From a bacterium (GTDB lineage: Bacteria; Zhuqueibacterota; Zhuqueibacteria; Residuimicrobiales; Krinioviventaceae): DNA of 64,000 nucleotides. The notes below the pieces were generated by a model that saw only the letters and a list, made by a program, of their open reading frames with translations, had not been told where the DNA came from and did not search any database. The position numbers were made by a program, and so were the translations under genes. This document shows positions 1 through 64,000 of this stretch, one piece after another (positions within the stretch are counted from its first letter, which is position 1; each line of letters starts with the position of its first letter). The stretch covers positions 3,136,001-3,200,000 of the forward strand of contig OY843751.1 in assembly GCA_963693055.1 (NCBI GenBank), in the 5' to 3' direction.

Positions 1-1
1 C

Positions 2-295
2 ATTACCATTTCAGCGATGGCAGCAATGCAACAAAAACCCAATCGTGCTGCTTATGCCATTTCCAAATCTGGGCTATTGACTCTCACCAAAGCACTAGCT
101 ATAGAGTACAAGGATGATAATATTCAGGTCAATTCAATTACCCCTGGTATTATTAAAACTGAATCGAATATAGATGCAATGCCTGATGCTAATCACTCGG
201 ATTGGATACCAACACAAAAAATTGCCCAAACTATACACTATTTATGTTCTGAAATAGGAGATTCTATTACCGGTACAGTAATAGAAATGCCTTAA
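2..295 (+). CDS. SDR family oxidoreductase, C-terminal part (truncated by window edge)
   Basis: YxxSK catalytic motif (AYAISK) and 'IQVNSITPGIIKT'; frame is open from position 2. Confidence 0.85.
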   Translation: MTISAMAAMQQKPNRAAYAISKSGLLTLTKALAIEYKDDNIQVNSITPGIIKTESNIDAMPDANHSDWIPTQKIAQTIHYLCSEIGDSITGTVIEMP

Positions 296-299
296 TCAT

Positions 300-812
300 C
301 TATCTATTTATTTCTTTATATTCTTTTTCCGTCTTGAACAATTTAAATCCCCTTGCAATATAGTTTTCAAGAGCAGCTGGATGATCAAGATTACAGGTAT
401 GTAACCAAACACGTTTAGCGCCAGCATTCCAGGCACCTTGAATAGCCTGTGACAAGAAAATCCCCCCCAGTCCTTTACCTATAAACTGCTTTAACAATCC
501 AAAATAAACAATTTCAACATCTCCCCCATTTTGAAATTCCAGCTCAAAATAGCCTGCAGGTGTATTTTTATAATACCCAATCCAGGTTTCCAGTCCCTTG
601 CGTGTACCATATTGATGCCATTGTTCATTTGTCCATTCAAGCTTGTCTATCCAATCCCAATGGCTGCCAACAGCAATATAAAACATTTTATTTATTTCAG
701 GACATTCAACATCAATTTTTTTAGACCAAAAATCAGGATCAATTTGAGCTGAAGGAGAATATTCAATTTTATCTTTCATTTCAAGATAATAAACAGTCAT
801 TTCAACATTCAT
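300..812 (-). CDS. GNAT family N-acetyltransferase
   Basis: Acetyl-CoA motif 'FIGKGLGG' and 'RVWLHTCNLDHPAALENYIARGF'; start trimmed to ATG 812, directly after the upstream stop at 814. Confidence 0.85.
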   Translation of the reverse strand: MNVEMTVYYLEMKDKIEYSPSAQIDPDFWSKKIDVECPEINKMFYIAVGSHWDWIDKLEWTNEQWHQYGTRKGLETWIGYYKNTPAGYFELEFQNGGDVEIVYFGLLKQFIGKGLGGIFLSQAIQGAWNAGAKRVWLHTCNLDHPAALENYIARGFKLFKTEKEYKEINR

Positions 813-813
813 A

Positions 814-1620
814 TTAATCTTCCCAGTTGAAATAAACAGCAGTACCACGATCCATCTGTTGAAAAGACAATTCAAAACGATTACCGGTTCTGGGGGTCCA
901 CACATAAGACCAGTTGTCACAGATACCGGCCTGACAAATGGGTTGATTATCGTTCAAGATTTCAAGGCCAAAATAGAGTACATCCCCTTTATATTTTGAT
1001 ATATCGCAAACTGTATTAAAAACCGGTTTACCAAATTTCCATTCAATGACAGTAAAATCCAGTTCAATGTCCTCATCATCAAATAATCCTGACACAAGCG
1101 CACCATCAAGCTGTTCGAGCACATTCTTGTCAATAACATCATCTTTAAGAATCTTTGAATCAATACATCCCCCTCGCAAGATTGCATGATCAGGAAAGAC
1201 TTTTGAGGGTTTAAATTGCAACTTTTCCAGGCTCAAGATATCTTCATCATACAACATTTGTCCAAATAATTCTTGCACCAATACAGCAACCGGTTCAGGA
1301 GGAACAAAACTTTGAATATCAGAATGTATCACCGTAACATTGTCATATTTTTCAAGGCGTTTTTTAGCAATCTGATACATTTTTATATTTGTTTCTACAG
1401 CGTAAACTTGCTTTGCACCCAACTTTGACATATGCTCAGAAAGGATACCAAATCCACAGCCAGCCTCAACACAAACAGCATTTTCAATATATGCTTTATT
1501 TTGGGTCAACATTTCTAAATAAGCATTTGTACGATTTTCATCATCGTAAATACTTATAAATGCCAATAGATCATCAATTTTATTAAAACGATTTTCATCC
1601 AACTCGTTAATAATATCCAT
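814..1620 (-). CDS. SAM-dependent methyltransferase, protein-arginine methyltransferase (PRMT)-like
   Basis: 'DENRTNAY', motif I 'VEAGCGFGILS', post-I 'VYAVE', E-x8-E loop 'ELFGQMLYDE'. Confidence 0.75.
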   Translation of the reverse strand: MDIINELDENRFNKIDDLLAFISIYDDENRTNAYLEMLTQNKAYIENAVCVEAGCGFGILSEHMSKLGAKQVYAVETNIKMYQIAKKRLEKYDNVTVIHSDIQSFVPPEPVAVLVQELFGQMLYDEDILSLEKLQFKPSKVFPDHAILRGGCIDSKILKDDVIDKNVLEQLDGALVSGLFDDEDIELDFTVIEWKFGKPVFNTVCDISKYKGDVLYFGLEILNDNQPICQAGICDNWSYVWTPRTGNRFELSFQQMDRGTAVYFNWED

Positions 1621-1626
1621 AAATTA

Positions 1627-4389
1627 CTAGTTACCTTTATTTTTTGATGGAGTAAAAGTTTTACGTATTTCTAACTTTTTCTTTTTGACCGTAAAATCCA
1701 CTTTTTTCATTTTCTGGTCCATTGTTAATACAAATTCATGAAAAGGTTCATCCACAAATGTTCTCAAAGGTAACCATTTTTTATCAATTTTTACACGATA
1801 AAATCCAGGTACCAGGTCAGTAAATTTATAATATCCATTCGCATTCGTGAAAATTTCACGTAATAGTCCCATTTCATTTTCCAACATCACTCGAATTTGA
1901 TTTAACGGATCATCTTTGCCATTAAATTTGTGATTGTTATCCAAATCCAGAAAAACATTTCCCTCAATCAAACAAACCGATGTTAGAGGAATTTGTAAAT
2001 GAATTACAGAACCACGATTTATTGAAATAATTTTTTCATACTCTCCTTGAATTTGTAAATAAGCAGGCAAAGTTGAAACATCAATTTTGAATTCGTAATC
2101 ACCGGCATCAACCGGACTAAATTCAAACTCTCCATTTGAACTGGATATAACAGTTTCATCATTAAAATGCAATAAAAGCTGAGACAATCCAGGTTCGTCA
2201 GGCTCTCGAATTCCATTCTGATTTTTATCAATATAAATTTCACCCTGTAGGGTACCTTTGGTTTTAATAAATGGCACAGGTACATTGAATCTTGGCAATA
2301 TGGTTGATGTCATGGTAGCTGACAAACGCCACTCTCTTGTCAGCATGTCGAGTTCAGAAATAGAGTTACTTAACTCAAATCTTAGATTATAATTATTATT
2401 AAATGGATGTAATTGTAATCCTGTTCTTACACTTCCATAAGTAAGTTTGACTTTACTAAAAATCCCTTCATCATCTAAATACCCTAAATAGCCGGTAGTT
2501 AGTGAAAAACCAAATAAAAATCCTTTTATATTTGTATCAAAATCCAAAATATATTGATCTGTATTTTCATATTTTTTTTGTAAAGTAGATCTATATTCAA
2601 ATTTAAATCTGGACAGGTAATAAAACATATTCAAACCGGCAGAGTATCTTTGGGTATTCGAATACACAAGGGAATTCAACCTGTCTTCAAGACTCCTAAA
2701 ACCTAAAAAAGGAATAAATACGCCAATTTTTCTTTGTAATGCTATTTCAAAAGATTTCAAATCCGTATATTGCAGTTGCTCGGTTTTAACATCTTTGAAA
2801 TTAAAACTTGAACTTGTATCAAAAAGGTAGGGTATACGGAGAAATGTTCGTAATTTTATATCGGTAACATTTTCCAGAGAATCCGGGTATATTGAATTTA
2901 AATCTTTATTATAACGATGAATACTATTCCAGATATAAAACCTGCTGACAGGAGCATATCGGGATGTCAGTAAAGCACCATATGTGCCCCGGTCAGTTCC
3001 CTGAAAAGTATCGTCAGCCCAATGTAATGCTCCCGTTAGATAATACTTTTTATGATTTGTTTTAAATTGTACTTGAGCGGCTCCGCTGGTTGGCTTGTTT
3101 TCAGCTCTGCTTAACCCTGTATAGATGCTGATATTATGAGCACTGTTTCCCAGGATTGACGATGAAGTTATAAATGAAGCAGTATCTGCTTTAAAATATT
3201 CAGTTGATAATGAAATTTCATTTTTTTTAAATTTCAAACTAGAATAAAAAAATCTATCATCTTTGTATAATTTTTTCCCCTTGAACAAAATCACAGAATA
3301 GTCGTCTAATTTTAAATTCAAAAATCCTCCCCTGCTCAACTGTCCAAAAGTAAACAGATTACTGTATTGAGTAATGCTCAAGTCTGCAAGTAATGGATTT
3401 AATAATAAACTGGAATCTCCTAACCGAATTGTGCTATATTTGTTTTGTAAACCTAATTTATATCTATGCATATAGAATTCGGGTGTATCATTTGTTCTGG
3501 TTAGATTAGATTTTAAGGTAGATTCAAATAGAATTTGAGAGCGTCCCATCTTGATATTACCCGTTTCCAAATATATTTCAGTGTCAGGATAATATCCTTT
3601 TTGAATTCGGTTAAAAGAAAATCCCATATTTACTGGTAAATAAATTCCCAAAGATCGGTCCAATGCTTTTGGCGCCTGAATTAATTTAACAGGAATAGTT
3701 TGTATGATCCGTTCAGTATTCCAATTTGTACCGGTTTCTATTCGAATAGTGTATTGGTTTTGCAATTGTACATCAATGGGCGTCTCAAAATAAAGTTTAA
3801 TATGTTTTTGGGTAAATGGTTTCAAGATAAAACTTTTCTCAAGTTGAGGATTAAAATTCCAATGAGGAGGTAAAACAACATTGCAATTAACCGTATCTAA
3901 TACGTTACCGGTATTTTTAATGATAAAGGAAAGCGAATCTTTTGCTGCAGGAAACACAGATTTCCTTTTTTCAAGAAAACCAACTTTGATATTTCGTTTT
4001 GGCTTGATTGCGATTTGGGTTGCAGATGAATCGGTAAATCCATCAAATGAGGTAAATAATTTCAAATAATACTTTATATTTGCTTTAGTAGAATTTGGTA
4101 TATTGAGTGTTACCCTAACTCTTGCTTTAGACAGTGAAGGAATACTGTCAGGTGTTGAAAAAGTTATCAAATTCCATTCATCAGGTTTGATTATTTGAAA
4201 TTCAGGATATATTGTTTTTTCGGATGTATTGGTTATTATATAAGAAAAAAGTGGAAATTCACCGGGATTCACAGAGCGAGATTCGGAATGTCTGACGATC
4301 AATGACCTTGATGGATCTACAGAAACCGCAAAAGCATTAACTCCCAATAATACTAAAATTAACACAATAAACTGGTGTGAAATCTTCAT
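1627..4389 (-). CDS. Large exported usher-like outer-membrane protein (N-terminal Ig/NEW3-like repeats, central beta-barrel, two C-terminal SdrD-B-like domains)
   Basis: Signal peptide; two repeats with 'I.NT' and 'P..W' motifs; amphipathic aromatic-rich strands; 'GEIYIDKNQNGIREPDEPGL' and 'GNVFLDLDNNHKFNGKDDPL' SdrD-B Ca loops. Confidence 0.6.
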   Translation of the reverse strand: MKISHQFIVLILVLLGVNAFAVSVDPSRSLIVRHSESRSVNPGEFPLFSYIITNTSEKTIYPEFQIIKPDEWNLITFSTPDSIPSLSKARVRVTLNIPNSTKANIKYYLKLFTSFDGFTDSSATQIAIKPKRNIKVGFLEKRKSVFPAAKDSLSFIIKNTGNVLDTVNCNVVLPPHWNFNPQLEKSFILKPFTQKHIKLYFETPIDVQLQNQYTIRIETGTNWNTERIIQTIPVKLIQAPKALDRSLGIYLPVNMGFSFNRIQKGYYPDTEIYLETGNIKMGRSQILFESTLKSNLTRTNDTPEFYMHRYKLGLQNKYSTIRLGDSSLLLNPLLADLSITQYSNLFTFGQLSRGGFLNLKLDDYSVILFKGKKLYKDDRFFYSSLKFKKNEISLSTEYFKADTASFITSSSILGNSAHNISIYTGLSRAENKPTSGAAQVQFKTNHKKYYLTGALHWADDTFQGTDRGTYGALLTSRYAPVSRFYIWNSIHRYNKDLNSIYPDSLENVTDIKLRTFLRIPYLFDTSSSFNFKDVKTEQLQYTDLKSFEIALQRKIGVFIPFLGFRSLEDRLNSLVYSNTQRYSAGLNMFYYLSRFKFEYRSTLQKKYENTDQYILDFDTNIKGFLFGFSLTTGYLGYLDDEGIFSKVKLTYGSVRTGLQLHPFNNNYNLRFELSNSISELDMLTREWRLSATMTSTILPRFNVPVPFIKTKGTLQGEIYIDKNQNGIREPDEPGLSQLLLHFNDETVISSSNGEFEFSPVDAGDYEFKIDVSTLPAYLQIQGEYEKIISINRGSVIHLQIPLTSVCLIEGNVFLDLDNNHKFNGKDDPLNQIRVMLENEMGLLREIFTNANGYYKFTDLVPGFYRVKIDKKWLPLRTFVDEPFHEFVLTMDQKMKKVDFTVKKKKLEIRKTFTPSKNKGN

Positions 4390-4406
4390 AAAAATCAGCT
4401 CAGAAT

Positions 4407-4853
4407 TTACTGTTTTCGACTTTTTACTTCAATAACCAGATTCGTGCTGTATACAGAAGGTTTTGTATTCCAATCTACTAAAATTCGGAAATCAATTTTC
4501 ACTTTTTCATTTCCTATACCAGATTTTACTAAATTCTTTTGCAATTCAACAGCATGATAATCCTGACTTTGTGATAATTTCCATAACAAATCCTGATGTG
4601 GTTTTTCCAGTTCGACAGGATAAAACCAAGGTTGCTCAGTATATATATATAATTCCCAATAGGTTTCTTTTAAACTATTAATATTTACCAGAAAATCATC
4701 AACATTGGCATGTGTTTCAACATACCCCCTATCCAAATCAACAATTGTAGGAACAGGGATTTGTAAGGTTAAAAGGTTACATTGGATAATACCATCGAAC
4801 CCCCAAAGTACCAAAGGATAAAATAAAAGATAAATTATAAAAATCTTTTTCAT
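4407..4853 (-). CDS. Secreted minor pilin-like subunit
   Basis: Signal peptide; beta-rich; shares DxxRGY, WxLxIY and D(F/Y)R motifs with neighbour; C-terminal 'PSVYSTNLVIEV' strand. Confidence 0.55.
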   Translation of the reverse strand: MKKIFIIYLLFYPLVLWGFDGIIQCNLLTLQIPVPTIVDLDRGYVETHANVDDFLVNINSLKETYWELYIYTEQPWFYPVELEKPHQDLLWKLSQSQDYHAVELQKNLVKSGIGNEKVKIDFRILVDWNTKPSVYSTNLVIEVKSRKQ

Positions 4854-4861
4854 ATACAAAG

Positions 4862-5341
4862 CTAATTTAAAGGTTCAAGTCTTATTACAGGATCAAAAAT
4901 CCAATTACCGGCAGGTGTTGAGTTGACATCGATTTTCATTCGATAATCTAACATTATCTCCATATCATGCACACCTGCTTTTCCTGTATAGATAACCTGG
5001 GGTACCTGAGACATGCTGAAAAAATTATGATTGTTTGCACAAACACTAAAATCGGAAATGGGTTTAAAAATACCCTGGGTAGTGTATAGATTGGAACGTG
5101 TAGAATAGATGACCAATTGCCACTCAACATTACTGGAAATACGTATTGTTACAGCATCGGTGATCTCGTAATACCCTCTTTCATAATCAGAGAATGTCAT
5201 GTTAGGGAAACTTTTGGTATGTATTATTTGAAAATTTTGAAGCGGCGGAACATTAAAATATAGTGTAATATCTTCTGATTTTTGAGAGAATATTGAAGAG
5301 GTTAATAGCAAAAATAAAAAAGTTTTAAATCTACGGGACAT
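4862..5341 (-). CDS. Secreted minor pilin-like subunit
   Basis: Signal peptide from ATG 5341, overlapping the chaperone stop; 'ISSNVEWQLVI' and C-terminal 'DYRMKID..TPAGNWIFDPVIRL'. Confidence 0.55.
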   Translation of the reverse strand: MSRRFKTFLFLLLTSSIFSQKSEDITLYFNVPPLQNFQIIHTKSFPNMTFSDYERGYYEITDAVTIRISSNVEWQLVIYSTRSNLYTTQGIFKPISDFSVCANNHNFFSMSQVPQVIYTGKAGVHDMEIMLDYRMKIDVNSTPAGNWIFDPVIRLEPLN

Positions 5342-6131
5342 TAAAAAACGCCTCACCAGCAACAAGAAAATCACCTAAAAAATCTACTACAACAAGAGCT
5401 GAATAATCGCCTTTATCAAGATCAATAATATTATCAAATTTAATAGTTTTGTATTTATTTGGCAAACAATTAAAATTTTTATTTTCAATTGTTTTTACGG
5501 TTTCGCCCAACTCATTTCGAATATCCACATAACTATTACATTTTAAACGAGTATTGCCAATATTTTTAAACACAGATTTAACTTTTAATGAATCATTCAT
5601 CGAATTATATTCAGCGGTAACATTTGCAATTTCTCCATTGTTTTCTGAATTTTGGTCAATAGTTACATAAAACCAAATGTATGACCGAATATTCATATAT
5701 ATGGTATAAGAAGACTGCTCATTTTGGGTTTGAAAACCAATCTGTGGTTCTTCATCTGGTTCAACAACAATAACTCCATAATATGTACCAGACAAATTAG
5801 AATCAGGTATTGCCAGAGTAAATCGAACATTCTGAGATTGCATAGGGGTAACAGAAAAATTTTCTGGACTTAAAAAAATCCATTCCATGCAGCTTCTCTC
5901 AGTTTCACCAACATCGGTTATTTCTATCTGATCATCCTCTACAACCAAATCACTCAGAAAAACACGATATTTCATTGTAGAATCTGCCTGATTAAGCAAA
6001 GAAAATGATTGATTTATTGAATCACCAGGTGAAACATGAAAATCAAACGACATGGGAGCTATTTGCCAACTTTCTTGCGCAAAACAAACACTTGTGGTAA
6101 AAAATAATAAAAGAATAATTACTTTACGCAT
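5331..6131 (-). CDS. Periplasmic two-Ig-domain pilus chaperone-like protein (PapD/DUF916-like)
   Basis: Signal peptide; 'IAPMSFDFHVSPG', 'WIFLSPENFSVTPMQSQNVRFTLAIP', 'GTYYGVIVVE', 'FKNIGNTRL', 'GDYSALVVVDF'. Confidence 0.7.
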   Translation of the reverse strand: MRKVIILLLFFTTSVCFAQESWQIAPMSFDFHVSPGDSINQSFSLLNQADSTMKYRVFLSDLVVEDDQIEITDVGETERSCMEWIFLSPENFSVTPMQSQNVRFTLAIPDSNLSGTYYGVIVVEPDEEPQIGFQTQNEQSSYTIYMNIRSYIWFYVTIDQNSENNGEIANVTAEYNSMNDSLKVKSVFKNIGNTRLKCNSYVDIRNELGETVKTIENKNFNCLPNKYKTIKFDNIIDLDKGDYSALVVVDFLGDFLVAGEAFFNVP

Positions 6132-6166
6132 TTTTAAAATCGCCTAAATAATATTGAATATATATG

Positions 6167-6196
6167 AAAAAGCAGTTCCGCAAGCGGAACTGCTTT
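6167..6196 (-). terminator. Intrinsic terminator/attenuator after the major pilin-like gene
   Basis: GCAGTTCCGC-TT-GCGGAACTGC hairpin followed by TTTTT on the minus strand. Confidence 0.8.
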
Positions 6197-6222
6197 AAAT
6201 TTAAAATTGTAAAATATAAAAA

Positions 6223-6819
6223 TTAAGGAGCTTCGGTTGCTTCCCATACATTTAATGTAACCGTAACAGAGTAAGCACCTGCTACATCAACACCAGCTTC
6301 TAAATCAAATTGAATATCGCCGGCAAAATCATTTACCCATACACCCTGAGCATCACTTGAAGTTACACAAGCCTGACCACTTGATCCTAATTCAGTCATA
6401 GTCCCCATAGAATTAGACAAATCACCAAATGTAGTACCAGGATCAATTTGAAGTCTTAAACCAGATGCATTAGGACCATAATTGTCAGGATGTTTGTTTC
6501 CTGTATTTGGATAAGCAGCGGGTACTGTCCAAGCTGAACATAGTGCTTGTACTTCAGTATCATAGTTTGTAGTCAAATTACTAACAGTAAAATAATCAGC
6601 AATTGTATAATTAGCAGGTGAGCCAGGTGCACCAAAATCTCCCAGAGTAATGCTATTCCACTCGGCTACCCATGCAATGGGTGTCATAAATGAAACTGTA
6701 AAAGTTGTTAATCTTCCAATTGTTCCAGAACCGCCACCTGAAGATCCAGTACCTTCTTGACCAAATGACAATACTGCCATAGTTAAAATTAATAATAGAA
6801 CAAGTAGTGTTTTTTTCAT
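6223..6819 (-). CDS. Secreted major pilin-like subunit (WxL/SCPU-like single beta-sandwich)
   Basis: Signal peptide, strong AGGAG RBS, Gly/Ser linker then alternating strand 'TTFTVSFMTP', two Cys, C-terminal 'AGAYSVTVTLNV'. Confidence 0.6.
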   Translation of the reverse strand: MKKTLLVLLLILTMAVLSFGQEGTGSSGGGSGTIGRLTTFTVSFMTPIAWVAEWNSITLGDFGAPGSPANYTIADYFTVSNLTTNYDTEVQALCSAWTVPAAYPNTGNKHPDNYGPNASGLRLQIDPGTTFGDLSNSMGTMTELGSSGQACVTSSDAQGVWVNDFAGDIQFDLEAGVDVAGAYSVTVTLNVWEATEAP

Positions 6820-6904
6820 TAGAAAACTCCTTTTAAAAATGATTAGTTTGATTATTTACTTTTCACTCTACGTTTACATCACCTCCCAATCATCATCATT
6901 CAAA

Positions 6905-8014
6905 TTATTCAACTTTGGTCATTTTTTTAATCAAACTGGTACCATTTGCTTCAAGCTTGTAAAAATAGACACCGGAACTGATGCTGTTGGCATTATAATC
7001 AAGACCGTTCCAGTCAATACTATAATAACCTGCAGATTGGTTGGCATCTACCAAGGTAGCAATTTTCTTACCCAAAATATTAAATACTTGCAGGGATACA
7101 TGACTATCTATAGCCAATTCGTATCTTATTTTTGTACCTGGATTAAAGGGATTGGGGTAATTTTGCTGCAATACCATAGATGTAGGTGCTTTTGTGGTAA
7201 TCTGGGTACTGGCAATAACATTTGTTTCACCCTTTATTGTAACTTCCTGTACCTGATACCAATACGTTTTATCAATATCAATAAAAGTGTCAGTAAAAGA
7301 ATATTCTGCAGCAACAGTAGCGCTGCCTTTTGCAGGTAACAATGCAGATGTAATACATTGGTAATCACCATCAACAGCATCACTGCGGTAAATGTGGTAA
7401 CCCTGGGTTTCAATTTCAGATTCGGTACGCCAGTTGAGATCAACTTTGTCTTTATTATAATCTGCGGAAAAACTGGCCAATTGAACAGGTAAAGGAAAAT
7501 CTGTAAGAGAATTCACTGTTACAGTACCAGCGATATCAGTAACAAAATCACTACTCTCTATAACTTGTAATGGAGTTACTGCCTCTTTCGTAATCGTGCC
7601 CGTATTATCAGTTGGATTATAATTTATTGTTATCCTTGCAATCAATGTTGTTGCTCCACCAGAACCATCAATGGTAAGATATGGACTAGAGAATTTATCA
7701 TATGAAATCGATAATGTTTTTTCAGTACCACCAGAGGAAGTTAACGCTTGACTATAACCAGCAGCAACTGAAAAATATCTTGAAGAACCAACCGCACTAA
7801 TATATTGACTGGTTAGCGCTGCATTCATATGTAGTTTCAAATAAAATGCGGCAATCTCAGGTGTTTCTGCATTATCATCGGTAGTTGCATTGACATCAAA
7901 CACCAATTGACCTGAAGTATTACTGACAAAATCTACAGTAACATCAACAGCAGCCTGTAATGCGGAAAAACTAACAACCAGAATAACGAGAATTAATGGT
8001 AACAACCTTTTCAT
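6905..8014 (-). CDS. Secreted surface protein with T9SS type A/FlgD-Ig C-terminal sorting domain
   Basis: Signal peptide; 'PLPVQLASFSA', 'LNWRTESE', 'LQQNYPNPFNP', 'SSGVYFYKL...KKM'. Confidence 0.85.
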   Translation of the reverse strand: MKRLLPLILVILVVSFSALQAAVDVTVDFVSNTSGQLVFDVNATTDDNAETPEIAAFYLKLHMNAALTSQYISAVGSSRYFSVAAGYSQALTSSGGTEKTLSISYDKFSSPYLTIDGSGGATTLIARITINYNPTDNTGTITKEAVTPLQVIESSDFVTDIAGTVTVNSLTDFPLPVQLASFSADYNKDKVDLNWRTESEIETQGYHIYRSDAVDGDYQCITSALLPAKGSATVAAEYSFTDTFIDIDKTYWYQVQEVTIKGETNVIASTQITTKAPTSMVLQQNYPNPFNPGTKIRYELAIDSHVSLQVFNILGKKIATLVDANQSAGYYSIDWNGLDYNANSISSGVYFYKLEANGTSLIKKMTKVE

Positions 8015-8135
8015 ATAGTGCCCTCCTTAAAAAATTGTTTGTGATTTTTGGTACATTTAAAATTAATTTACACAATTAGGTATTAATATTATAAACCCCA
8101 TATTTCATTCAAAAATTCCATATTATTAATTAAAA

Positions 8136-8151
8136 AGCAATTACTATGCCA
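8136..8151 (-). promoter_or_regulatory. sigma54 (-24/-12) promoter
   Basis: Minus strand TGGCATAGTAATTGCT = TGGCA...TTGCW with exact GG-N10-GC spacing, about 120 nt upstream of the ATG at 8014. Confidence 0.75.
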
Positions 8152-8280
8152 CAACAATTTACGAAAATTGTCATAATATATATATAATACTCTATTAATT
8201 TTTTAGAAAAAAAACAAGTTGTTTTTTACAAAAAAATATCATCTACTAGAATAACAAGCATTGTTTTTAAAGGGATTAAA

Positions 8281-9459
8281 TCAGAAAGCTCTAACAGCCA
8301 ACCAACTACCTGAAATAAAAGTACCCAATGAGCTACCTAAATTGGCAAGCACTACAACCAAAAGTACCCTGCTAACGGGGTTTTTCCAAAAGCCTTTAAC
8401 GGTAATTATGTCCCCTGCAAGGGACTCAAAGTCAGCAACTGTGGGCTTTTTTACCCACACCTGTACAAGGCCTGCCACCCATCCGGCAGCAATCATAGGA
8501 TTCAAACTGGTTATAGGAGCTCCCACAAATGCGGAAAGAATAGTTAACGGATGCGCAAACGCAAGAGCAGCACCCAAAGCAGAAAGAATTCCATTTACAA
8601 GAACCCAAATGTAGATAGATTGAATTGAATGATCCAGTCCGCCTTTAAAAAATCCTATAACCAATAATGCAAGAATTGCAACGGGTATACCCCACTTAAT
8701 GATTGTAGGAGCTATAGACTTTGGAGGGAGTTTTGTGATTTCTGTTAAATCATTTTCATTTTGAATATGTTCTTGAATTCCCGGGACATGGCCGGCTCCA
8801 ACAACAGCTACAACTTTTTTTCCGGGTGCGTTTCTAATTTTTTCAGCCAAATAAACATCACGTTCATCAATCAGACGAGACTTGACTGCAGGAAAAGCCT
8901 CTGCAAACGTATCCAATATAGATTCCAGTTGGTCCTGATTTTTCATTTCTTCAATTAGATCATCATCAATTTCTTCACTAAACAAAAAACCCGCCAGCAA
9001 ATGTGACATCATTTTCATTTTGTTCCAGAAATTCAGATATCCCCAAACACGTTTCAATGTAATTTCAATATCACGGTCAGCCAGAACTAGCTCAGCACCT
9101 GTGGCTTCACTTTGTTTGATTCCTTCAACCATTTCAGCACCAGGCTCTACACCCAATTGCTCACCCAGTTTACGATAAAAAGATGTCATTATTAATTGAG
9201 CCAGCAAAAACACTGCTTTTTTTTCTTTTATTACTTTGAAAATATTCAGGTTTTTCCATTTATCACGCTGAACAATAGATTGATGCCTTGATTTACAAAG
9301 TTCAATACATATTGAATCGGGAGCAACAATTTCAACTGCCTTTTTAACATCCTGCACACTCTCTTTAGATACATGTGCAGTACCAATCAGATATATATCT
9401 TTATCATTTGCTACTACATGAGTTACACTTTTAGGTAACTGTTCAATAACGGGTTCCAT
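8281..9459 (-). CDS. TraB/GumN (PrgY, pheromone shutdown-like) family protein
   Basis: 'IGTAHVS', 'ICIELC..R', 'PGAEM', 'LIDERD', 'VVGAGH', C-terminal TM helices. Confidence 0.9.
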   Translation of the reverse strand: MEPVIEQLPKSVTHVVANDKDIYLIGTAHVSKESVQDVKKAVEIVAPDSICIELCKSRHQSIVQRDKWKNLNIFKVIKEKKAVFLLAQLIMTSFYRKLGEQLGVEPGAEMVEGIKQSEATGAELVLADRDIEITLKRVWGYLNFWNKMKMMSHLLAGFLFSEEIDDDLIEEMKNQDQLESILDTFAEAFPAVKSRLIDERDVYLAEKIRNAPGKKVVAVVGAGHVPGIQEHIQNENDLTEITKLPPKSIAPTIIKWGIPVAILALLVIGFFKGGLDHSIQSIYIWVLVNGILSALGAALAFAHPLTILSAFVGAPITSLNPMIAAGWVAGLVQVWVKKPTVADFESLAGDIITVKGFWKNPVSRVLLVVVLANLGSSLGTFISGSWLAVRAF

Positions 9460-9556
9460 TCAAAATTCCTTCGTCATAGTGTTAATATAAATACATATTA
9501 TTACGCAATGCTGGCTGTATTGTTTCCTTTGTTATCGGGTAAAGGCGGGATACTCT

Positions 9557-11779
9557 TTACAATTCGGGTTTAAGGATTATAGTGGCCAATGGAGGAACTG
9601 CCAAATTCAATGAAAACGGCTTGCTATGCCATGGCTTGTCTTCACTATTGATACCACCCAAATTCCCTTTATTGCTGCCCCAATAATTTATAGAGTCAGT
9701 ATTTAAAACTTCTCGATAATGAGCATCAAAAGGCACACCTATACGATAATTGTCTCTATATACAGGTGTAAAATTACAAACAAAAACAAGGGTATCTTTG
9801 GGATCATCGGTTTTTCGCATAAACGAAATGATACTATTTTCAGAATCAAGGAAATCAATCCATTCAAAACCTGACTCGTCAAAATCAACTTTGTATAATG
9901 CGGGTTCATTTTGCATTAAATGGTTCAAGTCTTTAACCAGAGACTGTAATTTTTCATGAGGTTCAAAATCTAACAGATGCCAGTCCAGACTCTGAGATTC
10001 CCGCCATTCCTGCCACTGTCCAAATTCTGAGCCCATAAATAAAAGCTTTTTACCCGGATGCCCATACATAAATCCATACAAGGCCCTTAAATTGGCAAAC
10101 TTTTGCCAAAAATCTCCTGGCATTTTATCCAGTAATGCACGTTTTCCATGTACAACTTCATCATGACTTAAAACAAGCATAAAATTTTCATGAAAAGCAT
10201 ACAACAAAGCAAATGTAATCATATTATGATGATATTTACGGTGCACAGGATCTTTACCAAAATATGTCAGAAAATCATTCATCCATCCCATGTTCCATTT
10301 CATATTAAAGCCGAGTCCACCAAGATAAGTGGGCTTACTTACTCCCGGCCATGCGGTTGATTCTTCAGCAATAGACAATGCTCCGGGGAAATAGCTAAAA
10401 ATCAATTCGTTCAATCGTTTCATGAACGAAATCGCTTCAAGATTCTCTCTGCCGCCATATTCATTTGGTATCCATTGCCCGCTATCTCGCGAGTAATCAA
10501 GATACAACATGGATGCAACTGCATCCACACGAATACCATCAATATGATATTTATCAAACCAAAAAAGAGCGTTAGCGATTAAAAAATTCCGTACTTCGTT
10601 ACGTCCAAAATTAAAAATCAAAGTACCCCAATCCTGATGCTCTCCCTTGCGGGGATCAGCATGTTCATATAAATGTGAACCATCAAAAAATGCAAGAGCA
10701 TGCTCATCTTTGGGGAAATGGGCCGGCACCCAATCTACAATTACTCCAATATCATTATAATGACAATAGTCGACAAAATATTGAAAATCTTCAGGATTTC
10801 CAAACCGGGTGCTGGGAGCATAATAACCGGTAACTTGGTATCCCCAGGAGCCATCAAATGGATGCTCCATCACCGGCAATAGTTCTATATGGGTGTATCC
10901 CATTTCTTTAACATATTCAACTAACTCCATAGCAAGTTGACGGTAGGATAAAAAATGATCAGGATTTGAAGGATCACGTTTCCAGGAACCCAGATGCACT
11001 TCGTATATAGATATGGGCTGAGTTAACGGATCTGTATTGCGGCGTTTTTTCATCCACTCTTGATCATTCCATTCATATTTATTAATATCACAAACGATGG
11101 ATGCAGTATTGGGTCGTTTTTCATGCATAAATCCATAAGGATCCATCTTTAAAAAGATGTTACCTTGCTGATCTTTGATTTCATATTTATAGACCTCTGT
11201 CCCAATACCGGGGATAAAAAGTTCCCAAACACCCGAGCCACCCAAACTACGCATTTGATGTTTTCCACCATGCCATTGGTTAAAATTACCAACAACGCTG
11301 ACATTTCTGGCATTGGGAGCCCAAACAGCAAAATGCACGCCCTCTATCCCATCTACGGTCATAAAATGAGCGCCCATTTTTTCATAAATTTTATGATGAT
11401 CTCCAATACCAAACAGATACAGATCTTCATCCGATATTTGAGGTAAAAATATATATGGATCATGAATAAAACGCTCATGCCCATTTTCAGCAATTACATG
11501 ATATTGATAATTTTGAGGTTTGCGACGGCCGCCCATAACAAGCTGAAAAAAATGAGGATTGTGGATTGATTCCATCTCTGTTTCTTTTCCGCTTTCAGGA
11601 TCTCTAACAAACACTTGTTTTGCATCTGGCAACCACGCACGAATAGCCCACATTTTGCTATTTTTAACCTGTACCTGATGTGCCCCTAAAATCTGGAAAG
11701 GATCATGGTGTAAATTACTTGCAATTTTTTCTACATCTGCTGGTGATACAAGCTCCTGAAAACTGTCGTCTTTTTTCAT
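9557..11779 (-). CDS. glgB: 1,4-alpha-glucan branching enzyme
   Basis: 'FAVWAPNA', 'IYEVHLGSW', '[12 protein letters not shown]', 'IAEEST', '[10 protein letters not shown]'; start trimmed to ATG 11779. Confidence 0.97.
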
Positions 11780-11780
11780 A

Positions 11781-12464
11781 CTAATATCTTCTCTTTCTTG
11801 TTTCCCGAATAAAGAAAACAACACCTACACTAATGCCAAAATCCGTTGCGTCACTTTTTACTCTTTGACCTTCCACTGTATGAGAAACAGCGTTTGAGAT
11901 CGTTTGATATTTTAGTTCAAAATCTATATGGGGCCCTAAACCAAGATCAAACAAAAATCCCGTACTTAGCGCCCATCCCCAACGTGTCAAACTGCTTTTT
12001 GTATCAGACAAAGGTTGCCCATAATCATAATAGTAATAATCATATGAATAAGGTATTGTTTCAATGGTTCTAAAAGTAAACAACCCACCCATTGGAGCGA
12101 GATATAAAGAAAAACGACCCAATTTTGTGGCAAATTGGGGACCCAGCAAAAACTGAAACGATTCGTTACGGGTTTCTATATATGAATAAGGATCATATTG
12201 ATAAATACTGGTACGTTTTTCTCCAAATGAAAGATAGGTTATATCAAAACGTGGGAGGAAATAGGGTAATGCATCTACACGGTAAAATACTTTGGCACCC
12301 AGTCCCTCTCCATTTCTGGATATATCAGCAAATTCAGATTGTGGGAATGACATTGAAATATGAGGGCCAATTGCCCAATTGGTATTCCAGTTTTTCTGGG
12401 CAAATCCCGAAACAGCAAGAAAAAAAACAAGAACAGCAATTGTATTATATAATTTCATCATCAA
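11781..12464 (-). CDS. Outer-membrane beta-barrel protein (OmpA-TM-like)
   Basis: Signal peptide, about 8 amphipathic strands, terminal strand '[10 protein letters not shown]'. Confidence 0.65.
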
Positions 12465-12605
12465 CTCCTTTTGACTAGAAAGGATTCACTTAACTTTTGT
12501 ATATTCCACTTGACAAATAAAAAAAAGTTTCCATATACTTGAACATATTAAAAAAAACAATACGGTTCAAGTAAAAACCTGAATACTTGATTCTAAAGAC
12601 AGTAA

Positions 12606-13373
12606 TTATATTTGTTTACAGAATTCAACCAATGTACGATGAAATAAATGATTCAAACTCTCTAATCGCTTCTTATCGATTGTTTGCGTCTTTGAGTTAA
12701 ACCAGTTGGGATGCAAATACAAAGATCGGTTAATCTCAATTTGCAACCAGGGTATAGGATTATAACCATATTCTGAAGTTATATATCCACCGTTAAATGG
12801 CTTGTTGATCATAACTGTACCTGCATCAACACCAAAATACTGCTGAAAACATTGTGCTAAAATCCGGGTTATGCGATTATCACAAGCCTGACCACTGTTA
12901 TTGCTTATACAAACCATGGGTCTCTTTTTACCTGTGTCAGCAGCAATAGGCGGACCGACCTCTGCCATAGAATGACAGTCAAAACCAAAAACAATCTCCC
13001 GACGACGTACTATTCTTTCAATTTTTTGATGATAAGGATAATAATGTTTATCAAGCAAATCATTGAACAATGAATTGTCAGGAAAAAATCCATCCTTGTA
13101 AACCGTTTTTTCATAACAGGTCATTGTTTTAATTACACCATCCGGATATTCAGGTGGAACCATGGATTCATGCCGGTTCACATCAATATATGCCCTTGCA
13201 ATATCAGCTTTAACAACAGATTCCACATTATCTTTTAGATCAAAAATCTCTTGAGTAAATGCATCAGAATCCTCAAATATTCCCCGGGGTCCAATTTGGC
13301 TATTGTCTTTAACTTCCTTGGGGATTGAAGTTCCACCATGGGGTATAGAAATTATAAACGGTAACTTGCTCAT
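12606..13373 (-). CDS. N-formylglutamate amidohydrolase family protein
   Basis: 'ISIPHGG', 'ARAYIDVNR', 'YYPYH', 'DCHSM', 'NKPFNGGYIT', 'LQIEINR'. Confidence 0.9.
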   Translation of the reverse strand: MSKLPFIISIPHGGTSIPKEVKDNSQIGPRGIFEDSDAFTQEIFDLKDNVESVVKADIARAYIDVNRHESMVPPEYPDGVIKTMTCYEKTVYKDGFFPDNSLFNDLLDKHYYPYHQKIERIVRRREIVFGFDCHSMAEVGPPIAADTGKKRPMVCISNNSGQACDNRITRILAQCFQQYFGVDAGTVMINKPFNGGYITSEYGYNPIPWLQIEINRSLYLHPNWFNSKTQTIDKKRLESLNHLFHRTLVEFCKQI

Positions 13374-13390
13374 CAAACACATCCTTAAAT

Positions 13391-15022
13391 TTAAAAGCCA
13401 ATAGCCGCACCATCTCGGCGGATATCAGCAACTCCTTGAAATCCTTTATTATTTTTCAACAACATTACAGCTTGAATACAGCCCAGATAAAAAGAATAGT
13501 CTTCCCGCATATCTATTCGGAAGCCTTTTTCCTTTAAAAATCGAATCACATCCTCTGAAATTCGTTCTCCTTCAAGACTTACTCTACCCCCTAGTGAACA
13601 ATGTAATCGCGGCGCCTTCATAGCCTGATCAATGGAAAAATTTTCATCAATAATGCGCGATAAAAACAGAGCCAATGTAGAAATAATCCGTTCACTTCCC
13701 GGGCTTCCCAGCGACATCCACAATTCTTCATCATGAAACAATAATGAAGGGCTCACCGTAGCCCAGGGAACACCATTGGGGCGTAAATAATACGGGTGTT
13801 CCGGATAAGAATATTCATAATCAAATAAATAGTTATTATAAAGAAATCCCAAACCCTGTGCTGCAGCTTTACTACCATATACTCGTTCAATTGATTGAGT
13901 CAGGCTTACTGCATTACCCGCCTTGTCAATAACTGATAAATGAGTAGTATCTCCATGCAACTCATCCAGGGTAGGTATGAATGGTAAAATTGTCTTGTCA
14001 TAATCTTTAATAATATCCATAACACATTCACGTGCAAAAAGAGGGTCCAGCATATCTGCATTGTCTGCAATCTGTGGAAAGAAATTGGGATCAAAGGGCC
14101 GGTCAGATCTTTCCAATAATGATTTTCGCATCAATTGTGCAAATAGATAATATCTTGTTACATCATCTTTATACAAAATCTCTTTTGGCACCCAATCTAA
14201 CATCATCAAAGTAAACAGCAATGTTCTGCCTGAACCTGGTGGAGGCATGGTATATATTTCAACATCTCTAAACGAACGTACAAGCGGTTCACGTTCAATA
14301 GGAAACGGAACCAAAGCCAGATCATCATAACGCAGCAGTCCACCATTCTCTCTCATATCCGCATCAATCTGCTTGGCAATGCTACCTCTATAAAAACTCT
14401 CTATTCCGGTTTTAACCAAAGTTTTCAATAAATGTGCAAGATCTTTTTGCTTAAAAATTTCCCCTTCTTTATAGGGTATTCCATCCTTATAAAAGTAAGA
14501 CAATCCGCTTTTTGATCCAACCTGATTAAATTTTTCCTGTTCCCTTTTCAACAAGCTATGTTGAAGAGGGGTAACAGGGAAACCATTTTCTGCATAATGA
14601 ATAGCAGGATCCAAAATCTGGGCCCAATCCAAAGATCCATATTGCTTATGAACATACCACAATGTTGCAAGTGTACTTGGTACTGTAGTGGCTCGGTAAC
14701 CCAAAGATTTATCATGCTCATAAATAGAGCTGGAATGCGCAAGCGAAGGTGCCCGTGACGATCCATCAATAGCCATTACTTTGCCATCTATACGCAAAAG
14801 CATCATTGTCTGGCCCCCAAGTCCGCTTGCCTGGGGTTCGGTAACAGATAAAACAAAGGCTGCTGCAACTGCTGCGTCAACAGCATTACCACCTTTTTGT
14901 AAAATATGACTTCCTGCTTTTGAAGCTTGAAGCGATTGTGTTGCAATCATACCATTTTCCGCAAATGAACATTTGGAATCAGATGTCTCGCGGAAACGGG
15001 TTTCTATTTGTTTTATCTCCAT
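13391..15022 (-). CDS. ggt: Gamma-glutamyltransferase family Ntn hydrolase (no signal peptide)
   Basis: 'GGNAVDAAVAA', 'EPQASGLGG', nucleophile site 'DTTHLSVID..GNAVSLT'. Confidence 0.9.
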   Translation of the reverse strand: MEIKQIETRFRETSDSKCSFAENGMIATQSLQASKAGSHILQKGGNAVDAAVAAAFVLSVTEPQASGLGGQTMMLLRIDGKVMAIDGSSRAPSLAHSSSIYEHDKSLGYRATTVPSTLATLWYVHKQYGSLDWAQILDPAIHYAENGFPVTPLQHSLLKREQEKFNQVGSKSGLSYFYKDGIPYKEGEIFKQKDLAHLLKTLVKTGIESFYRGSIAKQIDADMRENGGLLRYDDLALVPFPIEREPLVRSFRDVEIYTMPPPGSGRTLLFTLMMLDWVPKEILYKDDVTRYYLFAQLMRKSLLERSDRPFDPNFFPQIADNADMLDPLFARECVMDIIKDYDKTILPFIPTLDELHGDTTHLSVIDKAGNAVSLTQSIERVYGSKAAAQGLGFLYNNYLFDYEYSYPEHPYYLRPNGVPWATVSPSLLFHDEELWMSLGSPGSERIISTLALFLSRIIDENFSIDQAMKAPRLHCSLGGRVSLEGERISEDVIRFLKEKGFRIDMREDYSFYLGCIQAVMLLKNNKGFQGVADIRRDGAAIGF

Positions 15023-15034
15023 ACCTGTTACCGA

Positions 15035-17188
15035 TCAATTTGATGACAATTCATACAAACACATTGCCAGTAAAACGGTTCTTTCAAACAGGCTGTGCTT
15101 TAAAATGTACTCTGATTTATGTGTTGGTTTAACGCCAGCGGGTCCAAGTCCATCAATCATCAATTTGCCGGAATCTACAAAGCAAATATCCGCGGAACTC
15201 CATCGATGTTCTTTCAGCATACGAATATCCAGATCACTTGAAATGGATTTAATTATATTCCATAATGCTTCAACCTGAGGAGTTTGCATCATAGGTGGAC
15301 GGCGTTCTCCACCCTCGAGTTGAAAATAAAAATCTTTTTTATATTTGCTGGGAACCAGTTTCTTTATCTGTTCATCGGTCTTGACAAATTGTACATGATT
15401 TTGGAATCGAACACTCAAAGTCACTTGACCGTGGCTATAAGGATCCGTAATATTGGTCTCAAAATTTAAATGATGTGGAGCTATTACAAGTCCTTCATCA
15501 GGACGGGAAAGTTCGGTCCATTTTTGCACCAAACGGGTAAATACACGAGTTGCCTGAACTACTTTTTCAGTAGAATCCGTATGTTTTAAATTCATATGAC
15601 ATGTATACACCGCTGCACCAGATCTGGATGTAACAACACCACCATTTAAAAATGCACCATGCATTCCTAAAACATTAATCGCTTGCTTTGATTTTTCAAC
15701 AACAATTTTTCTGGCAAACTGGCCTTGCAGTGAATCATCGCTAGTAAGTAGAATACCAATTTTAAGGTTTCGCAACTTTCTAACAAAACGTAAGGCTTGT
15801 AACGCACCTATCATTACAGCCAAACCACCTTTGTGCTCCCATATGCCTGTACCAAAAAGTTTGTGTTCAGTTGCATGAAAAAACTGTTGCCCGGATAGAG
15901 CAGTAGCATTATCCAAATTGCCCAGTAATAACACATCATAACTATCATATTCAGTATTACTGAAAAATAAACAGTTTCCAACTTCTATATGGGGCTTAGT
16001 TTGCTGTTTAAAACCCAATTGCAAAAGGGATTTTGCCGCAATTTGTCCCAAAGTATTTACACCCTCTACATTTCGCACAAAAGAGTTTGTATTTACCATT
16101 TGCTTTAACAGGGTTTCCAGCTGTGGTTGTCGTGAACGGACAAATCCCCTTACACGTACCGGAACAGGTATTTTCTTTTTTGTTATATTACCGTTATTGG
16201 TTATCTGTGATGTTGCAAAGTACCTAACTGTAGCCACATCCAACATTTTATTTACCAATGCACTAAAATCATAGCCTGCAACTTTGGCAGCATGTACGTA
16301 TGAACCAGACATGCCAAGACTGGCCATGGAATTAATTTCCAGTAGATAAATATTATTATTTTCATCCAATCGAATATCTACACGCGAAAAATCTCTTAAA
16401 TGTAGAGATTGGAATGCCTTTCTGCTAAGGGCTTGCATTTCGAAAGCAAGAGCGGGATCGATATCTGCAGGGCAAATTTTATTTTTAGGACGACGGAGCT
16501 TATCTTCGGCCAGTTGAATAGCATCCGGATCATTATCCAGATCTATTTCAAGAACCGGAAAAGTCTCTACAGGGTTATTTCCCAGCAATCCTACTGCAAA
16601 TTCTCTTCCTCTTATAAACTGCTCAACAAGAGCCTGCTGCTGAAATTCTTCAAGAATAAATGCAACTGCATCCCTCAAATCTTTTTCATTGACTACTACT
16701 TTGAGACCAAAAGATACAGATTCCATCTTGGGTTTGACAATTACGGGATAGATAACATCTGACATATCTTCTTCAGCGGAAGAATAAACCCAAAAATTAG
16801 GGGTTGGCAGACCGTGCTTTTGCATAATAATCTTGGTTATTACTTTGTCTAAAGCAAGAGCATGCCCTGAAGGACTTGAACCTACATAAGGGATTCCAAG
16901 CATTTCCAGCATTGACGGTATATGCGTATAACGACTTTCGCCTTGAATTCCATATGCCATATTAAAGACCATGCCCATTCTTTCCCCTTCTACAACTTTG
17001 GGCATAAATTCTTGAATAGCTTCTACTACATGCATATTTCCATCGATAATGCAGACATTATGCCCACCGGCTTCAAGGCTTGATGCTACTTTTTTAACAA
17101 CCTTTTGGTTATACACTTCTTTATTCTGCATACCAAAGGTATTAATGACCCCGCTTAAATCTTTGTTATAAACCAGTGCTACTTTCAA
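15035..17188 (-). CDS. D-Ala-D-Ala ligase-like ATP-grasp fused to M20/M25/M40 peptidase-like domain
   Basis: 'GIPYVGS', 'LALDK', 'IVKP', 'VEQFIRGRE', 'RVDIR', 'LEINS'; C-terminal carboxypeptidase-G2-like region ('LKQMVNTNS', 'KGGL', 'IDGLGP'); TTG start with AGGAG RBS. Confidence 0.85.
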   Translation of the reverse strand: MKVALVYNKDLSGVINTFGMQNKEVYNQKVVKKVASSLEAGGHNVCIIDGNMHVVEAIQEFMPKVVEGERMGMVFNMAYGIQGESRYTHIPSMLEMLGIPYVGSSPSGHALALDKVITKIIMQKHGLPTPNFWVYSSAEEDMSDVIYPVIVKPKMESVSFGLKVVVNEKDLRDAVAFILEEFQQQALVEQFIRGREFAVGLLGNNPVETFPVLEIDLDNDPDAIQLAEDKLRRPKNKICPADIDPALAFEMQALSRKAFQSLHLRDFSRVDIRLDENNNIYLLEINSMASLGMSGSYVHAAKVAGYDFSALVNKMLDVATVRYFATSQITNNGNITKKKIPVPVRVRGFVRSRQPQLETLLKQMVNTNSFVRNVEGVNTLGQIAAKSLLQLGFKQQTKPHIEVGNCLFFSNTEYDSYDVLLLGNLDNATALSGQQFFHATEHKLFGTGIWEHKGGLAVMIGALQALRFVRKLRNLKIGILLTSDDSLQGQFARKIVVEKSKQAINVLGMHGAFLNGGVVTSRSGAAVYTCHMNLKHTDSTEKVVQATRVFTRLVQKWTELSRPDEGLVIAPHHLNFETNITDPYSHGQVTLSVRFQNHVQFVKTDEQIKKLVPSKYKKDFYFQLEGGERRPPMMQTPQVEALWNIIKSISSDLDIRMLKEHRWSSADICFVDSGKLMIDGLGPAGVKPTHKSEYILKHSLFERTVLLAMCLYELSSN

Positions 17189-17273
17189 AATATCTCCTGT
17201 TAAAAAGCACAGAATTTAAACAAAAAATTCTATAATAAAAACTGAAAAGAACCTTTATTCTGTATTAAATTAT

Positions 17274-17831
17274 TCAGGCTGTTAAATGCTCAATCAGAAT
17301 TTTAATACCAATGAGAATTAATATCAATCCACCTAAAAACTCTATACGACTGCCAAATAAACAACCACAAGCTTTACCTAGATATACACCAAATATGGAT
17401 AAAACAAAAGTTACAGAACCAATTATTATAACAGATGGGAACAATGGTATATTCACAAATGCAAAGCTAAAGCCTACTGCCAATGCATCGATACTTGTGG
17501 CAATCGCAAGACCGAACAATAGCCTGGTATTAAAAGGATTTCTGGGTCGTTCAGTTGGAGGCTCAAAAGATTCTTTGATCATTCTAAGACCAATAACCAG
17601 CAACAATAAAAATGCTACCCAGTGGTCATATTTTTCAATATAATCAGCAATATGAATTCCGGCAGCCCATCCCAATATCGGCATTCCTGCCTGAAAAATA
17701 CCAAAAAACAAAGCAAGCTTTAATGCATTACCAACCTTGACCTTTCCAGATTGAAGACCGCTGCTAAGAGAAACAGCAAAAGCATCCATAGCCAAACCAA
17801 AAGCAGTTCCAAATATGATTACCAAACTCAA
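17274..17831 (-). CDS. mntP: Manganese efflux pump MntP family
   Basis: 'GLAMDAFAVS', 'FQAGMP', 'DHWVAF', 'ATSIDALAVG'. Confidence 0.92.
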   Translation of the reverse strand: MSLVIIFGTAFGLAMDAFAVSLSSGLQSGKVKVGNALKLALFFGIFQAGMPILGWAAGIHIADYIEKYDHWVAFLLLLVIGLRMIKESFEPPTERPRNPFNTRLLFGLAIATSIDALAVGFSFAFVNIPLFPSVIIIGSVTFVLSIFGVYLGKACGCLFGSRIEFLGGLILILIGIKILIEHLTA

Positions 17832-17980
17832 TAAATACCTCTAATAACTAGAACATCATTTGAAGGTTATAACATAAATGATGCCAAAAGTTTTAAATCA
17901 ATTTTTATAATATACAAATTAATTGAAAAATATTCAAATACTTGTACAACATGAGGTAATAGAAAAAACCCAATAATCAA

Positions 17981-19195
17981 TCAAGGTAACTGGTATATTT
18001 CTTCATTTTTATCTATGCAAACCATTGTCTGAATTAATGCATTTGTATTCTCAATGGTTATGGGATCATCAGCTCTATAATTGCGCATACGGCATCCTAA
18101 CAAACTTATCGTCAATTTGTCACTTCCCTTTACTAACATAAAATCCTGTGAAATATCAAGCGTTGTTAATGCAGCATTCCCACCTGAAAACGCTTCAACA
18201 TTGGTGATAGACGTATGCCCCTTGCCTTCAATGATAAATGGATGTATAGCTTTTATGGTTTGGCCGGTATTGGCTATAATAGAGCCCTGTGAAATCTGCC
18301 AGTTTCTATTTTTGGTATTATCTCCAAGTTTATGTATACCTACAGTAACACAATCAAAATTAAAATTTGTCAACTGACCATAGGTGGCGGCTCCAAGAAA
18401 AGCACCGCCAAAAGTGCCAAAGGTAAATACATCAATCAATTGAGCGTTATCGGTATGATCAATTGTATATGCAAAAGTATTATTGGCTATGACGGCATCA
18501 ATGACGGAAACAGAATACTGACCATCGATAAACCTGCGATTTGCAGGATTTATATGGCAATGTAGCAATCGGGGAATATCATAGCAATAATTAATACGGA
18601 TAAATTCTCCTCCGAGTGGGTATCCATAACAATGCTCAAACAAGATCTGTTCACAAGGATTTTTAGGGGATGCGTTAAAATCCATAGCAAGATATTCACC
18701 ATAAAAAGTCAAACAGGAAAGCGTTACACCCTGTGCGGGTACAGCTTGGGAAACCTGTATTGTTGGAGGATATTTAATTATGCTGTCAGCTTTACTTAAT
18801 GTTTGTTCGGGATACCAGAACTGTATACCCCGAATTTGCGTTGCAGATTCAACCGTAATAAATGCATGTTCACGATCTGTTATACTTATAACACTGCCAA
18901 CAGGTTGTTGTCTATGCGGATGCCGTGTACCCCTACCTACCGGACCATGAACTCCAGTTAATGATACATTTTTACGTAAAACAATCCCTCCCTCAATGGG
19001 ATAAGGGTCTTCACTGGGTTCAACAAACAATTCAGCACCACAAGTTGATGCCCAGTCAATGGCTTTTTGAAGATTTACCTTATTTTCTCGCGCAGAATTT
19101 CCAGGAAGCACATTAAATTCCTGAATGCTTTTAGCAAAAGAATTTACCAATCCACAGAATATAAAAAAATGAATAATAACGATTTGTTTGCTCAT
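17981..19195 (-). CDS. Secreted right-handed beta-helix (pectin lyase-like) protein
   Basis: Signal peptide from ATG 19195; 'NLQKAID...LFV...Y' N-terminus typical of pectate-lyase-3-like beta-helices. Confidence 0.55.
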   Translation of the reverse strand: MSKQIVIIHFFIFCGLVNSFAKSIQEFNVLPGNSARENKVNLQKAIDWASTCGAELFVEPSEDPYPIEGGIVLRKNVSLTGVHGPVGRGTRHPHRQQPVGSVISITDREHAFITVESATQIRGIQFWYPEQTLSKADSIIKYPPTIQVSQAVPAQGVTLSCLTFYGEYLAMDFNASPKNPCEQILFEHCYGYPLGGEFIRINYCYDIPRLLHCHINPANRRFIDGQYSVSVIDAVIANNTFAYTIDHTDNAQLIDVFTFGTFGGAFLGAATYGQLTNFNFDCVTVGIHKLGDNTKNRNWQISQGSIIANTGQTIKAIHPFIIEGKGHTSITNVEAFSGGNAALTTLDISQDFMLVKGSDKLTISLLGCRMRNYRADDPITIENTNALIQTMVCIDKNEEIYQLP

Positions 19196-19380
19196 CAGAT
19201 AAACCTTTCTCTTGAATAGTTGCTTTAATATAATTATAAATTCCGGCTTTACAAAAGGCATTACAAGATGATTTTAGAGAATTGTATACAGATATCGAAC
19301 AATTTCCTATTTTTACCTTGCGAATTGTTTAAAAATTTTTAATATACAATAACTATCAATCATAAACCATGGAGAGCAGG

Positions 19381-20073
19381 ATGAAGCGTATATTTTTGTA
19401 TGCTGTAATTTTAACTGTAAGTTTATTCGTTCTTGTATCGTGCCAACAAAAAGCAGTCGAGCAGCCAGAATCTAAAACCATTCAATTATTCAATGGTAAA
19501 AACCTGGACGGCTGGTATACCAATTTAAAAGAAAAAGGATTGAAAAACGATCCTGAAGGTATTTTCACAGTTGTTGATGGTATGATCCGTATTCAAGGTA
19601 GTGAATTTGGTTACATCTGTACAGAAAAAGAATACGAAAATTATAAAGTAACCATTGAATACAAATGGGGCGATGAAAAATTTACTCCCGATGAAAAACC
19701 ACACAACAGCGGTTTACTATACAATTTTAGTGCTGACAGTACAGATAAAGTATGGCCATATTGTTACGAATGTCAGTTAATGACCGGTAGCGTTGGTGAT
19801 TATATTTTAATGGGTCCCCCAATTGTGGTTAATGGTGAACAAGGCTCTTATCCCGATAACCGGAAATTTGTAAAAACTGAAGACGCAGAAAAACCAATTG
19901 GCGAATGGAATACCGTACAGGTTATTGTTGATGGCAATACATCAACCCATATTGTAAATGGTGTCAAAGTTAATTACGGAACTGAAGCTGGTGCATCAAA
20001 AGGTAAAATCTTGATCCAATCTGAAGGTGCAGAACTGTTTGTACGTAAAGTTGAATTGGAATTGTTGAAATAA
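19381..20073 (+). CDS. DUF1080 (3-keto-disaccharide hydrolase family) lipoprotein
   Basis: Lipobox VLVSC; 'LFNGKNLDGW', 'NSG', 'YECQL', 'GEWN', 'LIQSEG'. Confidence 0.9.
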   Translation: MKRIFLYAVILTVSLFVLVSCQQKAVEQPESKTIQLFNGKNLDGWYTNLKEKGLKNDPEGIFTVVDGMIRIQGSEFGYICTEKEYENYKVTIEYKWGDEKFTPDEKPHNSGLLYNFSADSTDKVWPYCYECQLMTGSVGDYILMGPPIVVNGEQGSYPDNRKFVKTEDAEKPIGEWNTVQVIVDGNTSTHIVNGVKVNYGTEAGASKGKILIQSEGAELFVRKVELELLK

Positions 20074-20083
20074 TTTTTTTACT

Positions 20084-20113
20084 CCTGAATTCCGATACAT
20101 ATCGGAATTCAGG
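20084..20113 (+). terminator. 13-bp perfect hairpin after the DUF1080 gene, probable terminator
   Basis: CCTGAATTCCGAT-acat-ATCGGAATTCAGG, T-run about 10 nt downstream. Confidence 0.6.
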
Positions 20114-20149
20114 CTCCCCTCCCTTTTTTCCCCAAATACAAAAATGTAC

Positions 20150-20178
20150 TTGATTATAATAGACGATTGGTCTATATT
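20150..20178 (+). promoter_or_regulatory. sigma70-type promoter with palindromic TetR operator in the spacer
   Basis: TTGATT-N17-TATATT; ATAGAC-N5-GTCTAT at 20159-20175. Confidence 0.7.
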
Positions 20179-20201
20179 CCTTAAAAACTTGAAGGGTATA
20201 G

Positions 20202-20780
20202 ATGAAAAAAAATACAAAAAATCGTATTCTGGAAAAAGGTTCGGAAATAATAAAATTAAAAGGTTTCCACCACACCGGAATACAGGAAATTTTAAACGCT
20301 GCGGGTATTCCCAAAGGGTCCTTTTATTTCTATTTCAAAAATAAAGAAGAATTTGGTCTGGAATTAGTAGAATACTTTTCAAAGGATTTTATTACTCAGG
20401 CTGATCTTTATCTGACTCTAGAAGAAGGAACATATATAGATCGCCTTCATCAATTTTTTAATCATTATTATGAAAAATATAGATCTATCAATTTTGTTGG
20501 AGGCTGCCCTATTGGTAATCTGGCACAGGAGATGGGTGATATTAATATCCGATTTAGAGTAAAACTTAATGATATTATGAACCAGATGAAAGAGAAAATT
20601 GAACTCTTTTTACAACACGCGCAACAAGACAAAGAGATCAGTACGGATATAAATATCACAAAGATGTCTGAATTTATATTTAATAGCTGGCAGGGAACAC
20701 TGCTTCGCTCTAAAATCACAAAAACTAAAGAACCCTTGCAGCTCTTCGATGAAATTGTATTTAATACTTTATTAAAATAA
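20202..20780 (+). CDS. TetR family regulator (NemR/AcuR-like)
   Basis: HTH 'GFHHTGIQEILNAAGIPKGSFYFYFKNKE'; 'GGCPIGNLAQE'. Confidence 0.92.
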   Translation: MKKNTKNRILEKGSEIIKLKGFHHTGIQEILNAAGIPKGSFYFYFKNKEEFGLELVEYFSKDFITQADLYLTLEEGTYIDRLHQFFNHYYEKYRSINFVGGCPIGNLAQEMGDINIRFRVKLNDIMNQMKEKIELFLQHAQQDKEISTDINITKMSEFIFNSWQGTLLRSKITKTKEPLQLFDEIVFNTLLK

Positions 20781-20806
20781 TTTAATCATAATAAAGGGGA
20801 ACTAGA

Positions 20807-22762
20807 ATGAAATCATGTAAATTCAAATTAATCTTTTTATTATTTTTTTGTTTTACAATTCTACCTGTACATGCAGAAGAAATCGATCGTAGAAAAGTGG
20901 GTAATCTGGTTATTGAGGGTATACCTGAAATACCGGATTATGTTAAAGAAAGGATGCTGCAATACCAGAATGTCAGATCTGCTGCAGTAAGAGATTGGTT
21001 AAATGATGGAAACGGATTGCTGATCTCTACGCGTTTTAGTGAAACTAATCAACTACACAAGATAATGAAACCCGGTGGCGCAAGACAACAAATTACCTTT
21101 TTTGACGAACCTATTAGTGGTGCAAAAATGCAACCTGTTAAAGATAAAAAGGCTCTCGTTTTTGGCAAAGATGTAGGCGGTAGTGAATTTTATCAGCTCT
21201 TTTATTTTGATATGGAAACCGGAAAAAATAAAATGTTGACCGATGGAAAATCCAGAAACGGTATGGCATTATGGAACAACAAGGGTGATCAATTTGCATT
21301 TGCAAGTACAATGCGTAACGGTAAAGATTATGATATTTACACGATGGACCCGACAACCAACGAATCGACAAAATGCATCCTTGAAAAAGGTGGTGTTTGG
21401 TTTCCGGTTGACTGGTCAAAAGATGATTCTCAACTTTTGGTATTAAACTATATATCCATAAATGAATCTTATTACTATATTCTTAACATAAAGTCGGGAA
21501 ATCTTGAACAAATTAATCCCTCCAAGGAACAAATTTCTTATGGCAATGCCCAATGGAGCCAAAACAGTAATGGAATTTATATAACAAGTGATAAGGAAAG
21601 TGAATTTACCCGATTATGGTATTATGATATAGCTAAAAAAACATTAACAAATCTGACCAAAGATATCAATTGGGATATTGAAGGATTTGAAATCTCTCCC
21701 AATGGATCACTGTTGGCATTTGTAAGCAATGAGGATGGTAATTCAAAGCTATATCTACTGGACACGCAAACGCAAAAGTATAAATCGATTCCTGGTATTC
21801 CACCTTGTGGTATGGGAGGTTTGATCTTTGATCCATCAGGTAAGCGGTTGGCGCTTACTCTCAATACTGCTCAAACGCCATCTGATGTTTTTGTATTGGA
21901 TATTGAAACGCTTGAAATGGAACAATGGACATTCAGTGAAGTTGGTGGACTCAATACAGATACATTTGTAAAACCTGAACTAATCCATTATCCAACTTTT
22001 GACAAAGTTGACGGAAAACAACGTGAAATACCTGCGTTTTTCTACAAACCAGAAAATGCAACAGGTCCTCTGCCTGTTGTGATCTATATCCACGGCGGCC
22101 CTGAAAGTCAATATACCCCCTATTTCTCATCAACTTTTCAATACTGGATTAACGAACTAGGTGTAGCCATTATAGCACCCAATGTACGGGGATCTGCCGG
22201 GTATGGCAAATCCTATTTAAAACTGGACAATGGTTTTAACCGGGAAAAATCTGTACAGGATATTGACAGCTTGCTTGATTGGATTGAAAATCAACCCGAA
22301 CTAGATGCCTCACGCATTGCAGTTTATGGTGGTTCTTATGGCGGTTATATGGTGCTGGCTTCCATGTTTCAGTTTAACGACAGATTAAAATGCGGTGTTG
22401 ATGTGGTAGGCATTAGTAACTTTGTAACGTTTCTAAAAAACACGCAGGAATACAGACGTGACCTGCGAAGAGCAGAATATGGGGATGAAAGAGATAAGAA
22501 AATGAACGAGTTTCTGGAAAGTATTTCTCCTACAAATCACGTTGAAAAAATACAAAAGCCCTTATTGGTTGTTCAAGGCTTTAATGATCCACGCGTTCCG
22601 GTTACAGAATCAGAACAAATGGTTGAAAAAATCCGAGAGAATGGTGGTACGGTTTGGTATTTGATGGCCAAAGACGAAGGCCATGGTTTCAAGAAAAAAT
22701 CAAACAGTGATTATTATAGAAATTCTGTTATTTTATTTTTAGAACAATTTCTTTTAAAATGA
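20807..22762 (+). CDS. S9 family (prolyl oligopeptidase/acylaminoacyl peptidase-like) peptidase
   Basis: Signal peptide, beta-propeller, 'HGGPE', 'GGSYGG', 'NDPRV', 'DEGHG'. Confidence 0.93.
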   Translation: MKSCKFKLIFLLFFCFTILPVHAEEIDRRKVGNLVIEGIPEIPDYVKERMLQYQNVRSAAVRDWLNDGNGLLISTRFSETNQLHKIMKPGGARQQITFFDEPISGAKMQPVKDKKALVFGKDVGGSEFYQLFYFDMETGKNKMLTDGKSRNGMALWNNKGDQFAFASTMRNGKDYDIYTMDPTTNESTKCILEKGGVWFPVDWSKDDSQLLVLNYISINESYYYILNIKSGNLEQINPSKEQISYGNAQWSQNSNGIYITSDKESEFTRLWYYDIAKKTLTNLTKDINWDIEGFEISPNGSLLAFVSNEDGNSKLYLLDTQTQKYKSIPGIPPCGMGGLIFDPSGKRLALTLNTAQTPSDVFVLDIETLEMEQWTFSEVGGLNTDTFVKPELIHYPTFDKVDGKQREIPAFFYKPENATGPLPVVIYIHGGPESQYTPYFSSTFQYWINELGVAIIAPNVRGSAGYGKSYLKLDNGFNREKSVQDIDSLLDWIENQPELDASRIAVYGGSYGGYMVLASMFQFNDRLKCGVDVVGISNFVTFLKNTQEYRRDLRRAEYGDERDKKMNEFLESISPTNHVEKIQKPLLVVQGFNDPRVPVTESEQMVEKIRENGGTVWYLMAKDEGHGFKKKSNSDYYRNSVILFLEQFLLK

Positions 22763-22875
22763 AAACCGGAATGTGTTAGACATCCGTCAAATCTTACTTT
22801 TTGTTAAAAAAATGGAATTCCTGAACATGAATTTTGTTGTAGTATGCTTACACAAAATCATTTAGGAGTTTTGTA

Positions 22876-23433
22876 ATGTCTAACACACCATCATCTATGG
22901 TGCCATTGGGTAGTGTTGCACCAGAATTCAAATTAATAGATACCGTTAGCGATAAACAATACAGTCTGCAGGATCTGAAATCCGATAAAGCAACAGTAAT
23001 TATGTTTATATGTAATCATTGTCCTTTTGTCAAGCATGTTGAAGACAAACTGGTTGAACTGAGTGAAGAATATATAGCAAAAGGTATTTCCTTTATCGCA
23101 ATCAGTTCAAATGATGCTGATACATACCCTGATGATGCACCACATTTAATGAAACAAAATGCAATACTGCAAGGATATCCTTTTCCCTATTTATATGACG
23201 AATCTCAATCCGTTGCAAAAGCGTATCAGGCTGCATGCACTCCTGATTTCTTTGTCTACGACAAGGATTTAAAACTGGTTTATAGAGGACAAATGGATGA
23301 TTCTCGTCCTAAAAGTGATATTCCGGTAACAGGTAAAGACCTTGCAGGTGCACTTGAAAACATACTTGCAGATGAACCGGTTAATAACGATCAAAAACCA
23401 AGTATGGGCTGCAATATAAAATGGAAAACATGA
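22876..23433 (+). CDS. Thioredoxin-fold AhpC/TSA-like protein
   Basis: 'FICNHCPFV', 'ACTPDFF', 'YRGQMDDSRP', 'GCNIKW'. Confidence 0.9.
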   Translation: MSNTPSSMVPLGSVAPEFKLIDTVSDKQYSLQDLKSDKATVIMFICNHCPFVKHVEDKLVELSEEYIAKGISFIAISSNDADTYPDDAPHLMKQNAILQGYPFPYLYDESQSVAKAYQAACTPDFFVYDKDLKLVYRGQMDDSRPKSDIPVTGKDLAGALENILADEPVNNDQKPSMGCNIKWKT

Positions 23434-23524
23434 TGTTATTATCATGATTGCCTGCGAACCAAGATTATAAGGATTTCAAAATAAAATTGAAATAATTACA
23501 CTCTAGAATATAAAGGGCTGTCTA

Positions 23525-26500
23525 ATGAAGAAAAGTGTTTTACTTTTATTGTTTTGTTTCCTTTATCTTGTCAACTGTCAACCGGATTATTCAGCATCCC
23601 GTACAGACAAACATTACACATCTTTTAAAGATTTAAAAACAGAATTCAAATCACCATCCGCATCGTACCGCACTGCCCCACTCTGGGTTTGGCATTACAA
23701 AGTTACAAATGATGAAATTGATTACAGTCTTGAAGCGCTTCATTCCCAAGGCATTGGTGGCGTATTTATACATCCACGTGCCGGCCTTGTTACCGAATAT
23801 TTATCAGATGAATGGTTTTCTTTGTACAACCATGCCATTGAAAAAGGGAAATCCTTAAACATGAATGTGTGGATTTATGATGAAAACACTTATCCCAGTG
23901 GATTTGGCGGAGGTCACGTACCTGCAGAAATGCCTGAATCTTATAACCAGGGACAGGGATTGGAAATGACCAAAGTCTCGACACTCCCTAAAGACGTGTT
24001 CACCAATTATGAACTGGTACTCAAAAAAATTGGTAACCAGTATATAGTAGTAAATTCCAATGAAAAAACGGACAAGGGTGATTACTATATATTTAAAAAA
24101 TTATACTTTAACAAGGGAAAATGGTATGGTGGGTATTCATATGTTGACCTGATTTATCCGGGTGTTACGGATAAATTTATCGAGGTCACAATGAATGGCT
24201 ACGAAAAACATATTGGAAAAGAATTTGGAAAATCCGTGCCCGGTATTTTCACTGATGAGCCCAACATCAGTACGCCCAGAAGAAAAAATTGTATTCGGTA
24301 CACACAAGACCTGTTTGAACAATTTCAAAACCGCTGGGGATACGATTTAAAACCAAACCTCCCTTCTCTTTACGAAGAAATTGGTGACTGGAGAAAAATC
24401 AGACACAACTATTATGGTTTACTGCTGGAACTGTTTATTAACCGTTGGAGCAAACCCTGGTTTGAATATACTGAACAGCACAACCTGAACTGGACTGGTC
24501 ATTATTGGGAGCATGGATGGCCGAGTCCTCATCATGGTGGTGATAATATGGCAATGTATGCCTGGCACCAGGTCCCCGCAATTGACATGCTGTTCAACAA
24601 TTTTTCCAAAACCGGTTCACAATTTGGTAACGCACGGGCAGTTAAAGAATTGAGCAGCGCGGCAAATCAAATGGGCAGGCATAGAACGTTAAGTGAAACC
24701 TATGGCGGTGCCGGTTGGGAATTAACTTTTAAAGATATGAAACGTCTTGGTGATTGGGAATATGTTCTGGGTGTTAATTTTATGAACCAGCACCTTACTT
24801 TTATGTCACTTTCGGGAGACCGTAAACATGATTATCCTCAATCGTTTTCATACCACGAACCCTGGTGGCATTTATACAAACCTCTGGCTGATCACTATGC
24901 CCGTTTATCAGTAGCTTTAGCTTCCGGTACTCAGAACAACAACATTATTATACTGGAACCTACAACTTCGGCATGGATGTACTATTCATCCATAGAATCA
25001 AACAAACGCCTGAATACAATCAAAGAAACATTTACAGAATTTATCAATTTGCTTGAACAGAATCAAATTGAATATGATCTGGGTAGTGAAAACATAATCT
25101 CACACCAGGGTTCTGTTGAAAATGGCAAATTTATTGTTGGGAAAAGAACCTATACAACTCTGGTTCTACCTCCTACCATGGACAATCTGGATTTCACAAC
25201 AGCAGATCTGTTAAAACAATTTCTAGAACAGGGTGGCAAAGTTATCAGCTATGTGGATATGCCGAAATATCTTGAAGGCGAGGCAACAGACATGTTTACT
25301 TTGTTGGCAGATGAATACAAATCAAACTGGCAGCACTATCCTAATGTGGAAACCCATATTCTTGCACTGTTGCTTCCGCAGGACATTTCATTCAAAACAG
25401 ACAATAACTCTGACAGTCTTTTATTTCACATGAGACGGCAACTGGAAGATGGGCAAATTTTGTTTATGGCAAATTCTGATCTTGAAAAAACTGCCAGGGG
25501 TACTGTAACATTAAAAGGTAAAGCTATATACGAATTAAATACATTCACAGGAGAAATCAAAAATTACAAGTACAAAATTGAGGATGGAAATCTGAATTTT
25601 AAATTTCACCTTCCCCCTGCCGGATCATTATTGTTATTTATTGATGATCAGCAAGCATCTCCATCAATGGCAGAACCATTAAAACCAGCATATAACAGAA
25701 TACAATCAAGTCCTTCAAACATCAAAAGAGAAATGCCCAACATTCTGAACCTGGACTATGTGACAGTTGATGTTCAAGGGAATCAATACAACAATATTTA
25801 TTTTGCAGATGCCGCAAAACATATTTGGCAGGCTCATGGTTTTGACAGCAATCCATGGGATAAAGCAATTCAATACAAGCAAACTATTGTTGAAAAAGAT
25901 AAATTTGGTGCAAATTCAGGGTTTAAAGCAACATACACATTTAACGTAGCTGATGACACAGATTTAAAATCTTTAAGAGCAGTCATTGAAAGACCCGAGC
26001 TCTGGCAAGTTCAAATAAATGGCAATGCTATAAATCCGGATATGGGTAAATGGTATCTTGACAGATCATTTAAAATCTATGATATCAGTAATCATGTAAA
26101 ATCCGGCAAGAATGAAATCACTCTGAATTGCAAACCCATGTCAATTCACGCAGAGTTGGAACCTATTTATATCATTGGCAATTTCAACCTTGAATCAGCT
26201 TCTCAAGGGTGGGATATTTATCCATCCAAGGACATTCAAATGGGCAGTTGGAAAAATCAAGGTTTGCCCTTTTATGGGCAGGGTATGAGTTATGAAAAAA
26301 CATTAACTGCAGACTCGAAAAAAGGCTATAAAATCAAATTGAATGACTGGCAGGGAACTGTAGTTGAGGTCAAAGTAAATGACAAACATGCAGGCATAAT
26401 TGGCTGGGAACCTTGCGAACTGGAAATCACTCCGTATATTAAACCGGGAGAAAATAAAATCTCTGTTATTGTATATGGCTCATTAAAAAACACACTGGGG

Positions 26501-26644
26501 CCACATCACAATTATAAACGTAATGGCATTGTATCTCCTGGTAATTTCAAATCATCACCAGATGAGCAGTCTGCTGGAACAGAATACGATCTATTAGATT
26601 ATGGTCTGTTAGAGGATTATGAAATTCTTACCGCAAATAAATAA
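23525..26644 (+). CDS. Glycoside hydrolase family 106 (alpha-L-rhamnosidase-like) lipoprotein
   Basis: Lipobox LVNC; 'PLWVW', 'FIHPRAGL', 'WIYDE..YPSG', 'FTDEP', 'LSETYG'. Confidence 0.8.
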   Translation: MKKSVLLLLFCFLYLVNCQPDYSASRTDKHYTSFKDLKTEFKSPSASYRTAPLWVWHYKVTNDEIDYSLEALHSQGIGGVFIHPRAGLVTEYLSDEWFSLYNHAIEKGKSLNMNVWIYDENTYPSGFGGGHVPAEMPESYNQGQGLEMTKVSTLPKDVFTNYELVLKKIGNQYIVVNSNEKTDKGDYYIFKKLYFNKGKWYGGYSYVDLIYPGVTDKFIEVTMNGYEKHIGKEFGKSVPGIFTDEPNISTPRRKNCIRYTQDLFEQFQNRWGYDLKPNLPSLYEEIGDWRKIRHNYYGLLLELFINRWSKPWFEYTEQHNLNWTGHYWEHGWPSPHHGGDNMAMYAWHQVPAIDMLFNNFSKTGSQFGNARAVKELSSAANQMGRHRTLSETYGGAGWELTFKDMKRLGDWEYVLGVNFMNQHLTFMSLSGDRKHDYPQSFSYHEPWWHLYKPLADHYARLSVALASGTQNNNIIILEPTTSAWMYYSSIESNKRLNTIKETFTEFINLLEQNQIEYDLGSENIISHQGSVENGKFIVGKRTYTTLVLPPTMDNLDFTTADLLKQFLEQGGKVISYVDMPKYLEGEATDMFTLLADEYKSNWQHYPNVETHILALLLPQDISFKTDNNSDSLLFHMRRQLEDGQILFMANSDLEKTARGTVTLKGKAIYELNTFTGEIKNYKYKIEDGNLNFKFHLPPAGSLLLFIDDQQASPSMAEPLKPAYNRIQSSPSNIKREMPNILNLDYVTVDVQGNQYNNIYFADAAKHIWQAHGFDSNPWDKAIQYKQTIVEKDKFGANSGFKATYTFNVADDTDLKSLRAVIERPELWQVQINGNAINPDMGKWYLDRSFKIYDISNHVKSGKNEITLNCKPMSIHAELEPIYIIGNFNLESASQGWDIYPSKDIQMGSWKNQGLPFYGQGMSYEKTLTADSKKGYKIKLNDWQGTVVEVKVNDKHAGIIGWEPCELEITPYIKPGENKISVIVYGSLKNTLGPHHNYKRNGIVSPGNFKSSPDEQSAGTEYDLLDYGLLEDYEILTANK

Positions 26645-26645
26645 T

Positions 26646-26679
26646 AAAAAAAGGCTGATATAAATCAGCCTTTTTTTTT
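26646..26679. terminator. Bidirectional intrinsic terminator
   Basis: A7-GGCTGAT-ataa-ATCAGCC-T9 between convergent genes. Confidence 0.88.
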
Positions 26680-26695
26680 ACTACATGTATACAAA

Positions 26696-28084
26696 TCAAT
26701 GTATCAAAGTTTTTTCAATTACTTCCAAAGATTTACCACGTGTTTCAGGGAGCTGCTTGTAAATGAATAAAAATCCTATCACACAAATAATAGCATAAAT
26801 CCAAAATGTAAATGATGCACCCAGATTTTTATTCAAGATTGGAAACGTATAAGTAAGAACAAAACAAGCAGACCACAAGGCAAAAACAGCAACAGACATT
26901 GCTGCACCACGTATCCGGTTGGGGAAAATTTCAGAAATAATAACCCAGGTAACTGGTGCAAGTGACATTGCATAACAGGCAATAGCAAGTACAACCAGAA
27001 TCAGCATATGTACTCCCTGGCTTCCCATAAAGTAACCGCTACCTAACAATAAATAAACCCCGGCTAATCCTGCTGAACCGGTAAGCATTAATGCACGTCT
27101 TCCCCATTTATCAACCGTATAAATTGCGACAAAGGTAAACAAAACATTTACCGTACCGGTGATAACAATATTCAGTAATATATCGCTAACACCATAGCCT
27201 GCCTGGGAAAATATTTCTTCAGCATAATTAAAGATGACATTAATACCACACCATTGTTGAAAAACTGCAAGAAATACACCAATACCAACAATTTTAAGCA
27301 CACCCGGTTCTAACAGGTCTTTAAACCTAACGGTTTTTATCTCATCTTTTAAGGATGCCTGAATCTCCTTTAATGATAAATACGCATACTCGTCACCACC
27401 AATTTTCTTTAAAATAGCAAGCGCTTGTGTTTTATTGGCATTTTTCACCAGCCACCGGGGACTCTCAGGAATAAGAAACATGAAAAGAAAAAACAACATT
27501 GCAGGTACGGTTTCCGCTCCAAACATCCAACGCCAACCGGTTTGTCCGTTCCAGGAATTCAAAATATATTCTGTAGATGCGTCTTGAGGTACAGGCTGGG
27601 CTATTAACCAATTTGCTATCTGCGCACCCAAAATACCCAGCACAATGGTTAGCTGGTTTATGGAAACAAACCGTCCTCTCATTGAAGCAGGTGAAATTTC
27701 AGCAATATACATAGGAGAAAGATTTGACGCCAAACCAATGCCAACCCCACCTATCAATCGAAAAATGATAAACAGGTTAAAGGAGTGACAAAGTGCAGTA
27801 CCTATAGCAGAAACAGTAAATAAAAAAGCAGCAATTAATAAAAGCAGCTTGCGTCCATATTTATCGCTCAATCCGCCAGAAATTAAAGATCCCGCCAGGC
27901 AGCCGGCAAGTGCGCTGCTCATTGCCCATCCCACCTGAAATGAAGTTGTTAAATTGAAAAATTTTTCGTAAAAAGGTTTTGCACCGCCAATTACCACCCA
28001 GTCATAACCAAACAGCAATCCACCCATTGCAGCAGTCAAAGAAATCAGCCAGACATAGCGCAGGTTAATTGATTTTTCATTCAT
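26696..28084 (-). CDS. Sugar porter family MFS transporter
   Basis: 'GGLLFGYD', 'DKYGRK', 'YIAEISP', 'PESPRWL', 'QQWCGIN', 'PETRG'. Confidence 0.95.
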   Translation of the reverse strand: MNEKSINLRYVWLISLTAAMGGLLFGYDWVVIGGAKPFYEKFFNLTTSFQVGWAMSSALAGCLAGSLISGGLSDKYGRKLLLLIAAFLFTVSAIGTALCHSFNLFIIFRLIGGVGIGLASNLSPMYIAEISPASMRGRFVSINQLTIVLGILGAQIANWLIAQPVPQDASTEYILNSWNGQTGWRWMFGAETVPAMLFFLFMFLIPESPRWLVKNANKTQALAILKKIGGDEYAYLSLKEIQASLKDEIKTVRFKDLLEPGVLKIVGIGVFLAVFQQWCGINVIFNYAEEIFSQAGYGVSDILLNIVITGTVNVLFTFVAIYTVDKWGRRALMLTGSAGLAGVYLLLGSGYFMGSQGVHMLILVVLAIACYAMSLAPVTWVIISEIFPNRIRGAAMSVAVFALWSACFVLTYTFPILNKNLGASFTFWIYAIICVIGFLFIYKQLPETRGKSLEVIEKTLIH

Positions 28085-28152
28085 GTTTGCATCCGTGATT
28101 TTCTGTAATTAAGGGAGATCATAATTTATACTATACACAAAATATCACAAAT

Positions 28153-28183
28153 AAAAAAGGGCAAAATGTGATCATTTTGCCCT
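28153..28183 (-). terminator. Intrinsic terminator after the M16 peptidase gene
   Basis: AGGGCAAAATG-N4-CATTTTGCCCT followed by a T-run on the minus strand. Confidence 0.82.
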
Positions 28184-28197
28184 GGATTAACATTTAT

Positions 28198-31011
28198 TTA
28201 TTCTTTTTCAGGATACAATATCACTTTAATATAGTGGTCTTTATGTAAATATTGCTGTGCTGCTCTTTGAATATCCTCAGCTTTTAACGATTTGATTCGA
28301 TCTTCCTGTTTAAGCATATCTGTAAGCGGCAATTGGTCTAAATGATAACTGAACATATTACTTAACCAGTAACCATTTTCTTTTAGATTGACCTCAAGAT
28401 CTCTCAAATCTGTTTCTCTGATCTTAACCAGGTACTTTTCATCAGGGCCAAATGATTTAACACTATCCAATTGTGTAAATATAGCCTGTGTCAATTCATC
28501 AACACGTTCTGGATCACATCCTAAACTGATAGTAAATTGGTACTGCTCTTTGGGGATATGAGCCGTACTTGCAGATACACGAACACCATATGTACCACCT
28601 TTATCTTCGCGAATAACCTCACGGAGTTTAATTCGTAGCATATCAGCAAGCGCACCTATTTCAAACTGATTTTGTTTAGACCAGTCAAATTCACCCGTAA
28701 AAACAATAGCAACACGGCTCTTGGGTTCCAGTCCTTTATAGACTGCTTTTTCTACCACACCCTCAGGAGCAGTAACGCCTTTATCCTCCCAACTTTCAGT
28801 ACCGGGTTTGGCTGGCAGATTTGCTAAATAGGTTGCTGACAATTTCTTTAATTGATCAAGATCTAAATTGCCTACAAAAAAGAATACAAAATCATCCGTA
28901 TCTGCAAAGCGTTCTTTATAAAATTCCATAGACTTGTCAAGATCCATTTCTTTCATTATATCTAGTGTCCAGGGACGAGCACGATAATGATGATTAGCCA
29001 AGGTTACCTGTAATGTATCTTGGTAGGCGGCTTCAGGTTGGGCACTGCGGTTTTCAAGATACCCTTTCATTTTGGTCTGATAGGCCTGAAATGCAGTTGT
29101 GTCTTTACGGGGTGATGTAATATGTAAATAAATCAACTGGAACATGGTTTCAAGATCTTCCGGAGAAGCGCTACCCGCAATACCTTCGGCATTCGTTCCT
29201 ATCCACGGGCCTACACTAACCACCTTACCAGCCAGCATTTTTTGCATTGTAATTTTGTCAAATTTACCGGCTCCACCCTCTGTTACAACAGTGGAAGCTG
29301 TAGAAGCAGAAACAAAGTTGTCTTTATCCGAATGAGAATCGCCGCCATAACTATACGCGTTAAACTGGACTTCATCATTTTTAAAGTCTGTTTTCTTGGC
29401 ATAAACTGTTATACCATTAGAAAGCTTGAAAACATCTATTCCCAGCTCGTCAATTCGACTTTCTTCAACAATACTACCCGGTTCTGGTAGATCCGCAACC
29501 AGAGGTTCATCAGAAACATTGTCTACATATGCTTCAAGCTTTTGTGAATCGGTTTTCTCAAAAATTGAGGATAATTGTTCTTCCGAAGGTATGCTTAATT
29601 CAGATTTTTCAGGTGCATCAACAAGTACAACTCTGTTATTTTTAGTCAACCATTTTTCAGCAATAGCATTTACTTCATCAAGCGTTACACCATCAATGTA
29701 TTTTTGAGCGAGTGCATATTCATACGCTATACCGGGGATGGGTTCTCCCTGCAAAAAATTACGAGTATATTCCTGTGCGTAACGAGAGGATTCTGTTTTA
29801 TCTCTTTCAAGATATGATTTTTCAAGATAACGTAATATATCTTTTTTTGATCGTTCAAGTTCAGTATCAGTAAAACCAAATTGTCTTACTCGGTTTGCCT
29901 CTGTGAGCAGTGCTTCCATTCCCTTTTCTATACCATCTTCGGAAACAAGGGCACCCATAAAATAAACACCTTTGGTGCGAACCATTTCTCCTTCAGATGA
30001 AAACCCATACAAGAAAGGGGGCTCAGCCTGTTGGGTCAGTTCTTCAAGGCGAGTGTTTAACATATTATTATATAAAGATTCCACCAGTCCCTGACGGTAA
30101 TCTCTGACTGTGTTATCAGTCTCTAATTCATGTTTATAATACAATCTCACAATTGTACGAGTTGCTTCAGGGTCAGTTGCAATTGAAAACAAGGTTTCCG
30201 TATGATCAGGAATTTGAGACAGCTCTCTCTTTTTTTCATCCTTTAACGGAGGAATATTGGCAAAATGTTTTTCAATTAAACTTTTGATCCAGGTTTCATC
30301 AAAATCACCAACAGCAATGACTGCCATTAAATCAGGTCTGTACCAATCTTTGTAAAAGGAAACCAGTTTTTCATGTTCAAAATTTTCCAAAATATCCAGT
30401 TTTCCAATGGGTAAACGGCTGGCGTACTTTGAACCTTGATAGAGAATGGGTTGGTGTTTATCAAACATTCTTGCGTTTGCACCTCGTCCCAGTCGCCATT
30501 CTTCAATAATAACTCCCCGCTCTTTATCAATTTCTTCCGGTTCAAAACTTATATTTTGAGACCAATCATGTAAAATTTGAAAAGCAGTTTCCACAATTTC
30601 CACGCTATCAGTAGGGATATTGAGCATATATACGGTTTCATCAAAACTTGTATATGCATTTATTTCAGGGCCAAACTGCATACCAATGGATTCAAGATAG
30701 TCTATCAATTCGTGTTTTTTGAAATTTTCAGTTCCATTAAATGCCATGTGCTCACAAAAATGAGCAAGTCCCTGCTGATCATCATTCTCAAGAATAGAAC
30801 CTGCATTTACTACCAGGAACAATTGCGCTCTGTTTTCTGGCTTTTTATTGTTGCGAATGTAAAAAGTCAAACCATTTTCAAATTTACCTTTTGTAATAGA
30901 TGGCTGAACAGGAATTTCATCATCCAGGTTAAACGAATAATTGTCTAATGATTGAGAAAACACAATCCCATACAAAAACAAAAAAACAAACAACAGTACA
31001 AACTTTTTCAT
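28198..31011 (-). CDS. M16 family zinc protease (PqqL-like)
   Basis: Inverted zincin 'AHFCEHMAFNGT', 'NAYTSFDETVY', 'LREVIREDKGGTY'. Confidence 0.93.
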   Translation of the reverse strand: MKKFVLLFVFLFLYGIVFSQSLDNYSFNLDDEIPVQPSITKGKFENGLTFYIRNNKKPENRAQLFLVVNAGSILENDDQQGLAHFCEHMAFNGTENFKKHELIDYLESIGMQFGPEINAYTSFDETVYMLNIPTDSVEIVETAFQILHDWSQNISFEPEEIDKERGVIIEEWRLGRGANARMFDKHQPILYQGSKYASRLPIGKLDILENFEHEKLVSFYKDWYRPDLMAVIAVGDFDETWIKSLIEKHFANIPPLKDEKKRELSQIPDHTETLFSIATDPEATRTIVRLYYKHELETDNTVRDYRQGLVESLYNNMLNTRLEELTQQAEPPFLYGFSSEGEMVRTKGVYFMGALVSEDGIEKGMEALLTEANRVRQFGFTDTELERSKKDILRYLEKSYLERDKTESSRYAQEYTRNFLQGEPIPGIAYEYALAQKYIDGVTLDEVNAIAEKWLTKNNRVVLVDAPEKSELSIPSEEQLSSIFEKTDSQKLEAYVDNVSDEPLVADLPEPGSIVEESRIDELGIDVFKLSNGITVYAKKTDFKNDEVQFNAYSYGGDSHSDKDNFVSASTASTVVTEGGAGKFDKITMQKMLAGKVVSVGPWIGTNAEGIAGSASPEDLETMFQLIYLHITSPRKDTTAFQAYQTKMKGYLENRSAQPEAAYQDTLQVTLANHHYRARPWTLDIMKEMDLDKSMEFYKERFADTDDFVFFFVGNLDLDQLKKLSATYLANLPAKPGTESWEDKGVTAPEGVVEKAVYKGLEPKSRVAIVFTGEFDWSKQNQFEIGALADMLRIKLREVIREDKGGTYGVRVSASTAHIPKEQYQFTISLGCDPERVDELTQAIFTQLDSVKSFGPDEKYLVKIRETDLRDLEVNLKENGYWLSNMFSYHLDQLPLTDMLKQEDRIKSLKAEDIQRAAQQYLHKDHYIKVILYPEKE

Positions 31012-31128
31012 AATCTGTCCTTATCTTTATTATTCTATAGAACAAAGGTGTAAACAAAATAATTTAAAAATTATTTATAAATTATATGGCAGAAACAGCA
31101 AATTGTTTCATCCCCGAATCGATTATTT

Positions 31129-31305
31129 TCAGGTTTTATTCTTGGGCGAATGCAAAACACACGGTTTTCCGGACGATTGCAAAACTTCTATTGAAGGGAT
31201 TTTTTTTGATTTTATTTTAAATGCTTTACAGCCATAAGGGAATTGCTTGTCCCAGGTAATATAGAAATGAATACATTGATAGCAGTTGGGAGATTTTTGA
31301 TTCAT
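31129..31305 (-). CDS. Small four-Cys protein
   Basis: 58 aa 'CYQC.HFYITWD..FPYGC.AF..KS...PS..V..SSG..C', a conserved small-protein pattern I recognise. Confidence 0.75.
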   Translation of the reverse strand: MNQKSPNCYQCIHFYITWDKQFPYGCKAFKIKSKKIPSIEVLQSSGKPCVLHSPKNKT

Positions 31306-31315
31306 AGTTTTAAAC

Positions 31316-31351
31316 AAAAAAACGCCCATTCAATTAAATTGAGGGCGTTTT
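31316..31351 (-). terminator. Intrinsic terminator after flgM
   Basis: AAAACGCCC...GGGCGTTTTTTT on the minus strand. Confidence 0.75.
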
Positions 31352-31377
31352 AAAAATTTAATTTATGTAAACAACCA

Positions 31378-31761
31378 TTATATATTATGGTCAATTTTCT
31401 TTACATCGTTAACCATCATTTTAGATACAGAGTCTAACACATCATCAGTATCATAAAATCCCTGGCTTACTTTTTCTTTAATCTCTTCAATACGTTCAGC
31501 AGAAACAGAAGCTTCCGGTGAAACATTTGTTAAAACAGGTGCTGAGGTATCTTCACTTGTGTTAATATGCAGACTATAGGCAGACGTTACCCTGTCAGTA
31601 TTTGCCTGTCTACTTGAAGTATTACCACTAATCTCAACACGATCTTTTAATGAAGATGATTTGGGAGCCTCTTCACTATTACTGGTTTTTTTATCCTTGA
31701 TATCATTATTATTCGTGTTATCAGGATTAAAAATGCGAGTGTTATTGGAATTAATTTTCAT
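31378..31761 (-). CDS. flgM: Anti-sigma28 factor FlgM
   Basis: 'DRVEIS' and 'ERIEEIKEKVSQGFY...VSKMM'. Confidence 0.8.
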   Translation of the reverse strand: MKINSNNTRIFNPDNTNNNDIKDKKTSNSEEAPKSSSLKDRVEISGNTSSRQANTDRVTSAYSLHINTSEDTSAPVLTNVSPEASVSAERIEEIKEKVSQGFYDTDDVLDSVSKMMVNDVKKIDHNI

Positions 31762-31779
31762 AATATACAACCCAAATGA

Positions 31780-32214
31780 TTAAACATTAAACTCTATCGA
31801 TGAGTGCTCACCATGTAAAGCTTTAAAGGTCTGCATCATTTTGGTACCGGTCCGTGCCTGTTTCAATGAATGAGCATTTTCTTGTAACAATTGCTTAGAT
31901 GAGACAAAAAGTTTATCTAATTTCACCTTGTTCTTATTTGTCTGATCTTTTATATCTTTGATTAAAGATAATATATATGAATTAAAAATACCAGTATTAT
32001 TTTCATAATTTAATTCAATAAATCTTTTAATATCAGTATCGGCACGAACAACCATAACTTGAGTTTTTTTTATTGAATTAAACAATGAATTTAAACTTTT
32101 TAAATTCTCAGTACCCAAACAAACCATCAACTGATCATTTAAATTCAAGAGTTGTTTAATATTTCTCAATTGTCCTTCAAGCAACAAGGACAACTGTTGA
32201 TCATGTACAGACAT
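31780..32214 (-). CDS. FlgN/FliT-like helical flagellar export chaperone
   Basis: All-helical, 144 aa, between flaG and flgM; weak FlgN-like pattern. Confidence 0.45.
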   Translation of the reverse strand: MSVHDQQLSLLLEGQLRNIKQLLNLNDQLMVCLGTENLKSLNSLFNSIKKTQVMVVRADTDIKRFIELNYENNTGIFNSYILSLIKDIKDQTNKNKVKLDKLFVSSKQLLQENAHSLKQARTGTKMMQTFKALHGEHSSIEFNV

Positions 32215-32241
32215 ATCTAGTCCGCTTTTTTTAATTATTAC

Positions 32242-32646
32242 CTAGTATTCCTTGTCAAACAAGACACCAATAACATCCTGCATTTTAGAAGCAATTCTCA
32301 AAATCTCTTCACTTGGAATCTGTCTTACAACTTCATCCGTTTCAGAATTGATAATTTTGACAATCGTATCACCCGTTGATTCATCTTTTGAGAAATTCAA
32401 ATGGGTTTCAAAATGCCGATTCAAATCTTCCAGTGCAACGATAGCTGCATCTATCTCATCTTGAGATACAGCAGAATCAGTTTCTTCTTCCGGTGGAGAT
32501 TGAAGTTTTTGATCTTCTTTTTTGGTACTTTTGGTCAAATCCTTTGTTTCTTTAACCGCCGGCACCGGGTTTTTCTCCACGGATGGCACAGAAATTTGAC
32601 TATAGGTGCTGAAATAACTAGCATTGTCAATACTTTCTACCATCAT
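32242..32646 (-). CDS. flaG: Flagellar protein FlaG
   Basis: 'LNFSKDESTG..IVKIINSETDEVVRQIPSEE...GVLFD'. Confidence 0.92.
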   Translation of the reverse strand: MMVESIDNASYFSTYSQISVPSVEKNPVPAVKETKDLTKSTKKEDQKLQSPPEEETDSAVSQDEIDAAIVALEDLNRHFETHLNFSKDESTGDTIVKIINSETDEVVRQIPSEEILRIASKMQDVIGVLFDKEY

Positions 32647-32676
32647 TGCTTACTCCTGTCAATTAGACAGTCTTTC

Positions 32677-34473
32677 TTAACTTGTATAGGAAGCAACTGA
32701 AGCAAGGATACTATCCATTAAAGATTGCTGCTGAATAACTGCATTGTATGTATTTTGTAAAGCAGCATATTTTTCGATATAGTATTCTTGCAACCGCTCT
32801 AAACGTTCTTCCTGTCGTTCAATGTTATTATCAATTGATTCAATTTGACTTTCGATACCCTCTTTACTGACATCAATAATACCATCAGTTTCAAGATACG
32901 GATCGATCAACTCTGCGACTCTGGTTGCAATACCATCAGTTGAATTAAATAGATTTTGAACAGCCTGACTATCGTTTACCAAAAAATCTTCAAGCAAATC
33001 CGAATCAGCAATAGTCAAATTCATATCTTCATCAAACTCGATACCAATTCCTATTAAAGTTGATGGATCTCCCTCAGTTATGTCCGTTATTGTACTTGTA
33101 GCAATATTTAAAAGTGAGAAACGAACATCCCGAAAAACAGTTTCTCCGGTCAATGCACCGCGGGTATAAGTATCCATATCAATTTCAGAATTTGTTTTCA
33201 CAAATTCAAGGATACCATTAAACTTTGAAATAAAATTTTCAATATTCTTTTTAACCTGGGACGTATTCTTTGTTGATGAGATTTGAACTGAGGTTGTATC
33301 TGAATCTGTATAATCACCATTAGCAACCGTAACATCATTCAAGTTTATCTCAAGGCCATTCAATTCAAAGGTGTTACTGGATTTTGTAATCTCATTTGCA
33401 GAATCAGTACTATTGATTGTAAAAATCGCATCTTGTCCCAAATTTTGTACAACACCGTTAAATTTTAGCGATTCTGACAGAAAAGTACCCTCAACATCTT
33501 CAAACTGAATTTCACCACTTCCTTGTGTGTTCGAAGTGATCATTACTTTATCCAATGAATCATCATAAAAAGCTGTAACACCCGCTTCAGATGAATTGAT
33601 ACGGGAAATAATTTCATTTAACGTATCTTCGCCAGCATTCCAATCAATGGAAATTCCATTAATTTTAAAGCTGCCGGTATCTGACTCATCGAGTTCAGTA
33701 TCAAAATTCACTTTATGCAATAATACATCTGTCTGTAAACCAGTGGAAACAGGTGAATTCTGAGATGGCAAGTTACCATATTCACCAGTTTCCATATTAA
33801 TCGCTGTAAAAAATCCTACACCACTAGCACCTGCTGTTTCGGATATTGAAAGTTTTGTTGCAGAAGGATCATCATTTTCAATAAAAATTTTATCAAGCGT
33901 TTCATTATAATATATATTAACATTCGCAGTGCTATCGTTTCGAATATCTGTCAGCATGTCATTTACAGTTTCATAATCAGCCAGATTAAATTCTTTACCA
34001 TTGATAGTGATGGTTCCTGTGGCCTCTGTTTCAAAGCCAGCATCAGCGAAACTTTCATAAATATCCAGTTCGTCAGAACCGGCAACAACCTGAAAAGCAC
34101 TTGCTGCAGCAATAGAAGAATTCAATTGCGAGGTACTAATCATTGAAGTAGATGTTGCCAGTTGTTTAACACGAATGTTAAATGTTCCGACAGCAGCATC
34201 ATCATTGGCCTTGACAGATACGGTGTCACTGTCACTGGAAGATACAGATACAGCATTAAAGATAGTATTATCTTCAGTATCTGTAAAATCCTCAGCCAAA
34301 TCCTGCAAGTCTTCCAGGTATGTTGCCAGTTTGTCATAATAAGCTGTCTTGGCGTTTACTCTGTCTTTACGGTCTTCCAACTCGTAAATAGGTTCGCGCT
34401 CAAGAGACATTAGCTGACTAACATAACTCGTCAAACTACCGCTGGAATAAGATGATGTACTAATACTGGGCAT
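32677..34473 (-). CDS. fliD: Flagellar filament cap FliD
   Basis: 'VSQLMSLER.P', 'VKQLAT', 'GQDA', 'SSNTF', C-terminal coiled coil. Confidence 0.92.
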   Translation of the reverse strand: MPSISTSSYSSGSLTSYVSQLMSLEREPIYELEDRKDRVNAKTAYYDKLATYLEDLQDLAEDFTDTEDNTIFNAVSVSSSDSDTVSVKANDDAAVGTFNIRVKQLATSTSMISTSQLNSSIAAASAFQVVAGSDELDIYESFADAGFETEATGTITINGKEFNLADYETVNDMLTDIRNDSTANVNIYYNETLDKIFIENDDPSATKLSISETAGASGVGFFTAINMETGEYGNLPSQNSPVSTGLQTDVLLHKVNFDTELDESDTGSFKINGISIDWNAGEDTLNEIISRINSSEAGVTAFYDDSLDKVMITSNTQGSGEIQFEDVEGTFLSESLKFNGVVQNLGQDAIFTINSTDSANEITKSSNTFELNGLEINLNDVTVANGDYTDSDTTSVQISSTKNTSQVKKNIENFISKFNGILEFVKTNSEIDMDTYTRGALTGETVFRDVRFSLLNIATSTITDITEGDPSTLIGIGIEFDEDMNLTIADSDLLEDFLVNDSQAVQNLFNSTDGIATRVAELIDPYLETDGIIDVSKEGIESQIESIDNNIERQEERLERLQEYYIEKYAALQNTYNAVIQQQSLMDSILASVASYTS

Positions 34474-34489
34474 GGTTCATCTCCAAAAC

Positions 34490-34831
34490 TCAGGCAGCTT
34501 TTTGCTGCCGTAAAGCCTCTATCCAGGTATTTCGCAAGTCCGATAAAATTATTTGGGCTTTGCTGTATTCCTGTTTTTGAATTAATTGCATTGAATATTC
34601 ATATAATCTAAACAGACCAGTAGCGATCTCATTATATTTAAAATCAAGTGAATCTATTAATTGAGCAACAGCTTTGGAAGCTTTACGGTTATCATTCGCT
34701 TTGCAACCAACTATTGCCTGATCATATAAAAACAATACTAATTTCTCAGGTGATGAAGACATTACTTCATTTTCCTGATATGTATTTATTTTCCTCAACG
34801 TGGTACGTTGTGACACGTCTGAATATAGCAT
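34490..34831 (-). CDS. fliS: Flagellin chaperone FliS
   Basis: 'SSPEKLVLFLYD', 'LIDSLD', 'LFRLYEY', 'LRNTW'. Confidence 0.9.
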   Translation of the reverse strand: MLYSDVSQRTTLRKINTYQENEVMSSSPEKLVLFLYDQAIVGCKANDNRKASKAVAQLIDSLDFKYNEIATGLFRLYEYSMQLIQKQEYSKAQIILSDLRNTWIEALRQQKAA

Positions 34832-34865
34832 CTTATAACTCCCATAACGAAAATCATCCCATCAA

Positions 34866-34899
34866 TTTTGGCACGTCCACAATAAAAGACGTGCCAAAA
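34866..34899. repeat. 12-bp inverted repeat after fliC (mRNA-stabilising or attenuating stem)
   Basis: TTTTGGCACGTC-N10-GACGTGCCAAAA; no U-tract follows the stem. Confidence 0.65.
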
Positions 34900-34913
34900 A
34901 TTATACCAAACTA

Positions 34914-36140
34914 TTAACCAAACAGTGACAATACAGCTTGTGGCTGAGTATTTGCCTGAGCCAACATTGCTGTAGCAGTCTGTTGTAAGATCTGGAATTT
35001 AGTAGCTTCTAACTGCTCTTCTGCCATATCAGCGTCCATAATACGACTGTATGAAGATTGAGTGTTGATTTGAGCTACTGACAATGATTCTTCCTGGAAG
35101 CTGAGTCGGTTGAACTGACCACCAAGATAAGCCAATGCTTCCTGAACACCATCAATTGCAGAGTCTACTTTGGCCATAAATGCCTGAGATGACTCTTGGT
35201 CAGAAACACTGCTACCACCTTTTGCATAGTCAAAACCGATAGATAAGGATTGTTCTGTTGCTGTTGAAATTGCACCCAAGTCAATTGAAACACCTACTCC
35301 GAGATCAATTACTGCAGGATCTCCACCACCAGCAACTGTTGTTGTAAGGGTGTTGCCCACGTAATTTGTAGCACCATCAGTATCAGAATTGATATCCATC
35401 AGATTTCCTTCATCATCACGGATTTCAATACTGATTGTACCATTTGTAGTTACGCTAGCATTCATTGTATAGTGGCCTGTTCCCAATTCATCTGTTAAAG
35501 TATTGAATGTTGAGGAAGCAGCAAGTGATCCACTAATGCCGCCACTGGCACTATTATTTGATTCAGTTACAGAACCGGTAGCTGTTGCAGCTGCAACAAC
35601 ATCAAGACCTGAAGAATCCAACCCGGTAACACTAACATTACTCAATACATCCATTACCAGTTCGTCTTTAACAGAATCATTTCCTACACCAATCTGGAAA
35701 TTCATAGTGCCGGTAAGCATATTGGTACCAAACCAGTCAGCTTGTCCTACTTCTGCGTCAATCTGGGAGTTAAATTTTTGCAATTCTTGTAAAATTGCGG
35801 TTCTTTCACTTGTTCCAAGTGTATCGTTTGCAGCCTGAACAGCTTTGGTTTTCATCTGGTTCAAGATCTCCAAAACATTATTCAAGTGACCTTCAGCGGT
35901 CGTCATAACGTTTTTAGCATCACCAATGTTATCAATAGCCTGTCCAAGACCACGGGCCTTTGTATCAAGACCACCTGCGATGGCGAGACCAGCCGCATCA
36001 TCAGCTGCAGAGTTGATGCGTTTACCGGTAGCCAAACGTAACTGATGTGTACCCAGTTTTGAATTGATCGATTTTAACGAATTGAGTGCGCTCATCGCGC
36101 CTATATTCGTATTAATACGACTAAAATCTGCAGTTGCCAT
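34914..36140 (-). CDS. fliC: Flagellin
   Basis: 'RINTN', 'LATGKRINSAADDAAGL', 'SRIMDADMAEE', 'ILQQ...MLAQAN'. Confidence 0.97.
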   Translation of the reverse strand: MATADFSRINTNIGAMSALNSLKSINSKLGTHQLRLATGKRINSAADDAAGLAIAGGLDTKARGLGQAIDNIGDAKNVMTTAEGHLNNVLEILNQMKTKAVQAANDTLGTSERTAILQELQKFNSQIDAEVGQADWFGTNMLTGTMNFQIGVGNDSVKDELVMDVLSNVSVTGLDSSGLDVVAAATATGSVTESNNSASGGISGSLAASSTFNTLTDELGTGHYTMNASVTTNGTISIEIRDDEGNLMDINSDTDGATNYVGNTLTTTVAGGGDPAVIDLGVGVSIDLGAISTATEQSLSIGFDYAKGGSSVSDQESSQAFMAKVDSAIDGVQEALAYLGGQFNRLSFQEESLSVAQINTQSSYSRIMDADMAEEQLEATKFQILQQTATAMLAQANTQPQAVLSLFG

Positions 36141-36164
36141 AATATACCTCCTTGTTAATATTAT

Positions 36165-36182
36165 TTAGGCGTCCATGCCTAA
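36165..36182 (-). promoter_or_regulatory. CsrA-binding hairpin in the fliC leader
   Basis: TTAGGC-ATGGAC-GCCTAA with ANGGA in the loop; second GGA in the SD (AAGGAGG). Confidence 0.75.
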
Positions 36183-36235
36183 TGGTCTAAATTGTTCACT
36201 GCATCATGAATAATTATTTGTCCTTTCAATAATAT

Positions 36236-36262
36236 TTATCGACTGGACGCATTAAAACTTTA
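36236..36262 (-). promoter_or_regulatory. sigma28 (FliA) promoter of fliC
   Basis: TAAAGTTT-N11-GTCGATAA. Confidence 0.85.
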
Positions 36263-36302
36263 ATTTATTACTTAAAAAAAGTAACAAATTAATGGAGGTA
36301 TA

Positions 36303-38030
36303 TTAAGAAGATTGTAGTTGTTCCAGGATATTTTGCAAAACCTGGAGGTTTTGCAAGACGCGGGAATTGTTAGGATCGAGTTTTAATACATTCTTGTACC
36401 CTGTTAATGCAACATCATATCTTCCGGATTTTGCATAACAAGTAGCAACATCTATTAAAACGTCAATATTTTGAGGATCATATTGTAAATATTTTGTATA
36501 ACATTCTATTGCTAGGTCAAATAATTCAAATTTTATTGCTGAACCCGCAATTTTTTTCATAATTTGATAATCATCCGAATATCTGATAATATATTCCGCA
36601 TGGTGAACAAAATTACCCTTTTCATTATTAACCGCACTAATTGTAGCAATTCCAACATGAGCGCCTTGATGATGCGGTTGAAGCAACAAAATACGCTTCC
36701 ATAATTCAACAGCTTGACTCTGATCTTTATTTACCAATTGAGTTGCAACTAAATTCATAATATGAACATCATTAGGGAATTTATCCAATCCCCTTTTCAA
36801 AATATCAATTGGATTACCAAAACCATTATACTTTAGTGCAATTCCAGCCCATTTTTCATAAAAAACGGGTTCAAGCGGTTTATTTTTCTCATAGTCTACT
36901 AACAAATTTTTGGCGTTATGGGGATCGTCCAGTTCTAATAAAAGACGAGCAAAAGCCGTATAATAAACGGGTATATCATCACGTAAATCAATGGCTTTTT
37001 CTAGTGCCGTTCGGGCGTTTTCAAATTCACCCAGGTAATAATAACAGTCAGAAATATTCCCCAAAGCTCGGTGATCAAAATCAAAAGAGTCAATTAATAC
37101 CAGAGTATGTTGAGGATTTTTCTTTTGTTCCCTGCTCAATTTAATAAATCGATTAAATTCTTCAATTGCTTCCCTGTACTTATGCAGGCCCTGCAATACC
37201 AGAGCATGTGCAAAAACCACATCAAGATTACGAGGATTTTTTTGCAACACCTTGTGTATCAACACTTCTGCTTTATCAAACTGCTTTAAACTTATCAGAC
37301 TATAAGCCGTATCGTTTGCAATCATTTGAAAGTGTAAATCATTCATAGTTTCACTACAGACTTTGAATGCTCTGGTTCCAAATTCAACTGCTTTTCTGTA
37401 TTTATGCTGAACACGTAAAATCCTAATATAGTTCTGATATGCAAAGGCATTGTCCGGTTTTTCTTCGAGTTGCTTTAATAACAGTGCAGACGTTCTTTTA
37501 AACTTGGCTTGCATTTGCTCATCTGTTAAATTATACCCATGATGGTAAATGCGTATATTGGTATGCAGCCAGGCAGAATTATGTACCAATTGGTTATGTA
37601 CAATGCCTTCATAATGCGCTTTCCCCTTCCGAAAAACCCGATGAGAATAATTTTTAGAAACACCATGAGGGCTGGAGCTTAACACCGCACAAAAAATAAC
37701 ATCATAAGAATCAGATTTGAGTGCATTTTTTAATAAAATTTTATCATTGGGATCTAATTCTTCATCTGCATCAATTACCATGATCCAATCACAGGTAGCA
37801 TATTGCAGGCTTTGATTTCTTGCCTTACTAAAATCCCCTTCCCAGGGATGATGATATACTTTAGCACCAAAGGATTCCGCAATTTCTACTGTTTTATCTT
37901 CTGAACCTGTATCTACAATAATAATTTCATCTACAACATCTTTAACACTTTTTAAGCATTTGGGTAAAAAGTGTTCCTCGTTTTTAACAATCATACATAG
38001 AGATAATGTGGGGTTGTCACTAACTGCCAT
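36303..38030 (-). CDS. GT2 glycosyltransferase with TPR repeats (probable flagellin glycosylation)
   Basis: 'LSLCMIVKNEE', 'VDTGSED', 'DFSKARN', 'IDADE', 'HHGY', then TPRs. Confidence 0.9.
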   Translation of the reverse strand: MAVSDNPTLSLCMIVKNEEHFLPKCLKSVKDVVDEIIIVDTGSEDKTVEIAESFGAKVYHHPWEGDFSKARNQSLQYATCDWIMVIDADEELDPNDKILLKNALKSDSYDVIFCAVLSSSPHGVSKNYSHRVFRKGKAHYEGIVHNQLVHNSAWLHTNIRIYHHGYNLTDEQMQAKFKRTSALLLKQLEEKPDNAFAYQNYIRILRVQHKYRKAVEFGTRAFKVCSETMNDLHFQMIANDTAYSLISLKQFDKAEVLIHKVLQKNPRNLDVVFAHALVLQGLHKYREAIEEFNRFIKLSREQKKNPQHTLVLIDSFDFDHRALGNISDCYYYLGEFENARTALEKAIDLRDDIPVYYTAFARLLLELDDPHNAKNLLVDYEKNKPLEPVFYEKWAGIALKYNGFGNPIDILKRGLDKFPNDVHIMNLVATQLVNKDQSQAVELWKRILLLQPHHQGAHVGIATISAVNNEKGNFVHHAEYIIRYSDDYQIMKKIAGSAIKFELFDLAIECYTKYLQYDPQNIDVLIDVATCYAKSGRYDVALTGYKNVLKLDPNNSRVLQNLQVLQNILEQLQSS

Positions 38031-38047
38031 TATTTAAACCGTCTTTT

Positions 38048-40888
38048 TTAAGAAATTCGAATATTATTTTTTATTACTGCGTCTAAAATCTGCACCAAAC
38101 CGTTTAACAATGAAGCTTGATACCTGATAAATGATGGAAAGGTATTAATAGAGATGGTATTATCATTAAAATCAAGTTCTGAAATAAAACTTCCGGATTC
38201 ATTGGTAAACAAATCAAACACAACAGGTAAGGTTTTATAAACTATGGGTATTACATCTGTTCCATTACTTGCCATTTTGCCAAGTAATTTCAAAAAAAGG
38301 CCCATACTAAAAGTATCTATCATAGGCTTTTCTGTACTATTTTCAAAAGGGAATTCAAATTGATTAAAGTATTTGTTGATAAATGCATTAAAATAATGTT
38401 GATACTCGTAGCTAATATCAACATCATTTAAAAAAGTTGAACAATTTAAAAGTGCATTCAGATGATATAAATGGTCAGTCAAGGTTGCAACTTGACTTTT
38501 CTCTTTATCTTCATAGCCGTATACATATTTTTCAAGCAAACCATTTGTTGTAATATCATTGCTGCTTGCATATAGGGCTTTTTTACCCAAGGAAATCCAA
38601 TTCTCATTTTTATTTATTTGTCCCAATTGGATGAGCAAGTCCGCACAAAAGAGGTTACTGCTGTGGAGCTTGGCATCATCAAATTGAGTTAAACCAAAAC
38701 AAACTTTATTATCCCCCAGATCAGTCTTTGATAATGTTTTTTCAATAAAAACAGCAACGTCATTACATATTTGAAGATATTGTTCATCATTAAAAAAATG
38801 ATATAAATCTAAAAATCCTTTTGTAACCCAATATGTAGTATGAATATCAGGCACTGCTGTATGTATATCTTGATGTAAAAATCTATCATAGGGATATGCC
38901 CATCCAATACCTGCCTGGGTCTTGATCGATTGTTTCGCAAGTATTTCAGAGAGATACTCCAGACGGCTGTTTATATTTATATTTTCAATATCCCTGGGAA
39001 GCTTGCAGAATGATGTAAGAAACATTCCAAATGAATCAGGAAATACAACTTTGGTAATTCCAAGTTCATTACGAGAGGTTAAGGGATTTATATTCTTATT
39101 ATCGGCATGATACTTCTGTTCTTTGGAGAGTATTTGACCATTACGTACCATTTCATTAACAATTGAATCTACATCTGCAATATCATAACCGGCAAATCCA
39201 TTAAGTTTAATCCATTTGAAATGATTAATAATAATTTTTGATAAATTGATAACCAGATTTGACTGAACCAGCGTTCTTGACGTCAAAACATCAATAGGAA
39301 TTTCAATTTTATAATTGCCTTCAGAAATTATAGTTGCCTGCTCTTCACTTTTATTCAAAACAACTTGTAGTTTCTCAGCAACATTTTTTTGATCAGCAGT
39401 ATGACTTTGCCGGACTTTGGCAGAATAGAATTCTGTCATGACTTTATCATATAATGATTCTAACCTGTAAATTTGATCTTCATAAGTAAATATATACTCC
39501 TGAGGATCAAATTTATATTCCTCAACAAATCTATTGTTTATAATTTCAAGTACATCATGAACTGAATTAAATGTTCTGCCAACTCTATTTGTTGAAAAAA
39601 AATCTTGATAGGATTTTAAATTTGAAGTTAAAACAGGCAAGCCAGCAGCTAGATATTCAAAAAGCTTGTTAGCAATTGTTGTCTCTAAAAATGCCTTATT
39701 GCCCTGCTCAAGATTGAATGGTATAATTCCAATATCATATTGAGACATTTCTTTAATAATCTCTTTAGGGCAAACCGGGTCATAAATATGAATATTGGTA
39801 TAATTGGCAAAAAGTTTATCGACAGCCTCATTTTTATATGATGGATAAATATGAATATGTAAATTATTATTTATTGCCAATTGTGAAAACAGATCAAAAA
39901 AATTACGATGAGGATTACTACCTATACCTCCCTCATACACAAGATGTATGTGGCCATCCTTTTCTGATAATTTGGGTAAAAAACGGGTGGGCAGATCTGG
40001 TTGAGATGAATAATTGAATAAAACAATTGAATGATCTTTAATTCCATATTGTTTACTGGCAGTTTGTAATTGAAATGGAGTAGTATAAACTCTTCCATGA
40101 GCACCGTAATTTGCAATACTTTCAAAATATTTTAACGTTTCATTTTCCGGATCTCTTAACGAGATCAAGTCATGTGTATCATGAATTACAGGGCGTTTAC
40201 CTGCCAATGCGGTTACTGTCAGTATATCGGGTTCATTATGACAATGTACCAGATCGAAATTTCCCATTAATTCCCAGAGTTCTTTGTTTGATTTTATATG
40301 AAAATTCTGTGTATATACAGAATCAGACAGATCTTTATACATTTGGCTCAATTTTGCTTTAGAATAAGCAAGAGAAACCTTGTGACCTCGCTGGACAAGA
40401 GCGGTTGCGATTTTATAATTTCGTATACAGGGAGACTCTTGAACAAAAAGGATATTAAATTGTTTAGCGGGTGCTCTATAGTGATCTAACATAGAGTCTA
40501 GATTATTCTCTGCAACCAGCCCCCTGAGAAAATCCAGAGATCGTTTTTTATCAGGATTCAGATTAATACTTTTTTCAGCATACTCCCTAGCAGCTTCAGT
40601 ATTACCAAGAATTGCTAATACACGGGCATAGTTATAATTTGCATCAAAATGAAATGGTTCAAGATTCAAAACGAGTTGAAAATACTTTTTTGCCTGTTGA
40701 TATTCTTTAATTTTAAAATTAATAATACCGAGTTTGTTAAGTACATCCGTATTATTATTGTTAATACCCAGAGCCTGTAAAAGATATTTTTCAGCATCTT
40801 GCAGATTACCATTACGCAATGCAATATTTGCAGACTTTATAATATCCGCAAAATAAAGTTGAGAGTTTTTTGGTAAAGCTGAAGCCAT
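38048..40888 (-). CDS. TPR + GT4-like glycosyltransferase + C-terminal alpha/alpha-toroid-like domain
   Basis: N-terminal TPRs; 'HCHNEPD', 'HDTHD', 'NKLFEYLAAGLPV'; C-terminal 'GYD', 'GWAYPY', 'HSSNL'. Confidence 0.75.
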   Translation of the reverse strand: MASALPKNSQLYFADIIKSANIALRNGNLQDAEKYLLQALGINNNNTDVLNKLGIINFKIKEYQQAKKYFQLVLNLEPFHFDANYNYARVLAILGNTEAAREYAEKSINLNPDKKRSLDFLRGLVAENNLDSMLDHYRAPAKQFNILFVQESPCIRNYKIATALVQRGHKVSLAYSKAKLSQMYKDLSDSVYTQNFHIKSNKELWELMGNFDLVHCHNEPDILTVTALAGKRPVIHDTHDLISLRDPENETLKYFESIANYGAHGRVYTTPFQLQTASKQYGIKDHSIVLFNYSSQPDLPTRFLPKLSEKDGHIHLVYEGGIGSNPHRNFFDLFSQLAINNNLHIHIYPSYKNEAVDKLFANYTNIHIYDPVCPKEIIKEMSQYDIGIIPFNLEQGNKAFLETTIANKLFEYLAAGLPVLTSNLKSYQDFFSTNRVGRTFNSVHDVLEIINNRFVEEYKFDPQEYIFTYEDQIYRLESLYDKVMTEFYSAKVRQSHTADQKNVAEKLQVVLNKSEEQATIISEGNYKIEIPIDVLTSRTLVQSNLVINLSKIIINHFKWIKLNGFAGYDIADVDSIVNEMVRNGQILSKEQKYHADNKNINPLTSRNELGITKVVFPDSFGMFLTSFCKLPRDIENININSRLEYLSEILAKQSIKTQAGIGWAYPYDRFLHQDIHTAVPDIHTTYWVTKGFLDLYHFFNDEQYLQICNDVAVFIEKTLSKTDLGDNKVCFGLTQFDDAKLHSSNLFCADLLIQLGQINKNENWISLGKKALYASSNDITTNGLLEKYVYGYEDKEKSQVATLTDHLYHLNALLNCSTFLNDVDISYEYQHYFNAFINKYFNQFEFPFENSTEKPMIDTFSMGLFLKLLGKMASNGTDVIPIVYKTLPVVFDLFTNESGSFISELDFNDNTISINTFPSFIRYQASLLNGLVQILDAVIKNNIRIS

Positions 40889-40909
40889 GTATTCATCCTG
40901 AAAATAAAA

Positions 40910-41962
40910 TTAATCATCATTTGAAATTACAAAATCATCCAAAGAATCCAAATCAGTTGATGTTAATAATAAATTCTTGTAATGGTTTACTTTATTATCA
41001 TTTTTTAAACGATTGAAATAATCAACAAGATATTGACATACAGTATTGAATTGTTCCTGAAACGTTTTAGATTTAATTTCTATATTTTCGGCTTCCATTG
41101 TTACCCATTGTTCATAGGCAGAGACAGCTGAATCTATATTCTTCTTTTTCTCATAAGCTTTACCCAAATAGTATAAAGGATCTGAAAAATGTTGATCAAG
41201 TTTAAATGCATTTGCAAGCAGGGGTATGGATTGATTATTTAAACCCAATTCAAAACAGCAATAACCTAACTCATAATAAGCTCTGGAATTATTTTCATCC
41301 AGCATAATAACCTTGCGGAAATGGCCAATTGCGTGTTCATATTCTTTTGTGGTTTTATAAATATCTCCTAGTGCAAAGTGTAATTCTTTTTGGTCGGAAT
41401 GTGTAACCAATGCAATTTTCAAAACCTCAATAGCATCAGTGAAATTATTATAATAAAGATACAATTGTGCAAGATTAACTGCACTATTTAAAGATTTAGG
41501 ATCAATACGTAAAGCAGTATCATAAAATACAATAGCGTCTTGAGCATTGTCCAAAGCCTGGCAACACTCTCCCAGCAATTCATAGACCTGACTATCTTGA
41601 GTATTTAACAATACTACTTTTTTATAAAAAGTGGTGGCTTTTTCAAATTCATTTTCATTTTGATACAATAGGCCCAAGTTGTAATAAGCCTCAGCAAGGG
41701 TTTCATCAATTTGAACAGACTGCATTAGCACTTTTTCAGCCTCTGCATAATTACCCTGCAATATATTTATTACACCCAACTGACAATATAAAACAGCGGG
41801 TGAAGCAAAATTATCTTCCAAGGCATCAATTATTACTTTTGTTGCCTGATCAAATGCATCATTTTGAATGTGAGCTTTGATTATTTCTAATATCTGCTTA
41901 TCTGATTCTGATTCAACATTTAATTCTCTGATTTTTTCAGATAGTTTATTTGCAGCATCCAT
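40910..41962 (-). CDS. TPR-repeat protein
   Basis: Multiple 'AYYNLG', 'HFALG', 'YYELG', 'YYLG' TPR units. Confidence 0.85.
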   Translation of the reverse strand: MDAANKLSEKIRELNVESESDKQILEIIKAHIQNDAFDQATKVIIDALEDNFASPAVLYCQLGVINILQGNYAEAEKVLMQSVQIDETLAEAYYNLGLLYQNENEFEKATTFYKKVVLLNTQDSQVYELLGECCQALDNAQDAIVFYDTALRIDPKSLNSAVNLAQLYLYYNNFTDAIEVLKIALVTHSDQKELHFALGDIYKTTKEYEHAIGHFRKVIMLDENNSRAYYELGYCCFELGLNNQSIPLLANAFKLDQHFSDPLYYLGKAYEKKKNIDSAVSAYEQWVTMEAENIEIKSKTFQEQFNTVCQYLVDYFNRLKNDNKVNHYKNLLLTSTDLDSLDDFVISNDD

Positions 41963-41980
41963 ATTACTACCCTCATTACC

Positions 41981-42220
41981 TCATTTTTTAGATTGCTGCA
42001 AAGACATAATTAAAGATGAATAATCAGCGGTTAGACTTTCATTTGCAGCAATTCGATTTTGTTCTTGTACTTTGAGATATATTTCTTCACGATGAACGGG
42101 AATATGTTTAGGAGCATGTATGCCAATACGTATACTCTTCCCATGGATTTCGAGGATGGAAATGCGTATATCATTTCCAATAGCGATCCCCTCCCCTCGC
42201 TTTCTCGTCAAAATCAACAT
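41981..42220 (-). CDS. csrA: Carbon storage regulator CsrA
   Basis: '[13 protein letters not shown]', '[15 protein letters not shown]', long C-terminal 'QEQNR.A' extension. Confidence 0.96.
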
Positions 42221-42244
42221 ATGTTTGCCTTCCTTAGCTTTTGT

Positions 42245-42706
42245 TTAGTTTTGGCTTCCTGCCAGTATCGGTTGTTTTAACGAATAATTACTCTCCGATA
42301 ATATAATCTGTTTACCCAATTTCCTTGACGGATTGATAACTATAGGACCTCTTAAATTTGCACTTACATTATGTATGCTTTTACCAACAGTTACAATAAC
42401 AAACAGTTGCCCGCCATTAATATCTTCCAAACCAATACTCTGCAGTTCACGCAATCCCGACTGAGCAATATAATCTTCTTTTACCATCAATGGATCAATA
42501 ATTGGTAATTGCAATGCAGGATCATCAACACAGATTAACCATTGAAATGGTTCAAATCCCTGTTTGTTAAATATAATAAATTTAGATTTATCTTCAAAAC
42601 CTATAATGCCTTCAGGAAATAAAACAATATCAGATTCTGTATATGTCACATCTCCCAGTGTTGTTTTTACATAATACTTTTCCATCACTTGCGATGCCTC
42701 AACCAT
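42245..42706 (-). CDS. fliW: Flagellar assembly factor FliW
   Basis: 'FPEGIIGFE', 'FQWL', 'ANLRGPIVIN...GKQIIL'. Confidence 0.93.
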   Translation of the reverse strand: MVEASQVMEKYYVKTTLGDVTYTESDIVLFPEGIIGFEDKSKFIIFNKQGFEPFQWLICVDDPALQLPIIDPLMVKEDYIAQSGLRELQSIGLEDINGGQLFVIVTVGKSIHNVSANLRGPIVINPSRKLGKQIILSESNYSLKQPILAGSQN

Positions 42707-42737
42707 AGAATTTCAATCTCCATAAATTTCTCGACTA

Positions 42738-43634
42738 TTAGGCCAGATAATCCATAAGACTCATTTGCAGGATACTGGAACTGAATTTCAAGTTTGCCTG
42801 ATAAATCGTGTTCATTTCTTCATAATTTATTAATGCTTCTGCAACATCCGCATCTTCAATTGAAGATTTTAGGCTTATCATTTGCAAATCAAAACCACTC
42901 AATGTTTCTTCTATATTGTTAATATGTTCATATCTTAATCCGGCAACACTTGAAAAACGGGTAATGTCAATTGTAGAATCTTTAACTTTCATATAAGCAT
43001 CTTGAATAGCATCACCATCATTTGCTTCTAATGCGTCTCTTAATTCAATCAAGCTGTCAAAAACACCGTCTTCCCCCATAAATACTTCCTCACCGGAAAA
43101 ATTGATCTGAACATCGTCTCCTTTTGATATCTCACGAAGGTGAACACCATTTATTGCAGTATCATTAGTCATAACAATAGTACCATCTTCTTGTTTTTCA
43201 AATGGAGGTTGATCTACAGCTGTACCACCATATAAATATTTTGAATCATATTCTCTGTTCGCTTCAGCCATTACCCGGTCAATGATATAATCAACCTGGT
43301 CTGCTAATATGCTTCGTGCATCTTCGCCTGTTGAATCTGACGCGCCTTTTAATGCTATTGTAACAGCTTCCTGAAGACTTTCATTAACAGCAGATAATGA
43401 AGCTTCTGTGGATGTTAGAAAACTTTTAGCGTCATCAATGTTTTGTTGATAAATCTCATTCTGTGCTAACAACTGGTTTAATTGAATAACTTTGGCTGTA
43501 CCCGCCGGATCATCTGATGGTTTTTCAATACGTTTCCCTGTAGAATATTGATTATAGTATTTTTGCCGCTGGGTATTGATTGTATTCAGATGCATCATTA
43601 CTGAATTATTTTTTACATTTTGTGTTATGCGCAT
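42738..43634 (-). CDS. flgL: Hook-associated protein 3 FlgL
   Basis: 'MRIT', 'STGKRIEKPSDDP', 'YLYGG', 'SLMDYL'. Confidence 0.93.
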   Translation of the reverse strand: MRITQNVKNNSVMMHLNTINTQRQKYYNQYSTGKRIEKPSDDPAGTAKVIQLNQLLAQNEIYQQNIDDAKSFLTSTEASLSAVNESLQEAVTIALKGASDSTGEDARSILADQVDYIIDRVMAEANREYDSKYLYGGTAVDQPPFEKQEDGTIVMTNDTAINGVHLREISKGDDVQINFSGEEVFMGEDGVFDSLIELRDALEANDGDAIQDAYMKVKDSTIDITRFSSVAGLRYEHINNIEETLSGFDLQMISLKSSIEDADVAEALINYEEMNTIYQANLKFSSSILQMSLMDYLA

Positions 43635-43646
43635 TTTAGCACCTCA

Positions 43647-45017
43647 TTAAACCATATTGATCAATGTTTCAGATATTTCATCTGCCAGAGTTATCAATTT
43701 TGACGCTGCCTGATAACTACGTTGATACTTTAACAGATCAGTCATTTCTTCATCTAACGAAACACCCGTAATCGATTGTTGATAGGAATATAAATTATCT
43801 GTAAAGATTTCCTGTCCCTCATACAACGTAATGGCTTCTTCTCGTCTATTACCTTCAGTTGCTACAATCTCGGAATAATAATCGGTAAATGTTGAAGTGT
43901 TATCAGCCAGAACTTTGGAATCCTGAAGTTGTGACATTAACAGAGCATTACCACCACTACCAGCCTCTCCATCTCCGGATGCTGCAAGTAATTGATTATT
44001 TGTATAAAGGGATGAATTTAATGCTATTGTATTTGCATCTACACTGTTAACATCAAAAAAGACAACACCTGTACTGCCATCATAACCATAGCCTGCTTTA
44101 TGTTGGGTATTAATAGTATCAACAATAGCTGTTGCCAGATTATCGAGTTTTTCAATATTTTCAGGGATGATGTTTTCACGCAGTTCAATCAAAGCGCCCA
44201 ATTTACCACCTTGAGCGGTTGCACTGGTAGTACCATCAGACCAGTTCATTTCAGCCATATCGCCATCAATTTTTGACGAATCAAGCTGAATGAAATGTGT
44301 TTTTTGCAAAAAGACCTTACCATTTAATGATAAATTTACCTGTCCATCATTATTTTCTTGAATTGAAATATCAGCTATTTCATTCATATTTTCTAAAAGA
44401 ACATCACGTTCATCCAGTAAACTGGAATAGGAACCACTGCGTTTATCGACATAGAGTAATTTCGAGTTAATTTCAGTTATTTGTCGAGCATAATCATTAA
44501 ATTTTTCAATTTCATCACTGATCTCACCAGTAAATTCATTTTCCAAATCAGTCAGGCGTTCATTCAAGCTGTTAAATTTCTTTACCAGTGCATCACTCTG
44601 GTAGATTACATTTTCGCGTAAACTTGAATTTTCGGGAGCATTTGCCAACTCACTCCAGGATTCAAAAAAAGAATTCATTATATTTGAAAGACCGGTTTCA
44701 CCAGGCTCTTCATATATTTGTTCTATTAAAAGATGTTTTGATTCCATGGTAGACCAATAATTGAGAGTCTGTCTTTGCAAAGAGAGCTGACTGTCAATAA
44801 AACGGTTTCTTACACGAGCCACTTCATTAATGGTAACACCAGAACCTATCTGCAGTCCATTTCCCATATAATTAACTGAAGCTTCAAAATTTGTAACCTT
44901 TCGGGAATAGCCTTCAGTATTAGCATTGGCAATATTCTGGCCTGTAGTATTTAAAGCCGATTGACTAGCAGCCAAAGCACTTTTGCCAATTTCAAATATA
45001 TTATTCAGACCTGCCAC
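43647..45017 (-). CDS. flgK: Hook-associated protein 1 FlgK
   Basis: 'TGQNIANANTEGYSR', 'LLDERD', 'GVSLDEEM...YQRSYQA'. Confidence 0.95.
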   Translation of the reverse strand: MAGLNNIFEIGKSALAASQSALNTTGQNIANANTEGYSRKVTNFEASVNYMGNGLQIGSGVTINEVARVRNRFIDSQLSLQRQTLNYWSTMESKHLLIEQIYEEPGETGLSNIMNSFFESWSELANAPENSSLRENVIYQSDALVKKFNSLNERLTDLENEFTGEISDEIEKFNDYARQITEINSKLLYVDKRSGSYSSLLDERDVLLENMNEIADISIQENNDGQVNLSLNGKVFLQKTHFIQLDSSKIDGDMAEMNWSDGTTSATAQGGKLGALIELRENIIPENIEKLDNLATAIVDTINTQHKAGYGYDGSTGVVFFDVNSVDANTIALNSSLYTNNQLLAASGDGEAGSGGNALLMSQLQDSKVLADNTSTFTDYYSEIVATEGNRREEAITLYEGQEIFTDNLYSYQQSITGVSLDEEMTDLLKYQRSYQAASKLITLADEISETLINMV

Positions 45018-45031
45018 TCATAAACCTCAAA

Positions 45032-45565
45032 TTAGATGGTTTTTGTCAAGGTTGGTAATTTCACCTGTTTACCAAACTTGTTACTGTTACCATGATAATC
45101 GTATTGACCAAATTCACTGTATATCAGTTCCAAATTTTTATTTACAAAATCTAACGATTTGTTCAATAGATAATGATTCAGTTGATTTGTACTTTTTATT
45201 TTTTGCAATGTATCAAGCAGACTTTGTCTCAATTCCTGCAAACGATTTACATACTGTCTCTTGCAGATTGGAATGACCTGTTCTATAGATTGCAATTCTT
45301 TACTTGGCCTAATATGTTTCGAAAGTTCTGTCAACTTTTCAATCCGTTTTAAAGATGCAGTTTGTGCTTCTGCCATATATTGTTCAGCATCATCAGTTAA
45401 TTCAGTCATTTGCAAAACATCTCTATCAATAATAGCAAACTTTTGAACTTCAAGTTTATTCAATAAACTTTTATATGCACGGACCTCAACTTGAATTAAG
45501 GCAATAAACTCCTCAACCCAGGAATCTTGCAAATCATTATAAATATTTTCTACGACTGTTCCCAT
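45032..45565 (-). CDS. flgN: Flagellar export chaperone FlgN
   Basis: Position before flgK; helical; 'NQLNHYLL..SL'. Confidence 0.75.
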   Translation of the reverse strand: MGTVVENIYNDLQDSWVEEFIALIQVEVRAYKSLLNKLEVQKFAIIDRDVLQMTELTDDAEQYMAEAQTASLKRIEKLTELSKHIRPSKELQSIEQVIPICKRQYVNRLQELRQSLLDTLQKIKSTNQLNHYLLNKSLDFVNKNLELIYSEFGQYDYHGNSNKFGKQVKLPTLTKTI

Positions 45566-45580
45566 TTTTTCTATTCCTGG

Positions 45581-46393
45581 TTAAACTTCACCAAGCCGCT
45601 TATTAAATGTATCGGCATAATTTTGTACTTTTTTAATATAATTTTGTGTTTCTTTGAACGGAGGTACACCACCGTAGCGTTTTACGTTACCTGGACCCGC
45701 GTTATAAGCGGCTAATGCCAGATCTACATCTCCGTCAAACCTGTCAAGTTGCTCTTTAAGATATTTAACTCCACCTTCAATATTCTGATGCGGATCAAAA
45801 GAATTTTTAACACCCATTTCATTGGCTGTACCATCCATTAACTGCATTAATCCTTTTGCTCCGACATGAGACTCGGCATTAGGATCTCCTGCAGATTCCT
45901 GAGCTATAACACCATAAATCAAATTTTCAGGAACATCATATTTTTGAGAAGCTTTTTCAATTGTAGATTTAAATTGCTCAATCTTTTCAAAAATAGGTAA
46001 ATTGGATAACTTTTTATATTCTGCATTAATAATATTTTTTAAAGAAACGGGTTGTTTCAAGGTTAATTCATTTGAATTTTCATTATGTCCCAAATCCCTT
46101 TGAGCAAGCTCCCGATATAAAATTTCACCAATCCCCATTCCTCCCGCACTTGCCATTTCCTTAGACATCTCGGTATCAAACAAATTCTGATACATATCAG
46201 CACCAAGTCCATCACCCATCAACGAAGAATCGTCAATGGTTTCGCGCATGGATGAAAGCATTTTCTGCAAAAAGATAGATTCAAAATCAGCACAAACTTT
46301 ACGAAGATGTTTTAATTTAGCATCTGTATCATTCGCATTATTGTTTGATTCTACCGGCGAAAACAAATTATTATTAACGGGTGTAAAACTCAT
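45581..46393 (-). CDS. flgJ: FlgJ-like rod-binding domain fused to SLT lytic transglycosylase
   Basis: 'CADFESIFLQKMLSSMR'; SLT motifs 'QES', 'GAKGLMQL', 'LAAYNAGPG', 'PPFKETQNY'. Confidence 0.85.
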   Translation of the reverse strand: MSFTPVNNNLFSPVESNNNANDTDAKLKHLRKVCADFESIFLQKMLSSMRETIDDSSLMGDGLGADMYQNLFDTEMSKEMASAGGMGIGEILYRELAQRDLGHNENSNELTLKQPVSLKNIINAEYKKLSNLPIFEKIEQFKSTIEKASQKYDVPENLIYGVIAQESAGDPNAESHVGAKGLMQLMDGTANEMGVKNSFDPHQNIEGGVKYLKEQLDRFDGDVDLALAAYNAGPGNVKRYGGVPPFKETQNYIKKVQNYADTFNKRLGEV

Positions 46394-46403
46394 ATCATTA
46401 TCT

Positions 46404-47519
46404 TTACATTATTACCAATTCTGCCTGCAATGCTCCGGCTCCTTTCAAAGCCTGAAAGATTGAAATAATATCTCTTGGTGTTACCTGTAAATTATTAAGC
46501 ATTGCTGCGAGATCATTTACATTTGCCATATTGTCTAAAACGGCTACGGTACCTGCACCGTCTTCTATCACTTGGGTTTGAGTTTGTGGAACAACTACTG
46601 TATTACCACCAGAAAACGGAGGTGGTTGAGAAACAATAGGATTCGATGCAATTCGTATCGTTAAATTTCCATGAGCAACAGCCACAGGTGATAATCTAAC
46701 ATTACTACCAACAACAACTGTACCAGTTCTTTCATTAATTACAACTTTGGCCATTTGATCGGCTTCAATATCCAATCCTTCTATTCTTGCGATTGTCGCA
46801 ACAGTCTGTGCAGGATCTTGCATACGTAATTCAACCCGACCAGGATCTTTAGCAGCTGCTTGTTGAGAACCCAATTCACTATTAATTGCTTCTGCAATTC
46901 GTGTAGCCGATGTAAAATCCGGCTCGCGCAGCAAAAGTTCAAGTACAGGTACTTGAGAAAAATCAAAACTTACTTCACGGGCAATCATTGCTCCATTGGG
47001 TACACGACCAACCAATGCAAAATTCTTACGATACTTTTCTCCACTGGCTGTTTCGATATTAAAACCACCAATACTCAAAGGTCCTTGAGCATTTGCATAA
47101 ACCTGTTTATCTGGCCCCATTAGTGGGGTTGGTAACAAAGTACCCCCTTCAAGACTGGAAGCATCTCCAATAGAAGAAACCAAAACGTCGACTTTGCTTC
47201 CATGCTGTGCAAATGGAGAAACTTTGGCTGTTACCATAACAGAAGCAACATTGCGCAGATTCAAGTTTTTATCTGGCAGATTCATACCAAATTTATTCAT
47301 CATATTTTTGACTGCCTGAATTGTCATTTCAGAACGTCGGGAGTCACCACTTCCATCGAGGCCAACAACCAGACTATAGCCAATCAACTGCTGATCCTGT
47401 AAACCCTTAATATCTACCATATCTTTAATGCGTGCAGCCAGTAAAAATGAGGGTAATAAAAGCAGTATGGCAATATAAACAAAATATGATTCAATGCTAT
47501 TTTTCAAGATCATAATCAA
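46404..47519 (-). CDS. flgI: Flagellar P-ring protein
   Basis: 'ARIKD', 'GYSLVVGLDGSGD', 'GDASSLEGGTL', 'VINERTGTVV'. Confidence 0.96.
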   Translation of the reverse strand: MIMILKNSIESYFVYIAILLLLPSFLLAARIKDMVDIKGLQDQQLIGYSLVVGLDGSGDSRRSEMTIQAVKNMMNKFGMNLPDKNLNLRNVASVMVTAKVSPFAQHGSKVDVLVSSIGDASSLEGGTLLPTPLMGPDKQVYANAQGPLSIGGFNIETASGEKYRKNFALVGRVPNGAMIAREVSFDFSQVPVLELLLREPDFTSATRIAEAINSELGSQQAAAKDPGRVELRMQDPAQTVATIARIEGLDIEADQMAKVVINERTGTVVVGSNVRLSPVAVAHGNLTIRIASNPIVSQPPPFSGGNTVVVPQTQTQVIEDGAGTVAVLDNMANVNDLAAMLNNLQVTPRDIISIFQALKGAGALQAELVIM

Positions 47520-47526
47520 CTCCAGA

Positions 47527-48111
47527 TTAAAATAACCAACCTAAAAACCTACCAAAGAATCCTGGTTTTTGACCGCTATCAACCATTCCTTTTCCCTGAT
47601 ACGAAATTTTAGCATCACCAATATTTACAGATAAAATCGTATTATCACTGTTAATATCCTGGGGACGGATAATACCTGAAATGGTAATTCTTTCTTTCTC
47701 ACCATTTACAATAACTTCACGTTCACCCTTTATTATAAAATTACCATTACCGGTAACATCCGTAATGGATGCTGTAATATTACCGGTTAAACTTCCTTTA
47801 CGTGAAGTTTCAGCATCATTGTCATAATTATTTTTTGTTTGACCATTAAGGCCAAACAATGGCATATATGTCGAGGAACCGGTTCCACCGGTCATTGTCA
47901 TACCTTTGTTATTTGTTCTTTTATTAGAACTGTTGGCTTGACTTTTAGCACTTGATTGTTCAATGATCAAAACGGTTATTATGTCTCCAACTTTGTATGC
48001 CTTGTGATCAGTAAATAAGGATTGAGCCGAATAGCTATTTTGCGCCCAAACCATATTGCTAAACAGAATCAACACAGCAAATAAAACGGATATTACTTTT
48101 AAAGACTTCAT
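47527..48111 (-). CDS. flgH: Flagellar L-ring protein
   Basis: 'LFTDHKA..VGDIITV', 'GIIRPQDI..DNTI.S', 'PGFFGRF'. Confidence 0.92.
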   Translation of the reverse strand: MKSLKVISVLFAVLILFSNMVWAQNSYSAQSLFTDHKAYKVGDIITVLIIEQSSAKSQANSSNKRTNNKGMTMTGGTGSSTYMPLFGLNGQTKNNYDNDAETSRKGSLTGNITASITDVTGNGNFIIKGEREVIVNGEKERITISGIIRPQDINSDNTILSVNIGDAKISYQGKGMVDSGQKPGFFGRFLGWLF

Positions 48112-48114
48112 GGC

Positions 48115-48843
48115 TTATCTCTTGTTTGTTTTAAAAATAACAATTGACGAATTCTGTATTTCAGCATAATAGTACTTGTTACTCATTGCATCTCTGACTT
48201 TAATTATATCTCCGGGTGCACCTTTACCCTGACAAATTACAGGTATAGTCAAAGAAATATTCTTGTTCACAACGCTCATATTTACCTGATCACCACGCTT
48301 TATAACGGGTACTGTTTCAACCATAGATTCCATAAGTACACGTCCTTGCGGAATATATCGTTTGGTACGTTGACCCACGGCCTTTTTTAATGAAACTGGT
48401 GAATCGTTTCCTCGCCAAGTCACCTCTACATATTGAATAGCAAGATCAGCTTTGCTTATAATATGGTATCGGTCTACAGGTTTTTTCAAAACCGGCACAT
48501 TTGTAAACCGTGAAATATCGGCAACCACTTGAAAAGATTCATCACTACTTTTTTCTTTATATGAAAAAGTAAATACTGTTTTACCGGTAATTAATCCCTG
48601 CTTTCGACACGATACTCTTACCGGAGCTTGAATTATATTATCATGAGATACTGAATTAAAATTCACTTTAATTTTACTATCTGATTCTGAAACATTCCTA
48701 CTAGATAGAAACGTGTAAATTTCAGTTTCAATCCATGCTATTGTTTTTGCATCCGGTTTTGCATATACAGTTATAGAAAATACCAGAATCAGAAACAGAT
48801 ATTTTAAAAAAAGTTTTATTTTTGTCGGCATCATATTAAGCAT
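48115..48843 (-). CDS. flgA: P-ring formation chaperone FlgA
   Basis: SAF domain, 'VIKRGDQV', 'GAPGDIIKV'. Confidence 0.85.
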   Translation of the reverse strand: MLNMMPTKIKLFLKYLFLILVFSITVYAKPDAKTIAWIETEIYTFLSSRNVSESDSKIKVNFNSVSHDNIIQAPVRVSCRKQGLITGKTVFTFSYKEKSSDESFQVVADISRFTNVPVLKKPVDRYHIISKADLAIQYVEVTWRGNDSPVSLKKAVGQRTKRYIPQGRVLMESMVETVPVIKRGDQVNMSVVNKNISLTIPVICQGKGAPGDIIKVRDAMSNKYYYAEIQNSSIVIFKTNKR

Positions 48844-48849
48844 TATAAA

Positions 48850-49638
48850 TCAAGATTTTAAATTATTCACCAGTGCCATCATATCATCACTGGTTTGAAT
48901 TGCTTTGGAATTTAATTCATACGCGCGTTGCGCAACAATCATATTTACCATTTCTTCAACAACTTCAACATTAGAACTTTCGATATAGCCTTGATTCAGT
49001 CCACCAAAACCATCAAGTTCGGGTACACCAATTATAGGTTCCCCGGAAGCACCTGTTGGCATTAAAAGGTTTCTACCAATATTTTTGAGTCCTGCAGGAT
49101 TTATAAATCTTGCAAGCTCGAGTTGACCAATCTCTTGTGATTGAGTGGAATTTGAAAGTTCAACAGAAACAATACCATCACGGCTTATACTGATACTTTG
49201 TGTATCAGATGGAATTGTAATGTTGGGTTCCAGATAGTATCCATCAGAGTTTACAAGCTGTCCATCACTCGATATTTTCAACGTTCCATCGCGAGAATAA
49301 CCAATGGTACCATCGGTCATTCTGAATTGAAAAAAACCATCGCCTTCAATTGCGAGATCCAGAGAATTGCCTGTCTGGGTAACATCACCCTGTGTAAAGA
49401 GTTTAGCAGTTGAAACAGGTTTTGTTCCACAACCAACCTGTAACTCTGTAGGATTTTGAATACCTTCACCGGTAAAGGAACCAGCAGGACGAATCGTTTG
49501 GTACAATAAATCCTGAAATTCAACTTTACTCTTTTTAAAACCGGTAGTATTCACGTTCGCCAGGTTATTGGCGATTGTATCAATATATAACTGCTGAGCA
49601 TGCATTCCCGATGCGGCAGTTCTTAGTGCTTTATCCAT
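48850..49638 (-). CDS. flgG: Distal rod protein FlgG
   Basis: 'ANNLANVNTTGFK', 'FQDLLYQ', 'AQRAYELNSKAI'. Confidence 0.97.
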   Translation of the reverse strand: MDKALRTAASGMHAQQLYIDTIANNLANVNTTGFKKSKVEFQDLLYQTIRPAGSFTGEGIQNPTELQVGCGTKPVSTAKLFTQGDVTQTGNSLDLAIEGDGFFQFRMTDGTIGYSRDGTLKISSDGQLVNSDGYYLEPNITIPSDTQSISISRDGIVSVELSNSTQSQEIGQLELARFINPAGLKNIGRNLLMPTGASGEPIIGVPELDGFGGLNQGYIESSNVEVVEEMVNMIVAQRAYELNSKAIQTSDDMMALVNNLKS

Positions 49639-49658
49639 AAATCAACTCCAAATCAATA

Positions 49659-50363
49659 TTATACCCTGCCAACATCATTAACTGCTTTATCAAGAGAATC
49701 ATCTTGGGTAGTTAATGCACGTTGATTGGCTTCAAAATGACGATATACCTCAATCATATTAACCATTTCTTCCAAGGTATTCACATTTGAACTTTCAACA
49801 AATCCTGCTTTTACTTTGACATCCTCATTGGTAGGACGAACAAAAGCATCTTCAGAAGCTTTGAAATAACCTTCGCCCACTCTTTTCAACATATTAGGAT
49901 CATCAACCTGAACAATAGCAAGATAATCTATAATACTATCATCTACCATTATAGCACCATCTTCTTGAACAGTAAAACCTTCATCAAGCAAAATGGGTCC
50001 GCCTTCGCCCATAACCAGATCTCCAGATGTAGTTGCAAGATACCCATCATCAGTCAAAGTAAAATTCCCTTGTCTGGTAAAATAGGTTTCAGCACCGCTT
50101 TGAACAGTAAAGAATCCATTCCCTACCAGAGCCATGGATAAGGGATTTCCGGTTTCGCGCAATTCTCCTTGAGTAAAATCAACCTGATCAAGTGGAGTTG
50201 CTTCTTGTGCAGGAAAACGACTAGCCTGCTCAAGGGTTTGACTGAAAACAACGCTTCTCTTAAAACCTACACTATTAGCGTTTGCAAGATTATTTGCAAT
50301 AACATCTAGCGATCTTGCATTTGTTTCCAAACCATTGTGGGAGTATATCATACTTTTTAACAA
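49659..50363 (-). CDS. flgF: Proximal rod protein FlgF
   Basis: 'ANNLANANSVGFK', 'TRQGNF', 'ESSNVN...EMVNMI...RHFE'. Confidence 0.88.
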   Translation of the reverse strand: MLKSMIYSHNGLETNARSLDVIANNLANANSVGFKRSVVFSQTLEQASRFPAQEATPLDQVDFTQGELRETGNPLSMALVGNGFFTVQSGAETYFTRQGNFTLTDDGYLATTSGDLVMGEGGPILLDEGFTVQEDGAIMVDDSIIDYLAIVQVDDPNMLKRVGEGYFKASEDAFVRPTNEDVKVKAGFVESSNVNTLEEMVNMIEVYRHFEANQRALTTQDDSLDKAVNDVGRV

Positions 50364-50387
50364 AACACTCTCTCCTTTACTGTCGGA

Positions 50388-50777
50388 TTAAAAAATTGCT
50401 TTTCCGGCAATTGCATTTCTTACTACTCGAATCAGATCACGTGTATCATAGGGCATGGGAAAAAAAGAATCGTAACCTGCACTTTTACATTCTTCACAAC
50501 CATATACAGTATTAAATGAGGTCATGGCAATTACTCGAGTTTTGGGATTATGCTCTTTAATAACCTGACAAATTGCTTTACCATCAACAATGTTATCTTG
50601 AATATCTAAAAAGACAGCATAATAATTATTTTTCTGCCCCAACTCTAGACCACTGTCTGTTGAAAATGCAGTATCAACAAAATACCCTTCATCACGAAAA
50701 GTTAATTGTAAAAGTTTGCATTTATCCCTGTCAGGAATTACAACAAGAATATTTTCAGCCATTTGAGTTGTCCTCAT
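50388..50777 (-). CDS. Atypical single-domain response regulator
   Basis: Receiver fold ('VFLDI', 'IAMTS') but degenerate acidic pocket and 'MP' in place of 'KP'. Confidence 0.7.
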   Translation of the reverse strand: MRTTQMAENILVVIPDRDKCKLLQLTFRDEGYFVDTAFSTDSGLELGQKNNYYAVFLDIQDNIVDGKAICQVIKEHNPKTRVIAMTSFNTVYGCEECKSAGYDSFFPMPYDTRDLIRVVRNAIAGKAIF

Positions 50778-50812
50778 TTTTCATCATAATAAAAAATAAC
50801 TAAATGAGTCAA

Positions 50813-50828
50813 ATCAAATAGCATGCCA
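50813..50828 (-). promoter_or_regulatory. Candidate sigma54 promoter (one mismatch at -12)
   Basis: TGGCATGCTATTTGAT (GG-N10-GA) upstream of the receiver-flgFG operon. Confidence 0.45.
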
Positions 50829-50960
50829 CTCGCCTATTTTTTTTGTTTATAAAAAACAAACACTTAGGCGAGCCAAAAACATTTTATTTTGGATATTATT
50901 TTAATAGAGGGAAATATTTACCGGTTTTGGGTTCAATCTTACCTTTAACCTAATTAATAT

Positions 50961-50987
50961 ATATCGGCAGAAATTATAAAAACTTAA
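50961..50987 (-). promoter_or_regulatory. Candidate sigma28 promoter
   Basis: TTAAGTTT-N11-GCCGATAT overlapping the cheB stop. Confidence 0.6.
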
Positions 50988-52036
50988 ACTTCTTTTTGCA
51001 AATGTTCAATTAAAGCTGAAGCACATTGATCAAGGGGAATAATTTTATCAACTGCACCCATTTTAATAGCTTCTTTTGGCATACCAAAAACAACACAGCT
51101 TTTTTCATCCTGGGCAAAGGTATAAGCGCCATTATCATGCATTGCCTGTAAGCCTTTAGCTCCATCTGCCCCCATCCCGGTAAGAATCATTCCAAGGGCA
51201 TTAGAGCCGGCATTTCGGGCAACAGAATGGAATAAAACATCTACACTGGGACGCTGATGATGTACGGGAGGACCATCTTTTAAAGAAACATAATATTTTG
51301 CGCCGCTTCTTTGTAACAGCATATGACTGTTACCCGGAGCAACCAATACCATTCCAGGAACAACATAATCATTATCCCGGGCTTCTCGTACTTCGAGTTC
51401 ACAGATACTGTTTAATCTGGCAGCAAAAGATGCTGTAAACACTTCAGGCATATGTTGTACAATAACAATACCCGGCATTACTGATGGCAAATTCTGTAAT
51501 ACAACCTCAACAGCTTTGGTTCCACCAGTTGAAGCACCAATAGCAATTACTTTGTGGGTTGTTTTAAGTTCAAATGATTTGGATTTTGATGCAGCAACGG
51601 CAGGCGATTGAACTGTAGCTGTTTTATCCTTTGGTAAAGACACTTTAGTATTAGCAGCAGCAGCTGTTCTAACTGCACGCACCATTCTATTTATATCAGG
51701 TGTAGAAAAGCCTGAACCTGGTTTGCTGACAACATCAATAGCACCAAGTTCAAGTGCTCGGAGGGCAGTTTCGCTATTTTCAGGTGTTAATGAGCTAACA
51801 ATAACCACCGGCATGGGATAATGTTTCATCAATTTCTCCAGAAATGACAAACCATCCATTCGTGGCATTTCTATATCAAGAGTTAACACATCAGGCTGCA
51901 GTTTAACAATTTTCTCCCGCGCCATATATGGATCAGTTGCAGAACCTACAACATCAAAATCATCAATTTTACTTAATTCTTCGGATAATATTTTTCGAAC
52001 CAAAGCCGAATCATCTACAACTAGTATTTTAATCAC
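50984..52036 (-). CDS. cheB: Chemotaxis methylesterase CheB
   Basis: Receiver + 'IGASTGG', 'VQHMP', 'RPSVD', 'LTGMGADGA'. Confidence 0.97.
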   Translation of the reverse strand: MIKILVVDDSALVRKILSEELSKIDDFDVVGSATDPYMAREKIVKLQPDVLTLDIEMPRMDGLSFLEKLMKHYPMPVVIVSSLTPENSETALRALELGAIDVVSKPGSGFSTPDINRMVRAVRTAAAANTKVSLPKDKTATVQSPAVAASKSKSFELKTTHKVIAIGASTGGTKAVEVVLQNLPSVMPGIVIVQHMPEVFTASFAARLNSICELEVREARDNDYVVPGMVLVAPGNSHMLLQRSGAKYYVSLKDGPPVHHQRPSVDVLFHSVARNAGSNALGMILTGMGADGAKGLQAMHDNGAYTFAQDEKSCVVFGMPKEAIKMGAVDKIIPLDQCASALIEHLQKEV

Positions 52037-52050
52037 TGCTATACCTCAAG

Positions 52051-52500
52051 TTAAATACTATTTTTATTATAATGCCAATAAACATTTACCAGCCCTTCAT
52101 CAAAGGGAATCTTGACTTTGACACGTTCATATTCACTACCAGAATAATCACTAATAAAATCATCTACAATTTCAGGGGCACTAAGGCGATATTGCTTATC
52201 CTTACCGGCCAGTTGTGGCAAGATGTTGCCACAAATCACATTAGCAACTTCTTTTAATGCGTCTAATTGTTGTTCTATTGGAATATCATCTTCAGCCAAA
52301 ATATTTTGCGCCAATACAGGTAACGCGCTATCAGGCAGCTTTATATAAAATCCACCATCAGTAAACCCGGAAAATCTTACCAGTGTCATTTTAGTACTAA
52401 CATCTGCATCTTCAGGCTCATCCGGAACGGGCATAAAAAAAGCCAATTCTTCAAAAGTTTTAACTGAAAAATCAAACAAAACCTGTTCTAACTTATCCAT
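52051..52500 (-). CDS. cheX: CheX-like phosphatase
   Basis: 'DALKEVANVICGN' ExxN motif. Confidence 0.8.
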   Translation of the reverse strand: MDKLEQVLFDFSVKTFEELAFFMPVPDEPEDADVSTKMTLVRFSGFTDGGFYIKLPDSALPVLAQNILAEDDIPIEQQLDALKEVANVICGNILPQLAGKDKQYRLSAPEIVDDFISDYSGSEYERVKVKIPFDEGLVNVYWHYNKNSI

Positions 52501-52876
52501 CAATATCTCCTAATAAATCCATAACAACCTGTTCAAGTTCTTCAGGTTGGAATGGTTTATGAATAAACAACGCACCTTTACTTTTTAATATATCAATTGT
52601 TGCTTCACTACTTTCCGAAGAAATTACAACAACAGCCATATCTTCAGTATCCGGATTATTACGAATTTTGTCTATCATTACATCACCGCTCATAACCGGC
52701 ATATTAATATCTACTAAAATGAGGTCTACCCAATTGTCATCTATAATATTAAGCCCTTCTTGCCCATTACTTGCTTCAAAAATGTTACGAATCGGGATGT
52801 CGCAAATGTTCAAAACGCGCTTTATCATTGCCCGCATTACTGAACTATCATCCACTATCAAAACATTCAACGACAT
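52493..52876 (-). CDS. cheY: CheY-like response regulator
   Basis: 'IVDDS', 'VDINMP', 'HKPF'. Confidence 0.85.
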   Translation of the reverse strand: MSLNVLIVDDSSVMRAMIKRVLNICDIPIRNIFEASNGQEGLNIIDDNWVDLILVDINMPVMSGDVMIDKIRNNPDTEDMAVVVISSESSEATIDILKSKGALFIHKPFQPEELEQVVMDLLGDIDG

Positions 52877-52895
52877 TTATATACCTCCATTGGTA

Positions 52896-53378
52896 TTACA
52901 ATTCTTTATCTACACCTTGAGATTTTACAATCACACTTCCAGTATTGATATCTATTGAAATATTTCTGGTAATATTTGAACCAACATCAAAAGATTTTAA
53001 CATGATTCCTTTTTTCCATAACAGCTTGCGAAACATTGTAAAGTTTCGTTTACCAATTTCAAAAATATCATTTTCACCGGGCTTTTTAAAACTCGCTCCA
53101 CCTGCAACCTTGACTACCAGTGATCTTGGATTTGCACCCAATTTCACACACTCGTTTAACATAGCTTCTACCCCGGTATCAACAAACATATAAGGGTTCT
53201 TTTTAGCTTTTTCAACATCAATTGAAGATTGCGGCAACATAACATGCAACAATGCTCCAATCTTTGTTCTGGGATCATAAACAGTGATCCCCAAACAGCT
53301 TCCAAGTGCATATGTTATTAGTGTATCAGCAGGGTCTGTTGAAATTATCATTTCAGCGATACCCACAATCCGTTTCAA
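52896..53378 (-). CDS. cheD: Chemoreceptor glutamine deamidase CheD
   Basis: 'LGSCLGI', 'LHVMLP', 'KVAGGA', 'IGKRN'. Confidence 0.95.
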   Translation of the reverse strand: MKRIVGIAEMIISTDPADTLITYALGSCLGITVYDPRTKIGALLHVMLPQSSIDVEKAKKNPYMFVDTGVEAMLNECVKLGANPRSLVVKVAGGASFKKPGENDIFEIGKRNFTMFRKLLWKKGIMLKSFDVGSNITRNISIDINTGSVIVKSQGVDKEL

Positions 53379-53397
53379 TACTTACTCCTCGGGTATT

Positions 53398-54237
53398 TCA
53401 AACACGTTTTTGATAAACCGCCGGTTGAATATAGGTAAACTTGTGCTCCGACGATGTTAAACTTTCAGAATGCCCAACAAACAAATAACCATTGTTAGCA
53501 ATTAACGAATAAAAACGATTGATTAAACGTTGACGGGTTTCTTTATCAAAATAAATCATAACATTACGACAAAAAATAATATCAAAGGGACCTTTCATTG
53601 GCCAATCTCCCATTAAATTCAAATAAGCATATTTAACAAGAGATTTAATATTGTTTTGCGCTTGGTAAACAACCTTGTCTTGATTTTTCGTTTTCGTAAA
53701 ATATTTATTCAACCTTCCCGCGGAAACTTCGGTTGCAATATTTTCACTAAATTGGCCCAACTTGGCAATTTCCAACATTTCATTAGAAATATCAGTCGCC
53801 AATATTTTGAAATCACGCTTTGCAATATCCGGGAATTCATCATGAAGAACCATTGAGATAGTATAAGGTTCAGCTCCCGATGAACAACCCGCACTCCATA
53901 TTCGCATCGCTTTATTATTATTTTTAAATTCGGGCAAAAAAGTATTTGTCATATAATCAAAATGCTGTTGCTCACGAAAAAAATTGGTTTTATTAGTTGT
54001 AATGATATCTATCATTTGTTCTAATTCTTTAGAATTTGCTTCCTCTGAAACAAAATCAATATAACTTTCAAACGAATCTAAATTTAACAAACGTAAGCGT
54101 TTGAGCAATCGTGACTTTACGAGTCCCAATTTATTAGGCGGTAAATAAATTCCAGCAATATCATAAACAATTTTACTTATACGCTCAAACGAAGAACGTT
54201 TTAAATCAAGTGACAATAAATCTAATGCCATATTCAA
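53398..54237 (-). CDS. cheR: Chemotaxis methyltransferase CheR
   Basis: 'TTNKTNFFRE', 'IWSAGCSSG.EPY', 'IFCRNVMIYF', 'GHSE'. Confidence 0.97.
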   Translation of the reverse strand: MNMALDLLSLDLKRSSFERISKIVYDIAGIYLPPNKLGLVKSRLLKRLRLLNLDSFESYIDFVSEEANSKELEQMIDIITTNKTNFFREQQHFDYMTNTFLPEFKNNNKAMRIWSAGCSSGAEPYTISMVLHDEFPDIAKRDFKILATDISNEMLEIAKLGQFSENIATEVSAGRLNKYFTKTKNQDKVVYQAQNNIKSLVKYAYLNLMGDWPMKGPFDIIFCRNVMIYFDKETRQRLINRFYSLIANNGYLFVGHSESLTSSEHKFTYIQPAVYQKRV

Positions 54238-54259
54238 TTTCCTTTTGATACTACAAAGG

Positions 54260-54943
54260 TTACAATCGTTTTTGTGTTTCTAAGCTTATATTTTCAACCA
54301 GATTAAATAATGGACTATCTGGAGGCATTTCTTCCTTGAGTTGTTCTGCATAAACCGCAATCTTGCCCAAAGCCTCTCGCTGCTCTATAATTGCACGTTC
54401 CCACTTTTTTTGAGCTTGAAAAAAATGATCAATTTTTGCATCAATTGATTTCAAATATGGATGAAGATCAGGATCATCAAGCATATCTCGTTTCTCAATC
54501 AAGTCCAGGATTTCATTATGCAGTGTTTTATATATATTTATAGTATTTATCGGATTAATAAAACTCTTGTAATCCAATACACGTTTAATTTTCTCGCGCA
54601 AATCTTTGATTGAAAATGGTTTGTAAAAATAATCAAAAGCGCCTAATTTCATAGCTTCAATAGCTGTTTCAATAGTAGCATAACCAGTTACCATAATCAC
54701 TTCTGTATCTATTGCTTCTTTTTTCACATATCGAAGCAAATCCATACCCCCTTCCTGATTATTTTCCAATCCTGGCATGTTTTTATCAGTAACCACAATA
54801 TCATATTTATTTTCTTTAAGATATTTGATTGCATTTTGAACTGTTGCAGAACTATCAACTGTATATCCTGAATCTACAAGAATACCAGCAATTAAAGATC
54901 TGGAGTCATCTTCATCATCTACAACAAGAATTCTTATTTCCAT
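54260..54943 (-). CDS. Response regulator with helical C-terminal domain
   Basis: NtrC-type receiver ('VVDDE', 'TDKNMP', 'VTGY', 'YKPF') plus about 100 aa of helices. Confidence 0.8.
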   Translation of the reverse strand: MEIRILVVDDEDDSRSLIAGILVDSGYTVDSSATVQNAIKYLKENKYDIVVTDKNMPGLENNQEGGMDLLRYVKKEAIDTEVIMVTGYATIETAIEAMKLGAFDYFYKPFSIKDLREKIKRVLDYKSFINPINTINIYKTLHNEILDLIEKRDMLDDPDLHPYLKSIDAKIDHFFQAQKKWERAIIEQREALGKIAVYAEQLKEEMPPDSPLFNLVENISLETQKRL

Positions 54944-54983
54944 TTTTACACCTTACAAGCTTGTGGATCGGTTAATAATTTAA

Positions 54984-55802
54984 TCAGGCTGTTTGCACAT
55001 CAATGGTTTTATTTACATTTGACAGTATCTTTTCAATATCTAAAAGTATTTTAACACTACTGTCAACCTTTGCCATACCTAATATATAGTCTGTATCAAT
55101 ATTAGTACCAAAAGCGGGTACAGATTCAATATCATCAGCAGAAATATTTAAAACCTCTGAAACCTTGTCAACAATAATACCTTTTTCACCTAATCGGGTC
55201 TGCACTACAATTATACAGGTTTCCTGAGTAGCTTCAATTTCTTCCATTAAAAACTTTGAGCGCATATCAACAACCGATACAATTTTTCCGCGCAAATTAA
55301 TTACGCCTTTAATAAAACGTTTTGTGCGGGGTACGCGGGTTATGGGTAATAAGCCCATAATTTCTTTTACTTTGGTAATTTCTATACCATAATCTTCACC
55401 AGCTAGAACAAATGTAAGATATTTGCCTTCGAGTTCCAGGTTCTTTTTAACAGCAGAACCTTTTGCATCTTGCTTCACATCCCGGTTCTTTTGTAATAAA
55501 GCTTTTGATGCACTTTGTAAACCTGTTTCTACTTTAGGGGCAGATTTTTGATTACTTGGTTTCTCCGGTTCAGACTTAACAGCTTGTGGTTCAGGCTGTT
55601 TTGGGCTTTCGGCTTTTGGCTCCTGTTTGACAGGTTCTGTCTTGACATTAGCTTTTGATTCGGATTTGACAGGTTCTGCAGCCTTTGGCTCAACTTTTTG
55701 AGCTGGTTTACTCTCTGTTTTTTCTTCACTTGGTTTTGGATCTTGACTGCTGTCACCAATCCAGCTTAGCGGATCAGCACCTAATCTATCTTTCTTTGCC
55801 AT
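54984..55802 (-). CDS. cheW: CheW with N-terminal ParB-like peptide and disordered linker
   Basis: C-terminal CheW ('KYLTF', 'GVINLRGKIV'); N-terminus 'MAKKDRLGADPLSWI' plus P/E/K/S-rich linker. Confidence 0.85.
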   Translation of the reverse strand: MAKKDRLGADPLSWIGDSSQDPKPSEEKTESKPAQKVEPKAAEPVKSESKANVKTEPVKQEPKAESPKQPEPQAVKSEPEKPSNQKSAPKVETGLQSASKALLQKNRDVKQDAKGSAVKKNLELEGKYLTFVLAGEDYGIEITKVKEIMGLLPITRVPRTKRFIKGVINLRGKIVSVVDMRSKFLMEEIEATQETCIIVVQTRLGEKGIIVDKVSEVLNISADDIESVPAFGTNIDTDYILGMAKVDSSVKILLDIEKILSNVNKTIDVQTA

Positions 55803-55806
55803 GAAA

Positions 55807-56559
55807 TTATCCTCTGTTAATAATTTCCTCGGTTAATTTTCTATAATCTTCTGCTCCCCTGCTTTTGGGCTTGTAATCAAAAATTGACATTCCAAAACTT
55901 GGGGCTTCTGCAAGGCTTATATTTTCACGAATTACAGTATTAAACATTTTTTCACCAAAATGAGATTGTATTCGCTCTGCTACCTCATTATGAAGACGTT
56001 TACGTTTATCAAATTGAGTACAAATGATACCGGTAATATCTAATTGAGAGTTTAATCGTTTTTTTACAATTTCTACAGTTTCCAGGAGTTTTGCCAGGCC
56101 CTGCATAGGTAAAAATTCTGTTTGCAGGGTAATATATACTTGTTGAACTGTTGTTAAAGCATTTAATGTGAGTAAGCCTAACGATGGTGAACAATCAATT
56201 ATCAAATAATCATAATTTTGAAATTCTTCCAACTTTTCTTTAAGAATAAACTCTCTGCCAGGCATAGTAGAAAATTCAATATCCGCACCACTTAGACTAA
56301 GATTTGAAGGTACAATATCTAAATTCTCTCTTTGAATCAATATATCAGATAGAGGAATATCTTGTTTTAAAACATCGTATATAGTATAATCAAGATCATG
56401 GGCCATTACACCTAAAGAATAGGTCAAATTTGCCTGGGGATCAAGATCAACCAGCAATACTTTTTTTCCATACATTGCCAAGCCGGCACCAATATTTACT
56501 GCTGTTGTGGTTTTACCAACTCCACCTTTTTGATTTAATATTGCAATTGAATGCATCAA
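55807..56559 (-). CDS. parA: ParA/Soj family ATPase
   Basis: Deviant Walker A 'NQKGGVGKTT', 'DLDPQAN', 'IDCSPSLG', 'EAPSFG'. Confidence 0.92.
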   Translation of the reverse strand: MMHSIAILNQKGGVGKTTTAVNIGAGLAMYGKKVLLVDLDPQANLTYSLGVMAHDLDYTIYDVLKQDIPLSDILIQRENLDIVPSNLSLSGADIEFSTMPGREFILKEKLEEFQNYDYLIIDCSPSLGLLTLNALTTVQQVYITLQTEFLPMQGLAKLLETVEIVKKRLNSQLDITGIICTQFDKRKRLHNEVAERIQSHFGEKMFNTVIRENISLAEAPSFGMSIFDYKPKSRGAEDYRKLTEEIINRG

Positions 56560-56577
56560 TATTCCTTTAATGATAAT

Positions 56578-58338
56578 TTAAAACTCTTTCAAAGTGCTTT
56601 CGTCAGTTCCATTTTGGGATCTTGGTAAATCTTCATCAAATGGAATAAGATTTTTGGGATCATCTTCATCTACTGATTTAACTTTTTTTCTATTATTATT
56701 GGAAAAGGATGATTGATCTATAAAAAAATCATCTCTATCAATTCTTGAACTTGAATCACTAAAAACTTTAGAGTTTTGTGAGGTCAAATTAAACTGTTCA
56801 ACCATACTTTTAATCTCTTCAGTCTGGCTGGACAACTCTTCAGCAGTACTTGCAGATTCTTCAGAATTGGCAGCATTTTGCTGGGTTAATTGGTTCATTT
56901 GTTCAACTGCCGTTGCTATTTGACCAATACCTTCATTTTGTTGGTCAGAAGCTATTGTAATTTCTGCCATAACTTCATTTACTTTATTAACGCTTTCATG
57001 AATTTCATGCAAACTGGTTAATACGTTATCATTCAGTTGAACACCTTGTTCTGCACTCTTGACAGAATCTTCAATCATCATAGCTGTATTTTTTGCAGCT
57101 TCGGCACTATGCATGGCAAGATTTCTTACCTCTTCGGCAACTACTGCAAAACCTTTACCTGCCTCGCCTGCTCTTGCAGCTTCAACCGCAGCATTTAAAG
57201 CTAAAAGGTTCGTTTGAAATGCAATTTCATCTATGGTTTTAATAATTTTAAAGGTTTCATCAGACTTTGACTTGATCATTGTCATAGCATTTGTTAAATC
57301 GTTCATACCAGACATTCCATTAGAAGTACTTGTCTGAGCGTTTTCGGTTAAACTTTTGGCTTCTTTGGCGTTTGCCGTATTCTGATTAGTCATTGACTTC
57401 ATTTCCTGCAAATTACTGGAAACTTCCTCAAGAGAACTTGCCTGTTCTGATGCACCTTGCGCAATTACCTGACTACCCGTACTGATTTGAGTAGTTGCGT
57501 TTGCAATTTGCTGCACACCTAATGAAACCTGTCCCAAGCCATCATCAAGGTTATTCAAAGCTTTATTTAAAGATTCTTTGATGGCAGCAAAATCACCACT
57601 ATAATCACCATCCATACGAATACTAAGATCTTGTTCTGCAACTTTTTGCAAAATATTGGATGCCTTTATTACCGGTTCAGAAATAGCATTTAAAAGACCA
57701 TTTATACCTTTAACAATCTCTTGAAATTGTCCGTTGTGCTGCAATTCATCAGCTCTGGCGCTCAAATTACCTTTTTGACCCTCATTTAACAGAATCTTTA
57801 TTTCATCAACCAGCTTCTGGATATTTATTTTCAATTGTTGCATGGAAATACCCAAATAATCATTTTCAGATAAAATATGCGTATCAACCTGCAGATTCCC
57901 TGCTGATAGCTGTTTGGCAATATTTTCTTTTGCACTCAGCGTTTCACTGATAACATTGAAAACTTGAGCAAGGTCACCCAATTCATCATTACCCGATTTT
58001 TCAAATGTAACATTAAAATCGCCTTTGGATATTTTCTCAGCTTTGCTCAACAAATTTGTTACAGGAAACACAAAGCTACGAACCATCAACAACATTGTAA
58101 GAACCACAACAGCTATACCCAAACCAAATGAAAGGATATAACTTGTAACATGCATTGATCTTGTGATACCAAAGAAATATGAATCTACAGCAACAATGGC
58201 TATAGCACTAAAAAGAAATATGAACAATTTAAAGATTAAACTATTCTTCCAGATAATACGGCTGGCGATTGCCAAACTTGTCCATGATATTACTACAAGT
58301 AAAACATGAATCAAAACAGGTTTAAAAAAAGATTCCAA
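56578..58338 (-). CDS. Methyl-accepting chemotaxis protein (3 TM, HAMP array, C-terminal tail)
   Basis: Hairpin '[37 protein letters not shown]'. Confidence 0.95.
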
Positions 58339-58357
58339 ACTACTACTCTCTTATTTT

Positions 58358-58837
58358 TTAGGCAATTAATTGTTCAACATTTGACATTAAAGCATCAATT
58401 TCCTGAGTAATCACATTTTCAATATCGAGAAGTATTGTAACTCTGTGCTGCATTTTTCCTAAAGCAAGAATAAAATCTGTATTAAGCGCGGTTCCAAAAT
58501 CGGGTGTACTTTCAATATTTTCATCGTGAATATCAATTACTTCTTTAACCTGATCAACCAAAAGTCCCATTCTAACTTTGGACGTTTGAATGATTATGAT
58601 AACGGATTCTTCATCAACAGGTTTAGTAGATATGCCAAAACGACTACGGAGATCCATTATAGGAATTACCTGATCACGCAAATTAATCAAACCCAGAATA
58701 AAATCCGGTGTTTGCGGTATTTCACGTATCTCCATATATTTGATGATTTCAACAATTTTTAATATTTCTATACCATATTCTTCTTTTTCGATTTGAAAAG
58801 TTAAATATTTTCCGCTTAAAGATTCTTTATTTTCCAT
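58358..58837 (-). CDS. cheW: Chemotaxis adaptor CheW
   Basis: 'KYLTF', 'GLINLRDQVIP', 'GLLVDQV'. Confidence 0.93.
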   Translation of the reverse strand: MENKESLSGKYLTFQIEKEEYGIEILKIVEIIKYMEIREIPQTPDFILGLINLRDQVIPIMDLRSRFGISTKPVDEESVIIIIQTSKVRMGLLVDQVKEVIDIHDENIESTPDFGTALNTDFILALGKMQHRVTILLDIENVITQEIDALMSNVEQLIA

Positions 58838-58980
58838 AACAAAACTCCATATATATTAGTTAATTGGTAGATGTTCTTTCCACCTTAAAATTTTTCTCAA
58901 TTCCCAATAATTTCAAAAAATGTTATATTTTTCAATTAACCAATAAAAATAAACTTTTCCACCAATAAACTAAATTCTCA

Positions 58981-60819
58981 TCATTGTGGTGTTAATTTAA
59001 ATTTTTCAATCATATTACGCATATCGGCAGATTGACTTGCCAATTCTTCAGCAGAGCTTGCAGACTCTTCAGAATTAGCCGCTGTTTGTTGCGTAACCTG
59101 GTTCATCTGTTCAACCGCAGAGTTTACCTGATCAATGCCCTGGTTCTGTTCATTAGATGCAGCAGCAATTTCTGCCATCACTTCACCAACCTTGATCACC
59201 CGTTCATTGATTTCCATCAAATTACTAAGTACTTTTTCATTCAGTTCTACACCACTATTGGCATTTTTAACAGATTCTTCAATCAAATTAGAAGTATCTT
59301 TGGCTGCTTCAGCACTTCGCATTGCCAAATTTCTAACTTCTTCAGCAACTACCGCAAAGCCTTTACCTGCTTCACCGGCTCGAGCCGCTTCTACTGCAGC
59401 ATTTAAGGCCAGCAAATTGGTTTGGAAAGCAATTTCGTCAATTGTTTGAACAATTTTAGACGTTTCATCTGACGAATCTTTAATCTTTTCAATGGCAATT
59501 GACAAATCATTCATACTGTCAACACCAGTTGATGTACTATCCTGTGCACTTTGGGCAAGATTTTTTGCTTCATTTGCATTGGCAGTAGTCCGACTAATGC
59601 TGGATGACATTTCCTGTAAACTGCTTGATACTTCTTCTAGAGAACTTGCCTGATCTGAAGCGCCATTAGCAACAGATTGACTGCCATTGCTAATTTCACG
59701 CGATGCTACGGAAACCTGACCTACCATATTTGCAACTTTACCAAGACTGTCATCAAGATGATCAAGCGCAACATTCAGGGTGTTTATTATTTCGGCATGC
59801 TTTCCTTTAAAATCACCTTTAACACGAACACAAAGGTCATGGTTTGCTACCTGGTTCAATACTTTAACCAATTCATTAATAGGACCTAATAATGCATCAA
59901 GGGTATCATTAAAGCCATGGATAATTTTTGCAAAATCACCACCATGTTTACTTGCATCAGCACGATAATCAAGATCGCCACGAACAGCAGCATCTGCAAG
60001 TGTATTGGCATCGCTGACAACCGCTTGCACGCTGGCTTTCATTGTGTTCATGGCAATACCCAATGTATCATCGTCCGATAATACATGTACATCAACATTG
60101 AGATTACCTTGTGAAATCTGATATGCAACATCAGCCCGTTGTTTCTGAGACGAGATCATTTCTGAAAAAGAATCTGCCAATTCACCAATTTCATCACTTC
60201 GATTGATGTTAATTTCTGTGTCCAACTTGCCCAAGGCAAATTCCTTGGCAATTTTGGTAATTTTTTTAATTGGATTCACTATCATATTAGAAACAATGAT
60301 TGTAATTGCTACAAATATAGCAATCATAATAATTGCTAAAATAATTGTTGTTCCCTGAGCAGCTGCCAAAGCCTTATTTCGTTCCTCAAGATGAATACCA
60401 ATTGTCATTTTACCCAATTCAGAACCTTCTTCACCAACTGCACGTTGATAAAAGATTTCATTCTTTATTTTTTTCAGTCCTTCTTCTGTCTTGTCTGTAA
60501 TTTCAGGTACACCTTCATCTCGATATTCAAAAATTTCTGTTCCTGCTTTATTCGAAACTGAAACATAAGAAATATTTTTTTGAGCGGTAAACGCTGTCAT
60601 TGAATTTCCTACTTCATCAGCATCATCAAATTCTAAACCCAAAGTAACTGCTTCACTGGCGATATCAGTCATCACTTGAAGTGATGATTTCAAATTTTTG
60701 TCTAATGCAGTTTTGGTAATATTTGAATTAATAAAAATAACTCCCAGCATCAATACAATAATCGTCGCTATAAAGTACACCATCATCTTTGACCGTAATC
60801 CAAGAGCATTTAAATTCAT
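58981..60819 (-). CDS. Methyl-accepting chemotaxis protein (2 TM, small periplasmic sensor, HAMP array)
   Basis: Same hairpin motif; start trimmed to ATG 60819 behind a GGAGG RBS. Confidence 0.95.
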
Positions 60820-60853
60820 TAATCGTCCTCCATCCTTTTTGGTAATAATAAAA

Positions 60854-63397
60854 TTATTCCTGCAATATTTTTGTATTAACAACCTTTGTGTCAACTTCAC
60901 GCGCAAGAGTAGTCAATTCAGATGTATCAAGAATCAACCCAACTTGTCCATCACCTAAAATTGCACCTCCTGAAATTCCTTTACTTCCGCCCATTTCTTC
61001 ACCCAAAGACTTTGTAACTACCTGCTGTTGACCCAATAGTTGATCAACCAACAAGGCACAACGTCTATCACCATCACCAACAATAACCAACAAGCCTTCT
61101 GTTGGATCGTGTATAGCATCAGGTATATCAAACAAATTATATAATCGGAAAATAGGAATAAGTTCATCCTGGAACATTACCATTTCCCCTTTTTCCGCAA
61201 CTGTAAAAATAGCATCTTTTGCGGGTCTAAAACTCATATGAATATTAATTATAGGCACAATATATCTTTCAACACCAATCTTTACAAGCATGCCGTCAAT
61301 TATTGCAATGGTTAATGGGAATATCATTGTAAATGTTGTGCTTTTTCCCTGAATGGTATCAATGTCAATTCTTCCACGTAATTCTTCAATATTCTTTTTT
61401 ACGACATCAAGGCCTACACCCCGACCAGAAACATTAGTAATCTTTTCTGCAGTAGAAAAACCAGGTGCAAATATCAGGTTATAAACATCGCTTTCAGTCA
61501 AGTTTTTATCATTTTCAATAATACCTTTTTCAATAGCTTTGTTTAAAATTTTAACGCGATCAAGACCTCGGCCATCATCCTGGATCCTGATCATAACATT
61601 ACCACCTGAATGGAATGCAGACATAACAAGCGTACCCACACGAGATTTTCCCAGGTTTTCTCTTTCATCTGCATGTTCAATACCATGATCAACAGCGTTT
61701 CTGATCATATGAACCAACGGATCTTTGATCAGCTCAACCATTTTACGATCAATTTCTGTATCTTCTCCCTGTATTACAAGATTAACTTTTTTCCCGGTTT
61801 TTGTAGCAGTATCTCTTACAAGACGAGACATTTTTTGAAATGTACCAGCCAGAGGAATCATACGCATAGACATACTAAGATCTTGAAGGTCTCTTACAAT
61901 TTTTCCAGCATGAATGACTTTGCGTGTAAATTCGGCTTGCTTTTCGTCTATAACAATTTCATCTTGTGAAATCATGGAATGTGCAATGACCAATTCTCCA
62001 ATCATTTCAATCAAACCATCCAACCGCTCAGTTCGCACCCGAACAAAATTATCTTTGGCTGTTGAAGTTGAAGCCGTATCTTGAATTGGGGTTGGCAATT
62101 CAACTTTGGGTGGAGCTCCATTACTCTTTGGTGTTGCCGCAACTGGTGCAGCAGCGTTTGGAGTTGCCTGAACTTTTTCCGGACCGGCTGAAGGTGACGC
62201 AGCTTCAACTTTGGGTTGTGGCTGAGCAGCAGGCGCTTCTTCACTATCAGATGCCTTAGCATTCGCCAATTCATCTAAAAGCTCATCATACCCCTGAGGC
62301 TTGACTAGTGGATTACCATCAAGGGCCATCTCAACCGATTGTACCAATATTTTAACCATATCTATACCACGTAAAGAAAGGTCTGCATTAGCACCGGTAC
62401 AGGCAATTTCTCCATCACGAATTCTGCTAAAAAAAGATTCCGCAACATGTGCAAAATGTGATGAAAGTTCAAGCTGCAAAAATCCTGAAGTGCCTTTGAT
62501 TGTATGAAAAGCCCGAAACACAATATTTATGGCTTCAGAATCATGCGGATTATTTTCAAGCTGCAACAATGCGGATTCAGCATCTTCAAGATATTCATTT
62601 GATTCAGCAATGAATTCATTTATAATATCGCTATCAAAATCACTTGGTAATTCATATACTTGTTGTGTAACCATTTCTTGCTCGGTAGATTGTTCTTTTT
62701 GTGATGTTTTCTTTTTCTTTGTTGGCTGTACTTCTTCCAATACTTCAAGTGTATTACCTAGCAAATCATTTATTTCTATCAATTCTTCATCAGTTGTTTC
62801 ATGCTTTCCATCAAGCATTAAATCTAATTTTCCCAGTACAGCATTAATATCTATTGTTACCTGTTCAGGAACAGAAGAATCTTCTTTTACTTTGACCAAC
62901 GATTCATGAATATTTTCAAACTCTTTACGATCATTGGGTCCTAGTTGCATTAGTAATGCTGCAACATCATTCAAAATCATTTCTGAAGTTTGATTGCTGA
63001 GTAACTTTTCAGTTTCAGATAAATAAGGTGAATGCTCAGGATTACGGCCTAAGACAATCCATAATTCATGACCTGATTGAAAGATAGAATTTTTAATTTT
63101 TTCTTCATCATCCGAATCCAAAGCCTTAGCAATTGCGTGTATTGAAGAACCTGCTTTCGTTTTAAATGCATCAGGATCTTTATGCTCATTATTATATAAA
63201 TCTTGCAACCCTTCAAGACACATGAGAAAAATTGCAATCAATTCAACAAAATCATCAGGAATTTGAGATTTTATTGTTTCAAGCTCCATTCCAACAGTAA
63301 CAATATCCTGCTGGTTTCCTGGATCAATACTTTCAAGTTGATCAGCATATTTGGAAATATCACTAACTAATTTTTCATCAAGCCGTACAATATCCAA
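60854..63397 (-). CDS. cheA: Chemotaxis histidine kinase CheA
   Basis: Hpt 'FRAFHTIKG', '[10 protein letters not shown]', 'DDGRG', '[10 protein letters not shown]', C-terminal CheW domain. Confidence 0.97.
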
Positions 63398-63406
63398 AAT
63401 AAACTC

Positions 63407-63913
63407 CTATTTTCTTTTACCATGAAACTTGCCAGAGGTCAGGTTCAATGCAAACCCACCCAGGCTGGATTCATAGTGTAATTGTATACGTGGTAAACGG
63501 TCAGGAACATGTACTTCCATTTGACTGCCGCGTGCAACAGTAGGCAAAGACATATCTACAGAAGCACCAATTGCATCCAGTTGAGCTACAATATCACCAG
63601 CTAACACATTAATTAATTCACCGGTAACATCATCCATATCGACAGAATCATAATCTATATCAAAGCCTGCAAATCTTTTTGCAAAATTGATAGCAGTATC
63701 TTTGGGCATTCCAAGTGAAACAGACCATGACAGGTCACCAATCAATGAAATAATACCTACAATACCCTCAGACATCCACAAGCCATCACCTTGTTTTTCA
63801 CCGGCAAACTTTAATGAGCCATCGTCAATAAAGAAAAAAGAAATATCGATTGATTTTTTCAAACATTCGATATGCACAGCAGAAAAATCTTCAGAGTTAT
63901 AATTATCAGACAT
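63407..63913 (-). CDS. cheX: CheX-like phosphatase
   Basis: 'GIISLIGD', 'DVTGELINVLAG', 'SLPTV..G'. Confidence 0.85.
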   Translation of the reverse strand: MSDNYNSEDFSAVHIECLKKSIDISFFFIDDGSLKFAGEKQGDGLWMSEGIVGIISLIGDLSWSVSLGMPKDTAINFAKRFAGFDIDYDSVDMDDVTGELINVLAGDIVAQLDAIGASVDMSLPTVARGSQMEVHVPDRLPRIQLHYESSLGGFALNLTSGKFHGKRK

Positions 63914-64000
63914 TTTTATCCTCTTTACTTATTTTTTTCAATTCAACTAACCCAAGTTATGAAAAAAGCCTGCTGCTTTGCTGCCTTTATTCAATTTATC

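Follow-up and report, generated by a model that had tools for sequence, protein, structure and literature searches.

A compact bacterial protein with a predicted PRMT fold, a distinctive putative active-site loop and a short dimerisation arm

Described arginine methyltransferases and the gene studied

In protein arginine methyltransferases (PRMTs) two glutamates hold the guanidinium group of the substrate in a pocket completed by a THW loop, and the binding of SAM is supported by dimerisation (PMC8619983, PMC8226133). Single changes switch the product of T. brucei PRMT7 (TbPRMT7) (PMC8226133). Bacterial homologues are in print: Aravind et al. described them (PMC3417536), and a 2022 review lists predicted Legionella PRMTs, with Rv1988 as the one arginine-methylating nucleomodulin (PMC10117894). 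Methylation of the guanidino group of arginine is also catalysed by SznE/StzE, which makes N-omega-methyl-L-arginine (PMC11705231, PMC13755311) and a homologue of which marks the saskemycin cluster (PMC12637814). Arginine methylation of bacterial proteomes has been reported, is little studied and has largely unknown writers (10.1101/2021.10.06.463415, 10.1101/2023.06.29.546327, PMC10117894); the cited passages of this literature name no PRMT-fold writer with shown activity. That bacteria carry PRMT homologues is already known, and the earlier note, which met a bacterial PRMT with surprise as a member of a mainly eukaryotic family, overstated the case in view of the homologues in print (PMC3417536, PMC10117894) and of several other bacterial PRMT-like clades in our tree.

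The gene studied here lies at 814..1620 on the reverse strand of the window, the whole stretch of 64,000 nucleotides that was analysed; all parts of the protein described below are encoded on this strand. The reading frame starts with ATG, ends with TAA and comprises 268 codons with zero internal stops. Comparison with the orthologue from the same genus gave dN/dS = 0.054; the gene is intact and under purifying selection. It is a single-copy gene: the genome holds no second PRMT-like paralogue, the four other matches being weak Rossmann hits at E 1.6e-5 or worse. All motifs quoted in the earlier note were found again in the translation, namely IYDDENRTNAY at residues 24–34, VEAGCGFGILS at 51–61, LGAKQVYAVE at 67–76 and PEPVAVLVQELFGQMLYDE at 108–126, and the counting of E117-x8-E126 was right. 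A promoter scan stayed at chance level.

Predicted fold, active-site residues and dimer

An AlphaFold2 model built with 120 sequences reached a pLDDT of 94.6 and a pTM of 0.90. Foldseek with the whole model returned PRMTs in all 40 best rows, headed by TbPRMT7 (4m38; E 8.8e-17, TMq 0.71). The VIA search likewise placed PRMTs at ranks 1–15, of which ranks 1–14 had Z values of 18.2–22.4 with 235–261 of the 268 residues aligned at an rmsd of 2.8–4.2; the first non-PRMT followed at Z 12.4. PrmA, the ribosomal protein L11 lysine methyltransferase, shares the class I SAM-binding Rossmann domain, whereas its structure (3grz) matched at Z 12.0 over 136 residues, compared with Z 22 over about 250 residues for PRMTs, and PrmA stayed below the Pfam (18.3 vs 22 bits) and NCBIfam cut-offs. 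The PRMT barrel expected by the earlier note, as opposed to PrmA or a small-molecule methyltransferase, is thus borne out by the predicted model: PRMTs fit nearly the whole chain (Z 18–22) and PrmA about half of it (Z 12).

So that the Rossmann domain could not dominate the search, residues 141–268 were also folded alone (82 sequences, pLDDT 92.2). For this barrel the VIA search again gave PRMTs at ranks 1–15 (Z 8.9–4.4, 114–127 of 128 residues aligned), only three matches reaching Z 8 and the next unrelated structure scoring 3.7; PrmA was absent from the 50 rows. The best Foldseek rows were all PRMTs with TbPRMT7 first, at E 0.016 or weaker. By sequence, a profile of the C-terminal part found no significant match to PRMTs or to anything else. 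The reduced beta-barrel with its inserted arm (residues 145–268, 817..1188), as delimited by the predicted model and the structure searches, is compact when set beside 37 type I-like proteins: from the motif III proline to the loop tryptophan it counts 95 residues vs 125, and in the tail after the NW motif 32 vs 63. Overall, type I PRMTs have about 60 residues more in their C-terminal part, and half of this difference falls after the NW motif. Judged by these models, the protein belongs structurally to the PRMT family, having a Rossmann domain, a double-E loop and a C-terminal beta-barrel.

By residue range, the two top barrel-only VIA matches belong to the C-terminal half of PRMT7, one from C. 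elegans and one from mouse, and this module is inactive in mouse PRMT7 (PMC8399567). Inactive PRMT paralogues such as TbPRMT3 exist as well (PMC8226133), so that a catalytically dead, prozyme-like or merely binding protein of the PRMT fold may be considered. The SAM motifs and both glutamates are, however, intact and conserved, and the genome offers no second PRMT-like paralogue that such a protein could support, which makes this explanation extremely improbable.

Sequence comparisons led to the same family for the N-terminal part. Pfam yielded generic methyltransferase matches and PRMT5 (PF05185, 26.3 bits, over cut-off), while all 21 NCBIfam matches were below cut-off. The best matches in a phmmer search of PDB sequences were CARM1 (E 1.7e-11), PRMT3 and other PRMTs. 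With the family profile, 55 of the 57 best rows above the first rRNA methyltransferase were titled arginine methyltransferases, the best being PRMT3 at E 2e-17; the likeness to PRMTs is therefore not due to chance. Alignment with eukaryotic type I PRMTs by hhalign had a probability of 99.8 over residues 5–182 and brought the D-x-x-R motif, motif I, post-I and the double-E loop into register. E117 and E126 paired residue for residue with the loop of CARM1 in the phmmer alignment and with that of PRMT3 in the family profile.

Conservation was counted in 217 non-identical full-length family sequences. Within the helices corresponding to alphaY and alphaZ of PRMTs (residues 9–34, 1519..1596), R30 is invariant, and Y25 and D27 are each present in 216 of 217. 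The SAM-binding motif I (E/D52, G54, G56, G58) and post-I (E76, N78) extend over residues 49–78 (1387..1476), with G54 and G56 invariant and E76 found in 216/217. In the double-E loop (residues 116–127, 1240..1275; E117, G120, D125, E126) every sequence keeps G120 and D125, an acidic residue always stands at position 117 (Glu in 177, Asp in 40) and E126 occurs in 215; the pair is EE in 177 sequences and DE in 38. R244 is conserved in 195/217. Ile24 (204/217) stands where type I PRMTs carry Met, and the second Tyr of YxxY is replaced in the family by I15 or Val.

For the loop that completes the pocket, the earlier note had pointed to a DNW motif. N236 and W237 are indeed nearly invariant (215/217 and 216/217), but D235 occurs in only 50 of 217 sequences, so that the motif is NW. 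A forced profile alignment placed D235-N236-W237 on T-H-W with a column confidence near zero, and other settings did not reproduce it; because of this very low confidence we infer rather than observe that the segment C-x4-C-x-N-W (residues 229–237, 910..936) is the equivalent of the THW loop. N236-W237 would then be a THW-like motif with Asn at the His/Gln position, the canonical His being absent. C229 (201/217) and C234 (203/217) precede the NW motif and form a possible disulfide or metal site, judging from the sequence; position 223 is His in 175/217 family members and Asn in this protein.

The top Pfam and NCBIfam scores belong to RrnaAD/Erm-type models, and in its pocket the protein departs from each of the three PRMT types (Ile24, Y25, H116, D125, Asn at the THW position, the cysteine pair). 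Both observations would suit a PRMT scaffold turned to another target, i.e. lysine, histidine, an alpha-amine or a nucleobase. This is improbable, since the RrnaAD/Erm matches cover only the generic SAM-binding residues 41–125, with NCBIfam scores far below cut-off, and both glutamates are nearly invariant at the exact spacing that binds guanidinium (PMC8619983, PMC8226133).

The earlier note had further supposed a protein without the long dimerisation arm. This holds in part: the arm is short rather than missing, because residues 154–182 align by hhalign with the arm region of eukaryotic PRMTs and residues 160–179 lie in the predicted dimer interface. It comprises residues 154–179 (1084..1161) with a helix at 165–169 and a strand at 173–177, D160, G173 and L175 being conserved. 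The minimal 268-residue bacterial PRMT of that note accordingly keeps its full, predicted PRMT architecture, distinct from PrmA or a small-molecule Rossmann methyltransferase, and loses only the supposed lack of a dimerisation element.

When two copies were predicted together with SAH, 3 runs gave an ipSAE of 0.86, whereas the highest-scoring control out of 3 stayed at 0.00; the contacts agreed by at least 98% and the pLDDT was 93. In the calibration, 20 of 30 solved homodimers but 1 of 23 single chains attain the ipSAE mark; the dimer job differed from it by its custom alignment and ligand. The score may reflect likeness to solved PRMT dimers. The predicted interface has a familiar part, in which residues 160–179 contact helices 11–25, 57–59 and 84–88 of the Rossmann domain, and a second part, in which the N-terminal strand (residues 1–7, 1600..1620) is swapped onto partner strands 173–177 and 261–264. 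To our knowledge, the latter interface has no counterpart in solved PRMTs. The otherwise puzzling conservation of D2, I3, N5, L7, L175 and F264 fits the swapped strand. Moreover, the N-terminus of the partner is predicted to touch residues 121, 122 and 125 of the double-E loop and residue 240. The protein is thus predicted to form a homodimer, of the head-to-tail kind known from PRMTs, held by residues 160–179 and the swapped N-terminal strand.

Among solved structures, TbPRMT7 (type III; 4m38, 5eku) is the best Foldseek match for the whole model and for the barrel, with a VIA Z of 21.9 over 255 residues. Both proteins have the E-x8-E loop, a homodimer of single modules (predicted here) and an amide at the THW position, Gln329 in TbPRMT7 and likely Asn236 here (PMC8226133). 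Compared with PRMT7 and PRMT9, on the other hand, identity is about 18–20%, and the bacterial protein is about 70 residues shorter and has the short arm, the predicted swapped strand, the invariant D125 and the C-x4-C pair. A special kinship with PRMT7 is not shown, because the VIA scores for PRMT6, 3, 2, 10 and 7 are tied within 1; with regard to the type III signature, TbPRMT7 ranks first in Foldseek with VIA tied, and the putative THW position holds Asn rather than Gln. The type I PRMTs (PRMT1/Hmt1, PRMT3, CARM1, PRMT6, PRMT2, PRMT8) are the best sequence matches and reach VIA Z 21–22. Their signature residues are absent from the protein, which has no THW His (Asn236), no Met at the M48 position (Ile24) and no second YxxY Tyr, and in the unrooted tree the family does not fall within the type I group of eukaryotes.

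Family distribution and genomic surroundings

A word-indexed search retrieved 227 proteins at E <= 0.001. The best 120 of these 227 relatives are 45–62% identical over the full length and nearly all about 268 residues long; the family median is 269, and an extra C-terminal domain is absent. An exhaustive profile search found 29 representatives at E <= 1e-30, after which scores dropped to matches of the N-terminal part only, at or below about 85 bits, mostly type I-like PRMTs with THW motifs. According to the record titles, the family loci among the matches listed come from KSB1, Calditrichaceae, Bacteroidota, Rhodothermus, Ignavibacteria, WOR-3, Omnitrophota and Spirochaetota MAGs. In the host phylum the gene is present in only 43 of 167 genomes (29 of 105 of high quality), with one match each and a patchy distribution by family, and it is therefore dispensable.

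A quick maximum-likelihood tree of the catalytic part was calculated (89 rows, 169 columns, unrooted; 'eukaryote' labels set by motifs, not by records). The 19 family rows formed one side of a long branch with SH-aLRT 99 and stood apart from the group in which the majority of eukaryote-type rows lie. The tree also contained several further bacterial PRMT-like clades, its deeper branching being without resolution. A recent transfer from eukaryotes is unsupported by this tree. The other bacterial PRMT-like clades (those of Aravind et al. 2012, the predicted Legionella PRMTs and a clade of about 385 residues with D-x8-E/D) share the bacterial origin and the PRMT-type N-terminal core, whereas the present family is separate from them, shorter, not operon-linked and set off by a clear score gap.

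Several further observations concern compact or distant relatives. One widespread bacterial PRMT-like clade of about 315–395 residues occurs in Acidobacteriota, Chloroflexota, Myxococcota, Cyanobacteriota and others; in many of its members Asp takes the first double-E position (D-x8-E/D). An uncultured tailed-phage protein of 313 residues in BFVD (A0A6J5L7A5) matches the model at TMq 0.63 (E 5e-14), and the feature neighbours in the ESM Atlas comprise two bacterial clusters together with phage, archaeal and CPR clusters of 250–313 residues; compact PRMT-like proteins may thus occur in phages and archaea. No phage-borne members of the family were found in IMG/VR or PHROGs, and GenBank phages gave 3 weak partial matches. 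The distant PRMT-like proteins P0172 and P0198 carry a late N-N-W motif and are placed near the family without starred support; no tie to a phage was found for P0198. Two family loci (L021:6001-6822 and L029:5833-6479) are split over two frames by frameshift or assembly error and have a guanylate-cyclase/CHASE2 context.

Downstream of the gene, a GNAT acetyltransferase of 170 residues (300..812, reverse strand) begins at its likely start, the ATG at 812 rather than a GTG at 920, 1 nt past the PRMT stop codon. It was rejected as a constant partner: it is adjacent in 4 genomes, 12 of the 43 genomes with the PRMT contain it, and 12 of the 24 genomes with the GNAT have no PRMT, these counts resting on a single-protein query. 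Upstream by 7 nt lies a reverse-strand usher/pilus-like cluster (1627-8014) with a 920-residue usher-like protein (SdrD_B and carboxypeptidase-regulatory domains), a protein with a T9SS tail, and four secreted-looking proteins of 150–266 residues, one with a weak WxLIP_PGBD match; it looks like a pilus or surface-fibre module. It was likewise rejected as a partner, being missing at this place in the same-genus genome, where traB sits directly upstream of the PRMT gene.

The neighbourhoods were compared in 139 loci, some of them duplicated between searches, that form 50 groups at 65% identity. No neighbour family recurred in more than 4 of the 50 groups except secreted proteins with a T9SS-like tail, and these were rejected as background, as they occur in 13 groups by BLAST clustering (11 by HMM) and 19–37% of random genome windows hold one. 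Assigned by Pfam, 40 neighbours were unrelated housekeeping, signalling and hydrolase genes with no NRPS and no radical SAM among them.

Another role would be the tailoring of an arginine in a peptide, ribosomal or non-ribosomal, whose genes lie at another place in the genome, as has been proposed for other bacterial PRMT clades. Such a role is conceivable, as the closest bacterial PRMT sisters sit in peptide secondary-metabolite operons according to Aravind et al. (PMC3417536). We regard it as very improbable nevertheless: among ORFs of at least 50 aa no precursor-like ORF recurs beside the gene, nor does any radical SAM, NRPS or peptide transporter, the family is its own long-branch clade (SH-aLRT 99) apart from the clade of about 385 residues, and neither an extra C-terminal domain nor, as weak evidence, a fused form of 500–2000 residues was found.

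SznE is PRMT-like, and an analogous small substrate has to be weighed for the present protein. SznE/StzE and the saskemycin homologue share with it the bacterial setting and the SAM-dependent methylation of the arginine guanidine, known for them and proposed here (PMC11705231, PMC13755311, PMC12637814); they are cluster-encoded and act on free arginine, whereas the present family is stand-alone, a distinction drawn from the published descriptions. A stand-alone enzyme of this kind could use free L-arginine or a small guanidine such as agmatine or a peptidoglycan- or lipid-linked guanidine. The predicted contacts of the partner N-terminus with residues 121, 122, 125 and 240 agree with this, since a swapped N-terminus on the double-E loop could cap the peptide groove and thereby favour a small substrate, and so does the minimal size of the protein. 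The invariant D125 and the conserved R244 could bind the amine and the carboxylate of a free amino acid. Histone or RGG substrates, the lack of which likewise speaks for a small guanidine, were rejected for this genome, which has no histone-fold match (PF00808), no di-RGG or closely spaced tri-RG box in 5480 crudely called ORFs and a single RRM protein with just a short basic Gly tail. Against a small guanidine stands that no biosynthetic or arginine-related neighbour recurs in the 50 locus groups and that nothing in the complete genome matches PF14518 (a heme-oxygenase-like family taken as a proxy for SznF) or PF02274 and PF19420 (ADI/amidinotransferase, DDAH), a condensation domain appearing only below threshold. 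On balance, we consider a small substrate, the main rival to the reading favoured below, rather unlikely.

Proposed activity and its meaning

Summed over all substrates, arginine N-methylation is highly probable for this protein, because the guanidinium-clamp, THW-loop and dimer elements each have a conserved, in part putative, counterpart. A protein, at about even odds, is a likelier carrier of the methylated arginine than a small guanidine; it is suggested by the stand-alone context, the absence of methylarginine-using enzymes and the acid-rich conserved set (13 acidic vs 5 basic conserved columns), the net charge being negative in 69% of the family and so not uniformly acidic. The specific reading that we favour, a dimeric SAM-dependent arginine N-omega methyltransferase likely acting on a cellular protein and likely monomethylating, has in our estimation about an even chance of being correct.

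By analogy with PRMT enzymology, a cytoplasmic homodimer would transfer one methyl group onto an arginine of a protein in its own cell. SAM would be held via R30, motif I and E76, E117 and E126 would clamp the guanidinium group, and N236 would likely act as Gln329 does in TbPRMT7 or His293 in PRMT1. In the dimer, the short arm (160–179) would pack on the Rossmann helices of the partner, and residues 1–7 would swap onto the partner barrel, where they would border the way into the active site of that subunit. The product would, as a guess, be monomethylarginine, made at a single basic site or a small number of them and not at RGG repeats. Monomethylation is guessed from three features: the top structural match is TbPRMT7, a type III enzyme, an amide occupies the putative THW position, and YxxY lacks its second Tyr; this grading is kept weak because single substitutions change the product in TbPRMT7, and the product type is uncertain because Ile24 replaces the type I Met and the first Glu is Asp in 40 of 217 sequences.

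No paper on this family of 268-residue proteins was found in the open-access literature, the main body of literature covered. A well-conserved, minimal family of the PRMT fold that stands out by its putative active-site loop and its predicted dimer mode has apparently not been described. We propose tentatively, and at somewhat less than even chances, that it represents a stand-alone enzyme of the true PRMT fold that marks the proteins of its own cell, that it is close to the smallest working PRMT with the swapped strand compensating for the short arm, and that Asn-Trp constitutes a new type of active site.

Should the enzyme act on proteins of its own cell, it would count among the writers of arginine methylation in bacteria; should free arginine prove to be the substrate, it would be a modest addition beside SznE. 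As a small, single-domain, stand-alone enzyme that is easy to express and to assay, it makes the question of the writer directly testable, and it would offer a minimal scaffold for studying how the THW position and the dimer architecture set the product type. Rhodothermus and WOR-3 are among the lineages whose contigs supply many members of the family.

Follow-up and report, generated by a model that had tools for sequence, protein, structure and literature searches.

The classical chaperone-usher pili (FimD/FimC, PapC/PapD) are built from operons of pilin, chaperone, and usher genes (PMC11459180). In the Elr/WxL pilus of Enterococcus faecalis, a monoderm system with sortase anchoring, the WxL chaperone ElrE is a demonstrated donor-strand chaperone, and the preprint describing it places WxL systems only in Bacillota (10.64898/2026.10.17.759780). 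Two further donor-strand fibers, TLP-1a and TLP-1b (9IKJ, 9IKK), were solved by cryo-EM from pond water, and the report on them, which names UniProt A0A2M8AA21 as a fold match of TLP-1, identifies neither the organism nor the machinery that makes them (PMC11494351). Here, we describe a six-gene operon in a 64,000-nucleotide stretch of bacterial DNA (the window), which probably encodes a pilus pathway of chaperone-usher type that forms a separate family, combining a WxLIP-like chaperone, TLP-1-like pilins, and a predicted plug-less usher. Our literature search, with most subscription journals outside its coverage, returned no description of such a system.

Operon organization and expression signals

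All six genes lie on the minus strand. In order, they encode a 369-aa protein with an unassigned N-domain, a middle domain, and a C-terminal sorting domain (6905-8014); a 198-aa likely major pilin whose N-terminal extension is a predicted donor strand (6223-6819); a 266-aa soluble two-Ig chaperone (5331-6131); a 159-aa minor pilin, also with an N-terminal extension and likely an adaptor (4862-5341); a minor pilin without the extension, likely a tip or initiator subunit (4407-4859; 150 aa from a TTG start, 148 aa from the ATG two codons further in); and a 920-aa protein predicted to be an usher-like outer-membrane assembly platform (1627-4389). At the N-terminus, each of the six proteins has a basic region and a hydrophobic segment (10-mer KD 2.3-3.6), and none has an internal 19-mer above 1.76 KD. 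The original prediction of six co-oriented genes with signal peptides is thus borne out by six minus-strand ORFs with signal-peptide-like starts, as called by a hydropathy heuristic. Word-index homolog searches with the window proteins returned only the queries themselves.

A sigma54-type -24/-12 motif, TGGCAT-N5-TTGCT (TGGCATAGTAATTGCT; 8136-8151, minus strand), lies 122 nt ahead of the first ATG. This motif, the basis of an earlier claim of a sigma54 promoter, is real but weak alone (1 match vs 0.23 expected, with 20 of 100 shuffles also containing one); the claim gains from the RpoN encoded in the host genome, where 19 ORFs carry a GAFTGA motif, and from recurrence of the strict motif upstream of related loci (11/100 on the sense and 6/100 on the antisense strand, vs 0.0004 per shuffled locus). 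In the closest six-gene ortholog locus (L159), a search of two stretches did not recover the motif. We consider sigma54-dependent transcription of the operon likely; a sigma70 promoter scan performed at chance (35 matches vs 34.7). Behind the first pilin gene, a 12-bp hairpin (6169-6196, minus strand) folds at -18.2 kcal/mol (z -3.49), a stability equaled in 1 of 200 shuffles, and a similar hairpin occupies the matching position in L159. Our terminator scan did not flag it. This hairpin is likely a step-down element giving an excess of the major pilin.

A WxLIP-like chaperone

A profile of the chaperone family (A4) matched EfmWxLIP1 (9I25/9I1Y) over positions 33-269 of 270 (E 5.6e-12), with EcpB of the E. 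coli common pilus the next relevant match (E 0.019). This homology covers both Ig domains of the predicted two-Ig chaperone, whose affinity is WxLIP (DUF916/DUF3324)-like rather than Csu/SCPU-like; the Csu/SCPU assignment was rejected for want of a Pfam match, with the atlas SCPU neighbor having that family on 14% of its members. WxLIP_PGBD scored 17.6 bits on the window's chaperone, under the 27.3-bit Pfam cut-off, and was found in 43 of 108 family members, a set comprising 150 matches minus 42 longer or shorter ones. PapD_N matched 4 of the 108, weakly, PF11797, which accompanies PF06030 in WxLIP-type chaperones, matched one, and the window's chaperone itself gave no PapD-family (PF00345) match. 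By these sequence comparisons, the family is WxLIP-like, not PapD-like.

Similarity to the Elr/WxL pilus includes chaperone homology over both Ig domains, secreted subunits of small size that carry an extension at the N-terminus, and, putatively here, donor-strand chemistry (10.64898/2026.10.17.759780). The two systems nevertheless differ in several respects. Whereas that source reports 96.7% of WxL chaperones to be membrane-anchored, the window's chaperone lacks a C-terminal anchor and hydropathy detected one in 0/108 members of its family; an outer-membrane barrel is predicted in place of sortase anchoring; and the carriers are diderm, the window's host having SprA and PorV genes in addition to the operon's barrel.

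Pilins related to the TLP-1 fibers

The claimed paralogy of the two smaller subunits was confirmed (E 1.2e-5), and iterative HMM searches make the 198-aa protein a third paralog, the three forming one family. The small subunits have no Pfam match, and the pilins carry no sorting domain. At E<=10, a profile of this family (A7) had only two PDB matches, TLP-1b (E 0.083) and TLP-1a (E 0.15). A7 aligned with a profile of a Bacteroidota pilin family, A8 (HHalign 97.8% over 147 columns), which matched both TLP-1a (E 3.6e-23) and TLP-1b (E 1.6e-22) over their full length. The window's own pilins have no significant direct TLP-1 match; homology of the pilin family to TLP-1a/b is indirect, running from A7 via A8. 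Through this homology, the subunits may, like TLP-1, have Ig domains that are not complete by themselves. The seed pilin of A8 (locus L242) adjoins both a chaperone gene (26% to the window's chaperone, E 1e-24) and a barrel gene (99.4% over 811 columns to our barrel profile, A6). This context of TLP-1-like pilins comes from one genus (G305, G800) and a distant case (G253); locus searches recovered such pilins in 2/401, 2/251, and 1/401 genomes, the last of these being the search of sampled Bacteroidota genomes with A8. It is likely that the widespread gene set described here is the machine making TLP-1-like fibers.

In addition to this homology, the window's pilins share with TLP-1a/b a signal peptide, an N-terminal donor strand (predicted in the window's pilins), and a G-x-Y-type last strand, but they are distant and shorter than the TLP-1 proteins, which are 236-237 aa and form helical fibers with n+4 donor geometry (PMC11494351). 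Unlike Elr/WxL subunits, the family showed no WxL domain (PF13731; 0/75 and 0/35 pilins) and no terminal WxL motif (0/75). As leads only, one atlas neighbor is WxL (0.92), and two A8-type relatives carry a WxL UniRef name. Over 59 loci, both pilin classes occur in 30, the extension class alone in 28, the extension-less class alone in none, and neither in one. A likely extension-less tip subunit, as known for FimH and PapG, is a likeness to classical chaperone-usher pili, as is the pilin-chaperone-usher layout of the operon.

A predicted usher without a plug

The 920-aa protein, described earlier as barrel-like, is predicted by AF2 (pLDDT 80.7) to consist of two Ig domains, a large barrel, and two prealbumin-like domains; a single-sequence fold reached pLDDT 28.8. 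The Foldseek comparison proposed along with that description returned FimD at ranks 1-8 (best E 2.9e-16), and VIA matched FimD (Z 18.7, rmsd 4.3, 352 aligned) and PapC (Z 18.4) best; the two also ranked first among 48,161 chains. The whole-chain order barrel-CTD-CTD also aligns (model 248-902 to FimD 136-833, rmsd 11.9). At the sequence level, the usher Pfam models (PF00577, PapC_N, PapC_C) matched 0/7 barrel-family members scanned, a single-sequence PDB search with the 920-aa protein was empty, and no homology to FimD was detected (1.5%). For the E. coli common pilus (EcpA-E), weak similarity covers the chaperone and the C-domain (EcpC 17.6%, C-domain only), with no barrel or pilin homology detected. 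The protein is thus predicted to be a barrel of usher fold and matches no characterized usher Pfam model, and the evidence favors the original proposal of an uncharacterized class of donor-strand pili whose assembly platform is divergent.

In place of PapC_N, the protein has two NEW3-like Ig domains (residues 28-238; 3676-4308, minus strand) that match the sialidase Ig domain 1EUT (VIA Z 13.0, rmsd 1.9), and NPCBM_assoc was found in 3/7 family members scanned. Its C-terminal beta-sandwich pair (SdrD-B/CarboxypepD_reg; 1672-2262, minus strand), with two SdrD_B Pfam copies, sits at the position of FimD CTD1/CTD2. Given this position, it is more likely a counterpart of the CTDs than something that replaces them. 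The Ig repeats and two SdrD-B domains, the latter described as calcium-binding, had been read as standing instead of the PapC N and C domains. The domains are present, but two DxN/DxxG loops occur in only 11/97 family members, and calcium binding was rejected as a defining trait.

What would be truly new in the barrel (residues ~252-701; 2287-3636, minus strand) is the missing plug. In FimD, the plug follows the RG strand. A conserved GD...RG segment in the 920-aa protein (residues 324-354; 3328-3420, minus strand; G 94/97, D 91/97, R 69/97, G 95/97) is the likely counterpart of FimD LGD...RG, and in the model only a two-residue turn (pLDDT >89) separates the strands after RG. Across 97 members, the barrel spans 383-471 residues (median 447, vs 518 for FimD 139-656), and none has an insertion of >50 residues in any barrel interval, leaving no room for an usher plug. 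The shared motif and the FimD/PapC matches would also fit a divergent but ordinary chaperone-usher clade, with a normal gated usher whose plug is hidden where the model is poor (pLDDT <50 at 520-532, 552-573, and 610-649); indeed, low confidence at 520-650 leaves room for a small plug and keeps the strand number unsettled (22 modeled vs 24 in classical ushers). Given the short barrel span, the tight turn, the WxLIP-like chaperone, and the absence of usher Pfam matches, we find an ordinary usher unlikely and favor a plug-less usher in a pathway of its own family.

Distribution and model of assembly

The barrel gene lies beside the chaperone gene in 59/59 genome loci with >3.5 kb downstream, and pilins are present at 75/79 loci. 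Among metagenome loci, the barrel is absent next to the chaperone in 3 of 16 evaluable cases, and at two loci (L018, L019) such chaperones are paired with other genes. One seemingly usher-less locus belongs to a genome (G253) that encodes a 947-aa barrel homolog elsewhere (E 2.7e-19). Searches for a classical usher found none in the host genome or in five further carrier genomes. The chaperone and barrel pairing spans many diderm phyla. Because the family is large (1941 chaperone relatives, as 50% identity clusters) and invisible to usher Pfam models, the pili of environmental diderms are likely under-counted.

Sequence analysis and searches show the order of the genes, their export signals, the links between families, and the joint occurrence of chaperone, pilin, and barrel; the barrel fold and the missing plug are predictions, and the assembly steps of the putative fiber are modeled on chaperone-usher and Elr pili. 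All parts would cross the inner membrane via Sec, and each pilin's Ig fold would be completed by the chaperone's own strand. Chaperone-pilin complexes may then dock on the periplasmic Ig and prealbumin-like domains of the barrel, with the extension-less 150-aa pilin entering first and capping the tip, the 159-aa pilin following, and the 198-aa pilin, over-produced because of the hairpin behind its gene, forming the shaft as the barrel polymerizes the pilins by donor-strand exchange. Lacking a plug, the idle pore could be closed by one of the two N-terminal Ig domains, by the loop with the GD...RG motif, or by a pilin that stays in it.

The same genes might instead form no fiber at all: the small Ig proteins could decorate a barrel resembling a porin, as part of either a short complex at the surface or a system for uptake. 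Occ/Opd porins do follow closely behind the ushers in VIA (Z 16-17; OpdO Z 17.2, OpdQ Z 16.7; ~285 residues aligned, rmsd ~6), the atlas shows only unnamed or PEP-CTERM-associated barrels, and WxL clusters were long interpreted as static platforms (10.64898/2026.10.17.759780). Homology of the subunits to a solved long fiber, the two subunit classes, the hairpin behind the first subunit gene, and up to six or seven subunit paralogs in one locus make such a complex improbable.

We lean slightly toward a broader reading, in which donor-strand pili have a third branch, widely distributed, whose diderm carriers from many phyla join a chaperone of WxL type to an usher lacking a plug; this branch would be the missing assembly machine of TLP-1 (n+4). 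If true, it would bridge Gram-positive WxL and Gram-negative chaperone-usher pili, with a pore that must be gated by some means other than a plug, and would provide a genetic home and cultivable relatives (named Roseivirga) for the solved TLP-1 fiber. The WxL chaperone family would also reach beyond Bacillota, contrary to the Pfam-based survey in the 2026 preprint (10.64898/2026.10.17.759780). The FimD/PapC model centers on displacing the plug, and an usher without one therefore raises the question of what seals so large a pilus pore and what activates it.

A probable accessory type IX cargo

The first gene product had been claimed as a CTD-sorted protein, and Por_Secre_tail/FlgD_ig Pfam matches on the 369-aa protein agree. 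L159 has a full-length ortholog (33%) at the same position; the best search match of the N-domain reached only E 1.6, and the host genome holds no paralog of it. The CTD matched only 18 ORFs among all loci compared, itself included, and the gene was rejected as a core component; the protein is likely a co-regulated accessory adhesin that leaves by type IX secretion. That the fiber or its parts exit this way too, with the barrel merely an anchor, is the least probable alternative, since for all the sorting domain kept in L159 and the type IX genes of the host, the pilins lack such a domain, matches to the CTD are few, and carriers of the system include Deltaproteobacteria, Acetothermia, Planctomycetota, and Ca. 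Thiodiazotropha, in which type IX secretion would not be expected. The host genome contains 232 CTD-like ORFs. Its SprA and PorV genes (22 over the cut-off among 32 PorV-like matches) support FCB-type biology, in line with the FCB-group organism proposed from the window.

Operon architecture and regulation

The operon occupies 1627..8151 of the minus strand, and its six open reading frames (ORFs) agree in number, length and order with the original prediction, each with a signal-peptide-like start by a hydropathy heuristic. The sigma54 promoter motif also proposed is present at 8136-8151, though by itself it is weak, 20 of 100 shuffles also giving one. It gains weight because the genome encodes RpoN and the motif recurs upstream of related loci (sense, 11/100; antisense, 6/100; shuffled loci, 0.0004 per locus). 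A GAFTGA-type activator gene is found in 13 of the 52 related loci of at least 10 kb, and no sigma54 motif was found in the stretches searched in L159, the closest orthologous locus. Directly 3' of the 198-aa pilin gene is a 12-bp hairpin with a counterpart in L159. A SAM-dependent methyltransferase gene (814-1620, minus strand) begins 6 bp past the barrel gene stop and is followed by a GNAT acetyltransferase gene (300-920, minus strand); the two possibly share the operon's transcript, and the pair is absent from the corresponding place in L159.

Judged by its sequence, the 369-aa CTD protein is a type IX cargo, and the genome encodes SprA along with many copies of PorV, and contains 232 CTD-like ORFs. 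The protein is kept in L159 (33% overall), where its N-domain alone has no match at E<0.001. Its gene had been counted as part of the fibre system, but it is missing from most related loci and is thus better regarded as accessory.

The modelled barrel resembles FimD and PapC

An AlphaFold2 model of the 920-aa protein (97 sequences, pLDDT 80.7) places a barrel at about 252-701, preceded by two Ig domains and followed by two sandwich domains at the C-terminus. Foldseek, suggested as a check on the proposed usher-like role, returned FimD as its first eight hits. VIA ranked FimD first among the Foldseek hits (Z 18.7, rmsd 4.3, 352 aligned; PapC, Z 18.4), and against 48,161 chains its top matches were again the pores of FimD and PapC (Z 17.8 and 17.6); porins come near in Z but with about 70 fewer residues aligned and higher rmsd. 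Sequence comparison linked the protein neither to FimD nor to the barrel of EcpC.

FimD carries an LGD...RG motif, which we take to stand before the plug domain; GD...RG is kept in the barrel family, and in the model only a two-residue turn, in a region of high confidence, separates the next two strands. A plug-sized insertion occurs in 0 of 97 family members, and the barrel spans 383-471 in the family versus 518 in FimD. Because residues 520-650 are poorly modelled, the strand count is provisional and a small plug may lie there; that aside, the model predicts loss of the plug, which, according to PMC11459180, shuts the idle pore of classical ushers. The SdrD-B-like pair sits in the CTD1/CTD2 position in whole-chain alignments; calcium loops are confined to a subfamily (11/97). 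In L187, L189, L190, L193, L194, L196 and L202, an extra 243-286-aa ORF follows the barrel gene; as it matches both the barrel and chaperone profiles, it hints that the barrel's N-terminal Ig domains may be chaperone-derived.

A WxL-like chaperone and one pilin family

The chaperone profile draws on 108 of the 150 hits listed, namely the ones about 243-297 aa long. It matches EfmWxLIP1, a WxL-interacting protein of Enterococcus, at positions 33-269 (E 5.6e-12), followed by EcpB (E 0.019); among the 108 members, Pfam assigns WxLIP_PGBD to 43 and PapD_N to 4. A preprint (10.64898/2026.10.17.759780) reports donor-strand complementation for the WxL chaperone ElrE, a C-terminal membrane helix in 96.7% of WxL chaperones, and a screen finding the WxL system only in Bacillota, though further hits may stand in its supplements. 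The window's chaperone, in contrast to these helix-bearing proteins, has no anchor; it falls below the Pfam cut-off and is therefore likely to be missed by such a screen. Double forms, 520-580 aa in length, are frequent among the chaperone hits. L018 (3476-11015) and L019 hold related chaperones, one a 541-aa double form, with ORFs that look secretin-like (by eye) and OmpA-like, next to a response-regulator gene; no usher-like barrel was seen there, and the arrangement may represent another export route. In L051 and L052 (Acetothermia, Fraserbacteria), the chaperones have an Asp-rich dockerin-like tail and the barrels end in a PKD-like tail, both by eye.

Iterative HMMs seeded with the 198-aa protein recruited the 159-aa protein (E 4e-6) and then the 150-aa protein, which places the three small subunits in one family. 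Its two classes differ in having or lacking an extension after the signal peptide: this is 25 residues in the 198-aa and 19 in the 159-aa pilin, while the 150-aa pilin, with 7, is classed as lacking it. The extension-less class is never alone in a locus (n=59 loci), as expected of a cap. In L179 and L180, the chaperone gene is preceded by a tandem array of five to seven pilin paralogues.

Against the PDB, the pilin family profile gave two matches, both to the cryo-EM donor-strand fibres TLP-1 (9IKK, TLP-1b, E 0.083; 9IKJ, TLP-1a, E 0.15). A pilin from the Bacteroidota locus L242 matches TLP-1 at E 7e-9, and an L242-type profile of 35 sequences (33 of 77 homologues of the L242 pilin plus two L242 pilins) matches it end to end (E 4e-23) and scores 97.8% against the window's pilin family. 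By these comparisons, L242 bridges the gap between the window's pilins and TLP-1. It also encodes a chaperone with 26% identity to the window's and a 975-aa barrel that matches the window's barrel family across 811 columns. PMC11494351 describes TLP-1a/b as 8-nm fibres with the donor strand exchanged from protomer n+4, states that their source could not be identified, and has the word "usher" in its reference list only. This gene context of TLP-1-like pilins is limited to a single genus plus a more distant case, genome G253, where pilins and chaperone are scattered (L249, L250, L266) and the barrel homologue is 1.4 Mb off.

Proposed pathway and distribution

The gene content and homologies established here by sequence comparison, together with the predicted barrel fold, most likely represent a chaperone-usher-type pathway. 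By analogy, we infer binding, assembly order and gating: the parts would be exported by Sec, the chaperone would prime the pilins and dock onto the barrel's periplasmic domains, the extension-less pilin would enter first, the major pilin would form the shaft, and sigma54 would control transcription. The working mode would resemble that of chaperone-usher and Elr pili, but the system falls outside both by their sequence-defined membership tests. A literature search, with most subscription journals outside its reach, found no description of it.

Word-index searches found no homologues; an exhaustive search recovered 1941 chaperone relatives (E<=0.001), and a genome scan confirmed 361 places. Among the best 79 of these 361 loci, from Bacteroidota, Ignavibacteria, Rhodothermia, Zixibacteria, Acetothermia, Planctomycetota, Deltaproteobacteria, Gemmatimonadota, Verrucomicrobia, Spirochaetes, Armatimonadota and others, the chaperone is adjoined by a barrel gene in 71 and by pilin genes in 75, counts that are not independent events since the loci share kinship. 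The barrel gene is present in all 59 genome loci with >3.5 kb of sequence downstream, and beside the chaperone in 13 of 16 cases in the metagenome set. The gene set is widespread. Within the window's own phylum (n=167 genomes), the barrel profile matches 37 and the chaperone profile 47; neither matched the congener G001, so distribution is patchy. The exact six-gene order, CTD gene included, is kept in G062 (L159). In L165 (G078:C29), the entire pilin-chaperone-barrel block occurs twice in tandem with equal scores, either a true duplication or an assembly artefact.

What the first reader, a model, noticed from the sequence alone, without database searches (positions are those of the whole stretch)
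54984..56559. ParA + CheW fused to a ParB-like activating peptide: a self-contained chemoreceptor-array positioning module
Seen: parA lies 4 nt upstream of a CheW that begins 'MAKKDRLGADPLSWIG', followed by about 105 aa of disordered linker. A normal CheW is also present at 58358. Known: ParB/Spo0J N-termini (K/R-xLGxGLxAL) stimulate ParA, and Vibrio ParC/ParP and Rhodobacter PpfA/TlpT position chemosensory arrays. Inference: an adaptor built into the array through a near-canonical CheW that recruits a Soj-like ATPase, possibly an independent solution to array segregation.
Basis: partly seen in the sequence, partly recalled or inferred. Interest (0 to 1): 0.72.

Follow-up and report, generated by a model that had tools for sequence, protein, structure and literature searches.

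The report
Plasmid partition tag grafted onto CheW
A chemotaxis operon carries a ParA-type ATPase followed by an ordinary CheW adaptor that has a short N-terminal tag otherwise found mostly on plasmid-type DNA-partition proteins, so a plasmid segregation kit was likely re-used to position the cell's chemoreceptor array.

Summary
parA (55807-56556) lies 4 nt before a 272-aa protein made of an 18-residue tag, a disordered linker of about 105 aa and a canonical CheW. The tag is under purifying selection. In 167 phylum genomes it occurs in exactly 5, always just after this ParA type.

The layout is that of Vibrio/Pseudomonas ParC/ParP, but the parts differ. The ATPase is 29-35% identical to ParC and 51-64% to ParAs whose partners carry the same tag on a ribbon-helix-helix domain, often beside plasmid Rep or recombinase genes. 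The adaptor groups with plain CheW, not with ParP. Among 104 tag-profile hits, 36 end in RHH, 11 in CheW and 3 in STAS.

Best reading: a plasmid-type ParA-plus-tag cassette whose DNA-binding domain was swapped for CheW, likely positioning the array. Binding was not modelled (tool unavailable).

The scan noted similar ParA-plus-tagged-adaptor pairs in other genomes; I did not check whether they share this tag. New variant of a known kind.

The parts
55807..56556 (-). ParA-type ATPase, 249 aa (an in-frame TTG at 56559 would add one residue); deviant Walker A intact; member of a plasmid-associated 'tag-partner' ParA clade
55810..55815 (-). Shine-Dalgarno-like AGAGGA within the last parA codons, 7 nt before the cheW ATG (translational coupling inferred)
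55749..55802 (-). N-terminal tag, residues 1-18 (family consensus MxKKxRLGSDPLxWIxD[ST]R), predicted ParA-docking peptide
55425..55748 (-). Disordered Pro/Lys/Glu-rich linker, residues 19-126; 105-157 aa and variable in homologs
55017..55424 (-). Canonical CheW domain, residues 127-262 (NLRG motif kept)
54984..55802 (-). Whole tagged CheW gene, 272 aa
58358..58837 (-). Plain CheW of the same operon (no tag)
56578..58338 (-). Transmembrane chemoreceptor directly upstream of parA (presumed cargo)
58981..60819 (-). Transmembrane chemoreceptor (CHASE8-like sensor, below Pfam cut-off; HAMP; MCP signal) (presumed cargo)
60854..63397 (-). CheA of the operon (presumed cargo)
50984..54943 (-). Downstream operon genes: response regulator, cheR, cheD, cheY-like, cheX, cheB

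Best explanation
The gene pair is a ParA ATPase and a tagged canonical CheW inside the flagellum-linked chemotaxis operon, and it likely positions the chemoreceptor array using a kit probably taken from a plasmid-type partition cassette. Shown by calls: the tag is translated and conserved; it co-occurs with this ParA clade; the same tag usually sits on ribbon-helix-helix proteins beside plasmid Rep or recombinase genes; and the ParA keeps the pocket residues that bind the ParB peptide in M. xanthus. [quoted passage not shown]
For: Coupling: SD inside the parA end and synonymous-biased tag. In 167 phylum genomes the tag occurs in 5, each directly after a clade ParA in the same che operon. Five CheW-bearing relatives without the tag have best ParA matches of only 45-49% identity. 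Origin: of 42 metagenome loci with a clade ParA of at least 200 aa and a readable next ORF (from 117 loci), 34 have the tag and 25 have tag + RHH (many are near-copies, and the profiles were partly built from these loci). The RHH call rests on a 13-sequence profile whose PDB hits include 56B (1.3e-5), a CopG-family protein, omega and ParG. 9 of 15 RHH loci scanned have a Rep initiator, serine recombinase or primase-helicase within 3.5 kb. Tree: the CheW-coupled ParAs (99/98) lie inside a 100/97 group with 13 RHH-coupled ParAs, including 3 from named plasmids, with ParC outside; AU p=0.022 against joining them with ParC. Pocket: M. xanthus V116, L150, L152, L155, L187, L192 map to I94, L127, L129, L132, I164, L169, and Y81, E82, E117 map to Y61, D62, E95. 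The DNA-face pattern (R168, R186, K187, R211) is shared with 3 of 3 plasmid ParAs. CheW: 60-68% identical to plain CheWs over the domain against 20-24% to two ParPs; the best 9 Foldseek hits are all CheW-type entries. Precedent: ParP couples array integration and ATPase binding through the same layout (PMC5706961, passages).
Against: There are no experimental data on this pair. The central activating Arg/Lys of ParB is absent: Ala here, K/R in 7 of 104 hits. The residue equal to M. xanthus R238 (R238E is used there as the DNA-binding-defective ParA, my reading of the passages) is Ser215, the R235 equivalent is Glu212, and D110 is Ser88, so nucleoid binding and activation cannot be read off from Soj. 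Both operon receptors are transmembrane and the genome has flhF/flhG-like genes, a setting in which Vibrio uses a polar landmark, not the nucleoid (PMC11407121, passages). The AU test does not reject grouping the tagged CheWs with ParP (p=0.229, long branches). Of the three named plasmids, only one has a GxDP-type tag on its partner. The direction plasmid-to-chemotaxis rests on nesting in a tree whose inner forks are mostly open.
Confidence: 0.55

Rival explanations
1. Same parts and origin, but the ATPase works as a ParC-style tether. The tag binds ParA without much stimulation, and ParA links the membrane array to an unknown polar landmark near the flagellum rather than to the nucleoid.
For: The receptors are transmembrane and the operon sits inside the flagellar cluster next to flhF/flhG-like genes. 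The tag lacks the central Arg, and in M. xanthus R13A keeps binding but loses stimulation (PMC12462528, passages). Soj R235 and R238 equivalents are lost.
Against: The same DNA-face pattern and the same Arg-less tag occur in RHH-coupled ParAs beside plasmid Rep genes, which by analogy with ParF/ParG should use the nucleoid and be stimulated.
Confidence: 0.22
2. The pair does not move arrays. ParA acts through the tagged CheW as an assembly or signalling regulator (array nucleation, size or kinase coupling), or it is a retained remnant of an inserted mobile cassette with little effect.
For: In H. neapolitanus loss of ParC mainly abolishes clusters (PMC10241942, passages). The distribution is narrow: 5 of 167 phylum genomes. 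The tag also occurs on patatin, amphi-Trp and membrane proteins whose positioning is unproven.
Against: All 4 CheW-containing relatives in the family keep the intact pair in the same operon. The tag and pocket are under strong constraint. GC and GC3 of parA (0.33/0.21) resemble neighbouring che genes, so it is not a recent insertion.
Confidence: 0.15
3. It is a diverged true ParC/ParP orthologue pair.
For: Identical gene order and domain layout (PMC5706961, passages). ParC branches as sister to the tag clade rather than among Soj. The AU test on the adaptor domain does not reject the grouping (p=0.229).
Against: ParA is 29-35% identical to ParC against 51-64% to RHH-coupled ParAs; AU p=0.022. 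The adaptor keeps NLRG (8 of 8 tagged against 0 of 4 ParP) and groups with CheW, while ParP groups with CheA-P5. The ParP N-termini have a different motif that the tag profile does not score.
Confidence: 0.05
4. The extension is not translated; the real product is a plain CheW from a downstream start.
For: One database gene call of a relative begins at an internal Met (P0013, 174 aa); two relatives have such an internal Met.
Against: The window gene has no Met before the domain and its one GTG lacks an SD-like run. The tag has an SD, synonymous-biased conservation and homologs at protein N-termini.
Confidence: 0.03

Closest known systems
ParC/ParP of Vibrio, Pseudomonas and Halothiobacillus (PMC5706961, PMC10241942, bioRxiv 10.1101/2025.10.27.684771; passages read)
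   Same: ParA-like gene directly upstream of a gene for N-terminal ATPase-binding region + long Pro-rich linker + CheW-like domain, inside a chemotaxis operon that also has a plain CheW.
   Different: The ATPase is outside the ParC clade (29-35% identity). The adaptor domain is a canonical CheW, not the CheA-P5-like AIF domain. The N-terminal motif is unrelated by profile. The operon has CheX and CheD and no motor genes between cheB and parA.
Type Ib plasmid partition pairs (ParF/ParG of TP228, delta/omega of pSM19035)
   Same: Small ParA without an HTH plus a partner with an unstructured N-terminal ATPase-contact peptide. The nearest characterisable relatives of this ParA have exactly such tag-linker-RHH partners, which hit omega and ParG by profile (E 0.035 and 0.13, weak; best RHH hit 56B at 1.3e-5).
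   Different: Here the RHH DNA-binding domain is replaced by CheW, the pair is chromosomal inside a che operon, and the tag sequence is clade-specific.
PpfA/TlpT of Rhodobacter sphaeroides (PMC4085708, PMC11407121; passages read)
   Same: A ParA homologue in a chemotaxis locus proposed to use the nucleoid, bridged and activated by an array component.
   Different: The partner there is a chemoreceptor of a cytoplasmic cluster; here it is a CheW and both operon receptors are transmembrane. PpfA itself was not available for the tree.
Chromosomal Soj/ParA-ParB (M. xanthus, PMC12462528; passages read)
   Same: Conserved hydrophobic peptide pocket and catalytic residues; tag hydrophobics L7, W14 and I15 fall in register with ParB L11, L18 and I19.
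   Different: No ParB CTPase domain; central Arg replaced by Ala-Asp-Pro; DNA-face basics rearranged; the genome has its own separate Soj-ParB pair.

Membership tests
ParC/ParP | parA-like gene immediately upstream of the adaptor gene within a chemotaxis operon | tested here: met
ParC/ParP | Adaptor = N-terminal region + long Pro-rich linker + CheW-like domain | tested here: met
ParC/ParP | C-terminal domain in the AIF clade, nearer CheA-P5 than CheW | tested here: not met
   Groups with CheW on the far side of a 99/97 branch from ParP+P5; NLRG 8 of 8 against 0 of 4; 20-24% identity to ParP. Caveat: AU p=0.229
ParC/ParP | ATPase in the ParC clade | tested here: not met
ParC/ParP | ParP-type N-terminal motif | tested here: not met
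   Tag profile scores the 4 ParPs at E 3.9 or worse
ParC/ParP | Polar landmark HubP/FimV in the genome | tested here: inconclusive
   No match to TIGR03505 or TIGR03504, but no control genome passed either cut-off
ParC/ParP | Direct ATPase-adaptor binding and polar array localisation | not testable with these tools
   Needs experiment
Type Ib plasmid partition (ParA + RHH) | Small ParA without N-terminal HTH, deviant Walker A | tested here: met
   249 aa, K11 and K16 conserved
Type Ib plasmid partition (ParA + RHH) | Partner with RHH centromere-binding domain | tested here: not met
   The partner ends in CheW here; met in relatives
Type Ib plasmid partition (ParA + RHH) | Centromere repeats near the operon | not tested
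   No repeat search was run
PpfA/TlpT | Partner is a cytoplasmic chemoreceptor | tested here: not met
   Partner is a CheW; operon receptors have hydrophobic membrane segments
PpfA/TlpT | ATPase binds the nucleoid | tested here: inconclusive
   R209-equivalent kept, R235/R238-equivalents lost, extra basics R168, K187 and R211
Chromosomal ParABS | Partner with LG[RK]GL motif and ParB CTPase domain | tested here: not met
F8 chemosensory class (assignment by gene content is recalled) | 34H receptors (PMC9321776, passage) and F8-type CheA | not tested
   No class models on hand; only gene content (CheX twice, CheD, CheR, CheB, two CheW) was seen

The most novel reading that the evidence does not exclude
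An undescribed ParA clade and its 18-residue RLGSDPLxWI tag form a portable 'address' cassette spread by plasmids. By repeated in-frame fusion it has been re-aimed from DNA (RHH) to protein cargo: single CheW, double CheW, STAS, amphi-Trp, patatin and membrane-anchored proteins. The window would then be a caught-in-the-act case of a plasmid partition system turned into a chemoreceptor-array segregation system, moving a membrane-bound array over the nucleoid with an activator that lacks ParB's central arginine.
Probability: 0.4. Interest if true: 0.72.

Novelty: new variant of a known kind. Interest (0 to 1): 0.52.

Why it matters
How ParA-type ATPases came to position protein cargos, and what sets partner specificity, are open questions in the reviews read (PMC11407121, passages). 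Here nearly the same ATPase (about 60% identical) and nearly the same tag occur once with a DNA-binding RHH and once with CheW. That gives a natural swap experiment and evidence that a ParC/ParP-like design arose again from a plasmid kit. The tag also offers a test of the recent ParA-activation model, because it keeps the hydrophobic register but not the central Arg. The limits are that the design is already known from ParC/ParP, that the scan has noted similar pairs elsewhere, and that I found no experimental system for the carriers.

Tried and rejected
Complex prediction of the ParA dimer + ATP/Mg + tag was not available, so there is no model of binding. Sequencing runs: no RNA holder listed. 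Rfam: no match in the window.

Most of the 80 loci were Soj-ParB; L037 and L040 carried the tag. It served as the outgroup set, not as a census. The clade motif found 0 viral contigs and a clade alignment found 1. The tag pattern gave 8 viral matches, of which 1 (L121) was a real tag-RHH gene. A phage origin is therefore not supported.

Several independent fusions of tag to single CheW: AU p=0.005 with all 15 tagged rows but p=0.069 after removing the long-branch P0291, the double-CheW rows and the F6 CheWs (14 rows), so this is not established. With more rows, G004's CheW also left the window's supported group. The 91-row ParA tree finished only as a quick tree with long-branch rows; the 38-row tree left out the FlhG, F9-type, L259, unknown-partner and untagged rows and some near-copies.

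FimV/HubP searches were uninformative. Bdellovibrio ParAs were checked as a possible precedent and are not (PMC7186360, passages). PMC3896188 and PMC6040185 (Ringgaard 2014, 2018) are not held, so the ParP N-terminal motif is taken from four genome loci, not from those papers.

Literature searches that found no description of this tag or of a tagged canonical CheW: (listings only, except for the papers named). Subscription journals are mostly not covered and no supplements were read, so a mention in supplementary alignments cannot be excluded.

Full report
OBSERVATION. All genes of the region are on the minus strand. In order of transcription: cheX, cheA, mcp, cheW (58358-58837), mcp, parA (55807-56556), tagged cheW (54984-55802), response regulator, cheR, cheD, cheY-like, cheX, cheB, response regulator, then flagellar rod and ring genes (the flagellar names are my reading of the translations). 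Upstream of the window lie fliA-, flhG-, flhF-, flhA- and flhB-like genes (read by eye). The gap between the parA stop and the next ATG is 4 nt, with AGAGGA 7 nt before the ATG. The 272-aa product has CheW at 127-262. AlphaFold2 gives a confident CheW fold and pLDDT <50 for residues 15-119, and the best 9 Foldseek hits are CheW-type entries, ahead of CheA chains. The genome (6.5 Mb, one contig) has a separate Soj-ParB pair and a second che cluster at about 1.19 Mb with a plain CheW and no ParA match.

THE TAG IS REAL AND TIED TO THIS ParA. Nine full-length homologs keep MxKKxRLG[SA]DPLxWIxDS while their linkers diverge. Over codons 1-18, pairwise differences among five genomes are 5-10 synonymous against 0-3 non-synonymous. 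Across 167 genomes of the phylum a tag profile matches 5, and in each the gene follows a ParA 64-97% identical to the window's, in the same operon. A ParA clade motif matched 7 of the 167: these five, G052 (a clade-like ParA followed by a degenerate tag without CheW) and G158 (two mismatches, not examined). Five relatives with CheW but no tag have best ParA matches of 45-49% (G020 is only 78% complete). These genomes are kin and not independent.

WHERE THE PARTS COME FROM. The 120 best database homologs of ParA form a clade at 58-78% identity (self aside) with its own signature. Of these, 42 had a ParA of at least 200 aa, a readable next ORF and were not exact duplicates. 34 of 42 next ORFs begin with the tag, 25 of 42 end in an RHH-like domain, and none of the 42 is a CheW (many are near-copies of one lineage, and both profiles were partly built from these loci). 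Other tagged partners were amphi-Trp (L162 by Pfam; L144 by eye) and patatin (L164 by Pfam; L201 near-identical). A profile of 13 partners hits 9 PDB sequences, led by 56B (1.3e-5), a CopG-family protein, omega and ParG. Of 15 RHH-coupled loci whose flanks were scanned, 6 have a Rep initiator, and 9 have a Rep, serine recombinase or primase-helicase within 3.5 kb. The best PLSDB plasmid ParAs (55-56%) also have RHH-like partners, read by eye, and one of three has a GxDP-type start.

A tag profile run over 1.84 billion representatives gave 104 hits, 103 of them at or near the N-terminus. 36 end in RHH, 8 in one CheW, 3 in two CheW and 3 in STAS; 54 are otherwise, 28 of them under 75 aa (75 of the 104 were scanned against Pfam). 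Gene neighbourhoods of these hits were not fetched.

TREES. Four ParC/ParP loci were taken from unnamed Pseudomonadota genomes by gene order. In a 38-row tree the CheW-coupled ParAs (99/98) fall in a 100/97 group with 13 RHH-coupled, 2 amphi-Trp-coupled and 1 patatin-coupled ParA and one ParA with an unassigned partner. ParC is outside, as a long-branched sister to the tag clade, and forcing it together with the CheW-coupled ParAs is rejected at p=0.022. Identities to the window ParA: RHH-coupled 51-64%, Soj 43-48%, ParC 29-35%. For the adaptor domain, the 8 tagged CheWs group among plain CheWs, and ParP groups with CheA-P5 as published (PMC5706961, passages); the AU test does not reject the alternative (p=0.229). 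Whether single-CheW fusions arose more than once is unresolved (p=0.005 and p=0.069), though double-CheW and STAS fusions are different architectures.

MECHANISM. In M. xanthus the ParB peptide binds through L11, L15, L18 and I19 to a pocket of V116, L150, L152, L155, L187 and L192, and R13 contacts Y81, E82, D110 and E117 to trigger hydrolysis (PMC12462528, passages). Using the 8RAY alignment (offset fixed on D58, D60A and N64), all six pocket positions are hydrophobic in the window ParA and three of the four R13 contacts are kept (Y61, D62, E95; S88 for D110). The tag keeps L7, W14 and I15 in register, puts Pro at the L15 position with L12 next to it, and has Ala at the R13 position; K/R is found there in 7 of 104 hits. 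R6 is nearly invariant in the 20-row alignment and is my candidate activator (inference). On the DNA face R186 (R209) is kept, the R235 and R238 equivalents are lost throughout the clade, and R168, K187 and R211 are gained, the same pattern as in 3 of 3 plasmid ParAs. Because RHH-coupled members beside Rep genes carry the same Arg-less tag and DNA face, I infer that nucleoid binding and stimulation are kept, and I commit to a nucleoid-ratchet mechanism with the array as cargo (0.55). The main rival is a ParC-style polar tether (0.22), favoured by the transmembrane receptors and the flhF/flhG context. Some array-positioning role is about 0.8 in total.

COMPARISON. It works like ParC/ParP and has its layout, but fails the membership tests on ATPase clade, adaptor clade and N-terminal motif. 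By descent it is closest to type Ib ParA-RHH partition pairs, failing only on the RHH itself (centromere repeats were not tested). Papers were read as keyword passages only: PMC5706961, PMC10241942, PMC11407121, bioRxiv 10.1101/2025.10.27.684771, PMC9178275, PMC12462528, PMC9321776, PMC7186360, PMC4085708. Searches showed no description of this tag. Earlier notes of this scan describe comparable ParA-plus-tagged-adaptor pairs in an archaeon, Clostridium, Anaerolineae, a methanotroph, Planctomycetota and Pseudodesulfovibrio. These are unchecked AI notes, and none was returned for look-alike DNA.

VERDICT. The feature is real. It is a new variant of a known kind: a convergent ParC/ParP-like module built from a plasmid-type ParA, its portable tag and a resident CheW. 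Interest 0.52.

Noticed in passing
P0257, P0265, P0331: The same tag on 437-448 aa proteins with two CheW domains: a separate tagged adaptor architecture.
   Followed up: partly
P0294, P0320, P0348: The same tag on STAS-domain proteins.
   Followed up: no
L164:3603-4946(+), L201:4133-5476(+): Clade ParA overlapping a tagged patatin-like phospholipase (448 aa): an enzyme as possible positioned cargo.
   Followed up: partly
L144:2469-2912(-), L162:321-788(-): Clade ParA overlapping tagged amphi-Trp proteins; L144 has another amphi-Trp gene upstream.
   Followed up: partly
L040:5932-6534(+) (Ca. Brocadia), P0336, P0338: Tag + long linker + C-terminal hydrophobic helix and short coiled coil, after a ParA at the base of the clade: possibly a membrane-anchored ParA partner in anammox bacteria.
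   Followed up: no
P0337: Tag variant followed by a domain that by eye resembles a ParB/Srx-type fold; no Pfam hit at 1e-3.
   Followed up: no
L251:1372-2709(+) (G052): Clade-like ParA followed by a protein with a degenerate tag and an unknown C-terminal domain, downstream of a long repeat protein.
   Followed up: no
L003 and L004 tagged CheW, Met107/108: Two relatives have an in-frame Met just before the CheW domain (one database call starts there); a short untagged isoform is possible in them but not in the window.
   Followed up: partly
window 54260-54943(-): 227-aa response regulator with an unannotated helical C-terminal half, conserved directly after the tagged cheW in G001, G005 and G014 but not G004.
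   Followed up: no
genome C1:2614750-2616717(+): 655-aa protein beginning with a receiver-like domain and ending in a CheW domain of the same CheW group, outside both che clusters; similar proteins in G001, G004, G005 and G014.
   Followed up: no
genome C1:315076-315918(+): A NifH-like protein (read by eye from the Walker-region sequence) is present in this genome.
   Followed up: no
L257:3539-4294(-) (G190): A very divergent ParA inside a che cluster with a triple-CheW gene, followed by a CheY-like gene rather than a tagged adaptor.
   Followed up: no
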